Source: Dehalococcoidia bacterium
Lineage (GTDB): Bacteria > Chloroflexota > Dehalococcoidia > Lucifugimonadales > UBA3495
DNA length: 64,000 bases
NCBI GenBank assembly: GCA_965219395.1
Contig: CBDCNN010000002.1
Location: 2,247,547 to 2,311,546, forward strand
Direction: 5' to 3'
Shown: piece by piece, positions 1-64,000 of the stretch
How the letters are laid out: every line of letters starts with the position of its first letter
How positions within the stretch are numbered: the stretch's first letter is position 1
Notes under the pieces: generated by a model
Databases searched by the model: none
The model's input: the letters and a program-made list of their open reading frames with translations, nothing else
Told to the model about the DNA's origin: nothing
Program-made: the position numbers and the translations under genes

Positions 1-1
1 T

Positions 2-574
2 CAGGCAAGCGGCGATAAGGTCCAGGGCCACCAGCACTATGAAAGCGCCGGTGTACCCGTAGAAGGCAATCAGCAGCCCCCCGGCCAATGGGCCCAGAAT
101 CCTGCCTCCGTTGTTAGTCATTGTTTCAAGGGACATGGCGTGGGCGATTCGAGCTTCCCCTGCCAGGTCGAAAAGCGCCGCCCGCCGGGCCGGGTCGTCC
201 AGAACCTTGGCCGTGCCCTGCAAGAGTATGGCGAGGAAAACAAACCAGGGATGAATGAGGCCCAGAATCAAGAGCGTCAGCAGCCCCGACGCGACAAGCA
301 AATAGAAGGTGTGGATTCCGGCCAGAATCCGCCACCGGTCCAAGCGGTCGGCCAGCATTCCTCCTACCAGCGACAGAGGCGGGCGCGGGCCGTTCAGGAA
401 GACGGAAATGAGGCTGACTTGAAAGACCGAGTCAGTTAGTTCGTAAATGAGGTATCCCAGAACCAGCAGTTCCATGCGGCGGGAGATTTCGTGAACCCAC
501 CGCGCCGCCCACATCAGGCGGAAATCGGGGTTTTGCAGGACCACCAGAACAGGAATGTTGGAAAGTGGAGCCAA
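2..574 (-). CDS. MFS-type transporter, C-terminal part beyond window start; 5' end abuts IS630-family copy A1
   Basis: Hand translation of the minus frame gives ...LQNPDFRLMWAARWVHEISRRMELLVLGYLIYELTDSVFQVSLISVF...MTNNGGRILGPLAGGLLIAFYGYTGAFIVLVALDLIAAC (hydrophobic helices, MFS-like N-terminus). Frame is open up to 595. Possible starts TTG 574, GTG 544, ATG 514. Absent from ORF track because it runs off the edge. Confidence 0.6.
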   Translation of the reverse strand, partial: MAPLSNIPVLVVLQNPDFRLMWAARWVHEISRRMELLVLGYLIYELTDSVFQVSLISVFLNGPRPPLSLVGGMLADRLDRWRILAGIHTFYLLVASGLLTLLILGLIHPWFVFLAILLQGTAKVLDDPARRAALFDLAGEARIAHAMSLETMTNNGGRILGPLAGGLLIAFYGYTGAFIVLVALDLIAACL

Positions 575-595
575 AGGGGTTCCCCTAGTAGTCCC

Positions 596-1343
596 TCACC
601 TTTGTATTGATGGGTATAGGGACTTGAGCTTGATTCGGGCGTCCCCGGTGGTGAAGCGCCAGTCGACCCGAATCCCCTCCCGGTTCCGTTGCCCCTGCCA
701 TGCTCCTGTTTCCTGCCTCAGGACCTCCTGGCTGGGAATCCGCCGGTCCAGGCACTGCCGCGCCAGCACCCCCAGTTCTATCTCCGCTATATTCAGCCAA
801 CTCCCGTGCTTCGGCGTGTAGTGTATCTCCAGCCGTTCCGCAATGCGCCTCGCCTCGGCAGGCTCGAAGGCCTCGTACAGCGACGCCGGGTGATGGGTGT
901 TCAGATTATCCATCACCAGTACTATCCGCTCCTTGCCGGGATAGTCCTCATCCACCAGTTGCCGCACCACCCGGGCCCAGTCGGTCCTGGTGCGCCGGTC
1001 CGTGACCTCCACTCGCCGCCACCCCTCCAGGGGCGCAAACAGCATGAACAGGTTGCTCACCCCGTTGCGCTGGTACTCGTAATGGTAGCATGCCGGCGCC
1101 CCGGGCCGGGCTGACTGGGGTTGGCGAGTCTCCTGCACCAGTTCTTGCTGGTCTCGTCTAAGCAAACCAGGACCTCATTGTCCCGGTATTGGCGGTGGTA
1201 GACCTCCAGCACGTCCTCCATGGCACAGACGAACTCGGCACAGACGAACTCGGCATTGGCCTTGGGCGGGATGCACCAACATTCCTTCAGCCAAGGCTTG
1301 AGTTCGTTTTTTTCAGTGTCCGGCGCACTGTCTCAGGGCTGAT
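596..1343 (-). pseudogene. IS630-family transposase, DDE-containing 3' part of A1 (frameshifted)
   Basis: ORF 596-1165 contains ...VLVMDNLNTHH...HYTPKHGSWLNIAEIELG. 1166-1343 continues upstream as SISPETVRRTLKK / NELKPWLKECWCIPPKANAEF in other frames. A7 run (T7 on plus, 1307-1313) at the OrfA/OrfB junction. Extra frameshift near 1150-1165. 15-bp tandem duplication at 1224-1253. Confidence 0.8.
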
Positions 1344-1364
1344 GCTATGGACTAACTGAAACTG

Positions 1365-2753
1365 TTACGCCGTCACCAGGTCTGACCGGTGGGGCCTGTC
1401 CAAGGTCTGGACATCGGTAATGGGCACCAACTGGTAGCCCAGTTGTGCCGCCCGGCGCCGGGCGGCGTGCAATGCCCTTTGGCGATAATGATGCTCATAG
1501 TACTCCGCGCCGGCGTCCACGTACCGGTGTCCGTAGCGCAGCATGGAGTAGATGATCCGGGCCAGCTTGTGGGCCGTGGCAGTGATGGCCTTGGGCGCTC
1601 CCAGGTGGGCTTTCTTCCGGCGCAGGAATGCGCCCAGGGCACTGTCGGAGCGGTGCAGCGCGTTGGCCGCCAGACGCAGCGCCGCCGCCGCACGGTTGGC
1701 GCTGGCCTTGGTCTTTGAGCTGATTACTTTCCCGCCGGTGATGCGGTTGTTGGGGCTCAGCCCCAGCCAGGAGGCGAAGTGCTTGGCGTTGGGCCAGCGG
1801 GTCATGTCCGTCCCCACCTCGCTGATCACCTTCAGCGCCGTGTAGGAGTCCACCCCGTCAATCCTGGTCAGGTCCACTCCGGTCATCCGGTACAGCTGGC
1901 CCTGGACGTCGAAGCGCGGAGCGTTCTTCTGATTGCGCCTCTTGCCGTTGGGAGCCGGAGGTTCGCCGTCGCTGCGGTCCTCAAACCGCTCCAGCTGGGC
2001 TTCAATCTCCTGGTCGCACTCGGCGATCTTGGCCTGATAGGTCCGGTACAGCTCCAGAGCCTGGGCCAGCTCGAAGAGGTGCTCCTTCCGCCAGTGCCCC
2101 TGTAGCGACCTCGCGATGGTCCTCTCGTCGGACTTGGTCCTGGGATCGCGCAGCCGGGCAAGTCTGCGGGGACTCCTCTCGCCCTGCACTATGGCCTCGA
2201 TGATGTCCATGCCGGTCTTGCCCGTGATGTCCCTGATCACGTGCTGCAGCTTCACGTTCATCTGCGTCAGCGCCTTCTGCATGTGCTGCACGTGCCGGGC
2301 GGCATGCTCCACCAGCATGGCCCGCTGCCTCAGGTAGCTGCGCAGCCGCCGGATCTCATCCTCCGGACGGAAGGCTCCCGACAGCAGTCCGTAGGTGTGC
2401 AGCTGCTGTAGCCACTGGCAGTCCAGCACGTCCGTTTTCCGGCCGGGCACGTTCTTGATGCGCCTGGGGTCCACCAGCATCACCTCAAACCCCCGTTCCT
2501 CCAACACCCCGAACAGCGGTATCCAGTACACGCCGGTGGACTCCATGGCCACCGTCTTCACCCCGCACTCGGCCAGCCAGTCGGCCAAGCGGTACAGGTC
2601 GGCGGTGAAGGCCTCAAACTCCTGCACCGGCTGTTCTGTCCGGTCGGCAGGAACCGCCACGAAATGGCTGCTGGCGCCCACGTCAATGCCTGCCGCGTTG
2701 AGGTTCAGCTGGGACAGTCCCGCCGGTTCTGCACCGCTCTTGCCTCTGCTCAT
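1365..2753 (-). CDS. IS110-family recombinase/transposase (DEDD RuvC-like N-domain plus C-terminal Tnp domain)
   Basis: Motifs AGIDVGASSHFVAV, VAMESTGVYWIPLF, GRKTDVLDCQWL, then ...GVDSYTALKVISEVGTDMTRWPNAKHFASWLGLSPNN.... GGAGG lies 5 nt upstream of ATG 2753. The ORF-track start at 2945 is probably a non-coding read-through. Confidence 0.85.
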   Translation of the reverse strand: MSRGKSGAEPAGLSQLNLNAAGIDVGASSHFVAVPADRTEQPVQEFEAFTADLYRLADWLAECGVKTVAMESTGVYWIPLFGVLEERGFEVMLVDPRRIKNVPGRKTDVLDCQWLQQLHTYGLLSGAFRPEDEIRRLRSYLRQRAMLVEHAARHVQHMQKALTQMNVKLQHVIRDITGKTGMDIIEAIVQGERSPRRLARLRDPRTKSDERTIARSLQGHWRKEHLFELAQALELYRTYQAKIAECDQEIEAQLERFEDRSDGEPPAPNGKRRNQKNAPRFDVQGQLYRMTGVDLTRIDGVDSYTALKVISEVGTDMTRWPNAKHFASWLGLSPNNRITGGKVISSKTKASANRAAAALRLAANALHRSDSALGAFLRRKKAHLGAPKAITATAHKLARIIYSMLRYGHRYVDAGAEYYEHHYRQRALHAARRRAAQLGYQLVPITDVQTLDRPHRSDLVTA

Positions 2754-3014
2754 CACCGCCTCCAAGATTGCCTTGTAAGGCGCGTCGCCGGAGGGAGCCA
2801 ACAACGTCGAACAATCTATGGAACGGGATCGCCCCGGCTGGGGCGTCACCAATGATGCCGTCGCAAGGCTCCCGGACCATGCTGTCCATCGGGTAATATC
2901 CACCAGTGCATCACCGGTCTCTGTCCAGGCGACACGCCTCGCCATAGAGTATACATTCCTGGGTGGACTCCCCAGTTAGTCGCCTCTGCCCGGCCCGGAC
3001 ACGGGCGTAACTCT
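2754..3014 (-). ncRNA. candidate bridge (guide) RNA region in the 5' leader of IS110 copy 1
   Basis: 261 nt between element edge and RBS/ATG. Same stem-loops and target-like decamer as copy 2 (see finding). Structural inference only. Confidence 0.35.
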
Positions 3015-3425
3015 GCTCTCCACTATCTCACATTGCACCAGCCGGTCAGCCAGCAGTTGCAGCGTCCAACCGGCACGGCCCTCCGGCGGTTCGCTACAGG
3101 CGAGGTGGGTCAGGTGGGCCTCTCCCTGGCCGTCCAGCTTCCTCGGGCGGCGGTTGACCTGCTCCCTGCGTCCCAAGGCTGCCTCAACACCCTCCTCCAC
3201 GCACCGGCGGCGCACCCGCTCCACCGTGGCGGTGCCCACCCTCAGGGCCCGGGCTATTTCCTCATCCCTCATCGCACCGTCTGCCTGATTCTCATCGCTG
3301 AGCAGCATAATGCGGGCGTGGGTCTGTTTATATGCTGCCGCCCGCCCCCGGGACACCAGTCCCTTCAGTTTCTGTTGCTCCTCCCCACTCAGCCTGACCC
3401 GGTACCTCTTCGCTGGCATCCTCAT
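2976..3425 (-). pseudogene. IS630-family OrfA (HTH part) of A1; native part 3015-3425, last codons read into the IS110 insert
   Basis: MRMPAKRYRVRLSGEEQQKLKGLVSRGRAAAYKQTHARIMLLSDENQ...GWTLQLLADRLVQCEIVES, then unrelated RVTPVSGPGRGD derived from the insert. Confidence 0.8.
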
Positions 3426-3520
3426 CCTCCCAACATCACCTTACCCACTGACGTATCTTCGCTTGACGTATCTTGGCGACCCTATGGCCAATTATCCATC
3501 ATTCTAAAGCTGTTGCACTA

Positions 3521-4683
3521 CTAAACCAAAGCCAAGGTGGGATGTGCATATGGCTGGTGATGGGGACCTGGATTGGGGTTACGCAGGAACTCCTCTGCCC
3601 TTGATTGCAGGATGGTCCGGCAGCGGCGCTTGACCTCCTCTTTCCGCCCGGCCAGCGCCTCCAAGAAGTTGCCGACTTTCTCCTGCACCAGGGCTTTGGT
3701 CCCCAGGCACAGGTTTCCGGTGGCCTCCTCTCGCGCCCAGCCCCAGATGGCCTCATCAGCGTTGAAATCCGGGCTGTAGCCTGGCAGGTTCACCAGACGC
3801 AGGTTCAGTCCCGGCGTCCGGAGATATTCCCTCACCGCCTCGCCGCGGTGGGCCGGGGCATTGTCCCAGATCACGTTCAGCCTCTCGGTGTGCCGCTCCC
3901 GCAAGTGCCCCAAGAAGGCTGCCGACGTTCCTGAGTTGCTGTTCCCTTCCAGTTCCATCCATTCCACCTCACCGGTCTCCAAGCACACCGCCGAATAGTA
4001 ACTGGCCTTCTCTCCGTACCTCGGACTGCTGGAATCCACCAATGCCGACTCTCCCCTAAGCACCCACTTGCCCCGCAACTCGGCGTCGGCTCGAAAGTGG
4101 GCCTCGTCGGCAAAGAATGTCTTGGCTTTGCTTTGACACGCCTCCTCCATCAGGGCCGCGTACTCCGCCACGAAGGACTCCCGCCTGACCTCATCCGCCT
4201 TGAGCAGCCGTTTCTTGGGACGCTTGAAGGCGAAGCCCAGCCGGTGCAGCCAGTTCAGACAACTGCTACGGCTCAGGCTGATGCCGCGCCGTTCCCAGAC
4301 AAACCGGTTCACCACCCTCCAGTTCCAGTTGGCCATTTCAATACCCGCCGCCCCTGGCAACTCCTGCACCGCCCCTGTCAGCGCCGCCTGCTCCGCCTCG
4401 CCGAGGGCGGGGGGGAACCTCCGGTCTGCTCGAATATCAGGGCCTCCGGACCGCCCTCCCCGAAGGCAGCGGCCCACCGGCCTATGGTGTGGGGGTCCCG
4501 TCCCAGTGCCTCCGCCGTGGACGATGCCGTCCAGCCTTGCGCCAGCAGCCAGACGGCGTGCCAGCGTTCACGCTCCCTTGGCGTGGGCGCCAGAATCATC
4601 CGCCGGTGCAGGTCCCTTGTATCCATCTCCCACTGCTCAAGAAACCGGTCAATCTCCCTCACACTCATCACCAACCCCCACAA
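3521..4683 (-). CDS. IS630-family transposase OrfAB of B1 (orfA 4378-4683, orfB 3521 to about 4420, -1 frameshift)
   Basis: OrfA HTH ...RERERWHAVWLLAQGWTASSTAEALGRDPHTIGRWAAAFGEGGPEALIFEQTGG. OrfB ...FFADEAHFRADAELRGKWV...VIWDNAPAHRGEAV...LPGYSPDFNADEAIW (DDE). Frames overlap at a C7 run (G7 on plus, 4409-4415) that is conserved in all three B copies. Confidence 0.85.
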
Positions 4684-4757
4684 CTCCTGAGACCAGTTAA
4701 TCCAGTTACCTCACAAATCTACCCTATGTGTCTGCACATTTCACCTTGGCTTTGGTT
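3524..4757 (-). mobile_element. IS630-family element, copy B1 (1234 bp)
   Basis: Perfect 16-bp terminal inverted repeats AACCAAAGCCAAGGTG (3524-3539) / CACCTTGGCTTTGGTT (4742-4757), flanked by TA (3522-3523, 4758-4759). Confidence 0.9.
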
Positions 4758-5247
4758 TAGAGGCCTCCACTGTCTGCCTGACGATGGCGCGGAAGCGGAA
4801 CGAAGACCGTAGAACAGGCCACGGTCTTGCATTAGACCGGTAGTCTAGCGGGTTGAATAATTCCCAGAAGCGGAGGAGCCGTGAGGCCCAGTGTAAGCCC
4901 ACAACGGGCGTGCCGGTGCCCGCACAGGAATCGACTGTCCACCCTTCTCCAGAAGAGAGCGACATGGACATCCTGCCGGTGGAGGCAGCCAAGGAAACAC
5001 TCAGGCGACGCATCTGCTTTATTTCGTACAGTTTGCTATGACCAACTTCGCCGACAAAACGATATGGATCGGGGACAACGCGGTCCCAACAAAGGAGCGG
5101 GCCGGTAGGCACTTCACTGGTGCCCGTTTTCCCGGAAACGCCGTGGCGATCGTCTCTGGTAATATTAGGGCCTCAATGGCAGTGCAGTGGCGAACGCTGC
5201 TCGAAAAGATTGACCGACGCACTCCCAGATAGAGCCGCGCTGCCACG

Positions 5248-5967
5248 GTGACGTTTTATATTTCAGTACAAGCAACTGAGGTAGAATTGGCGGAGGAAAG
5301 CACGAAAGAATTCGGTATCTGGGTTCACCAAGAAAGTACGATCATCACCGCCCAGTCTCATGACACTTGGAGCTTCACGCCCGAGTTCTTGGCTGGTGAT
5401 GTCGCACCTGAGGAGTGGAATTGCCGAAAGGCTACTCGCACGGGAGATACCGTAGAGATAGAACATGGTCCGATTGCCTGGCGAATGACACCGTCTGAAC
5501 TCTGGATTACCCTAGAGCCGGACCTGCCCCTCGAGGAATATCGGAACCAAATTAGCGAGCAAGCCGTAACACCTGCGCTCGCACATAATTTCTTGCTTTT
5601 CTCACGGTATACACCCGTTCGCCGGATGTGGTTCTACTGGAAATTCTCATCCCTAAACCCCAACTCGCGTCAATGGATGCTGATGAGATTCCTATCCAAC
5701 GAGCCGCCGACTGAACTAGGCTCGCTGGGAATTCAACCAAGGGTGACATTCCGCCTAGGTGAGTTGAACGTCCAAGTCACGGTCAGGAACGATGCTGTTG
5801 AGCGCCTGGACGAAACATTTGACGACGCGATCATATTCGAATGTTTCGTCAGTCGCATCGGAGAATTTACGGTTGACGAAATGACCCAAGACACCGGCCG
5901 CATAGTAGAACAGTTTGCTATAGTGGAAAAGACCATCGACTATCTGCTGGTGGGAGAGAGCAATTAA
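5248..5967 (+). CDS. hypothetical protein (first gene of lower-GC three-gene cassette)
   Basis: 239-codon ORF with GTG start. Visibly lower GC than surroundings. Stop overlaps the next start (TAATG at 5965-5969). No family recognised with confidence. Confidence 0.55.
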   Translation: MTFYISVQATEVELAEESTKEFGIWVHQESTIITAQSHDTWSFTPEFLAGDVAPEEWNCRKATRTGDTVEIEHGPIAWRMTPSELWITLEPDLPLEEYRNQISEQAVTPALAHNFLLFSRYTPVRRMWFYWKFSSLNPNSRQWMLMRFLSNEPPTELGSLGIQPRVTFRLGELNVQVTVRNDAVERLDETFDDAIIFECFVSRIGEFTVDEMTQDTGRIVEQFAIVEKTIDYLLVGESN

Positions 5968-6749
5968 TGACAATGGTAAATCCGGGACCGGCAAGGAGAA
6001 GAGAGGACGCTCCCCGAAGGACGCCAAGGAAGCGACAGCCCCGTTACGGCGGTTATGGAAGTTACGGCGTGCCTCAAACGCTGCTCTCTGGCTCAAGGTT
6101 CCACCGGGTTTCCGAACAGCAGGCCGAGATGACGACTCCCCAACTGGAGGGGATACTCACTCCGAAACCTCCTGGCCTCCAGTTGGAATCCCCTGAAAAT
6201 CAGGTTTCTACGAACGTGGAGCCGCATCCCTCATCGGAGGCGATTCTCACTCAAATCGAATCCACACGGGTCTTTGTAAGCCACGTTAGAGAAACAGGGA
6301 AGGAGAGAATATCCAAGTTGCTTGATTTGGTCAAATATCTTGGAAATGAAGACGTTCAAGACCCTCCTTTGCCAATTGAAGAGGATCGGTTCCCCGCCGA
6401 CGATCTCATAGACGAGTGGTTCGGAGGACTGGAAGCTGACGCGGAAAGTGCTGGCAACCCTGTACCTTCGCAGGGGGTCGTAGACGAAGCAAAACGGATT
6501 GTTCTGGGACTTCGCCGATTTTTGCCAACTGATACCGATGTACACACGTGGGACGACGGTGAAGTGGCAGTTGAGGTATTCGGTGTGAGGGGTCGTGGTT
6601 TCTTATTGTTGTGCGAACCCGGAGGCAGCGCTCTTTGCGTCGTGACAATCGACAATGTAGCGAGAAGATCTCGCTACGAAAGTAGTTCCAGAGATTTACC
6701 TGACGGCTTCTTGAAGGAGGGATTGCGGGCAGTCCTTTCATTGGCCTAG
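5967..6749 (+). CDS. hypothetical protein, acidic middle region (start may be the internal ATG near 6131)
   Basis: 260-codon ORF translationally coupled to the upstream gene. The N-terminal 50 aa are Arg/Pro-rich and may be untranslated. Confidence 0.5.
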   Translation: MTMVNPGPARRREDAPRRTPRKRQPRYGGYGSYGVPQTLLSGSRFHRVSEQQAEMTTPQLEGILTPKPPGLQLESPENQVSTNVEPHPSSEAILTQIESTRVFVSHVRETGKERISKLLDLVKYLGNEDVQDPPLPIEEDRFPADDLIDEWFGGLEADAESAGNPVPSQGVVDEAKRIVLGLRRFLPTDTDVHTWDDGEVAVEVFGVRGRGFLLLCEPGGSALCVVTIDNVARRSRYESSSRDLPDGFLKEGLRAVLSLA

Positions 6750-6774
6750 GGAGCGATCGTGCTGTAGAACTCGC

Positions 6775-7239
6775 ATGGGAAGGTACGTGTCGGGAAGGTA
6801 TGTGTTCGATGACTTCGAACCGTTGGGGCGAGGCTGTTTCGACCAAAGCAATGCTCGAAAGAGGAGAGCGGGGGCCAGGTTCATTCGAAGCGCTCTCTCC
6901 GCCGGAGAAATGTCAATCGACGAACTCCTTCACGCCGACCCGCGGCACTTGGCCTACATCCACGAAATTGAAGGAAGACTTCGTACTCAGCCTCAGAGAT
7001 TTCACGGATGGTATGTGTTCAGAGTCGCGGCAGCCATTTGTAACAGCAGTTTTGTCAGGCACGATCCCACTTTGAGCAATCCATGGCACGCGGTCGTAGT
7101 CTTCAAGGACGCCATCGACGATAAAGATGCATTAGCGGCGCTCGCTGCAAAAATCGCGGCCGACACGGAATGGCAAGACCGGCCTCTCGGATCTTCCGAT
7201 GAGGAATTCCTCAATCGAGTGGCGCAAGGTTTGGAATGA
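6775..7239 (+). CDS. hypothetical protein
   Basis: 154-codon ORF, same strand and GC character as the two upstream genes. Followed by a hairpin. Confidence 0.5.
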   Translation: MGRYVSGRYVFDDFEPLGRGCFDQSNARKRRAGARFIRSALSAGEMSIDELLHADPRHLAYIHEIEGRLRTQPQRFHGWYVFRVAAAICNSSFVRHDPTLSNPWHAVVVFKDAIDDKDALAALAAKIAADTEWQDRPLGSSDEEFLNRVAQGLE

Positions 7240-7257
7240 TGGCAGCGTAGCTTGAGG

Positions 7258-7291
7258 ACAGCAGGCGGGTTTCTCTGCGGAAGCCTGCTGT
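7258..7291 (+). terminator. stem-loop downstream of the cassette (9-bp stem ACAGCAGGC/GCCTGCTGT, 16-nt loop), no U-tract
   Basis: Read directly from sequence, 19 nt after the stop at 7239. Confidence 0.3.
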
Positions 7292-7529
7292 AGGCGGTCG
7301 GCGCTGAGGCACCTCGGCTACTCGTTATATCTAGAAGCTCTATTCCCGATCCACACTGGTCATGGTGGTCAACTGATCGACGATCCGTACCGTCTCCACG
7401 CTCACCTTACCACCCTTTGCAGTAGCTCAATCACCCTCTCCTTGTGGTCGGCGAAGCGATAGGTGTTGAATATGGCGGCTATGGTGGGGTCGCGGGGTTT
7501 GCGCTCCTTGTACTGGTCCAGTACTCACT

Positions 7530-7700
7530 CCAATGCGGACCGGGGTCTTCGGGTCGGAACGGCTCACCGGCGCGCTGCTGGATCGTCTCACCCACCACGT
7601 GCACATCGTGGAGATGAACCGCGAGAGCTACCGTCTCAAGGGCAGCCGTCAGGACGCTGCTGCATCGTCGCCAATGTCGAACCGGTCGGGTGCCGATTAG
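7530..7700 (+). pseudogene. istB: IS21-family IstB helper, C-terminal fragment
   Basis: Hand translation ...VFGSERLTGALLDRLTHHVHIVEMNRESYRLKGSRQDA...*. Followed (7800-7850) by a diverged copy of the IS21-type terminal repeats. Confidence 0.6.
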
Positions 7701-7878
7701 CGTCCCGCGGACGCCAACGCCGGCCCCTCCGTCAAGGCGAGACCCCCCAACCCACCGGCCAGGCAGCGGCCGCGGCCGTCAGGCGCCACCTATTAGGTAC
7801 GGCATTCCACTGCCTCAGTGGTACAGTTTTACTCTCCCCTTGATGTCGAAGGCCAGCAAAAATGTCGGGTCAATTGTT

Positions 7879-9461
7879 CAGCATAAATGTGACTCTGTTA
7901 TGCCGCCACTGTATCAGATGTTGAAGCAGTGAGAGTCGGCTGGGACCTCCGCCCTGGGGGACCGTCGGCATCCATGTATTTCTTGATGGTGGCTCTGTGG
8001 ATCCCCAATTCCCTCTGGATCGCCCGCAACGACATCCCCTTGCGCCTGGCTTTCTGAATCGCCATCCACCTCTCCTTCTGCAGGAGGGTTGGTTTGCGCG
8101 GAGAGACCGTTGCGGAGTTCGAGGTGGCAGGCCCACCGCCAGTCATATCCGCCTGATGTTCCTCATCCGCTGCCCTTGAGTCCAGTGGCTTGAGAGTCGC
8201 TGCCCAGCGCTGGCCCAAACCGTTGGCACCGGAGGGCGGGACAACAGGAGTCGCGGTACCTCCCTTTCCGTTGCGAAGGAATACCGGGCTGGGAGGCGCC
8301 TCCTGGGCGTTGATGATGCGTCCCTCGTGGCGCACTCTGAGCTGGCCGTCCAGTCCTTCCAGAACCTCCACAACCGCGCCGGCATAGCTGGGGCGTTCCG
8401 GCTCTGGCAGCAACTGTAGCGTATGCAGTTGGAACTTCACCGTATTGTCCTTGGCCACCTTCCTGCGGTGCTTGAAGCACAGGACCTGTTCCAGGCGCAG
8501 ACCCGTCTCCAAGGGCCGGTACGCGGACTCGGAGCATTGCGGGGGAACCCGGAAGCGCCGGTTGTATCTCGGCAGAAACTGCTCCAGCACGCCGTTGGCG
8601 TCGCCGATGCTGCTGGCACCTGCCAGACGGAGTTCGGTAACCAGCCGGTCCTGGAAAGTTCCTGCAGTTCGCTCCACGCGACCCTTTGCCTGGGGCGAGA
8701 GAGCGAATATCATCTGTATCCCCAGCTCGTCCATGGCCCGGCTGAACTGGGTCGCCGTTCCGGGAAGACCGGACCCCGGTGTGTGCCTGAAGACCCCGTG
8801 CCGGTCGACGTAGAGGGCCACAGGGATGCCAACGCTCTGCACCAGATCCTGGATCATCAGGAAATAGGTGTAGGCCTCCTCCTTCTCGCAGAATAGGGCG
8901 CCCGCCACTGTGCCGGTGGCGTCATCCACCGCGATCAGCAACGTGAACGGCGGAACTTGGTCCCCCAACCACGGGTGGTAGCTGCCGTCCATCTGGATCA
9001 ACATTCCCTGTTGGGGCATCCGCTGGCGGCGTACCCGGTGCTTGGGCGGACGCCTTCGCCGTGGACTCGTCAGCCCGGCGTCGACCAGGATACGTCTGAG
9101 CGTAGTCCTGCCGAGGTCAATTCCCTCGCGTTCGTTCAGCAACTCACTGAGATGGGTGTGGTTGGCCCCTGAGTACTTGGTGCGAGCCAAATGGACCACA
9201 CCGTACGCCACGGCCTTGGGAGTCGCATTGGGCGCTCCGCGACCTCTGTGGCCGTGGGCAACTGCGGCAGCTCCCGTCTCCCGGTAGGCCGCCAGAAGGC
9301 GCCTGGTGTGCCGGGTGCTGACACCCATCAGCGTGGCCGCCTGATCCAAGGTCATGTGCTCTGCCAGCAAGCTGTTAAGAACCTGTAGTCTCGTCTGTTC
9401 CTTGGGAGTCAACGTCACATTCTCCCACATTCTCCATGGAGTGAATGTGACATTTATGCTG
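7879..9461 (-). mobile_element. IS element with rve-type transposase (family uncertain, ISNCY/IS481-like)
   Basis: Terminal inverted repeats CAGCATAAATGTGAC (7879-7893) and GTGACATTTATGCTG (9447-9461), 14 of 15 matched. Single 510-aa ORF fills the element. Confidence 0.7.
7898..9430 (-). CDS. DDE (rve integrase-fold) transposase with N-terminal HTH
   Basis: N-terminus ...LTPKEQTRLQVLNSLLAEHMTLDQAATLMGVSTRHTRRLLAAYRETGAAAVAHGHRGR.... Core ...LIQMDGSYHPWLG...LIAVDDATG...ALYVDRHGVF...LSPQAKGRVERT. Confidence 0.75.
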   Translation of the reverse strand: MWENVTLTPKEQTRLQVLNSLLAEHMTLDQAATLMGVSTRHTRRLLAAYRETGAAAVAHGHRGRGAPNATPKAVAYGVVHLARTKYSGANHTHLSELLNEREGIDLGRTTLRRILVDAGLTSPRRRRPPKHRVRRQRMPQQGMLIQMDGSYHPWLGDQVPPFTLLIAVDDATGTVAGALFCEKEEAYTYFLMIQDLVQSVGIPVALYVDRHGVFRHTPGSGLPGTATQFSRAMDELGIQMIFALSPQAKGRVERTAGTFQDRLVTELRLAGASSIGDANGVLEQFLPRYNRRFRVPPQCSESAYRPLETGLRLEQVLCFKHRRKVAKDNTVKFQLHTLQLLPEPERPSYAGAVVEVLEGLDGQLRVRHEGRIINAQEAPPSPVFLRNGKGGTATPVVPPSGANGLGQRWAATLKPLDSRAADEEHQADMTGGGPATSNSATVSPRKPTLLQKERWMAIQKARRKGMSLRAIQRELGIHRATIKKYMDADGPPGRRSQPTLTASTSDTVAA

Positions 9462-9479
9462 GCCAGTTAGCGAGGACCT

Positions 9480-9850
9480 TTTCGCTGAACGTCAACAACT
9501 GGGGCGGCAAAATGGTGGACCACCAGCATGGTGGCAGTTGGCTGGGCAGGGAGAGTTGGAGACAGGATCGGAGGATGTGAGCCGGCTGGGTTGTTGAGCT
9601 GGTTGGGCCTCGACCGGGTCGTCCGGAGCTTGGGGCACGGTATTCCCGCGGCTTCGCTTCAGCCGGTAGCTCTCGCCGTTCATCTCCAGTACGTGGACAT
9701 GGTGGGTGAGCCGGTCCAGCAGCGCCCGGTGAGACACTCCGAGCCAAAGACTTCCGTTGCCCCACTTTGCTGCCGCCACTGACACCTACGTCAGGTGCCT
9801 CCTCGTACAACGGCTCCAGCATGTCCAGCATGCCAGGGACCACCACGTGG
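9480..9850 (-). pseudogene. istB: IS21-family right-end remnant including IstB C-terminal fragment
   Basis: Minus-strand translation ...ALLDRLTHHVHVLEMNGESYRLKRSRGNTVPQAPDDP.... 9480-9600 is homologous to 17640-17760 (terminal repeat region GTCCACCATT..GCCGCCCCAGT). Confidence 0.55.
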
Positions 9851-10059
9851 TGGTAGTGGAGATGATGGCGATGCCAGGGGCCCTGGAGGTCCCTTCTACC
9901 ATCCGCTCAACTTTGCCGTCGAGGGTCAGAATTCCTGGAGTCTCGCCGCCCTCGACCTGTTCTTTATCGGCCTGCTAAGCCACAGTCCGAGCTGAACCCC
10001 GTTTTGCCGGCTGCACAAGGGCGGGCAACAGTCGAAAAGGCGACACCGTTCAGGTCGTG

Positions 10060-10529
10060 CTACAGACGCTCCAGTAACTTTGCAATCTGATCGGTGTGGT
10101 TCATGTCGGGTTCCCACTCGCAGATCACATTGTGTTCGTCGATGACAACTGCGGGCCTGCGCAACCTTTCCCGTCTGACGGGTCTTTGACGTACCTCTCT
10201 CCATCGAGAGCGGACATGCCTAGCTCAATGCCTACACGTCGATCAGGGTCGTTCAGGACCGCGAACGGAAGCTGCTCTTTCTCGACCCACTGGCGTGCGG
10301 CATCCAAGCTTCCGTCATGGATTCCGAACAGCACGACGTTCTTCTCTGTGAACTCGGCAGCATGCTCTCGGTACCCAAGAGCCATGCGGGTTCAATTACC
10401 ACCGCCCGGACTCGTGAAGAAGTACAGGAGGACCTTTTGTCCGCGAAGACTGCTAAGGGATACCGTCTGTCCATCGCTGGACTGAAGTGTGAAATCGGAA
10501 ACCGTCTTCCCGATGTAAGTTTCCATCAT
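10060..10529 (-). pseudogene. peroxiredoxin-like (AhpC/TSA-redoxin fold) gene with in-frame TGA at the active-site Cys position (possible selenoprotein) and a 3' frameshift
   Basis: M(M)ETYIGKTVSDFTLQSSDGQTVSLSSLRGQKVLLYFFTSPGGGN-TGA(10392-10394)-TRMALGYREHAAEFTEKNVVLFGIHDGSLDAARQWVEKEQLPFAVLNDPDRRVG.... The C-terminal RRPAVVIDEHNVICEWEPDMNHTDQIAKLLERL* is in another frame (shift within about 10165-10200). Hairpin at 10360-10387 lies just 3' of the TGA. Confidence 0.6.
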
Positions 10530-10723
10530 TCCCTTCCTTTCCGGGGAGACTTAATAGAACCTACCCACGCATGATATTGGGCTGCTGGCTCAATCCGAGC
10601 TTGGCCTCGGTGAGGTCCGTGACGCAGAGGGTCGGCGCAAGTTACGAGGAGGCGGTCCGTACCCGGGAAGCATCAGACCACCCCGCCATGCTCCGTGCCG
10701 GGGCTGCAATTTTCACTGAAGCC

Positions 10724-11284
10724 CTATCCGTCCACCTGTTGGATGGTCCAGCGGCTGACCTCCAGGCGCTTGGCCAGTTCCCGCTGGCTCACTCCCCTCG
10801 ACCGCTCCTCCCGGATGTACTCCCGCTGCTGTCCGGTCAGGCTGGGCCGTCTTCCAGGGAAGCGGCCTTCCGTCCGTGCCTTGGCCTGGCCGGCGACGGA
10901 GCGCTCCCTGATCGAATTCCGCCACCACTCTCTGAAGGCAAGCACCATCTGGAACTGCAGCTTCCCGTTGGCCGTGGCCGTGTCGAAGTCCTCCGACAGG
11001 GACCGGAACTCCACTCCTGCATGGTGCAGGCCTTCGATCACCTGCAGCCCGTAGGTCAGCCCCCTGGAGAGCCGGTCAATATGGGTGACCACCAGGGTGT
11101 CCCCCTCGGCCACCAGATCCAGCAGTTCCAGGAGGCCGCTGCGGTCGTCCTTGGCCCCGCTGGCCTCCTCGGCCCGGATGTTGCCCATGGCGCAGCCGGC
11201 GTGGACCAGCCGCTCCACCTGCAGGTCCAGATTCTTGTCCTCGGGCTCTCTGACCGAGACCCTGGCGTAACCGTACAGCGTCAT
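10724..11284 (-). CDS. serine recombinase (resolvase/invertase family)
   Basis: MTLYGYARVSVREPEDKNLDLQVERL...GDTLVVTHIDRLSRG...; C-terminal HTH ...GVSQRELAKRLEVSRWTIQQV. Confidence 0.85.
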   Translation of the reverse strand: MTLYGYARVSVREPEDKNLDLQVERLVHAGCAMGNIRAEEASGAKDDRSGLLELLDLVAEGDTLVVTHIDRLSRGLTYGLQVIEGLHHAGVEFRSLSEDFDTATANGKLQFQMVLAFREWWRNSIRERSVAGQAKARTEGRFPGRRPSLTGQQREYIREERSRGVSQRELAKRLEVSRWTIQQVDG

Positions 11285-11533
11285 CCCACCTCACCTCTGG
11301 CTGGAATACCTGAAGTATCGCATTCTGCCAAAGGCGTTGCAACTGGGTTTTCCAGCCACCCGCTCAGCTACAAGCTGGGGGCATTTACAGCCGGTGCGGT
11401 GTGGGTCGACTTGCCAGACCCGGCCACCAAGCGGTCGGGACGAATGACCTTGAGGGCAAAAGCAGATGAGGCCGGCCGCTCTGCATGCATGCCCGAAATC
11501 TCCTCCTTGATTTGCCGTTGTAATATTGGGGAA

Positions 11534-11851
11534 ATGCCTACAAGAGTCCCGGTCAAATGCGCCATTGCCGGTTGTCACCGCCGGCTGAAGATGACCCTCG
11601 CTGAACGCGAGGAACTGAGGCGGGTGGGACGCGAGAACAGCGCCACGGCGGGCGTCGTATGCCCGGCCCACGTAAAGGCCGCCTTCAATTTCGAATTCGA
11701 CGATATCGACATTGATGTTCCGCTAGAGGAACTCCTGGTCGAGGCGTCCAAGGAAACTCCCCGTCGGCGTGTGATGTTGACCCCGCTGGCTGGGGCGGCG
11801 GGTGAAACGGACAGCCAATCCACGCCAGGACGGGGAGACAGGGTTATCTAG
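11534..11851 (+). CDS. hypothetical small Cys/His-containing protein (weak call)
   Basis: Internal ATG of the 426-aa plus-strand ORF, beyond the part antisense to the recombinase. MPTRVPVKCAIAGCHRRL...VVCPAH... with an acidic tail. Confidence 0.3.
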   Translation: MPTRVPVKCAIAGCHRRLKMTLAEREELRRVGRENSATAGVVCPAHVKAAFNFEFDDIDIDVPLEELLVEASKETPRRRVMLTPLAGAAGETDSQSTPGRGDRVI

Positions 11852-12001
11852 TCCAGAGGCGCTGGCCCGCAGCTCCCGGGAGATGTCAGGCAGTTTCAGA
11901 GTGCAGTAACTGGCCGGTCTGGCCGGTTCCGTAGCAGCATCCGGCGGGAGGGTTTCTTTTGGCTATAATCCAGGCAACCTCCGGAACAGGAGCCCTCAAT
12001 T

Positions 12002-12163
12002 ATGGCCACGCCCCCCGGATCCGTTGAAATCTACTGCCTGAAGTGCAAGGCCAAGACCGGCTCACGGGATGTTTCAGCTACGGCAATCATGTACGAATCC
12101 GCCCGGTCAGGAATGGTTCGCGCCAGTGACTTTGACTTTTTCCATCAGATAAGGAAAGACTGA
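12002..12163 (+). CDS. small zinc-ribbon-like ORF, probably a 5' gene fragment fused to IS3 debris
   Basis: AGGAG about 11 nt upstream of the ATG and TATAAT at 11963-11968. MATPPGSVEIYCLKCKAKTGSRDV..., then sequence that on the opposite strand reads as IS3 OrfB. Confidence 0.3.
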   Translation: MATPPGSVEIYCLKCKAKTGSRDVSATAIMYESARSGMVRASDFDFFHQIRKD

Positions 12164-12800
12164 TTGCCCCGGCGCTGGCCGGCTGGTGCGCGGTCGATGG
12201 TAGATGGCCCGCAGCCCCATGATGCGCATCAGCCGCTACACCCGCTTCCGGCTCACATATTTTCTCTGTCGCCTCAGCCAGGCTTTCATCCGCCTCGACC
12301 CGTAGAAGAGACCCTCCAATACTGCCGGTTCATGGCCTGCTCGAGGGACAAGTCGTCGTACGAGGCTCCTTGGGGCCGGTAGTACAGGCTGGTCCGACTC
12401 ACTTCCAGCAAGGCACATTGGCGGGCGATGGACAACGACCAGTGCTCCCGGTCCACCAGCTGACGCCGCTGCGCCAAGCTCATGGACCGGACCTCTCTGC
12501 CAAGAAATCCCGCTCCACCTTCAGCCTCCTGATCTCCTGGTACAGGCGGGTGATCAGGGCGGGATCACTTTTCGATTTCTGCTCCTGACCCTTGTTGAAA
12601 ACTGCGGAGGCACCTTCGGTGATGGCCTTTTGCCAGGCCTGAATCTGGCTGGGATGGACCTGGTACCGGGCGACCATCTACTCGCCCTTCACTGCCTCCA
12701 AGGCGACCTTAGCTTTGAAAGCCGGGCTGTGCTTTCTTCGCTCTCTGGACTTTTCCCGCTCCTCCTCGACAGCAGTCGCTGCCCTCAGTTTAGGAGCAGC
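12070..12800 (-). mobile_element. IS3-family remnant (OrfA with in-frame TAG, 5' part of OrfB with frameshifts, 3' truncated)
   Basis: RRKHSPAFKAKVALEAVKGE*MVARYQVHPSQIQAWQKAITEGASAVF...LYQEIRRLKVERDFL. Then ...LSIARQCALLEVSRTSLYYRP..., FYGSRRMKAWLRRQRKYVSRKRV, LMRIMGLRAIYHRP in shifting frames. Confidence 0.65.
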
Positions 12801-13208
12801 ATTCCCACTTAGCTACCTGTCCAGTTTTCCGGGTCCACCTCATATAGCAAGCATTTTCGGTTTGTTTCCCCGACAATTTCTGGCGGGAACACCGCCAAGT
12901 CACAAAATTCAAGACGTCTGGCAGTCGAGTTCTTCGGTTGTCGGTAGCACTTTGGACCCTGATTAGGCTCAAAAAGTTCAAATGCGATAGCCCTGTGTAT
13001 CTAATGAGATTATTGGACAATATGAGCCACCCATGTTAGTTTTGTCCGAACTTTCAATGTGGTTGCGTTCAACCACGTAACGCTCAATCCGCCGCAGCCT
13101 TGCGCCCAGGCCTGAGGTGATTTGGTTCCGGGACGGCCAAGGCAGACAGGAATCGAGAAAAAGGTTGGGAAACAAAACAGAGAATTAAACCTATTCAGGA
13201 AGGATTGT

Positions 13209-15023
13209 ATGACCAATAAACCTCTTGGTCTCATCTTAAGAGCAGTTATCCTCTCTACCGTATTGATGTTAGTGTGGGCAGCCGCTTGCGGAGAGGAAAG
13301 TGCGCCCGCTGCAACCGAGGCGGCTACGGCGGCACCCGGCACTACCTCTGCTCCCGCCCCAACAGCCGTGCCGGCTGCTACAGAGCCGACACCAACGGCG
13401 CGGCCCGCCCGGGCCACCGCAACCCCGGTGCCAGCAGGTGTTCCGACACCTACTCCCCTGCCGATGGTGACCAGCACTACCAATCGGCTAGTCGCTTCCT
13501 TGGGCACTCTATTTGTAGAGACCAATATACCCTGGGGATTCTGCATGCTGCAGATGAGCAAACGTCCGGCCTATGAAAATCTGATTGGCGTCGACCGGTT
13601 CAACGGGGCTTTGATTCCGGAGCTGTCAACGGAATGGTCGTTGAGCGATGACGGTATGGCGTGGAGCTTCAGGTTGCGCGAGGGCATACCATTTCACCAC
13701 GGCTATGGAGAATTCACCGCAGAAGACGTGAAGCACCAAGTGGCCATGGTAACCCAAGAGGGGTCCGAATCCTGTGAGGCCAATCCATACCGGGAAACAA
13801 TTGACAACGTTGAAGTGGTTGACGACTACAACGTGATTTTTCATCAGAAGAAGCCGGATAGTTTCACCGTCGAGTTCTACAATTTCGGGGGCCACGGCAC
13901 TTCCGCCGCGATGAGCAAGAAACAGTACGACGAGGGAGGCGAAGAAGCCTACAACAATCAGATCGTGTCAACCGGACCCTACCAGTACGTCTCTAGGAAC
14001 TTGGGCGAATCGATCTTGTACGAGCGGATACCGGACCACTGGCGCAAGACCCCGGATTTCGAGGAACTGCAAATGTTCTTCGTTGCCGAGGAGGCCACCC
14101 GCCTGGCCGCGCTCTTGGCCGATGAAGCCCATATAGTAGTCTTGCCACAGGACCTGCAGGATACTGCGGCAGCACAGGGGTTTGTCCCTCAGTTGAGCAG
14201 TCTTCCAGCGGTGGGGTACAGCTTCTTCTTCGGCGGGCAGTACTACGGCATGACCAACGATGAAGGCCAGGACATCCAGGGCACTGACCCTTGGGTCGGT
14301 CTTAACGACAATGCCCGCAAGGTGCGGCAAGCCATGAACATGGCCATCAACAAAGAGGAATTGCACAGGGAGATTTTTCAGGGACGGGGAGAGAGGCAAT
14401 GGGTTTATGGTTACCACGGCTCGCTGCTGGGCTGGAACCCGGAATGGGAGGAAAAGGGACCTGAACTGTACAACTATAACCCGGAGCGGGCCAAGGAGCT
14501 GATGATAGAAGCTGGATATGAAGACGGCTTCGAGTTGATTTCCATCCTGATCCCTCACGACTTGGTGTCAGAGCAGATTCAGATTATCGAGCTGATCGCG
14601 CTATATTTGGAAGAGATTGGAATCAAGACCGAGTTCCAGCAACTCGATATCGGAAACTGGGTTCCGATGTTCCGTAACCGCGAGACCGTAGGCAACATCC
14701 ACCCCAATTCAGGGTCATACCGGGATCCACAGTTCACCATCTCTTCCTACAACACCAACTGGAGCATCGTGGCCTCATTTGTTACTCCTTTCATTGACCA
14801 AAAATGGGAGGAACTGACACAGGCCACCAGCCCGGCAGACCGGGACCGCGTGATGAGAGACATCGGCAATCAGATGTTCGACGAGTTTGCCTCGATGCCA
14901 CTGTTCTGGTTCCCGGCAGTGGTCATGCTGAATCCGGACGTGGTGGCCGAATATGCTTTCCCCGGGAACCGGAGGGAGATATACAGCCACATGGAGTTCG
15001 CGAAAGCAGCCGACACCCAGTGA
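13209..15023 (+). CDS. ABC transporter substrate-binding lipoprotein, family 5 (peptide/nickel/opine type)
   Basis: AGGAAGGA RBS before ATG 13209. Lipobox ...LVWAAAC. Ala/Pro/Thr linker, then a typical SBP_bac_5-like body. The ORF-track start 13122 lies upstream of the signal peptide. Confidence 0.85.
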   Translation: MTNKPLGLILRAVILSTVLMLVWAAACGEESAPAATEAATAAPGTTSAPAPTAVPAATEPTPTARPARATATPVPAGVPTPTPLPMVTSTTNRLVASLGTLFVETNIPWGFCMLQMSKRPAYENLIGVDRFNGALIPELSTEWSLSDDGMAWSFRLREGIPFHHGYGEFTAEDVKHQVAMVTQEGSESCEANPYRETIDNVEVVDDYNVIFHQKKPDSFTVEFYNFGGHGTSAAMSKKQYDEGGEEAYNNQIVSTGPYQYVSRNLGESILYERIPDHWRKTPDFEELQMFFVAEEATRLAALLADEAHIVVLPQDLQDTAAAQGFVPQLSSLPAVGYSFFFGGQYYGMTNDEGQDIQGTDPWVGLNDNARKVRQAMNMAINKEELHREIFQGRGERQWVYGYHGSLLGWNPEWEEKGPELYNYNPERAKELMIEAGYEDGFELISILIPHDLVSEQIQIIELIALYLEEIGIKTEFQQLDIGNWVPMFRNRETVGNIHPNSGSYRDPQFTISSYNTNWSIVASFVTPFIDQKWEELTQATSPADRDRVMRDIGNQMFDEFASMPLFWFPAVVMLNPDVVAEYAFPGNRREIYSHMEFAKAADTQ

Positions 15024-15108
15024 CCTCCGCCCCAATCGCAAAACATCCCAAGCTGGAAATGTGGACTAAGGTTAGTCCACATTTCTATTCCGGGCGAGGC
15101 ACGCAAGA

Positions 15109-16029
15109 ATGCAGAGATTCATTCTGGTAAGGTTGTTCCATACCGTGATTACCCTTTGGGTAATCACGATGGTCGTATTTGTCTTAGTTCGTTTCAGTGG
15201 CAGTCCAGTGGACGCGTTGGCGCCAGCAGAGGGAAGGGTCGAGGACCTGATAGCCTTGGAAGAATACTGGGGCCTGAACAAGCCTTTACCCATTCAATAC
15301 TTCGATTACATGGGAAAAATTTTTCGAGGCGAGTTGGGCGACTCTTACAAATGGCGTGGAACAACGGTAGCGGAATTGATCGCAACACGACTTCCCGCAA
15401 CTGCTCAGCTAGCCGGTGTTGCACTGCTGATCAGCATCGTTATCGCGGTTCCTATGGGGGTCTTCGCCGCCATCAACCGCGATTCCTTCCTGGACAGTGG
15501 GGGCAAAGGATTCGCCATGATTGGCCAGGCGGTGCCTCCTTTCTGGCTGGGAATAATCATCATTTGGATATTCGCGGTCAACTTGGATTGGGTTCCCACT
15601 TCTGGCAGGGGAGGCATCAGCCATATCATCCTCCCGGCGATTACCATGGGCTGGTTCCAGGTGGCGGCCATCATGCGCCTAGTCCGGTCGTCCATGCTGG
15701 ATACACTGGACAGCGAATATGTAAATATGGCCAGGGTAAAGGGCATACCTGAGTGGAAGGTGGTCTGGAAGCATTGTTTGAGAAATGCCGCGGTCGCCCC
15801 GCTTACCTATTTCGGTGTGATCTCCGCCGCCATCCTGGTGGGCTCTATAACCACGGAGACGGTTTTTGCCTGGCCCGGATTGGGGCGGCTAGTTTTGGAA
15901 GCGACACTGAGTCGCGATTACGCAGTGGTACAGGCAGTGGTGTTGCTGTTCGCCGGTATGTACATCATGGGCAATCTGATTGTTGACATTCTGTACGCCT
16001 ATCTGGACCCCCGGATAAGGTTCAATTGA
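15109..16029 (+). CDS. ABC transporter permease (DppB/OppB-like)
   Basis: MQRFILVRLFHTVITLWVITMVVFVL... and the characteristic ...DYVNMARVKGIPEWKVVWKHCLRNA... EAA loop region. Confidence 0.9.
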   Translation: MQRFILVRLFHTVITLWVITMVVFVLVRFSGSPVDALAPAEGRVEDLIALEEYWGLNKPLPIQYFDYMGKIFRGELGDSYKWRGTTVAELIATRLPATAQLAGVALLISIVIAVPMGVFAAINRDSFLDSGGKGFAMIGQAVPPFWLGIIIIWIFAVNLDWVPTSGRGGISHIILPAITMGWFQVAAIMRLVRSSMLDTLDSEYVNMARVKGIPEWKVVWKHCLRNAAVAPLTYFGVISAAILVGSITTETVFAWPGLGRLVLEATLSRDYAVVQAVVLLFAGMYIMGNLIVDILYAYLDPRIRFN

Positions 16030-16154
16030 CCACTGGTTTTGGGCCCCATTTGATAGCCACAGCAACTTCAAACCGAATCGTGTCCCGCATCTGGTCATAG
16101 GTCTGCTATTGCTCGCAGTCCGCTATACGTCAGATTGGGCAGGGCTATAGGCTT

Positions 16155-17039
16155 ATGGAAGGCACATTTGAGCGTTCCCCTTTACGACGGTTGGCGGCCA
16201 CAGCCGTGGAGGTGCGTCGATACCCGTTATTACCCATTGCGGTATTGCTGGTCTTTTTGGTACTCCCTGGAATCTTCGCTAACCAGGCAGCTCCCCACCC
16301 TCCAACCAGCGGCAGCGCAAGCAACCGCCTCGTCCCTCCAGTGTGGCTTGAGGGGGGTTCTTGGACCCATCCATTGGGCACCGACAAGATAGGGCGCGAC
16401 ATCCTGAGCCGAATAATCCACGGAGCTCGCATTTCGTTGGTAGTCGCGCTGGTGTCCATTGCAATCGGCGCCACGGTCGGTGTAACTCTGGGGCTGATAG
16501 CCGGATATTTTGGCGGGAATGTTGATCATCTCATTATGAGGCTGGTCGATTTTACCCTAGCGCTACCGTCCATTCTTCTTGCTTTGGTGCTGGCTACGGT
16601 AATGAGTCCGGGGTTTTCCAGCGTCGTAATAATAATCGCACTGGTTATCTGGGCTCGTTATGCGCGCATGGTTCGGGCTGAGACCTTGGCGATCAAGGAG
16701 TTGGACTTTATCGACCGGGCCAGGGTCGCCGGTAACTCCGACTTGCGCATCATGTTCCGCCATGTCTTTCCCAACGTAGTCAATAGCCTGATAGTGCTAG
16801 CAACTCTGGAGGTCGGGCAGGTCATCATTTTCGAAGCGTCCCTCAGCTTCCTTGGAGTGGGAATTCCGCCACCCAGTCCGGCGTGGGGACTGATGGTCGC
16901 GGACGGGCGGGTCCTCGTGATAACGGCTTGGTGGGTTTCCTTCTTCCCTGGTTTGGCCATCTTGCTAACCGTGTTATCCATGAATCTGCTGGGTGACTGG
17001 GTGAGGGACAAGCTGGATCCCAGGCTTAGAAACGTGTAG
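16155..17039 (+). CDS. ABC transporter permease (DppC/OppC-like)
   Basis: ...[24 protein letters not shown]..., ...[26 protein letters not shown].... Confidence 0.9.
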
Positions 17040-17216
17040 TAGGGTCGGCTGCGCGACCTGTCCAACTCCTGAAAACCGATCCAGCAAGCCTCAGAGGTGA
17101 CATCTTGCCTTGCGTCGATGTCCTGCGAAAAACGGCTGTCTATAATGCGCATTGCCTCATCAAAAATATTACTCAACTAAAGTAGTTGCCTCAACCCAAA
17201 GCAATCGTCTGGAATG

Positions 17217-18074
<858 letters not shown>

Positions 18075-18452
18075 TTACAACCGCGGCCACTACTTCTCGA
18101 TGGCTTGCGGGGGAATCGAAAGACTTTGGACGGCCTTGTGGAGCTGCCGTCCGGTGTGGCAATAGGGCCCCCAGCGGTCCCTGGAGATACATATCCGGCC
18201 TTGTTCGAAATTGCCCTCATGTTCGCCGCGGCCTTGGGCTATGCCAGAAGGTCTGAATCTGGTTCGCACAACGCCCCATATGCCCAAGACTATCTCAGTG
18301 CGTTGAACACCCAGCCTCTTGAGGATCCGCGGCTATTACCTTGATTGCAGACACCTACGGCTACGCCCGCGTCAGCAAGGCCGACGGCGAGTCCAAGAAT
18401 GCCGTCACGTATTTCCGAAACGCGGCTGTCGCACTCCTTCGGTTCCGGACCC

Positions 18453-19259
18453 TCATTGGCTGCCGGAAAGTGCGTCCAGCTTCTCGGTCCGTACCTCCAT
18501 AAACCTCGGATATAGCGCCGGGCCAAATTGGTTGAATATCGCCACATCGGCCGCATCGCGCCCATAACCGATGACAACCCGCCCTCCTCGGGGAGCGTTC
18601 TGTGTTGCGTCGAAGGTGTACCAGCGGCCACCCACATACGCCTCGAACCAAGCATGGAAATCCATAGGCTCAAGTCCGTGCAGATAGCCCACAACCATAC
18701 GTGCCGGGATACAGAGAGACCGGCATAGCGCGATGCACAAATGCGCGAGTTCGCGGCAAACGCCCTCGCCCTGCTGGTTGACCTCGACCGCCGACATCTG
18801 AAAATTGCTGGATGTTGGATCGTAGCGCACCGAGGTGCGAACCCACTCTTCGATTCTAGCTACCTGATCGTATCCCGGCTTGATCCCGTCTACGAGGTTC
18901 CTGCCGAGGTCAATAAACCTGTCGGATTCGCAATAACGGCTGGGATGGAGGTAGGTCAGAAGTGTGTCCGGAAGGTCCTGCACCTCAACAAAAGGCGCCC
19001 CAGGCAACACGTCAATGTCATCCAATGTAAGGACGTCGGAAGATGAACGGATGGAGAACTCCCCCGGTGGAGCGATCAGTCGCCTGGACAGATTGCCGTA
19101 GCTGTCCAGATACTCTACTACCGGGACCCTCGGCCGCAATGTGAAAGTTTCATCCACCACCCGCTGATGTGCTCCGCTTTGCGGACGAAGCATTAGTACC
19201 AAGGGCGTAGGGATGCTGACATCAAAAGTAATTTCGCAACCAGTCTGGAGCCACACCAT
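18453..19259 (-). CDS. transglutaminase-like family protein (Cys protease fold)
   Basis: N-terminal Bact_transglu_N-like region, then ...NQQGEGVCRELAHLCIALCRSLCIPARMVVGYL...HAWFEAYVGGRWYTFDAT (Cys-His-Asp arrangement). Confidence 0.8.
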   Translation of the reverse strand: MVWLQTGCEITFDVSIPTPLVLMLRPQSGAHQRVVDETFTLRPRVPVVEYLDSYGNLSRRLIAPPGEFSIRSSSDVLTLDDIDVLPGAPFVEVQDLPDTLLTYLHPSRYCESDRFIDLGRNLVDGIKPGYDQVARIEEWVRTSVRYDPTSSNFQMSAVEVNQQGEGVCRELAHLCIALCRSLCIPARMVVGYLHGLEPMDFHAWFEAYVGGRWYTFDATQNAPRGGRVVIGYGRDAADVAIFNQFGPALYPRFMEVRTEKLDALSGSQ

Positions 19260-19364
19260 GATTTCCCCTTCCGCGTTGAACGGTTGAACGCACGTTAGGT
19301 TGAACGCACGTTAGCAAGTAGCTGTTCCTGAGTTTAACGGGAGTTTATGGCAATGGGTGCGCAA

Positions 19365-19500
19365 TCGTCCGGAGAATCAGCGGCGGGAACCGCTGGGAAC
19401 GAGGCAGCGACAACAAAGTGACCTTGGCGTCCATCTTCGGCGCGTGGCGAGCCTTACCATATCCGCCCGGCCTCTTCGTCCTCAGGAGGCTATGAGCCCC
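19365..19500 (+). pseudogene. IS66-family transposase, C-terminal remnant
   Basis: Hand translation AIVRRISGGNRWERGSDNKVTLASIFGAWRAL... parallels the C-terminus of the intact copy (VVSRKISGGTRSERGTDTKMTLASLFGTWRAQ). Confidence 0.5.
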
Positions 19501-19752
19501 AATTGCAACGGTAGATGCACCTGTCAAAGCAAAATCCCGGCCAGTAGGCTCACGGGGGGAGTTTGACGGGTTTCGCCTGACCTGGCTCAGCGCGAAAGTG
19601 ACGGCCGCGTTGACTATGCCTCTGGCAGGGGTTTGGTATTGCTCGACAGGTCCCCCGCCGCGCTCCTGAGAATTTTGTGCCGGCTGCTACCTCGGTTCGC
19701 ACAAGGCCCCGTTATGGTATGTCTGCAACGGTCTTGGGAATCGCACATCAAC

Positions 19753-20622
19753 TCAGTCGGGTGCTTGGCTTTGACGGGCCGCTTGCTGAACCAATTTGTG
19801 CGTTTCAAGCCTGAGACCTTCGGTGTTCCGGTTTTCCTCCTCGGCATTCTTTGCTTGGACACTGGCAAAGCGTTGTTGGAAGGCGGACCAACCTTGGCTC
19901 ACCTTGGTAGAGCGTTGAGCATTTCCCCACTTGACGCGAGGTCGTCGAGACTTAGCCAGGCTTTCTTCTGTCCTTCCGTAGAGGATCCCGCTGTTCGACT
20001 CATGGGAGTAATCTTGGTTCAGGGAGAGTAGTTGTCGGCTATCGATGGTTCCCCCATGAGCGATTAGGTTGGGTTCTGTTGCCCAGCTGTAAAACAATAT
20101 GCACCGGGTGCCGATCGGCAGCATTACTTGACTTCCGCGATTGAGGAGGCTGGGTCCTGCAGCACCTTCGTTGCTTCGAACTGCCAGCACTGGAGAATCA
20201 CCAATAATGAAACCGTCCCCTTCTGACGCAAAAATCGCCTGGAGTCCCATAAACTGGAGCATCGATTGAACTGCATAGTTCTGGCTACCCAAAGTGAGGG
20301 TCAGATAGTCGTGGTTGAATTGTTCGTCAATATATGATTCGAGGGTTCCAGGCTCAATGAATCCTCCCGCTAGTGCGAAGGCATCCTGGACAGATTCGCT
20401 TACGGCGTTGATCGCATCTTGCCGTGCGTTTCTTTCGTCGAAGCCGTTGTAGGGATCGTTCTGCAACAACGCAGCTATAAGGCGGTCAATTGCCATACGG
20501 TCCCGCAATGAAATGTCGAGTTTTCCTTTCCTGATACGCCATATGGGTCGAGTTGCCTCGTTTTCGATACTCTTCATTAATTCGTCGTCGCGGTTGCTCA
20601 ACAGTTCTTGTTTGGATGCCAC
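19753..20622 (-). CDS. DUF4238-like protein, 5' end cut by the IS1380 element
   Basis: ...LQAIFASEGDGFIIGDSPVLAV...VMLPIGTRCILFY... resembles the DUF4238 core. The expected N-terminal H-Y-x-P motif is missing. The reading frame runs straight into the IS1380 inverted repeat at 20632. Lower GC. Confidence 0.4.
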   Translation of the reverse strand: MASKQELLSNRDDELMKSIENEATRPIWRIRKGKLDISLRDRMAIDRLIAALLQNDPYNGFDERNARQDAINAVSESVQDAFALAGGFIEPGTLESYIDEQFNHDYLTLTLGSQNYAVQSMLQFMGLQAIFASEGDGFIIGDSPVLAVRSNEGAAGPSLLNRGSQVMLPIGTRCILFYSWATEPNLIAHGGTIDSRQLLSLNQDYSHESNSGILYGRTEESLAKSRRPRVKWGNAQRSTKVSQGWSAFQQRFASVQAKNAEEENRNTEGLRLETHKLVQQAARQSQAPD

Positions 20623-20631
20623 GTCTTCAAC

Positions 20632-22320
20632 CTTAGCCCGAATCCACCGATGGAGTGGGGACTAAAGGTGTGCTGAGAGCGTGAAGGGGTGCTCCTCCGA
20701 ATCTGGGATAATGGTTTTGTATCAAGAAACCGACCCCAGAGAGGGAGCACCTTTTGGATGCTACCACGTAATCATCCCGACCGCATCCAAGTCGCCTTCG
20801 ACGACCACCGTCTGGTGGCCAATGCCGGGCTGATGCTTCCGGCAACGTTGGCCCTCCACCTGGGTTTGAGTGAACTGGTTGACCGGCACCTGGACTTGGG
20901 CGACACCCCTGGCCGGGCTAACACCGGAGACAAGCTGATGACCCTGGTGGCCTCCGCCCTGGCTGGCGGCGACTGCATCGACGACGCCAACGTGTTGCGT
21001 GCTGGCGGCACGGCCGGTGTTCTGGGCTGTGTGGTCAAGGCACCGTCCACCCTGGGCACCTTCCTGCGCAGCTTCCGCTGGGGGCACGTGAGGCAGCTGG
21101 ACCGGGTGAGCCGGGAACTGTTGGCCCGGGCCTGGGCAACCGGCGACGGACCCGGCGACGGTCCGTTGACCATCGACCTGGACTCCACCATCTGCGAGAC
21201 CTACGGCCTGAGCAAGGAGGGAGCCCGCCAGCACGGCTACACCGGCCAGCGGGGTTATCACCCGCTGCTGGCCGTCGCGGCCGGAACCGGCGAGGTGCTG
21301 ATGGCCCGTCTCCGCGAGGGCCGGGCCAACACCGCCCGGGGCGCTGGCCATTTCCTGAGGGAGACGGTGAGCCGGGTACGCTACGCCGGGGCCAAGGGTC
21401 AACTCACGGTACGGGCCGACAGCGGCTTCTATAACCACGCCGTGGTCCAGGTCTGCCGCAAGACGGACGTCCGCTTCTTCATCACCGTCCGCCTGCGCCA
21501 GAACCTGCGGGACCTGATAGAGGCCATACCCGAGGCGGGCTGGAGGCCCATACCCTACTGGATGGAGGGCGCCGCCGATGTGGCTGAAACCACCTACACC
21601 CCCTTCGCGAGTGAGCCCGCCGCCGCGCCGGTACGGCTCATCGTCCGGCGGGTGAGGCCGACGCCCGGCTCCCAACTGGCTCTCTTCGCCACCTGCAGCT
21701 ATCACGGCTTCATCACCGGCCGGGACGGGGAGATGCTCGAACTGGAGGCTGCTCATCGCCGCCACGCCGAGATCGAGAATGCGATTCGCGACCTCAAGTA
21801 CGGCGTGGGGCTGAACCATCTCCCCTCGGGGCGCTTCGCCGCCAACGGTGCCTGGCTGGCGGTACAGGTGATGGCGCACAATCTGGCCCGCTGGACGGCC
21901 CGCATCGGCTTGGGTGAGCAGATTGTGACCACCAAGACGCTCAGACGACGGGTCTTCGCCCTGGTCGGACGGATCACCCGCCCGGCACGCCTGCTCACCC
22001 TGCATCTTCCCCGGCGCTGGCCGTGGCAGGAGCAGATCAGCCGTGCCCTGGCCCGATTGCGAGCTATTCCACTCCCGGCCTGACGCCACCGGATGCAACC
22101 AACTTGCCCATCAACCAATTGAATGTCCCCACCAACTCGCACCAACCAGGTCGGCGGGGGTTCTCTGCTGACTGCCGTCCCACGGTCTGTATTACCCAAG
22201 GCCACTCCGGGACACCACTGCCCCACTCTCCCGGCCAATGATTCCACCGTTGGCCCTCCCATCCCACTAATCTCCCACTCAAGAGACCATATGGCTCCCC
22301 ATCGGTGGATTTGGGCTTAG
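20632..22320 (+). mobile_element. IS1380-family element
   Basis: Terminal inverted repeats CTTAGCCCGAATCCACCGATGG (20632-20653) and CCATCGGTGGATTTGGGCTTAG (22299-22320). Single transposase ORF. Confidence 0.8.
20758..22083 (+). CDS. IS1380-family DDE transposase
   Basis: ...HRLVANAGLMLPATLALHLGL...TIDLDSTICETYG...GYHPLLAV...VRADSGFYNHAVV...HAEIENAIRDLKYGVGLNHLPSGRFAANGAWLAVQVMAHNL. Confidence 0.85.
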   Translation: MLPRNHPDRIQVAFDDHRLVANAGLMLPATLALHLGLSELVDRHLDLGDTPGRANTGDKLMTLVASALAGGDCIDDANVLRAGGTAGVLGCVVKAPSTLGTFLRSFRWGHVRQLDRVSRELLARAWATGDGPGDGPLTIDLDSTICETYGLSKEGARQHGYTGQRGYHPLLAVAAGTGEVLMARLREGRANTARGAGHFLRETVSRVRYAGAKGQLTVRADSGFYNHAVVQVCRKTDVRFFITVRLRQNLRDLIEAIPEAGWRPIPYWMEGAADVAETTYTPFASEPAAAPVRLIVRRVRPTPGSQLALFATCSYHGFITGRDGEMLELEAAHRRHAEIENAIRDLKYGVGLNHLPSGRFAANGAWLAVQVMAHNLARWTARIGLGEQIVTTKTLRRRVFALVGRITRPARLLTLHLPRRWPWQEQISRALARLRAIPLPA

Positions 22321-22321
22321 C

Positions 22322-22360
22322 CCCGTTAGCGTTACATTCAAGGCCGGTAACGTTAACGGG
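22322..22360. promoter_or_regulatory. 14-bp inverted repeat (13/14) with 11-nt spacer immediately upstream of the Cys-rich gene
   Basis: CCCGTTAGCGTTAC (22322-22335) / GTAACGTTAACGGG (22347-22360), ending 10 nt before ATG 22371. Operator or RNA hairpin; function unknown. Confidence 0.3.
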
Positions 22361-22370
22361 AGTACCGCCC

Positions 22371-22808
22371 ATGACCATGCCCCTCCCATGCGTGAACTGC
22401 CTTGAACCCTACCAGCCATTAAGGTCGACCTCAAAATTCTGCAGCAGCAACTGTCGCCAGCAGTGGCATCGGAAACAAAAGAAAATCCCTGGAACCGAAG
22501 CCAACGCCACTGCCGCCATCAAAGCTGAAATTTCATCGGTGTATAAGATTGTCCACACCTTCACCGAGAAATTCAGCTTAAAGGACTTGGCCTTGGCCGA
22601 TACTGGTCCACTGGAGGATGCGCTTGAGGAGTTGACTGCTCTATTCAACTGCGAAATGTGTGATGAGAGACGCGCCGACGGATGGGATAACATCGAACTC
22701 TGCCGCCGTTGCGAAATCCAGACCTTTGAGCTTGTCTGCTGGCAATGTGAGAAGCGACGGCCATCGGTCAATTCCGACGACCGGCTTTGCCGACAGTGTA
22801 TGAGCTGA
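22371..22808 (+). CDS. hypothetical Cys-rich protein (two CxxC...CxxC zinc-ribbon-like clusters)
   Basis: MTMPLPCVNCLEPYQ...FCSSNCRQQWH ... CEMCDERR...CRRCEIQTFELVCWQCEKRR...CRQCMS. Lower GC. Confidence 0.5.
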   Translation: MTMPLPCVNCLEPYQPLRSTSKFCSSNCRQQWHRKQKKIPGTEANATAAIKAEISSVYKIVHTFTEKFSLKDLALADTGPLEDALEELTALFNCEMCDERRADGWDNIELCRRCEIQTFELVCWQCEKRRPSVNSDDRLCRQCMS

Positions 22809-22824
22809 ATGTCCATAGGCCCTA

Positions 22825-22858
22825 AACCAAAGCCAAGGTGAAATGCACAGACGCATGG
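22825..22858 (+). mobile_element. IS630-family B-type remnant, part 1 (left end, split by IS66 insertion)
   Basis: TA then AACCAAAGCCAAGGTGAAATGCACAGACGCATGG, matching the first 34 nt of the B copies. Confidence 0.8.
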
Positions 22859-24345
22859 GTAACTGTTCAGACTTGGTGGGTCGAATTGGTCGAAAGTTGC
22901 CGAAAGAGCAAAGGTGGACAGTTTTGCGGTTATGTTAAACCTGCAGCATGGACACGAGCCTTGACCTTACGGCCGCTCCCCGTGAAGTCCTGCTGGCGAT
23001 CATCGCCCAACAGCAGGCTGCTATTTTGGAGTTGCAGGCTACAGTTACGACACAGCAGGCGGTCATCGTCCAGTTGCAGCGGCGGATTGAGACTTTGGAA
23101 GGAAAGGCCAAGCCCGGCGGCCCCCGGGGAATGCCTGGGGTCAAGCCTCAATCGGGCCAGCGACCCCCCCAGGGAGAAACAAAACAGGAATCCAAGGCCC
23201 CACGGCTTCGCCCGCCAGCGCATGACGCCAGCCCAGCGGGTGGAGCATGTGCTGGAACAGTGTCCCGGCTGCGGCACCGGGCTGTCGGGCGGCTGGACCC
23301 AGCGCACCCGGGAGGTCATCGACCTGCCCCTGGTTCCGGTGCAGGTTACTGAGCACGTCTATGTGGCCCGCACCTGTCCTCTGTGCCAGCGCTGCTGCGT
23401 GCCGTCGGCGCAACTGGAGGGCGTGGTGCTGGGAAAGCAACGCCTGGGGGTCAACCTGGTCAGCCTGATTGCTGCCCTCAGGGAGGAGGCCCGGCTGCCC
23501 TGGCGCACCATCCAGTGGTACCTGGGCACGGTGCACGGGCTGCACCTCAGCCTGGGGGCCCTGGTGGACGCTGCAGGTAAAGTGGCTGGCAGAGCCCAGA
23601 GCGAACTGGCGGGCATTGTGGAACGCATCCGGGGCAGTCCGGTGGTCCACGCCGATGAGACGGGCTGGCGGGAGGACGGACACAACGGCTACGTGTGGAC
23701 CTTCAGTACGCCCACCCAGCGATACTTCCTGCGGCGGGGACGGGGCAAGGGCGTGGTGGATGAGGTCCTGGGCGAGGAGTTTGCCGGCGTGCTGGTCAGC
23801 GACTTCTACGCCGCTTACCACCACTATGACGGTCCCAAGCAACGCTGCTGGGCCCACCTGCTGCGGGACATCCACGACCTGCGCGTCCTCTACCCCAAGG
23901 ATGACCGGCTGTCCCGGTGGGCTGGCGCGGTACACCAACTCTACCGGCAGGCCGTGGCTTTTGCCCATCCGCCGGAGAAACAACCAGACAAACAACGCCG
24001 CACCGCCCAACTGGCCTTGGAAAGACGCCTGCTGGCGCTCTGCCGTCCCTTCCTGGATGACTCACTGGCGGTCCAGGCCAGGTTGTGCCGGCGCGTGGAG
24101 AGGCACATCAAGGAACTCTTCGTCTTCGTGGCCCACCCGGAGGTGCCGCCGGATAACAACGCCGCCGAGCGCAGCCTGCGCCCGCTGGTGGTCAGCCGCA
24201 AGATAAGCGGAGGCACGCGCTCGGAGCGGGGCACCGACACCAAGATGACGCTGGCTTCCCTTTTCGGCACCTGGCGGGCCCAGGGACTAAACTCCCTCCT
24301 GGCCTGCCGCGAACTCCTCGTTTCCCCTCAAGTCTGAACTGTTAC
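22859..24345 (+). mobile_element. IS66-family element (single-ORF type)
   Basis: Inverted repeats GTAACTGTTCAGACTTG (22859-) and CAAGTCTGAACTGTTAC (-24345). Perfect 8-bp direct repeat ACGCATGG at 22851-22858 and 24346-24353. Confidence 0.85.
22948..24337 (+). pseudogene. IS66-family transposase with a +1 frame change in a C7 run (23164-23170)
   Basis: N-terminal coiled coil MDTSLDLTAAPREVLLAIIAQQQAAILELQATV... (frame of 22948). After the C7 run it continues as REKQNRNPRPHGF...VEHVLEQCPGCGTGL...VHADETGWRE...LVSDFYAAYHHY...CWAHLLRD...NNAAERSLRP (frame of 22838-24337). Confidence 0.8.
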
Positions 24346-24438
24346 ACGCATGGGGGTGAATTTGTGCAGGAACCGGGTTAGCCGGTGTCGGGATTTGCGA
24401 GGGATGATGATGGGAGTTAGGGAGATTGACCGGTTTCT
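24346..24438 (+). mobile_element. IS630-family B-type remnant, part 2 (truncated after about 130 nt of the element)
   Basis: ACGCATGGGGGTGAATTTGTGCAGG...GGGAGTTAGGGAGATTGACCGGTTTCT parallels B copies up to the start of orfA, then homology stops. Confidence 0.7.
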
Positions 24439-24551
24439 AAGCTGGACTTTGTACATTTAAACGGCATAAGTCAGCGACTTGATAAGGGGGGAGTAAAACG
24501 CGGCGGGGGCTTTTTCACTGTCGGCGTCCGAACCTGACAGTCAAAAAAGTT

Positions 24552-25981
24552 CCCTAGTACTACGGTCGCAGATAGCAGTTGGTAGAATGGAGCTACTCTT
24601 GGGAGTGGGTGAGGTGAGGGGATGGCAACGGATAGTGGCGAGGTCTTGGAGGTGGCCCGGTGGGCTGAGGGTATTGAGAGGATTCATGGGTGTATTGCGG
24701 GGAGGTTTCACCGTTCGGAACCGCGCCGACGGGCGTTGGAGTATCTGAAGGGACTGATTTCTCCGGTGGAGCGCAAGAACGGCTGGCAGTTGGCGGAACA
24801 GGCCGGAGACGCCACTCCCGACGGAGTGCAGCGCCTTTTGTACAACTACCGGTGGGACGCAAACCTCGTTCGGGATGACCTTGTGGGCTATGTCGTGGAA
24901 CATCTGGGCGATGCCGACGCCGTTGTGGTGGTGGACGAGACAGGATTCCTCAAGAAGGGTAATAAGTCCGTTGGGGTGCAGCGGCAGTACAGCGGCACGG
25001 CGGGCCGGATCGAAAACTGCCAGGTTGGCGTGTTCCTGGCCTATGCGGGAGCCAAGGGCAGAACCCTGCTGGACCGGGAACTTTACCTGCCCCGGGTGTG
25101 GGCGGAGGATGGGGAGAGGCGGCGGGAGGCTGGAGTGCCGGAGGACGCGGTATTCCGGACCAAGGGGCAACTGGCGCAGGTGATGCTGGAGCGGGCGGTT
25201 GAGTCAGACGTGCCCTTTGGCTGGTTCACCGGGGACGAGGTCTACGGCAGCGACCGCAAGTTGCGGTTGTGGCTGGAGCGTCAGGGGGTGGCCCACGTGC
25301 TGGCAATCAAGACCAATGAGAGGCTGTGGGCCTGGGCGGAAAAGGGGCCCCTCCAGGTGAGAGCGGACCGGCTGGCGTCGCAGGTTGAGGAATCGGAATG
25401 GATCCGGCGCAGTGCTGGCGACGGAACCAAAGGGCCCAGGATATACGACTGGACTGCCGTGGAGATACGTCCCCTGCGGGAGCCGGGCAAAGGCCACTGG
25501 CTGCTGGCACGGCGCAGCATCGCCAACCCGGGGGAGTTGGCCTATTACGTCTGCTTCGGCCCAGCGGAGACGGCCTTGGAGGAACTGGTGAGGGTCGCGG
25601 GAACCCGCTGGGCCATAGAGGAGTGCTTTGAGGAGGCCAAGGGACAGGTGGGTCTGGACCAGTACGAGGTGCGCAGATGGGATGGCTGGTACCGGCACAT
25701 CACCTTGGCAATGCTGGCCCACGCCTATCTGGCGGTGGTCCGGCATGGGGCGAATGCGCTTTGCAGCGGCAAAAAGGGGGAGAACCGGAGTGGGATGAAA
25801 CCATGATACCGCTGACAGTTCCCGAGGTGCGCCGGTTGCTATACCACCTGATCTGGGAGTCCACGCCCACGGCGAAATCGGTACTGGAGTGGTCCCGCTG
25901 GAGGAGGCGCCATCAGGCCAGAGCGCGCATCTGCCATTACAAACGACGCCTCACCCTGCATCTGCGACTGTAGTACTAGGG
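24552..25981 (+). mobile_element. IS701-family element
   Basis: Inverted repeats CCCTAGTACTACGGTCGCAGAT (24552-24573) and ATCTGCGACTGTAGTACTAGGG (25960-25981), 21 of 22 matched. Confidence 0.8.
24622..25973 (+). pseudogene. IS701-family DDE transposase, frame change near 25775-25805
   Basis: ...VVVDETGFLKKGNKSVGVQRQYSGTAGRIENCQVGVFLAY...FTGDEVYG...TRWAIEECFEEAKGQVGLDQYEVRRW.... The C-terminal ...PLTVPEVRRLLYHLIW...WSRWRRRHQARARICHY lies in ORF 25677-25973 (different frame; A6G5 run at the junction). Confidence 0.75.
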
Positions 25982-25982
25982 A

Positions 25983-26135
25983 GTACGGCAAGCCACACCG
26001 GCAGGCAAAGGGACTGACCAAGGATGCTCTGGCCGTGATGGAGGCAACGGCCCGGACCCAGCGGGTGTATCAAGGCGAATGCCGGAGGAAGGAAACTGAG
26101 GCCGCCGCCATTGACAGTCAGGAAGACCATCGGAG
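25983..26135 (+). pseudogene. possible internal fragment of a tyrosine recombinase
   Basis: Hand translation YGKPHRQAKGLTKDALAVMEATARTQRVYQGECRRKETEAAAIDSQ.... Weak resemblance to the N-terminal/core-binding region of the family represented at 17800-18064. Confidence 0.3.
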
Positions 26136-26189
26136 AATTGTAGTTATAGGGTAATCCTCAAACCGAAAAACCGAAGCTTGGGGAGTGGC

Positions 26190-26330
26190 CGCCGCCAGGT
26201 ACAAGGGCACCCCGTTGGGCCACCGTCTCCTCGCCCCTCACCGCCTTCCAGGCTACCTGGGCCTTGAAGGCAGGGCTGTGTTCCCTACGTATCTGGGAGA
26301 TTCTCCGCTCCTCATTGGCAGCAACTTCAA
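26190..26330 (-). pseudogene. IS3-family OrfA N-terminal remnant
   Basis: Minus-strand translation ...RREHSPAFKAQVAWKAVRGEETVAQ... parallels RRKHSPAFKAKVALEAVKGE at 12700. Confidence 0.45.
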
Positions 26331-27152
26331 TTTAATGGCAGGGCTCTCGCTTAGCTGTTTGTACGGTTCCCTGAGTTCATCTCACCACCCTCAGGCAACT
26401 CGATTCCAAATTGCTACTTTTACGAAGGTTGGAGTTGCTGGCAACACAGCTCCCAGGCCCGACGGGCTGGGACTGCCAATGGGACTAAGCCCTTTCAGGC
26501 GGTAGGGAAGGTATCAGAGACGTGCCGGCCGCCACGGTGGGAACTCTTAATCGCCGGACAAACACTCGAGCGTCCTGCTGCTGTACCTTCATCTCTCAGA
26601 GGCATTTTCTTCACAACATGTCCCGGAGCACCCCCAGATTCCTTGCACATCTCTCAGGGTTTCTGCACGTAATGGCCAAAGACAGTGAGTTCTATGCACA
26701 CTATAGCATCAGGGTGTCGAAAATTTTTACTGTACAGACTTATGCTTGCACGTTTGTCATAATTGAAAGTGGCTATCTGCGTAAATGTTTTGCGAACGAC
26801 CTGTTCAGTATGTGACTGCATGAGGAGACGATCACCCAAGGGACGAAAGCGGCATCCAATGGACATTGCAGCATGGGTGGAGTTGGGTTTGCTGGAGCGC
26901 ATCTATGCAGTGCTGGTCGAAAGAGTGTGAGGGACTACATGCTGTGGAATGGGAATGGCTCTCTGCAGACTGCGCCGTGGGCAAAGCCTGTTTAGGGGAT
27001 TAAGTTGTCACCAAACTGACAGGCCGACCAGAGTAGGACAACAACTGTCGTTATAATCGAGGTCTTCAGAAGTTCGTGCATCGGAGACATGTGTGCGACG
27101 GGCGCAGGGAATTTGTTGCTAATGTGTTCAATCGGTGGAGGAACAGCGAGAG

Positions 27153-30100
27153 ATGAACAATCCGGCGTCGAAGGTTCGCCCATCAAGATTGGCGCCTGCG
27201 AATCTACTTTGGGCCTTAGCGTTCCTAGTGTCCATAACAATTATAGTTGGAGTGGCATGGCCTAGAACACTGGGCGCTCAAAATGAGCTCCGTCTGGACC
27301 GCTCGTCTCTGGCCGTCACCTCCCAGACTAGCACCACCGTCGGTTTTGGAGCCATTGACACCGCCTCCATCTCTTATTCGGGCAGCATCGACAGGACAAA
27401 CGCTGGTGCGCCAGCCTCATCCGCCCAAGGTAGCGCCCCGGACACCCCGGACCAGCCCACGGGAACTGCGGTCTTCATCGGGGGCGTTGATTTAGAGTGG
27501 AACGATGTACATGAGGCCGATTCCTACGACGTTCAGCTGTACCGGAACGGCCAATGGAATGATCTTCCGGGGGACGGCGTTGAGATAGCGTTCTACGGGG
27601 CAGGAGCCATCATCAGCGGCCTGGATCCAGGCTCCTCGTTGTGGTTCCAGGTGCGTGCAAGAAACGCTCGCGGTTCCTCGGATTGGTCCAATTTCGTATC
27701 CTTGCCCTCCACCAATCAGTTTGAGGCGGGCCGCCGCGCTAGGCCGGACAACGTGACGGCTAGCGGCGCGCCTTCCGTCAATGGCACACCGCAAGTCGGT
27801 GAGACCCTCACTGCAGATACGACGGGCATTTCGGACGGAAACGGTCTGGACCGGGTGCAGTTCCGGTTTCAATGGGTGTCAAACGATGGGAGCCAGGACA
27901 CTGACATCGCGAGCGCGACGGGCTCCAGCTACACTTTGTCAGCCAATGATGAGGGCAGGACCATCAAGGTCAGGGTTACCTTCACCGACCGGGGCGGGTA
28001 CGCAGAGTTGCTGACCAGTTCGGCCACGGAAGTGGTGGGACCATTCTCCAACAGGGTGGCTACCGGCGCGCCGGTCATTACCGGGACTGCGCAGGTGGCT
28101 AACTCGCTGACGGCGGACACTTCGAATATCGCCGACGTCGATGGGCTCGCGAACGTCTCCTACGGTTACCAGTGGATTTCCAACGATGGAAGTTCTGACA
28201 CGGACATCCAGAATGCCACGGGGTCCAGCTACACGGTGGCAGCCGCGGACGAGGGCAACACCATCAAGGTGCGGGTGTCCTTCACCGACGACGCGGGGAA
28301 CGATGAGAGCCTGACCAGTTCAGCGACGGCAGCGGTCGCGTCCCAGGCCCAGGCCGAGCCCGTAAGCTTTATTACCGTCGAGGTTACGTGGCACAGAACA
28401 CTTCGCGGGTTCCAAATAATCGCCGTCACCTGGACCGATGTCGACGATTGCTCCACCGACTACAACGCTTACTTGCGTTATATAGGAGACCTCGATGAAG
28501 TAGTTCACCTGGGTTCGGCAACCTCCAGCGGCACTGAGATAACTAAAGTGTTCGACGTCCTGCAAGACCATATAGATGAGGACGATATAGATGGGTTCTG
28601 GGCGGATCTGTACTGCGGAACGGACGTAGCCGGCCGATGGGTCTCGGAGGTCTACATGCCCTATGCAGCACACAAGCTCGTCAGGGGCACCTACTCTTCG
28701 GAGCCTCCACTGAGCGGGCTGAGCGTCGGCCATGGCACATTGAGTCCCAGTTTCGGGAGATACGAATTAAGCTACAACGTCCCGGACGTCGCCAACGACG
28801 TCACCCGGACAACCATCACCGCAACCCCAAAGACAGACTACTTTGTCAAGTTCTATGAGTCATCGGGAAGTTGGACATCTTCCAGTTCGTCTCGCGACGT
28901 CCCCGACCTCCCAACACCCAACGCCGATTGTAATCGTCGAACCACCGATGGCCTGGGCCCCATGCCCGAACTGGCCGACGCGGATCCCAACACGCCCGGC
29001 TTCCAGGTGGACCTGTATGACGGTGTGAATCACATAACCATCTATGTATACCCGATCGACTACTGCGATCCGGGTTCGGGATATGACCTTGGGATCACCC
29101 GAGCCGAGGGGAGCGTGTCCCTGGTTCGACCCAACAGATCTCCCATAGGCAGCATAGCGATCGAACCAAATTACACCGGTTCCAACTATGGGGCGTGTAT
29201 CGGGTGCACCATGAGTGCAGTTGATTACAGTATCAACGACCGTGACGGTCTGACCGACGCGACCTTCAGCTACCAGTGGCTTGCTGACGACGTCGAGATA
29301 CCGGGGGCGACCAGTTCTAGTTACACGGCGGCATCCGCAGACGAGGGCAAGGCCATCAAGGTGCGGGTGCCTTTCACTGACGATAGAGGCACCGATGAGA
29401 CTCTGACCAGTTCAGCGACGGCGGCGGTGACTTCCAACAGCGTAGCTACCGGGGCGCCCAGCATCACCGGGACAGTGCGGATCGGGAACACGCTGACCGC
29501 GGACACCTCCGACATCGCCGACGCTGACGGACTGGTCAGCGCTTCCTACAGTTATCAGTGGATTTCCAACGACGGGAGCTCTGACACGGAGATCGAGGAC
29601 GCCACGGGGTCCAGCTACACGGTGGTAGCCGCCGACGAGGGCAACACGATCAGAGTGCGGGTGTCCTTCACGGATGACGCAGGCAATGGTGAGACTCTGA
29701 CCAGTTCAGCGACGGCGGAGGCTACTTACAACAGCGCAGCTACGGGGGCGCCCCGTGTCGTCGGGGTAGGGCGGGTCGGGAACACGCTCACCGTGGACAC
29801 CTTCCGCATCGCCGACGCCAACGGACTGGTCAACGTCTTCTACAGTTATCAGTGGATTTCCAACGATGGAAGTTCTGACACGGACATCGAGGGGGCCACG
29901 GGATCCAGCTACACGCTGGTAGCCGCCGACGGTGGCAACAAAATCAAGGTGCGGGTGTCCTTCACCGACGACGCGGGGTATGACGAGACTCTGACCAGCG
30001 CGGCGTTCGGGCGCGTGACCAGCATCAGACCCACAGGGTCCGTAAGCTCTATTACCGTCGTGGTTACGGAGGATACATCGGACCCCAACAACGTGATGAC

Positions 30101-39384: not shown

Positions 39385-40157
39385 GACACCAAGCTCCGCC
39401 GGACGTAGGTGCTCCACGCGTCCACTACCACGATTATCCCCACCAGGAATATCAGCAGTGTCCAGACTTGGCTGAACAGCAGATCGTGCATCGAAAGCTG
39501 GATCTGGTATCCCAGCCCCTGGATTCCCACGAAACTCAGGATAGCCGCGGACCGGATGCCGCACTCAAGGCGGTAAAAGGTGTAGCTCAGAATATCGGGC
39601 AGGGCCATCTGGAAGTGTCCGTACATAAGGGCAGCCAGCGGAGGCGCCCCCGACGCCCGCAGCGCCCGTAGCGGCGGTTGGGGAACATCCCGGATCAGCT
39701 CCGAGTAAATCCGCCCCAGGATGCCCCCATAGGGGATGGCCAGCGCCAGGATGCCTGCCATCGGCGACAGCCCCACGGACGCCACCAACAGCACCGCCCA
39801 CACCAGCTCATGCACTGACCGCATTCCCGCCAGCAAAACCCGTGAACCGACCATCAACGGCCGCCGCCATGGCGACGCCTCGGGGAGGACCGTCCCCGAG
39901 GCGATTACTCCCAGAGGCAGCCCGATTGCCACGGCCAAGGTTATCCCCGCGACCGCGTAGGCGATGGTGTACCAGCTTGCCTTGACCGCGATGGCCAGGA
40001 ATTCAGGCGTAAGGTCGGGGGGAAACAGGGCGAGAAGGAACCGCAGCGCGGAGGCTCCTCCCCCGGAGTGGAACAATGGAGCGTCCCAGTTGATGTTGCT
40101 CAGGCTCCAGCCCAACGCCGCCAGCAGCGCGAGGGTCAACAGCAGTCGGCTTTCCAA
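39381..40157 (-). CDS. phnE: phosphonate ABC transporter permease
   Basis: ...LRALRASGAPPLAALMYGHFQMALPDILSYTFYRLECGIRSAAILSFVGIQGLG.... Confidence 0.85.
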   Translation of the reverse strand: MESRLLLTLALLAALGWSLSNINWDAPLFHSGGGASALRFLLALFPPDLTPEFLAIAVKASWYTIAYAVAGITLAVAIGLPLGVIASGTVLPEASPWRRPLMVGSRVLLAGMRSVHELVWAVLLVASVGLSPMAGILALAIPYGGILGRIYSELIRDVPQPPLRALRASGAPPLAALMYGHFQMALPDILSYTFYRLECGIRSAAILSFVGIQGLGYQIQLSMHDLLFSQVWTLLIFLVGIIVVVDAWSTYVRRSLVS

Positions 40158-40174
40158 CAGTGCTGGGAGGGACC

Positions 40175-41029
40175 TCAGCGGAAGGCTCCCGGAGGAGGCA
40201 TCCTGCTCTGGGGAGCCGGTCCAGCGGGCGCAGGCACGGGCATTGCGTCCTGTTCCGGCGTATCCGAAAATGGCGTGTCCCGTTGGTAGAGCTCCTCCAG
40301 CGTGAGCCCGGTTACGGCTTCGGCAGGCAGGTCGAAGACCAAACGCCCTGCCTTCAGCCCGATGACCCGTGTGCAGAACCGCCGGATTAGTTCCGGCGAG
40401 TGCAGGCTGACAACAAGGGCCCGTCCATCGTCCTCCGTCAGCCCTGTCAGCAGTCGCAGCATCTCCTCAGCCATCGCCGGATCCAGGGATGCCACCGGTT
40501 CGTCGGCCAGCACCACCCGGGGGGACTGCACCATCAGCCGGGCGATGGCCGCCCGCTGCTGCTCCCCGCCGGACAGATGGGAGGTTCGCTCCCACGCCTT
40601 GCCGCCGATGCCCATCCGTTCCAGCGCGCCCTCTGCCAGCCGCCGCTCTTGGGGCCATACCAGCGACGCGGCGGAGCGCAGCAGACCCCATTGCCCCAAC
40701 CGTCCCGCCAGCACGTTGTGCAGCACCGGCAGGTGGGGCACCAAATCGTATTGCTGATGTACGATCCCCACCAGTTGCGACAGCTCCCGGCCCGGCTTCA
40801 ATCGCGCCAACTCCTTTCCGTCAATGGCCAGGGTGCCGGTGTTGGGCTGCAGGATTCCCGCCATCATGTATAGCAGCGTCGTCTTGCCGCTGCCGCTGGG
40901 ACCGGCCAAAGCCACTCGTTCCCCGGGCTGGACGGAAAAGCTCACCGGGGAGAGTGCGGGAACATCCGAGTAGCTCTTGCTGACCCCGACGGCCCTGACC
41001 AACGGGCGTGGCGGAATGGCTGTAGTCAT
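40175..41029 (-). CDS. phnC: phosphonate ABC transporter ATP-binding protein
   Basis: Walker A GPSGSGKTT, signature LSGGEQQR, Walker B VVLADEP. ATGA overlap with phnD. Confidence 0.9.
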   Translation of the reverse strand: MTTAIPPRPLVRAVGVSKSYSDVPALSPVSFSVQPGERVALAGPSGSGKTTLLYMMAGILQPNTGTLAIDGKELARLKPGRELSQLVGIVHQQYDLVPHLPVLHNVLAGRLGQWGLLRSAASLVWPQERRLAEGALERMGIGGKAWERTSHLSGGEQQRAAIARLMVQSPRVVLADEPVASLDPAMAEEMLRLLTGLTEDDGRALVVSLHSPELIRRFCTRVIGLKAGRLVFDLPAEAVTGLTLEELYQRDTPFSDTPEQDAMPVPAPAGPAPQSRMPPPGAFR

Positions 41030-41928
41030 TTGATGATTTCCAGCTCCCTGGCCACATCCTCGATGGCCCGGTAGTTTTCGTTGCTGGTAGTAATGAACTT
41101 CTCGGTGCTGAACAAGTCCAGGATTTCCTCGTGATCCTGGGGATTCAGCTCCAGCAGCGCCCGCCGGATTTCTTCAGTGAAGCCTGCTCCGTAAATCTGG
41201 TCCAGATTGCCTTGGACCGTCCAGTTGTAGTCGTAGTAGGCAGGAGTGATGTAGAACTCTTTCACCTTTCCGGTATCCACTTTGCCCTCCTGCACCGCCC
41301 GGTTCCAGACGTCCTCATTAAGTACTCCCAAGTCGAAGGCCCCGCTCTCCACCAGTTGCCAGGTAGTGTCGTGGGAACCTGAGAAGTTGGGTTCCTGCCG
41401 GAAGTCGGTGGCCGCGTCAATCCCCGCCTGCTTCAGGAAGTACCTGGGCATCAGGTGGCCGGATGTGGAGTTGGGGCTGCCGAAGGTGATGCTCAGGTCT
41501 GCCGCCTGCGCTTTCAGGCCATCCAGCGACTCTAGGTTCAAGTCGGCGCGGGCGATGAACTTGGAGTGAAAGGCAGCGTCGTGTTCCCTCTGGACGATGG
41601 CCGAAGCCCCGGGCTTCTGCAGCCGGGCTTGCACGCCGGTCAATCCTCCAAAGAACGCCAAATGCAGCTGGTCCTGGGAGAAGGCGGTAACCACCGCTGC
41701 GTAGTCCACGCTGGGAACGAATTCCACCGGAACCCCCAGCGTGTCGGACAGGTACTTGGCGAAGGACCCGTAGCGACGGGCCAGCCGGGCGGTGTCCTGG
41801 TCCGGTACGCCTCCGACCTTCAGCTCCGGAGTGTCATCGGTTGATGACCCCGAGCAGGCCGCAGTGCCCAGCATCAGGGTTACTGCAAAGAGGATTGTGA
41901 GCAGGGGAAGTAAACGGAGGATGTTCAT
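41026..41928 (-). CDS. phnD: phosphate/phosphite/phosphonate ABC transporter substrate-binding lipoprotein
   Basis: Lipobox LGTAAC. ...VDYAAVVTAFSQDQLHLAFFGG...FGSPNSTSGHLMPRYFL.... Confidence 0.85.
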   Translation of the reverse strand: MNILRLLPLLTILFAVTLMLGTAACSGSSTDDTPELKVGGVPDQDTARLARRYGSFAKYLSDTLGVPVEFVPSVDYAAVVTAFSQDQLHLAFFGGLTGVQARLQKPGASAIVQREHDAAFHSKFIARADLNLESLDGLKAQAADLSITFGSPNSTSGHLMPRYFLKQAGIDAATDFRQEPNFSGSHDTTWQLVESGAFDLGVLNEDVWNRAVQEGKVDTGKVKEFYITPAYYDYNWTVQGNLDQIYGAGFTEEIRRALLELNPQDHEEILDLFSTEKFITTSNENYRAIEDVARELEIIK

Positions 41929-42329
41929 TCAAGACCCTGTGAGGTTGTTGCAATCAGTCAAAGGCGCGGAAAAACAGTGCGCCAAGATATTCCGACGGAA
42001 TACCTGGAACGTGACTGCCGAGGGTCTTGGGAGAGGACCGCTAGGACCGGTGCGCTAGCGTCTGGTAAACCCTTGGGACCGCCCGTCAGTACAGGCCCCG
42101 TGGTCCCAGGCTCAAGTAAATCCGGCGCAGAGGATGCGCCAGGAGCGGCGCGGAGGCGGCGAAGCAGCGCTGTCAGGTAACACGTCGCCAAGTCTAAGCC
42201 GACGGGAAATGCCTGTCAACGTGAAGTGTTGTTGGTGAGTTGACCTGGGCCTATGGGTGGATAAGTCACTGGGCGGCCATGCACGGCGCCCCTGTCGTTG
42301 GCTTTGACAGGTCCCTTGAGATCTCGGAC

Positions 42330-42905
42330 CTCAACAGTTGGCGAACACGGTTTCCCCTACCTGCCGCAGGGACTTGCTGTCACAGTGAAGCACAGCGAGC
42401 GGAAAGAGCTTCAGTCTGAGCCAGTGGCAAGGGTTATGCACACCGCCATTCCTATAACGGGTAGTGGGACAGTGGCCCGGTGGATGGACTACGGCACGAA
42501 CATCTCCCGTGTCCTGCGGCAATGCTCACAGACGTAGTCCTTGACTATGGTGTTCCCGCCATCGAACCCGTTCTGGTCCGTGAGCTGTTCGAAGATGCGC
42601 TTGGCAGTGTGGCGCTGCCCCTGTGGACCCGGTGGTCGTTTTCGAGGTTGCGGTTGATGGTGCCGGTGTAGTGCTCAAGCTTGGGCGTCCGGGCGGGCCC
42701 GTTGGATGGTAACCGGGTGGGGCCGGGTAGGCCAGCATCTTGCGCACCGTGTCCTGGTGCAGACCAATACCCTGGCAACCTCCCGAATGCTCATCCCCGC
42801 CACCATCGCCGCCGGGCAGACCGCCGCCGGGCAGACCCGTAGACACATCTGCACCCTCTACGTCCGTTGAACCACCCATACGCTGGGCGCCAAGACTATG
42901 GATAT
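42330..42905 (-). pseudogene. istA: IS21-family IstA transposase, N-terminal remnant (multiple frameshifts)
   Basis: Minus-strand pieces ...GLHQDTVRKMLAYPAPPGY..., ...KLEHYTGTINRNLENDHRVHRG..., ...RHTAKRIFEQLTDQNGFDGGNTIVKDYV... in different frames. Confidence 0.55.
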
Positions 42906-42934
42906 CGTTGGACGGCAAGAGCCTTGTTTACTGA

Positions 42935-43050
42935 ATGTTAGTAATATATTACATATTATACCGCTTATTAAATTATATATGCAGTATATATTATAGCAAA
43001 GGATTATTATTAGGATTATATATTACGAAATCGGTATAGACGATCACATT
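42935..43050. other. strongly AT-rich tract in a GC-rich context, with reiterated TATATATTA-type motifs
   Basis: ...GTTAGTAATATATTACATATTATACCGCTTATTAAATTATATATGCAGTATATATTATAGCAAAGGATTATTATTAGGATTATATATTACG.... Lies between the IS21 debris and the TRAP gene. Confidence 0.6.
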
Positions 43051-43211
43051 GCGTGCCAATAACATGTACCTCCATTGCTATCCGGCTTCGGCCTGATCGG
43101 GCCTTTCGGTTCCCTGGCCAAGGATGACCTCCAAAAGGCCTTCTTCAGGTGGGAAAACCCCGATGGCGAGAGCGGAAATCATGCCGACCAGGAAGTAAGG
43201 GAGGATGGATC

Positions 43212-44366
43212 ATGACCAAGCTTTTCAGGGCAGGACTAATCGGGATACTGATTGTGCTTTTTGCAGCCTGTGGAGGAAACGGGGATACCGGAACTGCACA
43301 AACGGCGCCGGAAGCCACTACCGCTCCAGCCGCTCAGGCCATCGCGACGACTGCTGAGACGGACACTGCCTCGGCCACCCAAGGGGACGAGCCGGAGTTC
43401 ACGATCCAATATACAGCTATCACCCGCACACACCCGACCTTTGAGTCCATGGAAGGATTCGTCCAGAGGGTCGAGCAACGCACCGGCGGCCGGGTGAAGA
43501 TAAACATGAACTCTTACCCGGAACTGGGTATCGCCGGGCCGGACACGCTGGGCCTTCTTAAAAACGGCACACTTTCCTTTGCAATGATTTACAGCGGCTA
43601 CGTCGCCGGAGAATTCCCGCTGATAGAGATGGGCGAACTCTGGGGGTTGTATCCCGATGCCGAAACCCAGGGCAGTGTCATCAGGGCGGTCCGCGACGAT
43701 GAAATCAACAGGATGAGAGAGGAATTCAACGCCCATGTCATCCTCTACCAGTTCTTCGAAAACCAGTTCATCTTCAGCAAGACACCCGTGAGCACCGTCG
43801 AGGACCTGAAAGGGTTGAAAGTCAGGAGTCACAGCGCTTCACTCAGCGACCTCCTCGATGGTCTGAACATGGACGCCCAGTTCGTGGCCTTCTCTGAGGT
43901 GTACGTGGCCCTGGAGAGGGGTATTCTTGACGCGGGTGTCACTGCCGGCTCCGCCGGGTTCGGTCAGAGGTGGTATGAGGTGACCGACTACTTGGTGGGA
44001 CCGCTGGAGGCGCGAGGCCACGTGATCTTGGCAATGAACCAGGACGTTTGGAACAAGCTTCCTGAGGACATCCAAGAGATCATGATGGAGGAAGGTCATA
44101 GGGTCGAACAGGAGACCTGGAACGGTACTGATGAGTGGGCCAGGCAGTCTATAGTCGACAATGTTGCCGCAGGTATGGAGTACATGGAGTTCAGCCCGGA
44201 AATACGGGAAATCATCGGGGAGATTGCCAGGGAAAGGGTGTTAACCAATTGGGTTAAGCGGGTCGGCGGCCCGGAAACCGAAGTCGCCAAACTCTTTAAT
44301 CAAAAAGTGGGGCCGATAGTGGGGGTGCAAATCAACCCCGACGGCACTGCCACCGCTTCCCGGTAA
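43212..44366 (+). CDS. TRAP transporter substrate-binding protein (DctP family), lipoprotein
   Basis: GGGAGG RBS before ATG 43212. Lipobox LFAAC. DctP-like body ...NSYPELGIAGPDTLGLLKNGTLSFAMIY...LKGLKVRSHS.... No DctQ/DctM genes adjacent. Confidence 0.8.
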   Translation: MTKLFRAGLIGILIVLFAACGGNGDTGTAQTAPEATTAPAAQAIATTAETDTASATQGDEPEFTIQYTAITRTHPTFESMEGFVQRVEQRTGGRVKINMNSYPELGIAGPDTLGLLKNGTLSFAMIYSGYVAGEFPLIEMGELWGLYPDAETQGSVIRAVRDDEINRMREEFNAHVILYQFFENQFIFSKTPVSTVEDLKGLKVRSHSASLSDLLDGLNMDAQFVAFSEVYVALERGILDAGVTAGSAGFGQRWYEVTDYLVGPLEARGHVILAMNQDVWNKLPEDIQEIMMEEGHRVEQETWNGTDEWARQSIVDNVAAGMEYMEFSPEIREIIGEIARERVLTNWVKRVGGPETEVAKLFNQKVGPIVGVQINPDGTATASR

Positions 44367-44441
44367 CCAGCCCAAGAGCCTGTGCCACCGGCTGCAGGGT
44401 TACCCGATCCCGGGCGGGGCACGGCGTAATTGGTGTTGCTT

Positions 44442-44481
44442 CAGGTCTGGCTGCGTAGCCCTGCTACGCAGCCAGACACCT
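44442..44481 (+). terminator. strong hairpin downstream of the TRAP gene (15-bp perfect stem, 3-nt loop), no U-tract
   Basis: GTCTGGCTGCGTAGC (44445-44459) CCT GCTACGCAGCCAGAC (44463-44477), extendable by CAG/CTG with a 2-nt bulge. Confidence 0.35.
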
Positions 44482-44961
44482 GTACCATGTTGAACCGGGA
44501 ACTCTTGGTAACTATCTCAAAACTGCCCAGCTCGCTCACCGAGAGACGGCGAACGGCCTGGTTCTCTGTATTCCCGCCCCCGGTCGAGTCGAGGACAAGC
44601 TTTCGCGGGAATTGCCGATCGCCGGGGCGTGTAATGCTTTGAGACAGTTTCTAATGTCCCCACGTTTACCATCGATGACAACGAGCTGCACCAAGCTCTT
44701 GGACCCTCCCGGCGACACGGTCAAATACAACCCCTGCCCATCTCAGTACCGGACCGGCTGTCTCTATTGGAGGACCTTCACCGCTGTTAACTTTGCCATT
44801 TCCCACTTTACCGGCGGTTTTCCCCACATTCTTTCCTGGATGGTGAAAACTACAACTGACGGGAATGGACGAAAAGAGGGCGATCCGGAACAGAAGTTAA
44901 GGCGAACGTCGCGAAACTCTGGAACGACTCGTACGTTGGTGGACTAATGCGGATGGTTAGG

Positions 44962-45047
44962 TGGTGCCGAAGGTCAGAGTCGAACTGACACGGGGTTACC
45001 CCCACCGGTTTTTGAGACCGGCGCGTCTACCATTTCGCCACTTCGGC
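44962..45047 (-). tRNA. tRNA-Leu, anticodon CAA, type II (long variable arm), CCA encoded
   Basis: GCCGAAG-TG-GCG-AAATGGTAGA-CGC-G-CCGGT-CTCAAAA-ACCGG-TGGGGGTAACCCCGT-GTCAG-TTCGACT-CTGAC-CTTCGGC-A-CCA folds as a cloverleaf by hand. Confidence 0.9.
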
Positions 45048-45069
45048 TTAGATACGATATTGGCTGCTT

Positions 45070-46209
45070 TCAGGCTCTTCCGAACCATTTTGCAAACGGA
45101 ACGGCAAGCTGACTCTCTACGGTGCTTCCTGCCTCAATGTCCGAGGCGGGAGGAACATGCCTTTGGGCGTCAACCCTTGTATGGATGTGTATGGATGCTT
45201 TCACGCCCAATGCGAGCTTGAACAATTTGTGCCGGGATGTTGAAGGCCACTAACACGCTGGCATGGAAGTGTCTGAGATCGTGGAACTTCACACTAATTA
45301 CGCCTCATCCTTCCGCCCATGGGCATGTTTTCGTGAGACAGGACGCCAAGCCTCATTATATCACCGTCGAGTCTGGCGGATTCTTGCGAGCTCCAGGAGG
45401 TCCCGGCTAGGGCGCAGCGTGGCGCGCGTGGCTTTCAGAGTCCGGACAACCTCCTCACCGATGGCCACTACCCTGCGGGAATTCCGGGACTTCGGCTCCG
45501 AAATGTGGACTCGGTCCCCCTTCAGTGAAATCATCGTCCGGACTACCCTGATGGTCTGCGCCTTCAGATCAACGTCTGCCCACCGGAGGCCGCAGATTTC
45601 GGACCTGCGAAGGCCAGTGTGGATTGCCAGGTAGATCGGCAGGAAGTAATCGGTGCCATGGGCGGCGTCGATCAGTCGTCACGCCTCATCCACCGTCAAG
45701 AACTTCAATTCCGGTTTTTTCCGCTTGGGAGGAGTGACCCGGGTCGCCACGTTTCCGGAGAGCATGTCCCACTCGACCGCTTGACTTAAGGCCTGGCTAA
45801 GCACGAGGTGGTGGTGGTGCACCGTCTGCGCCGAGTACCCCCTCTCCAGCATACTCGAGTAGTAGCGCTGGATCTGTCTGGCATTCAGTTTGGACAGGTT
45901 GACCTTTCCCAGCCCTTCATCCAAGTGGCCGACGATACCTCTGTATCCCTCGGCAGTACGAGGCCGGACCGATACGGCCACATAATCCTGCAACCACTGC
46001 TGGAGGTATTCCGACAGCGTCAACCGGGATGGTTCGACAAATGCTCCCGCATTCAGATCGTTAATCACCTCCGCCAGCTTCCTTTCTGCGTCGCGCTTGT
46101 TACCCTTAACGGCTATCCACTTCTGGCGTCTCTTTCCAGTGTCCGGGTCGTACCCGTTGTCGACCACCACCGAATAGCTGCCTCCTCGTTTTCGAATGTG
46201 TCCTCTCAA
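45070..46209 (-). pseudogene. tyrosine integrase (phage-type), decayed: in-frame TGA at 45679-45681 and several frameshifts
   Basis: AAGGAGGG then TTG 46209. LRGHIRKRGGSYSVVVDNGYDPDTGKRRQKWIAVKG...SAQTVHHHHLVLSQAL...FLTVDEA*RLIDAAHGTDYFLPIYLAIHTGLRRSEICGLRWADVD.... Then KFHDLRHFHASVL... and the following segments lie in other frames. Confidence 0.75.
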
Positions 46210-46560
46210 TTGAATTCCCTCCTTGACTTTGATTGGGTGAAGGCCACCTCCTCTCAATGTTATTTCGCCCTCAGCGCGCGATTGCCCCCTACGCCATCTT
46301 TTCTGCCAATTTGAGTGCCGCTGCGGGAGGTATCCGAAGCTGTTTCGAGGCTGATTCGCGCCCAATGATGCCCGATTCAAAAACCGCGCGAACGGGCAAT
46401 CCTTGACATCGGCAATGTTAGTTTGAAAGTGAAGGGCAAGGGATGTGGGCGGGCCGGAGGACCATAGGGCAATGATATCGCCCGGTTCGAGACTGTAGCA
46501 AAGCAACAACACGGTGCCCCCTGAGAGGTACCGCAGTACCCAAGCAATGGGAACCGACTA

Positions 46561-46899
46561 ATGAAAGACTCGGAGGAACAGGAAATGCCAGGGGCACAAA
46601 ACGGTTCAAAGCAAGAGAGTATGCCGAGGGGCGGATTGCTGGACAAGATCAGGCTACTGCTGGAGGAAGAGGGCGTGATCGATTCGACGCCACGCCTGGT
46701 GGCAGTGCCAGCCCCCATAGCGGTCTCTCTGGAACAGGCGGCGGCTCTGCTCGCCGTAGCGCCCTCGACACTCCAGGAGTACATCCGGTCCGGTCAACTC
46801 CGCTTATTCAGGCTCGGCCGACGGGTGCTGATACGCCTGGATACCCTGGACGAGTTTTCCAAATCCCTGGAGGACGAGGAGTCGGAAAGGTATTGCTGA
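46561..46899 (+). CDS. excisionase-type helix-turn-helix DNA-binding protein
   Basis: ...VSLEQAAALLAVAPSTLQEYIRSGQLRLFRLGRRVLIRLDTLDEF.... Divergent from the integrase. Confidence 0.6.
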   Translation: MKDSEEQEMPGAQNGSKQESMPRGGLLDKIRLLLEEEGVIDSTPRLVAVPAPIAVSLEQAAALLAVAPSTLQEYIRSGQLRLFRLGRRVLIRLDTLDEFSKSLEDEESERYC

Positions 46900-47023
46900 A
46901 CACAGTCTCTGGACTCAGGATTATCGCCATCAGCACTGTGGCCACCAAAATACACTCCTTCCCTGGTGGGCTGTAGACTGCGCCAAGCAGGATACGGCTC
47001 CCAGACATATCCCACGTTGGAAT

Positions 47024-47788
47024 ATGCACAGTTTGATCGAGGAAATCCTGAACATCAGTCCATACTGGACACCGGAGAAACAACCTAAGAAACTCTGCCA
47101 GGTTCCCGGAACACAGGGGTCCCAGAGGACCTTCGTGATGGACATATTCGAGCGGCTGGAATCAGCCCCCTTGCCCTTCTTCGCCATCGACCTGGACCAG
47201 AGCATCATATTCTGGAACCCCAGGGCAGAGCGAATTCTGGGTTACGAACCAAAGCACGTCCTCGGATGCAAATGCCATTAGGTGGTGAAAGGCCTGTTAC
47301 TGGACGGCGTAACCCCGTTGTGCACTCGCGATTGTCCGGCCATGGCCGCTGCGAGGACTGGCAACATCCCGGCAGCTACCCGGGCCAGAATGCAATGCTC
47401 CACCGGAGAAAGAAAACAGGTGGCAGTGATTCCTTGGGTCGCCCAGGACAACATGGGAAGGACACTACTCGTCCCCATGTTTCACGAAACTCCACTTGGA
47501 GGACCCAGCAACGGTCGGTCTGATTCCCTGCCTCTAACTCCCCGGAAGCGTGAAATCCTGAGCATGCTGGCACAGGAAATGAGGCAATCGGAAATCGCGG
47601 CCAACCTCTACATCAGCGTCCACACCGTCCGCAAACACATCAGCAACGCCACCGAAAAACTCCACTCCCACGGGGCGATGGCAGTGGTATTGGCAGCACA
47701 GCGGCAACACCCCATCTGGATTCCAACCGTTTCCGGTCGACGGAGATACCGAATTTTCGGTATTTCACAGGGCCCCGTACGGTATTAG
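47024..47788 (+). pseudogene. PAS-like sensor / LuxR-type HTH regulator interrupted by an in-frame TAG (47279-47281)
   Basis: ...FFAIDLDQSIIFWNPRAERILGYEPKHVLGCKCH*VVKGLLLDGVTPLCTRDCPAM.... C-terminal ...LTPRKREILSMLAQEMRQSEIAANLYISVHTVRKHISNATEKL. Both ORFs are in the same frame. Confidence 0.7.
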
Positions 47789-47982
47789 CCTGATGTTACG
47801 GGCTAGGCGTCGTAACGCGGACCAGCCCTCCAACCCGCCCGGGGATAACTCAAACCTCCCATTGCATTGAACTCGCCCTTTGTACCCCCGCCCGATATCC
47901 GTACCATCGAGCAGTAGCCTCCGTCGCTGAACCTGGAGTAAGCCATTCTGAATTCCAGCCGTATAACCCGCGCCAGGAACCA

Positions 47983-48623
47983 ATGCTGGGACTGGGCATC
48001 GACGCCTATCTGATACTCACCCACGACGACTATATCTACTTCTTCGGAGAGGACCGGTTCCAGCCCAGAGCCGTGGTGCCGGCTTCCGGCGACCCCATCG
48101 TGGTCACCTTCGTGGGTGAAGAAGCCGAAGTCAGGGAGTTCCTCGGAACGGCGAACGTGAAGGTATTCGGCTCGGTGGGCCAGCAGATCAAGGATGTTGT
48201 GGGCGCCATGCGGGAACTGGCGGAAAACAGGGACTCTATGACTGTGGGTGTCCAGATGTGGTTCAACACCCCGGCGTTCCTGCCCAACCTGTTCCAACGG
48301 GCCAACCTCAACGTGAACGTCGTTGACATCGCTCCGGTGATGGACGATTTCAGGATGGTCAAGGACGAATCCGAATTCGAACTTATGCGCCGGGCTTCGG
48401 AGATAGCCATCACCGGAATCGACACTGCCACACGCTGGCTCAGACGAGGAATCACGGAAAACGAGGTCGGAGCGGAGATCGAATACGCCATGTGCAAGGC
48501 CGGTGGGAGCGGCGTCGCAACCCCGGCGTTCGTTAACTCCGGCATACGCTCCGGTTGGCTCCACGGGACGGCGTCCCACAAGGTGATTGAGGCTGGAGAC
48601 CTGGTAGTGGTAGACGTGGTCCC
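47983..48623 (+). pseudogene. M24-family peptidase (Xaa-Pro aminopeptidase/creatinase-like), 3' truncated by IS630-B3; 5' region also frame-disturbed
   Basis: ...GIDAYLILTHDDYIYFFG...MVKDESEFELMRRASEIAITGIDTATRWLRRGITENEVGAEIEYAM...HGTASHKVIEAGDLVVVDV, then the IS terminal repeat. Confidence 0.7.
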
Positions 48624-48625
48624 TA

Positions 48626-49859
48626 AACCAAAGCCAAGGTGAAATGTGCAGACACATAGGGTAGATTTGTGAGGTAACTGGATTAACTGGTCTCAGGAGT
48701 TGTGGGGGTTGGTGATGAGTGTGAGGGAGATTGACCGGTTTCTTGAGCAGTGGGAGATGGATACAAGGGACCTGCACCGGAGGATGATTCTGGCGCCCAC
48801 GCCCAGGGAGCGTGAACGCTGGCACGCCGTCTGGCTGCTGGCGCAAGGCTGGACGGCATGGTCCACTGCGGAGGCACTGGGACGGGACCCCCACACCATA
48901 GGCCGGTGGGCCGCTGCCTTCGGGGAGGGCGGTCCGGAGGCCCTGATATTCGAGCAGACCGGAGGTTCCCCCCCGCCCTCGGCGAGGCGGAGCAGGCGGC
49001 ACTGACAGGGGCGGTGCAGGAGTTGCCAGGGGCGGCGGGTATTGAAATGGCCAACTGGAACTGGAGGGTGGTGAACCGGTTTGTCTGGGAACGGCGCGGC
49101 ATCAGCCTGAGCCGTAGCAGTTGTCTGAACTGGCTGCACCGGCTGGGCTTCGCCTTCAAGCGTCCCAAGAAACGGCTGCTCAAGGCGGATGAGGTCAGGC
49201 GGGAGTCCTTCGTGGCGGAGTACGCGGCCCTGATGGAGGAGGCGTGTCAAAGCAAAGCCAAGACATTCTTTGCCGACGAGGCCCACTTTCGAGCCGACGC
49301 CGAGTTGCGGGGCAAGTGGGTGCTTAGGGGAGAGCCGGCATTGGTGGATTCCAGCAGTCCGAGGTACGGAGAGAAGGCCAGTTACTATTCGGCGGTGTGC
49401 TTGGAGACCGGTGAGGTGGAATGGATGGACTTGGAAGGGAACAGCAACTCAGGAACGTCGGCAGCCTTCCTGGGGCAGTTGCGGGAGCGGCACACCGAGA
49501 GGCTGAACGTGATCTGGGACAATGCCCCGGCCCACCGCGGCGAGGCAGTGAGGGAATATCTCCAGACGCCGGGACTGAACCTGCGTCTGGTGAACCTGCC
49601 AGGCTACAGCCCGGATTTCAACGCTGATGAGGCCATCTGGGGCTGGGCGCGAGAGGAGGCCACCGGAAACCTGTGCCTGGGGACCAAAGCCCTGGTGCAG
49701 GAGAAAGTCGGCAACTTCTTGGAGGCGCTGGCCGGGCGGAAAGAGGAGGTCAAGCGCCGCTGCCGGACCATCCTGCAATCAAGGGCAGAGGAGTTCCTGC
49801 GTAACCCCAATCCAGGTCCCCATCACCAGCCATATGCACATCCCACCTTGGCTTTGGTT
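48626..49859 (+). mobile_element. IS630-family element, copy B3
   Basis: Terminal repeats at 48626-48641 and 49844-49859. TA at 48624-25 and 49860-61. The flanks belong to two unrelated genes. Confidence 0.9.
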
Positions 49860-49862
49860 TAG
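48700..49862 (+). CDS. IS630-family transposase OrfAB of B3 (orfA to 49005; C7 at 48968-48974; orfB to 49862)
   Basis: Nearly identical to the B1 proteins. The stop TAG is formed by the TA target plus the flanking G. Confidence 0.85.
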
Positions 49863-50552
49863 GTATGCTTGCCCGCTCTCTCGATGCTTCATCCCGCGCG
49901 ACGTCTTATCCCGATCGCGGGATGTCCCTTGCAACCGCTCGCTCAGATTGTTGTTGATTTCCGTCCGAATACCTTTGCTGACTACGTGTGTGACGGGATT
50001 GTTGGGAAAGGCTGTTTTGACGCCTTGCTGATAGGACCTCAGGCCGTCGGTCTTGATTTCCTCGGGAGCGTTGTCCGCCCGTTGTCTGGCCATAGCCATA
50101 GCGGTAGCCGCTGCCCTTGTTGTGCGCTCGCGGGAGAGGTAGGCGGCGAGGACGAAACGAGTCTTGGAATCCATTACGTTGAAAATCCAGTACTTCTCTC
50201 CGCCCAGCCGTACTTGCAATTCATCGGCTACCCATTCCGGCCCGGTGTCCACTGGTGTCGCCTCGACGACTTCCTTCAACCTTGCCGTATTGTCCCTCAC
50301 CCAGCGGTTGACGGTTGCGGCATTCGTGGGGCGGTGGAAGTAGTCTCCGATGTTCTCCGCTACACGGCGGTAGGATAGCCCGTCAAAGTACATATCGACC
50401 GCTGCGCCAATCTCAATCGGCGTAGCGTGTTGACGGCGTTTCTCCGGGTTGCTTGGGTCTATGGTCAAGACGGTTTGACCGCCGCCGACACGACAGGTTG
50501 TGCAATGCTCGCCAGTCTTGCGTTTGCAGGTTGAACCGCACAAGTGGCCCAT
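49862..50552 (-). pseudogene. IS6-like (IS240-type) DDE transposase, N-terminal three quarters, cut at the IS630-B3 junction
   Basis: Zn-finger-like CGSTCKRKTGEHCTTC. ...GLSYRRVAENIG...WVADELQVRLGGEKYWIFNVMDSKTRFVLAAYLS...IKTDGLRSYQQGV...NNNLSERLQGTSRDRDKTSRGMKHRESGQAY|L. The continuation is found at 38278-38405. Confidence 0.7.
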
Positions 50553-50626
50553 CAGCTTTAACCTCCCAATAAAAACGGGCAGGAAAGCCCTGCCCGCGAG
50601 ACGGAGTAGTTGGAGTATGGAGGCAA

Positions 50627-51049
50627 TCAGGCCGCGGCTACGCCCTCTCTGTCCATCAACGCCAGCATACGGTCCTGAGAGTTCCGCAGCTTTTCGTTGA
50701 GATCCAGAACCTCGCCAACCTTTTCGTCATAGAGTTCGCGGTAGTTCCTGGATTCCTCTTTGGCGCCAGCCAAGTCCTTTTCCAGCCTCTCGACATCCTT
50801 ACTGTGCAGTTCCTTGTTGTAGATGTCCGGTGCTTGCTGGAAAGACACGAGGTTGAGGTACTGCTGGTCACCGGTGCTGCCAATGGTGATGATGTTGCGG
50901 CACAGCTTGCCCTTGTTGGTGGCCCGCTGGCTCGTCGGCTCGTCGGCCCACTCCTTCAGCATCCATTCGACGGTTCCGTCAATGTCGAAGTCGCTACGGA
51001 GTAAGCGCAAACACGCCTCCCGCCGCTTCGTGGGAGATACACTCATTGT
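50627..51049 (-). CDS. hypothetical protein with C-terminal coiled coil (start uncertain)
   Basis: MTMSVSPTKRREACLRLLRSDFDIDGTVEWMLKEWADEP...ERLEKDLAGAKEESRNYRELYDEKVGEVLDLNEKLRNSQDRML. Overlaps the 3' end of the next ORF, so it could be one frameshifted gene. Confidence 0.4.
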   Translation of the reverse strand, partial: TMSVSPTKRREACLRLLRSDFDIDGTVEWMLKEWADEPTSQRATNKGKLCRNIITIGSTGDQQYLNLVSFQQAPDIYNKELHSKDVERLEKDLAGAKEESRNYRELYDEKVGEVLDLNEKLRNSQDRMLALMDREGVAAA

Positions 51050-51251
51050 CATTCTCCTCAAGCAATTTGAGATTCTCTTTGAGTTCCTTGTTTTCCTTTG
51101 CGAACTGCCGGTTGCGTTTGGCAAACGCCTCTACGCGCCGCAGCAGATGTTCGCGGTTTCCGCCAGTTTCCCCCAACGCCTCCATCAGTGCCTGAGTGGG
51201 TATGATGCTCTCCCGTTCCACCTCCATCAGTTTATTGACCACAGCCTTCAA
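50994..51251 (-). CDS. hypothetical coiled-coil protein
   Basis: MKAVVNKLMEVERESIIPTQALMEALGETGGNREHLLRRVEAFAKRNRQFAKENKELKENLKLLEEN.... Confidence 0.35.
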   Translation of the reverse strand: MKAVVNKLMEVERESIIPTQALMEALGETGGNREHLLRRVEAFAKRNRQFAKENKELKENLKLLEENDNECISHEAAGGVFALTP

Positions 51252-52321
51252 TTGATGAGCACGGCAACACGGTGCCGAGGTTCAGATACGACATTGAGTA
51301 CAAGCTCGACGATGGTCAGTCAGGGCCATGGTGCTCCCTCGATAAATACCGCGACCTGCAACGTGGCGAAGCGGACCTCCATCCCCCGGTTCACTGGCAG
51401 ACTGTGACCACTTTCTGTGAGGACGCCGAGCCGGCCGTGGGAGAAAGCTACAAATTCAGAATCCGGGCGTCCCATGTCTGGAAGAAATCAGGAGACACCA
51501 ACGTCCGCAACGGTCCCTGGAAGTACAGTGGTGCCGTGGTTTACAACCCCAGCGGCGACCCCCCCGGAACGCCCGTTGACGTCGAGGCCACGGGCGGTAA
51601 AGATTCGCTGCTCGTTTTCTGGGACGTTCCCAGCGGCGGCACCCGTGCCGACTACTACCTGGTGCAGTGGAGGACCAGGGGCGACAGGCCATTCAATGAT
51701 GAACTGAAGGTATCCGACCACTTGGCACGGTCGGTGCTACTTAAGGACATGGCGAGTTACGGGCGCTACCAGGTTCGGGTTATCGCAGGAAACGTCCTGG
51801 GGGAAAGCGCACCGTCTGTCGGGTACTCGGCGATGTCCGGAGCACCCGGGGCTCCAACAGACCTCGCGATTTCGATTAGGGATACTGGCGGTTTCACGCT
51901 GACGTGGGACCGGCCGGACCCCTACTATCCCAACAATCCGGACTTCCGTCCGGTACGACGCAGCAACAAAAAGGCAATACTCAAAAAAGCAATCCTCGAC
52001 GACGACGGCAATACCGTCCCGCAGTTCCGTTACGACGTCGAGTACAAGCTTCCCGACGGTCAATCCGGCGGCTGGTGCTCACTGCGAAAGTACCGGAACC
52101 TGCATCGGGGTTATGACACGCTGGACCCGGCAGAGCACCGAGTCAACCTGACCAGCTACTGCAAAAATGCCGAACCGGTCGTTGGGGAAAACTACAACTT
52201 CAGAATCAGGGCATCCTACGTGTGGCACAAATCCGGGGACACCAACCCCCGAAACGGGCCGTGGGTGTATAGCGGGCCGGCCGTTTACAACCCGACCAGC
52301 TACAGCCCTGCTGGCCGGTAG
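51239..52321 (+). CDS. FN3-containing repeat protein, apparently 5'-truncated
   Basis: Frame opens at 51239 with no plausible signal peptide. A ~95-aa module (GNTVP.FRYD.EYKL.DGQSG.WCSL.KYR.L.RG...NY.FRIRAS.VW.KSGDTN.RNGPW.YSG..VYNP) occurs twice around an FN3-like unit (PGTPVDVEATGGKDSLLVFWDVP...YYLVQWR...YQVRVIAGN). Confidence 0.55.
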   Translation, partial: PQPSIDEHGNTVPRFRYDIEYKLDDGQSGPWCSLDKYRDLQRGEADLHPPVHWQTVTTFCEDAEPAVGESYKFRIRASHVWKKSGDTNVRNGPWKYSGAVVYNPSGDPPGTPVDVEATGGKDSLLVFWDVPSGGTRADYYLVQWRTRGDRPFNDELKVSDHLARSVLLKDMASYGRYQVRVIAGNVLGESAPSVGYSAMSGAPGAPTDLAISIRDTGGFTLTWDRPDPYYPNNPDFRPVRRSNKKAILKKAILDDDGNTVPQFRYDVEYKLPDGQSGGWCSLRKYRNLHRGYDTLDPAEHRVNLTSYCKNAEPVVGENYNFRIRASYVWHKSGDTNPRNGPWVYSGPAVYNPTSYSPAGR

Positions 52322-52813
52322 GCGGGAACGCCTCCGGGAGCGTTCGCTCCGATAGGCAATGCACCGCCGCTGGTATGCAGCAAGCCCTGAGCAGGGGACG
52401 GCCTTGCGAACGGCGGCGTGATACGTTGCAGACAGCGCAGCAGCGGAGAAGTCTGCCACAGCCAACATCCTGCTGGACAACAGGGCGTCTGCAGCCTGGG
52501 TGCCAGAATCGTGAGACGGGCAGCGAACTGAATCATTTCCTTACTGCCCCTCTCGAGCGGGGATTCCCACTCCATGGGGCATCACCTCAGGTCTTCAGGG
52601 ACAGTGCCAAGTCCACAAGCAATTTCGGCATTGCCTGCACGGGCCATCTCTCTCCGAACCGGATTTGGTTCCTCGCATCGGCCCCCTTGAAATTTGTCCT
52701 CCCCTTCTGCCAATCTAGGCCAAGCCACTGCAATGGCCCGCGGCCTTGACAGCAACACGGGTCAGGCAGACCGGGTGATCCCCTTTCAGAATCATAGAAG
52801 GTGAGGCGCAGTT

Positions 52814-53968
52814 ATGACGGAGAATGCGAAAAGCATCGTCCAGGAAGCCATCGACGTTGCCATCGGAGAGCGCGGCGAGATCGGAGTCCAAGTCGCGGCA
52901 TACCTGGACAGCGAGCTGGTCATCGACCAGTGGGGAGGCCTGGCGGACGAGACCACCGGCCGGGAGGTCGACGGAAACACCCCATTCCCTGTGTTTTCCA
53001 ACATCAAGGCAATGTCGGCTACCGCTCTCCACATCCAGGCGGAACGGGGGCTGGTGGACTACTACCAACCGGTGGCCAAGTACTGGCCCGAGTTCGGCAA
53101 GCATGGCAAGGACAAGGGCACGGTGTTCGATGCGTTGACCCACCGCATCGGGGTCCCCTTGATGCCGCTGGGAGTTACTCCTGAGTTGATGTGCGACTGG
53201 GACTGGATGGTGGGGCAGCTCGCGGAGATGCGTCCGCTCTTTGAGCCGGGGACCCGAAGCGGCTACATGGCCTACACTTTCGGCTGGGTCGTGGGCGAGG
53301 TGGTGCGCCGGACCGACCCGCTGCACCGTCCCTTCGGTCAGTTCATCCAGGATGAAATCTGCCAACCCCTGGGCATCACAGACCTGTGGGCCGGAATTCC
53401 ACCCGAAGTGGAGCCACGCGTTGCCAGGCTTACCGATCTGCCGCCGATCCCTCCCGGCGCCCCCGGGATGCCCCCGGACTCGCTGCGGCCCCGGGCCACT
53501 CCACCGGAGGTGGGGACTACCCAGGAGGTGTTTGGCCGTTCCGACGTTCGCCGGGCCTGCATCCCCGGTGCCCAGGGGATCATGACAGCGCGAAGCCAAG
53601 CCCGGTTCTATGCCATGCTGGCCAACGGCGGAGAGCTGGACGGCGTCCGCCTGCTGTCCGAGGACCGTGTGCGGACATTCCACGTACCCCGTCCCCCTAG
53701 CGACTACGACCAGGTGAGTGGCAAACCCCACAACGGGACCATCGGAGGCTTCCATTTCACAGGCAGCCCAGGCATGGGTGCCATGGGCGGCAACCCTCTG
53801 GCTTTTGGTCACAACGGTGCCGGCGGCTCCCTCGGCTGGGCAGACCCCACGCACCGCCTGGCAGTTGCCATCCAGCACAATCGCATGGTGCCTCACGGCC
53901 CGCCGGAGGAAAGCCCTCTGACCCCCATAGGTGCGGCAGTTCGAAAGGCCCTGGGGATTTCGGAGTAG
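52814..53968 (+). CDS. serine hydrolase, beta-lactamase fold (esterase/amidase type)
   Basis: S-x-x-K motif FSNIKAM. ...GYMAYTFGWVVGEVV.... C-terminal ...FGHNGAGGSLGWADP. Confidence 0.8.
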   Translation: MTENAKSIVQEAIDVAIGERGEIGVQVAAYLDSELVIDQWGGLADETTGREVDGNTPFPVFSNIKAMSATALHIQAERGLVDYYQPVAKYWPEFGKHGKDKGTVFDALTHRIGVPLMPLGVTPELMCDWDWMVGQLAEMRPLFEPGTRSGYMAYTFGWVVGEVVRRTDPLHRPFGQFIQDEICQPLGITDLWAGIPPEVEPRVARLTDLPPIPPGAPGMPPDSLRPRATPPEVGTTQEVFGRSDVRRACIPGAQGIMTARSQARFYAMLANGGELDGVRLLSEDRVRTFHVPRPPSDYDQVSGKPHNGTIGGFHFTGSPGMGAMGGNPLAFGHNGAGGSLGWADPTHRLAVAIQHNRMVPHGPPEESPLTPIGAAVRKALGISE

Positions 53969-53996
53969 GGCGTCTCTTGCTCCCGGGAGAGTCCGG

Positions 53997-55031
53997 TCAG
54001 TCGAGGACCCGCACCAGCTTCTGCATAGACCGGAGCTCCCGGGGCGGGTCCATGTGCCGTCCGTAGTCTGTCCAGGAGACCTCAGCCACGTACACGTCCC
54101 CACGGGAGTCGACGGCAATTCCGTGGGGCGAATAGAAGCGGCCCGACTGGTCCCCGTAGCTCTCGCGGCCGACCCTGGCCAGCACCTTGCCCTTGGTGTT
54201 CATCACCGTTACGCGGGGCCCGAGGTCGGTCCCAATATCATTGGTGGCGATCCCGCAGAAGTATTCGCCGATGTACAGCAGTTCGTCGCCGGAACGGTCG
54301 TCGATGCAGATGGCGGCGGCGCGGGACAGGTTGCCCCACTGGGTCTCAAACTGGCCGTCCTGGCTGAACACCTGGATTCGATGGTTCTCGCGGTCTGCGA
54401 TGTAGACCCAGCCGTCATTGTCGCACTCAACGTTGTGGACAATGTTGAACTGGCCGTCTCCTGTGCCGGATTCGCCCCACGAAAAGAGGAGTTTGCCGTC
54501 GGGCGAGTACTTGTGAACCCTGGCGTTCGAGTAGCCGTCCGCCACGTAGAATTCGCCCGTCCGCTTGTCGAAGGCCACGTGGGCCGGGACGCTGAACGGG
54601 TCGCCGCTCATCTTTGGGGTTGGCTTGTGGGGCGTGCCAAGGGTCATCAGCAGCTTGCCGTCGGGCGTGAACTGCCGCACGGTGCTGTCCCCGTTGTCCA
54701 CGCAGAACACGGTGCCGTCGGGGGCAATGGTCACCCCGTGGGGATTGGCGAACACACCCTCGCCCCAGGTGCGCAGCACGTTGCCGTCGGTGTCAAACAC
54801 TACCATCGGAATGGTGCCGCGGTTGAAGACGTACACCTGGTCTTTGGAGTCGACCGCGACGGCCGTACCCTCCTGGTAGACGACGCCCTCGGGCAGGTTG
54901 CCCCAGTTCGCGCCGGAGACCTGGTAGTGGAATCCGTTCTCGCCGATCACCACCGGCCCGGCATTTCCACCCTGCGCCTGGTGCCCCTCGGTGCGCAGGC
55001 CGTATTCCCAGTCCTGTTCCTTGTCGACCAT
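53997..55031 (-). CDS. NHL-repeat beta-propeller protein (peptidyl-alpha-hydroxyglycine lyase-like)
   Basis: Repeated ...HGVTIAPDGTVFCVDNGDSTVRQFTPDGKLL..., ...FYVADGYSNARVHKYSPDGKLL..., ...VYIADRENHRIQVFSQDG..., ...PHGIAVDSRGDVYVAEV. Confidence 0.8.
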   Translation of the reverse strand: MVDKEQDWEYGLRTEGHQAQGGNAGPVVIGENGFHYQVSGANWGNLPEGVVYQEGTAVAVDSKDQVYVFNRGTIPMVVFDTDGNVLRTWGEGVFANPHGVTIAPDGTVFCVDNGDSTVRQFTPDGKLLMTLGTPHKPTPKMSGDPFSVPAHVAFDKRTGEFYVADGYSNARVHKYSPDGKLLFSWGESGTGDGQFNIVHNVECDNDGWVYIADRENHRIQVFSQDGQFETQWGNLSRAAAICIDDRSGDELLYIGEYFCGIATNDIGTDLGPRVTVMNTKGKVLARVGRESYGDQSGRFYSPHGIAVDSRGDVYVAEVSWTDYGRHMDPPRELRSMQKLVRVLD

Positions 55032-55714
55032 CTTGCCGCCCTCCTAGTATCTGCGCCAGTGAGCGCAGCGTCGTAGGGCAATATATCACGGGGCCTGCAG
55101 GAGGTCCGCCGAGAAATTACTTATACCCCTCTTGCCATCACATAAAACACGCAGCATGACTGATATGCGTAACAGTGTAGACCATTTGTAGTGGCAAAGT
55201 ATTGTCGGCCACTAGCTGCGTCTCGTGGGAAAGAACCGGATTTGTCCACAATTTGAAGACCTGGACGATGTCGAGGAGGCCGGTCACGCCATTACAAAAG
55301 TCGCCAGGGGCCAGGACCGTCGAATTCCAACGCTATGGCCCTGCACGGCTACCGGCATGACTTGCCGTAAGCATGTGGACACCCAGTGGGTACGCCGCGT
55401 AGTTCAAGATTCGAATGACCGGCGGTCGGGCTGGTGAGCTCCGTTCTGGGCGGGTTCGGGACTGTAGCGGATCTATTCACTTGTCGTGAACGTCGGCGGT
55501 CTTGCCAGCCCTGGGCTCCATAAAGTTTGCCCCTTGAAGTTGACCGTTTTGCTGAATCACTTCCCGTCAACCGTAGCCGGACTATCAAGACCTTCTGCGT
55601 ACCCTGTATCAACCCTTCGGGTGTTAATATTGGCCTTGAACCGCTGAATAACATGGACGATTGATTGCTCAATGCCCACGCTGCCGCTCGGTCGGCGTCG
55701 GCGATGAGGATGAT

Positions 55715-56962
55715 ATGGTTGATACTTTAGTCCTGCAGAATGCCACCATATTCGATTCCACGGGAAGGGATCCCTATGGTCCGGGAACCGTCGTGGTTAC
55801 CGGCGACCTGATCACCGCCGTCGGGCCTGCCGACCAGGTGGCGGTGCCGCGGGACGCAAGGGTAATCGACGCCGGGAACCATACGGTTATGCCCGGCTTG
55901 ATCGATGCCCACACCCACGTCGGTGCTGTGGACAATTCTTTCGGCGCCAACTTTGAGGATAATCATCCCGGCGCAATCTACGCGTTTTCCGTGGCCCGCA
56001 TCCTGCGTGAAACGCTGATGGCCGGGTTTACGACGATCAGGGACGCTGGCGGTTGCGATTACAGTTTCAAGGTGGCCGTGCAGTCCGGACTGATCCCGGG
56101 GCCTCGCATATTCACCAGCCAGGCCTACATATCCCAGACCGGTGGCCACGGCGACATGCGCCAGAGGCACGACCGGGGCGAACTACGGGCAGGCCATCGG
56201 CTGGCGCCACGGCCGTCCATTTGCGACGGCGTTCCCCAGGTGCGCCAGGCGGCCCGGGAGCAACTGCGCACTGGCGCCGACCAGCTGAAGATTATGGCCG
56301 GTGGCGGAGCGGCGTCGCCCACCGACCCCCTCGATTCTCCCCAGTTCACCGTCGAGGAGATAGCCGCCGCGGTCTACGAGGCCAGGGCTGTCAAGAAGAA
56401 GGTGATGGCCCACGTCTACGTCCCCGAGGGAATCAGGAACTGCGTTGAAGCCGGTGTTCGCAGTATTGAACACGGGAATTTCCTCGACGAGGAAGCAGCC
56501 TCGCTGATGAAAGAGAGCGACATGTACCTCGTCCCGACTCTGACGGTCTTCGACCTGATCGCGGAACGGGGCCGGGAGCAGGGAATTTCTGAGGTGACCA
56601 TCGAGAAGATCAACTTTGCCAGGGGCGCCGGGCGTCAGAGCGTGGAAATCGCAATGGCTGCCGGGGTCAACATCGCCTCGGGGGCCGATCTGTTTGGACA
56701 GAACTACGGACTGAAGGCCGTAGAGCTTGAATTGAAAGCAGCAGTCATGGGAACGATCGCCAGCCTGGTATCTGCGACGCGCACCAACGCAGAACTCCTG
56801 GAACGGTCGAATGAGATTGGCACTCTCGAGCCAGGCAAGTTGGCGGATTTGATAATGGTCAATGCCAACCCTGTAGACGACATCGCCATTCTGCAGGACG
56901 AGAAAAACATACCTTTGGTTATGCAGTCCGGCCGGCTCGTCAAATGGGAGGAACCAGGCTAA
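55715..56962 (+). CDS. amidohydrolase-family metal-dependent hydrolase
   Basis: MVDTLVLQNATIFD...VMPGLIDAHTHVG...MAHVY...SIEHG...GADLF.... The ORF-track start 55661 adds an implausible Cys/Arg leader. Confidence 0.8.
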   Translation: MVDTLVLQNATIFDSTGRDPYGPGTVVVTGDLITAVGPADQVAVPRDARVIDAGNHTVMPGLIDAHTHVGAVDNSFGANFEDNHPGAIYAFSVARILRETLMAGFTTIRDAGGCDYSFKVAVQSGLIPGPRIFTSQAYISQTGGHGDMRQRHDRGELRAGHRLAPRPSICDGVPQVRQAAREQLRTGADQLKIMAGGGAASPTDPLDSPQFTVEEIAAAVYEARAVKKKVMAHVYVPEGIRNCVEAGVRSIEHGNFLDEEAASLMKESDMYLVPTLTVFDLIAERGREQGISEVTIEKINFARGAGRQSVEIAMAAGVNIASGADLFGQNYGLKAVELELKAAVMGTIASLVSATRTNAELLERSNEIGTLEPGKLADLIMVNANPVDDIAILQDEKNIPLVMQSGRLVKWEEPG

Positions 56963-57124
56963 TCCCGAGTTTCCCATCATCCTCGAGGAGACACTCAAGG
57001 CAGCAAAGGGTATTTCACTTGCCTGTTAACTCAGAAGCTCAACACGGGTGCGTTTGAATATCGCACGAGCGTCATAGTCAGAGAATTTCCTGGAGCGTCA
57101 AAAGTCACGCAGGAGGGCGGACGC

Positions 57125-58525
57125 ATGGCAGACCTTAACATTGCTACCCTTTCCGGAGATTACGCAGCCATCGGCGAGGCCGCGGTCAAGGACTTCCGGG
57201 GCAGCCTTTACGGTGAGACGCTGCTCCCAGGCGACGACGGGTACGACGGGGCCCGGCGGATCTGGAACGCCATGATAGACAAGCGGCCCGCAATGATTGC
57301 CCGTTGCAGCGGTACGGCAGACGTGATCAACTCGGTCAATTTCGCTAGGGAGAACAACCTGCTCATTTCGGTGCGCGGCGGCGGGCATAACTTCCCTGGC
57401 AACAGCGTCTGCAACGACGGTCTGATGATAGACCTTTCGGGGATGACGGGCGTCCGCGTCGACCCCGTGGCCAAGACGGTCCGAGCCCAGGGCGGGACGA
57501 AGTGGGGAGCGTTCGACCACGAAACCCAGGCCTTCGGGCTGGCCACGACCGGAGGGACGGACGTCGACACGGGAATCGCCGGCCTCACGCTGGGCGGCGG
57601 CATCGGATGGCTGTCCGGCAGCTACGGCCTCAGTTGCGACAACCTCATAGCCGCCGACGTGGTCGCAGCCGATGGCCGGGCGATTACCGCCAGCGCCGGA
57701 GAGAACCCGGACCTTCTGTGGGGCCTCAGGGGTGGCGGTGGCAACTTCGGCGTCGTCACCTCGCTGGAGTACCAGCTGCATTCCATCGGGATGGAGGTGC
57801 TGGCCGGCTGGTTGATCTTCCCGTTCGACAATGTGAGGGAATTCTTCCCACGGGTCAACGACTTTACCGACAATATGCCCGACGAGATGAACCTCATCAC
57901 GTTCCTGCATACGCTCCCGGATGGCGGCGGAAAGGCCTGCAGCATTCTGCTCTGCTACCACGGTTCCGTCGAGGAAGGGGAGCGGGCCATCCAGCCGCTC
58001 CGGGACATCGGCGCTCCCTTGGTGGACGACGTCAGGCCCATGTCCTACACCGAGGCCCAGAAGCTGGCGGTGGCGCCCGCGGGACGCCAGAACTACCTGA
58101 AGTCCCACTTTGTGAGCGCGGTCAGCGACGACATAGTGGACATTGCGCTGGGCTATTTCGACCGGATAACCTCGCCGCTTTCGTCCATCCTGTTCCAGTA
58201 CCTCGGCAATGCGGCCCGGCGCGTGCCTGCCGGTGATACCGCCTTCGGTCAGCGGCACGCCCTGACCGAGTGGGCAACCAACGCGGTTTTCATGGACCCA
58301 GGGGAGTCGGAGGTCCACATACGCTGGGCCCGGGAATTCGCCACGGACCTGTTGCCATACTCGTCGGGTGCCTACATCAACCAGGTCGGCACCGAGGAAG
58401 AGGAGGGGGCGGAGGCGATTCAGGCGGCGTTCGGCGACAACTTCCAGAGGCTGGCGGCCCTGAAGCAGAAGTACGACCCGACCAACCTGTTCAGCCACAA
58501 CCAGAACATCCGGCCCCGGGCGTAA
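57125..58525 (+). CDS. FAD-linked oxidase with C-terminal BBE (berberine-bridge-like) domain
   Basis: ...PAMIARCSGTADVINSVNFARENNLLISVRGGGHNFPG...GLTLGGGIGWLSG...; C-terminal ...RLAALKQKYDPTNLFSHNQNI. Confidence 0.85.
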   Translation: MADLNIATLSGDYAAIGEAAVKDFRGSLYGETLLPGDDGYDGARRIWNAMIDKRPAMIARCSGTADVINSVNFARENNLLISVRGGGHNFPGNSVCNDGLMIDLSGMTGVRVDPVAKTVRAQGGTKWGAFDHETQAFGLATTGGTDVDTGIAGLTLGGGIGWLSGSYGLSCDNLIAADVVAADGRAITASAGENPDLLWGLRGGGGNFGVVTSLEYQLHSIGMEVLAGWLIFPFDNVREFFPRVNDFTDNMPDEMNLITFLHTLPDGGGKACSILLCYHGSVEEGERAIQPLRDIGAPLVDDVRPMSYTEAQKLAVAPAGRQNYLKSHFVSAVSDDIVDIALGYFDRITSPLSSILFQYLGNAARRVPAGDTAFGQRHALTEWATNAVFMDPGESEVHIRWAREFATDLLPYSSGAYINQVGTEEEEGAEAIQAAFGDNFQRLAALKQKYDPTNLFSHNQNIRPRA

Positions 58526-58590
58526 ACCGGCGAGACATCGCGAAGTGGGGTGCCGGGCGCGCGAGGATTAGGGAACCTCGGCCCGGCTCT

Positions 58591-59421
58591 TTACCTCCAG
58601 TCGTGGCTGGGTTTCCACCCCAGTACCCGCTGTGCCTTTGCCGTGCTGATCACGCTGGCGGTGCCGCTCAGCCCGTCTCTGATCTCCACACGATCGCCGA
58701 AGTTGTTCTTCACGATATCGATGGTGGACTCTACGAAACGGCTGGAGGGCTGGGCAAGCATGAACGCCTCATACTCCTCGATCTCGGCATCAAGAGCTCG
58801 CACGTGGGCCTCGGCCACGTCACGAGCATCGGCGTAGGCCCACATCACCATCGTGAGAGGGTTCTCGGGCGTGGGGGCTGGCCAAGGAAACTCCGCCTGC
58901 ACCTCCGGTAGCGCCACGTTGGTAAACCGCAGGCTGACCACCGTGGTAGCCGAGTTGCGGGCGATCATCCTGCCGATGTCCTCGCCGACCTGCTTCGTAA
59001 GGCCGTAGGGCTCAAAGGGCATCATGGGATGCTTCTCGTCCAAGGGCAGGTACAGCGGCACAAAGGCGTTCCCATCGTGCGCCCAACCCATGCCGAAGGC
59101 ACTGGAGGAGAACACCACACGCCGGAGTCCCAACTCCGCCGCCGACATCATCACATTGAAGTCGGCCGACACGTTGTTCTCAAATATGAACCTTGGCTCA
59201 GCCCGGAGCGGTCCGGGGATGGCGCCCATGTGGATCACGGCCTCAGCGCCTCCCAGAACATCGTGCACCGCCTGCGTGTTCCCCAGATCGCAGCGCACAA
59301 ACTCAGCCGGCAGGTCATCGGCCTGCACCTGATCAGTCGCCAGGACTTCCCTGTCCTGGTCAACCAGCAACTGCACCACCCTGCGGCCCAGCCTTCCTGC
59401 CGCTCCGGTTACCACTATCAT
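58591..59421 (-). CDS. NAD-dependent epimerase/dehydratase (SDR family)
   Basis: MIVVTGAAGRLGRRVVQLL... Rossmann motif. ...SSSAFG...PYGLTKQVGE (YxxxK). Confidence 0.8.
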   Translation of the reverse strand: MIVVTGAAGRLGRRVVQLLVDQDREVLATDQVQADDLPAEFVRCDLGNTQAVHDVLGGAEAVIHMGAIPGPLRAEPRFIFENNVSADFNVMMSAAELGLRRVVFSSSAFGMGWAHDGNAFVPLYLPLDEKHPMMPFEPYGLTKQVGEDIGRMIARNSATTVVSLRFTNVALPEVQAEFPWPAPTPENPLTMVMWAYADARDVAEAHVRALDAEIEEYEAFMLAQPSSRFVESTIDIVKNNFGDRVEIRDGLSGTASVISTAKAQRVLGWKPSHDWR

Positions 59422-59485
59422 CTCTTCCTCCGGCCGATTCTCTGGCTATTGGTCTAATCCGATCACCGCAACGGCTGTCTGGCTA

Positions 59486-60313
59486 TCATTGGCGGTCAAG
59501 GCCATGGATGCCGCGGTAGTCGACCACGGAGGGCGATTGCCAGCCTTCCAGGAGCCCTGGATCAGGCTGATATATCTCGACGCCCAGCGGGTGGCACGTT
59601 TCAATGGGATCGGCGGCGTCCTCCCCCCACACTTGGACGGAAAGGTCTCCGTGGGGACAGGTGGAAATTGCGCAGAGCAGGTCGATCTCCGCAATAAACT
59701 CGAAGTAGTCTCCCCGCTTCGCTGGCGAAGGCTTCACGAAATACTGGTCGCCCTTGGTCAGTCCTGTTACCTGGAAGATGTTCAGCACGTCGTGGACGTC
59801 GCTCTCGTTGAGGTGGTACGGGGCGATTGCCCGTACGAGGTTGGAATGACAGCAGTAGTCGAAATCCTCGCCGTTCAGCAACTTGTGAACGTAAGGGTCA
59901 CATCGAGTGCCCAGCAGGTCGTGGCAGCCCGCGCCATCCTCGTCCAACGGATAGTCCACCGTGTCGCCGGTGATGGTCAACATGGGCCTCAGGTATGGAA
60001 GGCAGGACCACAGCCTGTCGAATGTGCTGACGTGAGCCCGGTGCAACTGCTTGGTACGGGCTGCCCAGAACCGTTCCCGGGGATTGTTCAGGTTCCAGGC
60101 ATTGAAGTCGGCAACCTGTGCTCCCTCAACCACCACGATGCGGCAAATCTGGCCTGCCATGACGGGCCACGCCTTCCCGGAGCGCATTGGCACCACGAAG
60201 TGGTCGACGATGCTCCTGGCTTCCGTATCCCGGCCTAGGCGCCCGTAGAATTCGCGGTCAACGTCGATGGGGCTGCCGGGATTGGCTTGGTAAATCACCC
60301 TGGGAGCTGGCAT
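59486..60313 (-). CDS. DUF1989-family protein (urea-carboxylase-associated type)
   Basis: ...GKAWPVMAGQICRIVVVEGAQVADFNAWN...RLWSCLPYLRPMLTITGDT...CHSNL...NIFQ...CPHGD.... Confidence 0.65.
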   Translation of the reverse strand: MPAPRVIYQANPGSPIDVDREFYGRLGRDTEARSIVDHFVVPMRSGKAWPVMAGQICRIVVVEGAQVADFNAWNLNNPRERFWAARTKQLHRAHVSTFDRLWSCLPYLRPMLTITGDTVDYPLDEDGAGCHDLLGTRCDPYVHKLLNGEDFDYCCHSNLVRAIAPYHLNESDVHDVLNIFQVTGLTKGDQYFVKPSPAKRGDYFEFIAEIDLLCAISTCPHGDLSVQVWGEDAADPIETCHPLGVEIYQPDPGLLEGWQSPSVVDYRGIHGLDRQ

Positions 60314-60520
60314 AGCACCCCCGTCAGAAATGGGTTCGCAGGCCCTCGCAGCTATTGGCCATTCTCTAGAGAATGGACTCTCATCCTTGCGTGGCGCTCT
60401 GGCTCAGGTTACCACGAAATGGACCCACCATCGGCGAACAGCTCAACCACTCAGTATATCCGGAGGAATTCACAAGCCTACCATCGGCACTTCACGACAT
60501 TAGCGGCACCGGCCCTCTGT

Positions 60521-61422
60521 TAGGGCGTGTTTTCAAACTATAACCAGATTAGGGTCGACCCGATTTGCAGCATTGCCAGGTAGTTATCAGCCCTCTTTTC
60601 GTACCTGGTCGCGATACCCTGGTGGCGATACGGCGGAATTGCTTTAGCCGGTTAATTGCCCGCCCTACCAGGTTGCGTGTCCGGTACAGGACCCGGTCGA
60701 AGGAGCCGGTGCGCCGTTCATTCGTTTTCCTGGGGATGGTGTAGCGGATTCCCCCCGTCTGAGATAGGCGCGAATCTTGCGGCTGCTGTAACCTTTATCA
60801 CCACAGACCCGGCCGGGTCTTATACGGGGACGGCCACACCCGGGTCTTTTCACCGCCCCTTCGGTCATCAACCCTTCGAATACGGTGGCCTCATGCTGCT
60901 GTCCCGGGGTCAGAACGAAGGCCACCGGCTTGCCCCGGCCCTCCACTCGTACGTGGACTTTCGTTCCAAAGCCTCCCCGTGAACGCCCTAACGCTTGGTC
61001 TCCTCCCCCTTTTTTGCGCCGGCAGCGTGCTGATGCGCCCGAACTACGGTACCGTCCACATAATGGACCTCCCAGTCTATCTGCCCGGCAGCATCAGCCC
61101 TCTGCTGCACCTCCGCCATTAGCCGGTCCCACAACCCCCGCTTGCGCCACCGGTAGAACCGGGTGGCTACCGTAGGCCAGGGACCGTACCTCTCCGGCAT
61201 GTCCCGCCAAGGAGCGCCGGTGCGCAGCATCCACAAGATGCCGTTGATGATCGTGCGATGGTCTTTGCCGGGCCGTCCGGTCCATGGCTTTTGCGCCGGC
61301 AACAACGACTCCAGACGCTGCCACTGTTGACCCGTCAAGTCTCCTCGTCCCACACGCCTCACCTCTTCCTCTACTCACCAACCTCACTTTAACCCCCTGC
61401 TTGGCTTTGATAACACGCCCTA
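60521..61422 (-). mobile_element. IS5-family element (IS427-like group), degenerate
   Basis: Inverted repeats TAGGGCGTGTTTTCAAA (60521-) and TTTGATAACACGCCCTA (-61422). Confidence 0.8.
60538..61362 (-). pseudogene. IS5/IS427-like transposase OrfAB with canonical A AAA AAG -1 site plus extra lesions
   Basis: OrfA ...LTGQQWQRLESLLP...INGILWMLRTGAPWRDMPERYGPW...VDGTVVRAHQHAAGAKKG. OrfB frame GGDQALGRSRGGFGTKVHV...LTPGQQHE...GDKGYSS. Later frameshift in a G-run (about 60735) and a 13-bp tandem duplication (about 60605-60635). Confidence 0.8.
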
Positions 61423-61449
61423 GTCTGCCAACGGCGACGGGTGGAAAAA

Positions 61450-61739
61450 AGCACCGGATGACAGACGGCCCGCTGAAGAAATGGACGGGCTTTTCAATGG
61501 TTGGCAGCGATCGCGTGTCGCATCTGGTGATCGAGAGCCAGGCCTTGAATGGAAATCTTCCTGCGGAACTGCGCAAACTGACCACTCTGACTAATCTCAA
61601 TCCTATCGATAACTCCAGCCACAACTGACCCATGTGGATCTCTGGTAACTCCTTCAGGGGCGACATCCGTGGGCAAAGCAGGACCATGGAGTGGGGCAAT
61701 CTGAAAAGGCTGGTTGAACTGAACCTGTCTTGGAACTAG
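61450..61739 (+). pseudogene. leucine-rich-repeat protein fragment
   Basis: ...WTGFSMVGSDRVSHLVIESQALNGNLPAELRKLTTLTNL...*...WISGNSFRGDI...GNLKRLVELNLSWN*. Starts at the IS5-like element edge and contains an internal stop. Confidence 0.5.
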
Positions 61740-61865
61740 CGCTAAGGTTCGTCAACAACTGATAATGCCTTTTCTCGAGATACTGGCATCTAATGGGTTT
61801 ATCCTTCAGCCAGGAACCAGCCAGGAACTTCGGGATGTCTCACCAACTGTAGAGAGGAACAGCTG

Positions 61866-63491
61866 ATGGCAAACATTGCAGGCGCCTTCGAGGCAGTAGA
61901 CAATTACATTGCGCAACGAATGCGGCAGGTCAACATTCCAGGGCTGGCACTGGGAATCACTGACAGGAACAGGGTGCTCAAGGTGGGGACATATGGATTC
62001 GCCAACGTGGATTCCCGCTATCCGGTCCAGCCCGGAACGGTGTTCGAAATCGGCTCCATCGGTAAGTCGTTCACCAACGTCGCACTGATGCAGCTACACG
62101 ACGAAGGTGCGCTCGACCTTCAGGCGCCCGTGTCCAGCTACCTGCCGTGGTTCGATGTGAAGTCCGACCACGGTCCCATCACCACGCATCATTTGATGAC
62201 GCATACCTCCGGCCTCCCCTCCGGCACGGACATCGGAAGCCACGGTCTGTACGAAGCATGGGCGTTGAGGGACACGCAAGTCCGGGTACCGCCAGGCGAG
62301 TATTTTCGCTACTCGAACGTTGGCTACAAGACACTCGGTTTCCTGCTGGAGGAGCTGGACGGTCGGTCATATCAGGATTCAATCCAGTCGAGGGTCCTCG
62401 ACCCGCTGGGGATGTACGATTCCCATCCAGTGATCGGATACGAGACGCGTAAACGGGCCGCGGTTGGTTACCGCAGCTTCTACGACGACCGCCCCGAACA
62501 CGTTGATCACGGCCTGGCGCCCGCTATGTGGACCGAATATGGTGTCGGTGATGGCTGCCAAGCTTCCACCGCCAGCGACATGGCTATCTACCTGCGAATG
62601 TTCATGAACGGCGGTTTCGGTCCGTCGGGGCGGCTCATGTCTGAGGACAGTTTCCGACTGATGACTCAACGGGCTATTGCAACAGCGCAGTGGGGCGGAG
62701 CCCACTACGGTTACGCTCTTACCTTGGCGGACATCGACGGCCACGCCTATCTGGGTCATGGAGGGAGCACCACCGGATTCGTGGCCGCAATGATTGCCGA
62801 CCTCGACGAGGGCATCGGAGTGGTGATACTGATAAACGGCTTGGTGCAGTCGTTCGGCGCCGTCGATATGGCGTTGAGCGTCATCGGCACACTGAGGGCC
62901 AGATTGCACGGTGGGGAAATACCAGCGATGCCGGCCTCCACCGACCCAGAGGCGACAATCAATGCATCCGACTACGCCGGTACCTATCGTGAAGGAGAGG
63001 AGCAACTGGAAGTTTTCGCCAAGGGGAACCGGTTGTCGCTTCTCTGGGGTGGACAGGAAATTGTCCTTCAGCCGCGGGGCGATGACAGATTCTACGTGCG
63101 CCACCCTGAGCTGGAACGATACCTCCTGGAGTTCGGGCGCGAGAACGGCCGGGTGGTCGAAGCCTTCCACGGGCCAGACTGGTACGTCGGAGAAGGCTAT
63201 TCGGAACCTGCCAGCTTCGATTATCCCGCCGAATGGGATTCCTTCAAAGGGCACTACAGGACTTACAACTTTGGGCTGACCAATTTTCGAATCGTGGTGC
63301 GAAAGGGCTCCTTGTTACTGGCCTATCCTCAGGGAGGAAATGATCCCCTGGTGCCAATCGGGGATGGACAATTCCGCATCGGCGATGACCCTCGCTCAGC
63401 GGAGACCGTGCGGTTCGATGCGGTGGCCTCAGGCAGGGCATTACGGGCCACTTACTCCGGCTGCCCCTACTACCGCACCTACACGCCCTGA
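61866..63491 (+). CDS. serine hydrolase, beta-lactamase fold, with C-terminal extra domain
   Basis: ...VFEIGSIGKSFTNVALMQL (SxxK)...YSNVGY...GHGGSTTGF.... Confidence 0.8.
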   Translation: MANIAGAFEAVDNYIAQRMRQVNIPGLALGITDRNRVLKVGTYGFANVDSRYPVQPGTVFEIGSIGKSFTNVALMQLHDEGALDLQAPVSSYLPWFDVKSDHGPITTHHLMTHTSGLPSGTDIGSHGLYEAWALRDTQVRVPPGEYFRYSNVGYKTLGFLLEELDGRSYQDSIQSRVLDPLGMYDSHPVIGYETRKRAAVGYRSFYDDRPEHVDHGLAPAMWTEYGVGDGCQASTASDMAIYLRMFMNGGFGPSGRLMSEDSFRLMTQRAIATAQWGGAHYGYALTLADIDGHAYLGHGGSTTGFVAAMIADLDEGIGVVILINGLVQSFGAVDMALSVIGTLRARLHGGEIPAMPASTDPEATINASDYAGTYREGEEQLEVFAKGNRLSLLWGGQEIVLQPRGDDRFYVRHPELERYLLEFGRENGRVVEAFHGPDWYVGEGYSEPASFDYPAEWDSFKGHYRTYNFGLTNFRIVVRKGSLLLAYPQGGNDPLVPIGDGQFRIGDDPRSAETVRFDAVASGRALRATYSGCPYYRTYTP

Positions 63492-63617
63492 CCGTCCATC
63501 CTTTCGTCCACGGAGGCACGGAGAATCTCTGCCGCCTGTCAAATTCCGGGCAGGACGCTTACAATCTGACCATCTGGACTACTCACGCAACTGAGTTGGA
63601 ATAGCAAGGAGGCGGCA

Positions 63618-64000
63618 ATGCCAATCGAGCAGCTCGCACCCGCAATGGAACGCATCGTTTCCCTAGACCAGCAGGTGGAAGTGCTCGGCACTGGCTACGT
63701 CATAGGGGAAGGTCCCCTGTGGTGGTACGAAGACAATTGTCTGATATTCAGCGAGGTTCGAGGCAACCGCAGGTGGAAGTGGACTGTCGCCGATGGGGTG
63801 ACGCTGTTGCAGGAGCCCACCAATAATGCCAACGGCCTCACCCGGGACCCGCAGGGAAGGCTGGTGATGTGCGAGGGAGGCTTACGCAGGGTCTCGCGAG
63901 CCGAAGACGACGGCAGCATTACGGTGATCGCGGGCAGCTATCACGGCTTGCCACTTAACCGCCCTAACGACGTGGTGGTGAAATCCGATGGCAGCATTTA
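63618..64000 (+). CDS. SMP-30/gluconolactonase/LRE-family protein, 3'-partial at window end
   Basis: AAGGAGG before ATG 63618. MPIEQLAPAMERIVSLDQQVEVLGTGYVIGEGPLWWYEDNCLIFSEV...NGLTRDPQGRLVMCE...LNRPNDVVVKSDGSI. Not in the ORF track (no stop). Confidence 0.75.
   Translation, partial: MPIEQLAPAMERIVSLDQQVEVLGTGYVIGEGPLWWYEDNCLIFSEVRGNRRWKWTVADGVTLLQEPTNNANGLTRDPQGRLVMCEGGLRRVSRAEDDGSITVIAGSYHGLPLNRPNDVVVKSDGSI

Follow-up and report, generated by a model that had tools for sequence, protein, structure and literature searches.

The gene for an AhpC/TSA-type protein at positions 10529 to 10060 (minus strand) of the window, by which we mean the whole 64,000-nucleotide stretch of Dehalococcoidia bacterium DNA analysed here, carries an in-frame TGA and, further downstream, a change of reading frame. 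The locus therefore raises the question of whether this TGA is a selenocysteine (Sec) codon or a trace of decay, and whether the gene, as it stands in this genome, could still give rise to a complete protein.

Layout of the locus and its reading frames

On the minus strand, read from 10529 to 10060, the TGA at 10392-10394 lies between MMETYIGK...LLYFFTSPGGGN and TRMALGYREHAAEF..., exactly where the preliminary description had placed it between two parts of one open frame. Translation of this frame gives MMETYIGKTVSDFTLQSSDGQTVSLSSLRGQKVLLYFFTSPGGGN-TGA-TRMALGYREHAAEF...DPSDGK and then GCAGPQLSSTNTM-stop, while the C-terminal portion, RRPAVVIDEHNVICEW...LERL followed by the stop, sits in a different frame, in which RRPAVVIDEHNVICEWEPDMNHTDQIAKLLERL-stop is read. 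The C-terminal remnant (10060-10158) contains the catalytic-type Arg (RPAVV) together with the last strand and helix, and the original stop is TAG at 10060-10062 (minus strand). Intact relatives encode products of 152-153 aa, and the window copy is 88-97% identical in amino-acid sequence to the intact single-frame copies of congeners. Relatives in the 15-copy DNA alignment have ATT, ATA, ATC or ACG in place of the first ATG (10527-10529), and the second ATG is the probable true start. The features of the locus are as follows.

10060-10529, minus strand: probable pseudogene, whole, of a Prx-like (AhpC/TSA, BCP/PrxQ-like) selenoprotein (translation; PF00578, 2.7e-22)
10530-10573, minus strand: conserved 5′ flank with Shine-Dalgarno-like AAGGA (homologous to other copies as far as 10573)
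10526-10528, minus strand: probable true start codon, second ATG (DNA alignment of 15 copies)
10392-10394, minus strand: predicted UGA Sec codon in the peroxidatic-Cys column, motif TSPGGGN-U-TRM (TGA in 124/128 loci)
10360-10387, minus strand: SECIS-type hairpin (pairing, covariation, synonymous constraint)
10387-10383 with 10364-10360, minus strand: lower stem of the hairpin, followed by a bulged G at 10382
10381-10375 with 10371-10365, minus strand: upper stem of the hairpin, with the loop GUA at 10374-10372
10159-10166, minus strand: 8-nt insertion GGTTGCGC in the minus-strand reading (absent in 14/14 congener copies)
10060-10158, minus strand: out-of-frame C-terminal remnant, RPAVVIDEHNVICEWEPDMNHTDQIAKLLERL-stop (frame-3 translation)
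9940-10059, minus strand: conserved 3′ flank of a module of about 0.63 kb (blastn of the window against 55 loci)

The UGA codon and the hairpin downstream

For the column of the in-frame TGA we collected 128 homologous loci from genome and metagenome DNA, and found TGA in 124 and TGC in 4 of them, the TGA being kept across lineages down to about 50% identity. The loci came from MAGs of the Dehalococcoidia and the SAR202 cluster, from other MAGs and from metagenomes, and the family sources include one Caldilineaceae MAG and one Syntrophobacterales MAG; the SAR202 bins among the loci are presumably those of the sponge-microbiome binning study PMC5649159. In this clade the gene occurs in marine and in sponge-associated members. 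Of the 24 congeners sampled, 15 have intact single-frame copies, and every such copy contains a single TGA. At the same column Cys is found in the homologues P0013, P0015, P0016, L095, L118, L138 and L145, and BCP/PrxQ proteins of solved structure have their peroxidatic Cys in this alignment column, so that the catalytic position proposed for the TGA from the single sequence holds in the family. Among the proteins found by sequence search, dozens are 105-aa fragments that start with MALGYRE and are gene calls beginning after the TGA; others are N-terminal fragments that stop at ...GGGN, or proteins of the full 153 aa in which the column is C, W or R. In public metagenome gene calls the column is R in P0014 and S in P0046.

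The hairpin GCAUG-G-CUCUUGG-GUA-CCGAGAG-CAUGC (10387-10360) begins 4 nt 3′ of the TGA, in full agreement with the coordinates reported for it before; its upper stem begins 10 nt after the UGA, and the G and U of the apical loop are nearly invariant. When the window hairpin was folded as a single sequence the result was not significant (z = -1.84; 15 of 200 shuffles folded as well), and an Rfam scan of 10250-10480 at E <= 10 gave a chance match to sroE only and no SECIS family. Among 37 distinct Sec-form sequences, 89% of the cells are paired, against 31-51% with the 3′ partners slid by 1-3 columns, and compensatory double changes are found at 4 hairpin pairs; the observed paired fraction, the number of double-change cells and the covariation score were reached by none of 500 shuffles. 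The upper stem is paired at 7/7 positions in 29 and at 6/7 in 9 of 38 distinct Sec-form hairpins. In the lineage of L098 and L144 a U-A pair is exchanged for C-G and the protein reads ...YQG... in place of ...YRE..., so that the helix is kept at the cost of a change from RE to QG. The lower stem is looser, 10-13 of the 37 sequences being unpaired at three of its pairs, and RNAalifold recovered 6 upper-stem pairs only; for these reasons only the upper stem is taken as established.

Codon choice in the same segment was analysed with 32 representatives of less than 90% DNA identity. Codons +4 to +9 after the UGA are almost frozen (Ala GCT in 30/32, Gly GGG in 30/32, Tyr TAC in 32/32, Glu GAG in 28/29, Leu as CTC or CTT), whereas Gly, Ala, Leu, Pro and Arg columns that are just as conserved in other parts of the gene have a codon entropy of 1.6-2.4 bits. 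The 4 Cys forms retain 3-5 of the 7 upper-stem pairs and use other codons (GGC for Gly), and their folding energies range from -5.6 to -8.2 kcal/mol, compared with a mean of -12.5 kcal/mol for the Sec forms. Judged from these alignments, the hairpin is under selection at the RNA level, in the pattern expected of a bacterial SECIS, and what had been called SECIS-like from its shape is backed by the covariation and the synonymous-site constraint among relatives.

In E. coli fdhF the SelB-binding SECIS hairpin is part of the coding sequence and follows the UGA immediately. The hairpin described here resembles it in its place within the coding sequence, in the start of the upper stem-loop about 10-11 nt after the UGA and in the conserved G and U of the loop; the sequence is different, and the loop is predicted to be of 3 nt (GUA) and closed by two G-C pairs. 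The redox-active residue of the intact copies is most likely selenocysteine encoded by UGA: as in fdhF, the hairpin would recruit SelB with Sec-tRNA(Sec) to the ribosome, and the UGA would then be read as Sec.

Two other explanations of the TGA have to be considered. It could have arisen by nonsense mutation of a Cys-peroxiredoxin gene that is now dead, with the hairpin there by coincidence, i.e. decay and not recoding; the insignificance of the hairpin by itself is what such an explanation would predict, but a chance lesion is hard to reconcile with TGA at the same column in 124 of the 128 loci and in lineages as distant as about 50% identity, with covariation and synonymous constraint that coincide exactly with the hairpin, with the lack of the hairpin in the Cys forms, and with the Sec machinery genes carried by this genome. 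The comparative data already contradict it, and we regard it as highly improbable. The TGA could also be read as Trp or another standard residue under an altered genetic code, as the W at this column in P0003, P0021, P0026 and P0036 might suggest. The DNA of P0026 (locus L099), however, has TGA, and its W is an artefact of gene calling with translation table 4; the relatives with a true sense codon carry Cys and not Trp. Within the window the code is standard, since TGA is the commonest terminator of long open frames (24 of 48). A code in which TGA stands for Trp was rejected on these three grounds, and the chance that any altered code applies here is close to nil. On the aligned sequences, then, we take the TGA to be a conserved Sec codon and not a product of decay.

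Fold, active site and relation to known peroxiredoxins

The read-through product matched Pfam AhpC-TSA (PF00578) at 2.7e-22 with 79.4 bits (cut-off 26) and Redoxin at 2.3e-16, in support of the original assignment to the AhpC/TSA type. In a phmmer search against PDB sequences, VLLYFFTSPGGGN-U-TRMALGYRE was aligned to the Burkholderia BCP 5enu, with the Sec on its peroxidatic Cys (TPGC) and with R122 of RPAVVID on the R of ERSTFLID, the catalytic Arg strand of 5enu. R122, P123 and A124 are invariant in 38 homologues, and the Arg is out of frame in the window copy. An AlphaFold model of the intact congener protein, built with the 38-sequence alignment, reached a pLDDT of 92.9 and has the Sec following strand 32-37, where helix 44-55 starts. 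The top PDB matches of this model in Foldseek were BCP/PrxQ proteins (2a4v, 5enu, 3drn, 3hjp and 5epf; TM about 0.80); ResA-like oxidoreductases and 2-Cys Prx came next.

The canonical PxxxTxxC motif is not kept in the family, which has T-S-P-G-G-[GN]-N-U (TxxxGxxU), with Thr at -7 and an invariant Gly at -3 from the Sec; because of this replacement, peroxidase chemistry is not assured. No Cys is invariant anywhere in the 38 family members, so the family offers no candidate resolving Cys. From these features the family appears to be a BCP-like 1-Sec protein, probably with peroxidatic chemistry. The protein would act as a 1-Sec peroxidase or as a thiol-dependent reductase, in which the Sec would attack the oxidant with the aid of the conserved Arg of RPAVV; since there is no conserved resolving Cys, we propose that the selenenic acid would be resolved by an external thiol partner.

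With the BCP/PrxQ proteins (5enu of Burkholderia ambifaria, 3drn or Sulfolobus Bcp1, 2a4v or yeast Dot5; NF006960) the family shares the AhpC-TSA fold (TM about 0.80), a length of about 150 aa, the active residue at the N-terminus of helix 2 after the LLYFF strand, and the conserved Arg in the RxxxxID strand. It differs from them in having Sec for Cys, in the replacement of both Pro and Thr of PxxxTxxC, in the lack of a resolving Cys, and in an identity of only 21-25%. PrxU, the Sec-containing peroxiredoxin of Eubacterium acidaminophilum (Sohling et al. 2001, as cited in PMC13188914), has the motif TxxU; the present family is like it in the bacterial AhpC/TSA fold, the Sec at the peroxidatic position and the SECIS just 3′ of the UGA, but belongs to another subfamily, with GxxU and without TxxU. 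Published catalogues include Prx (TxxU) (PMC2398784; PMC13188914), the marine metagenome families Prx-like 1/2/3 (UxxC) and Prx-like UGC (Zhang and Gladyshev 2008, PMC2398784), and the Prx-like thiol:disulfide oxidoreductase and AhpC/TSA cd02970 UxxS families (PMC13188914), in line with the earlier remark that Prx-like selenoproteins are known in bacteria. Like the marine families, the one described here is marine, metagenome-derived and of thioredoxin fold, has Sec at the redox position and has mostly rare Cys homologues; its U-T-R-M has neither Cys nor Ser at +3, a distinction drawn from the motif descriptions. In particular, the UxxC by which GOS Prx-like 1/3 are defined (PMC2398784) is absent. 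The kind of gene is known, Sec-containing Prx-like proteins being an established class, and, judged by its motif, the subfamily looks undescribed.

The intact congener protein scored 63.9 bits against NCBIfam NF006960 (cut-off 140), and none of the scored family members reached any NCBIfam cut-off, the read-through product likewise remaining below all models. Matches to NF040737 (PrxU) were found for 25 of 38 members and are weak (best E 1e-7), as are those of family members to the WAxxUGC and SelL-related selenoprotein models. Since no NCBIfam model reaches its cut-off and the selenoprotein models match only weakly, a 105-aa fragment is named 'peroxiredoxin family protein' in the GenBank record P0084. 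Public gene calls split the family into fragments of 45 and 105 aa, or show W at the Sec after a table-4 call, and one cluster of 105-aa fragments has 512 members.

The insertion, the Sec machinery and the surroundings of the gene

The change of frame in the window copy is caused by eight extra bases, GGTTGCGC (10159-10166, minus strand), between GGGAAA and AGGCCC. They are absent in all 14 aligned intact copies of congeners, which read ...DGK RPAVVIDE... in one frame, and a comparison of all 40 genomes of the genus shows the 27-nt insertion junction in this one only. The frame is shifted after codon 121, and translation would end at the TGA 10125-10127 after ...DGKGCAGPQLSSTNTM, giving a predicted product of 133 residues without the invariant Arg-Pro-Ala strand and the last helix. 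Even with the Sec codon left aside, no continuous frame leads from the start to the family stop in this copy. Apart from the insertion, the gene matches the intact consensus at 98-99% identity and shows no lesion. The preliminary description was correct in noting that the 3′ end lies in another frame, but the one-base shift that it suspected near a T-run is in fact this 8-nt insertion. It had left the choice between a decaying gene and a homopolymer error; the former is favoured here, and a homopolymer slip at the T-run was rejected, as the lesion consists of 8 nt of mixed sequence. For this site programmed frameshifting was likewise rejected, as no relative has the insertion and nothing is conserved there.

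Our main reading, with a probability of about 0.75, is that a genuine selenoprotein gene has become a pseudogene at this locus, where the 8-nt insertion shifts the frame and the native upstream region is partly replaced. A second copy of the family was not found in the genome, the next best AhpC-TSA genes being at most 30% identical; as the broken copy was the only one, the genome has most likely lost this function.

The genome is a MAG of 2 contigs (4.25 Mb) with 96.6% completeness and 9.3% estimated contamination. The search for Sec machinery, recommended earlier as a check, yielded a tRNA-Sec (65.3 bits; SeC with anticodon TCA by ARAGORN), selB in a 624-aa open frame (320-344 bits), and two full-length selA genes, C1:1479033-1480373 (541.9 bits) and C2:2691489-2692829 (540.5 bits), nearly equal in score and one on each contig, which represent either a real duplication or redundancy of the MAG. 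The selD gene is also present but is broken in the assembly (L020, contig 1, 1409877-1410828, minus strand): it has a Sec-UGA of its own (HCAG-U-AAKL) and is split into two frames. Extra stretches of 19 and 12 nt (CGTCTCCGGCCTGTTCCGC and CACCGGAGAAAT) flank 10 native nt and are absent in 7 aligned congeners; they contain the 7-nt inverted repeat TCTCCGG/CCGGAGA. In all 24 congeners searched, selD is intact. The broken selD points either to ongoing loss of the Sec trait or to an assembly artefact, and Sec insertion may not be operating in the organism at all. Were the selD lesion genuine, the organism could at present insert no Sec, and its selenoprotein genes would be expected to decay in turn; were it an artefact, the 8-nt insertion would come under equal suspicion.

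Other TGA-containing genes were observed in the same genome. At least four further AhpC-TSA genes with a single in-frame TGA look like Prx or Prx-like selenoproteins (C2:1640245-1640613, C1:1101730-1102110, C2:1339008-1339373 and C2:1857865-1858176). A neighbouring copy, C2:1640918-1641285, falls into two frames (1640918-1641151 and 1641136-1641285). Several matches of CMD/AhpD-like type also contain one TGA (C1:336360, C2:2632299, C1:531337 and C1:910874).

The surroundings of the window copy are rich in mobile elements. Directly upstream lies an intact-looking serine recombinase gene (10724-11284, minus strand; Pfam Resolvase, 2.1e-33), and downstream a 510-aa transposase-like ORF with an HTH domain (7898-9430, minus strand); in another genome (L050) the Prx gene has an 88%-identical copy of this ORF on its upstream side. 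IS630- and IS110-type transposases are nearby. By blastn against 55 loci, the homology of the window copy to other copies covers 9940/9965 to 10573 only, most matches ending at 9940-9965. In 41 close copies the common block is about 0.63-0.7 kb and comprises the gene with about 115 nt upstream and about 100-130 nt downstream. Since about 115 nt upstream are common to the others and the homology of the window copy stops at 10573, the upstream region here has been partly replaced.

The block was found in at least 17 upstream and at least 20 downstream contexts (L049-L090), often beside IS630-like, IS21-like or resolvase genes. Copy number per genome goes up to 3, with near-identical sequences, and is 0 in 9 of the 24 sampled congeners. 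The ends of the module show no terminal inverted repeats or sharp borders, conservation fading gradually, and breakpoints of the module coincide with IS insertions. A conserved operon partner was not found in 9 divergent loci, in which the neighbours differ, and distant relatives are single genes with unrelated neighbours. Many copies in public assemblies are broken by frameshifts or internal duplications, and we read P0033 as a fusion to the N-terminus of an IS21-like transposase.

The rival to pseudogenisation is that the gene is intact and functional and that the 8-nt insertion is an artefact of assembly or consensus building, for instance from mixed near-identical copies or strains. The lesion is private to this assembly, the remainder of the gene is otherwise unbroken and nearly identical to the intact consensus, and the MAG has its estimated contamination and the selA duplicated on both contigs; the similarly odd small insertion in selD could indicate that the artefact is systematic. 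Yet no homopolymer lies at the insertion site, and consensus errors do not typically add 8 unrelated bases. Most of the conserved upstream region is lost as well, homology ending 44 nt 5′ of the first ATG instead of about 115 nt; the copy is located in an IS-rich, visibly decaying stretch, and many broken copies are known from independent assemblies. An artefact is therefore unlikely in our judgement, and we infer that the lesion is biological and not an assembly error.

Two linked readings go further. The Sec-Prx module may be mobile or IS-shuffled cargo, spread and amplified by mobile elements in SAR202/Dehalococcoidia, a reading suggested by its up to 3 near-identical copies per genome, its at least 17 flanking contexts and its presence in 15 of the 24 sampled congeners; and this genome may now be losing the use of Sec. 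The loss of Sec use is read from the broken selD and from selenoprotein genes that are starting to decay, in a genome where tRNA-Sec, selA, selB and several TGA-containing Prx genes are intact. We put forward both readings only tentatively.

The window copy itself has no functional importance, being a dead copy in a graveyard of mobile elements. If the broken selD is real, the genome would be a useful snapshot of the loss of the Sec trait. For the family, recognition of the subfamily would correct mis-called entries, including the 512-member cluster of 105-aa fragments, and the marine selenoproteome would gain a BCP-like enzyme of 1-Sec type without the canonical Pro and Thr.
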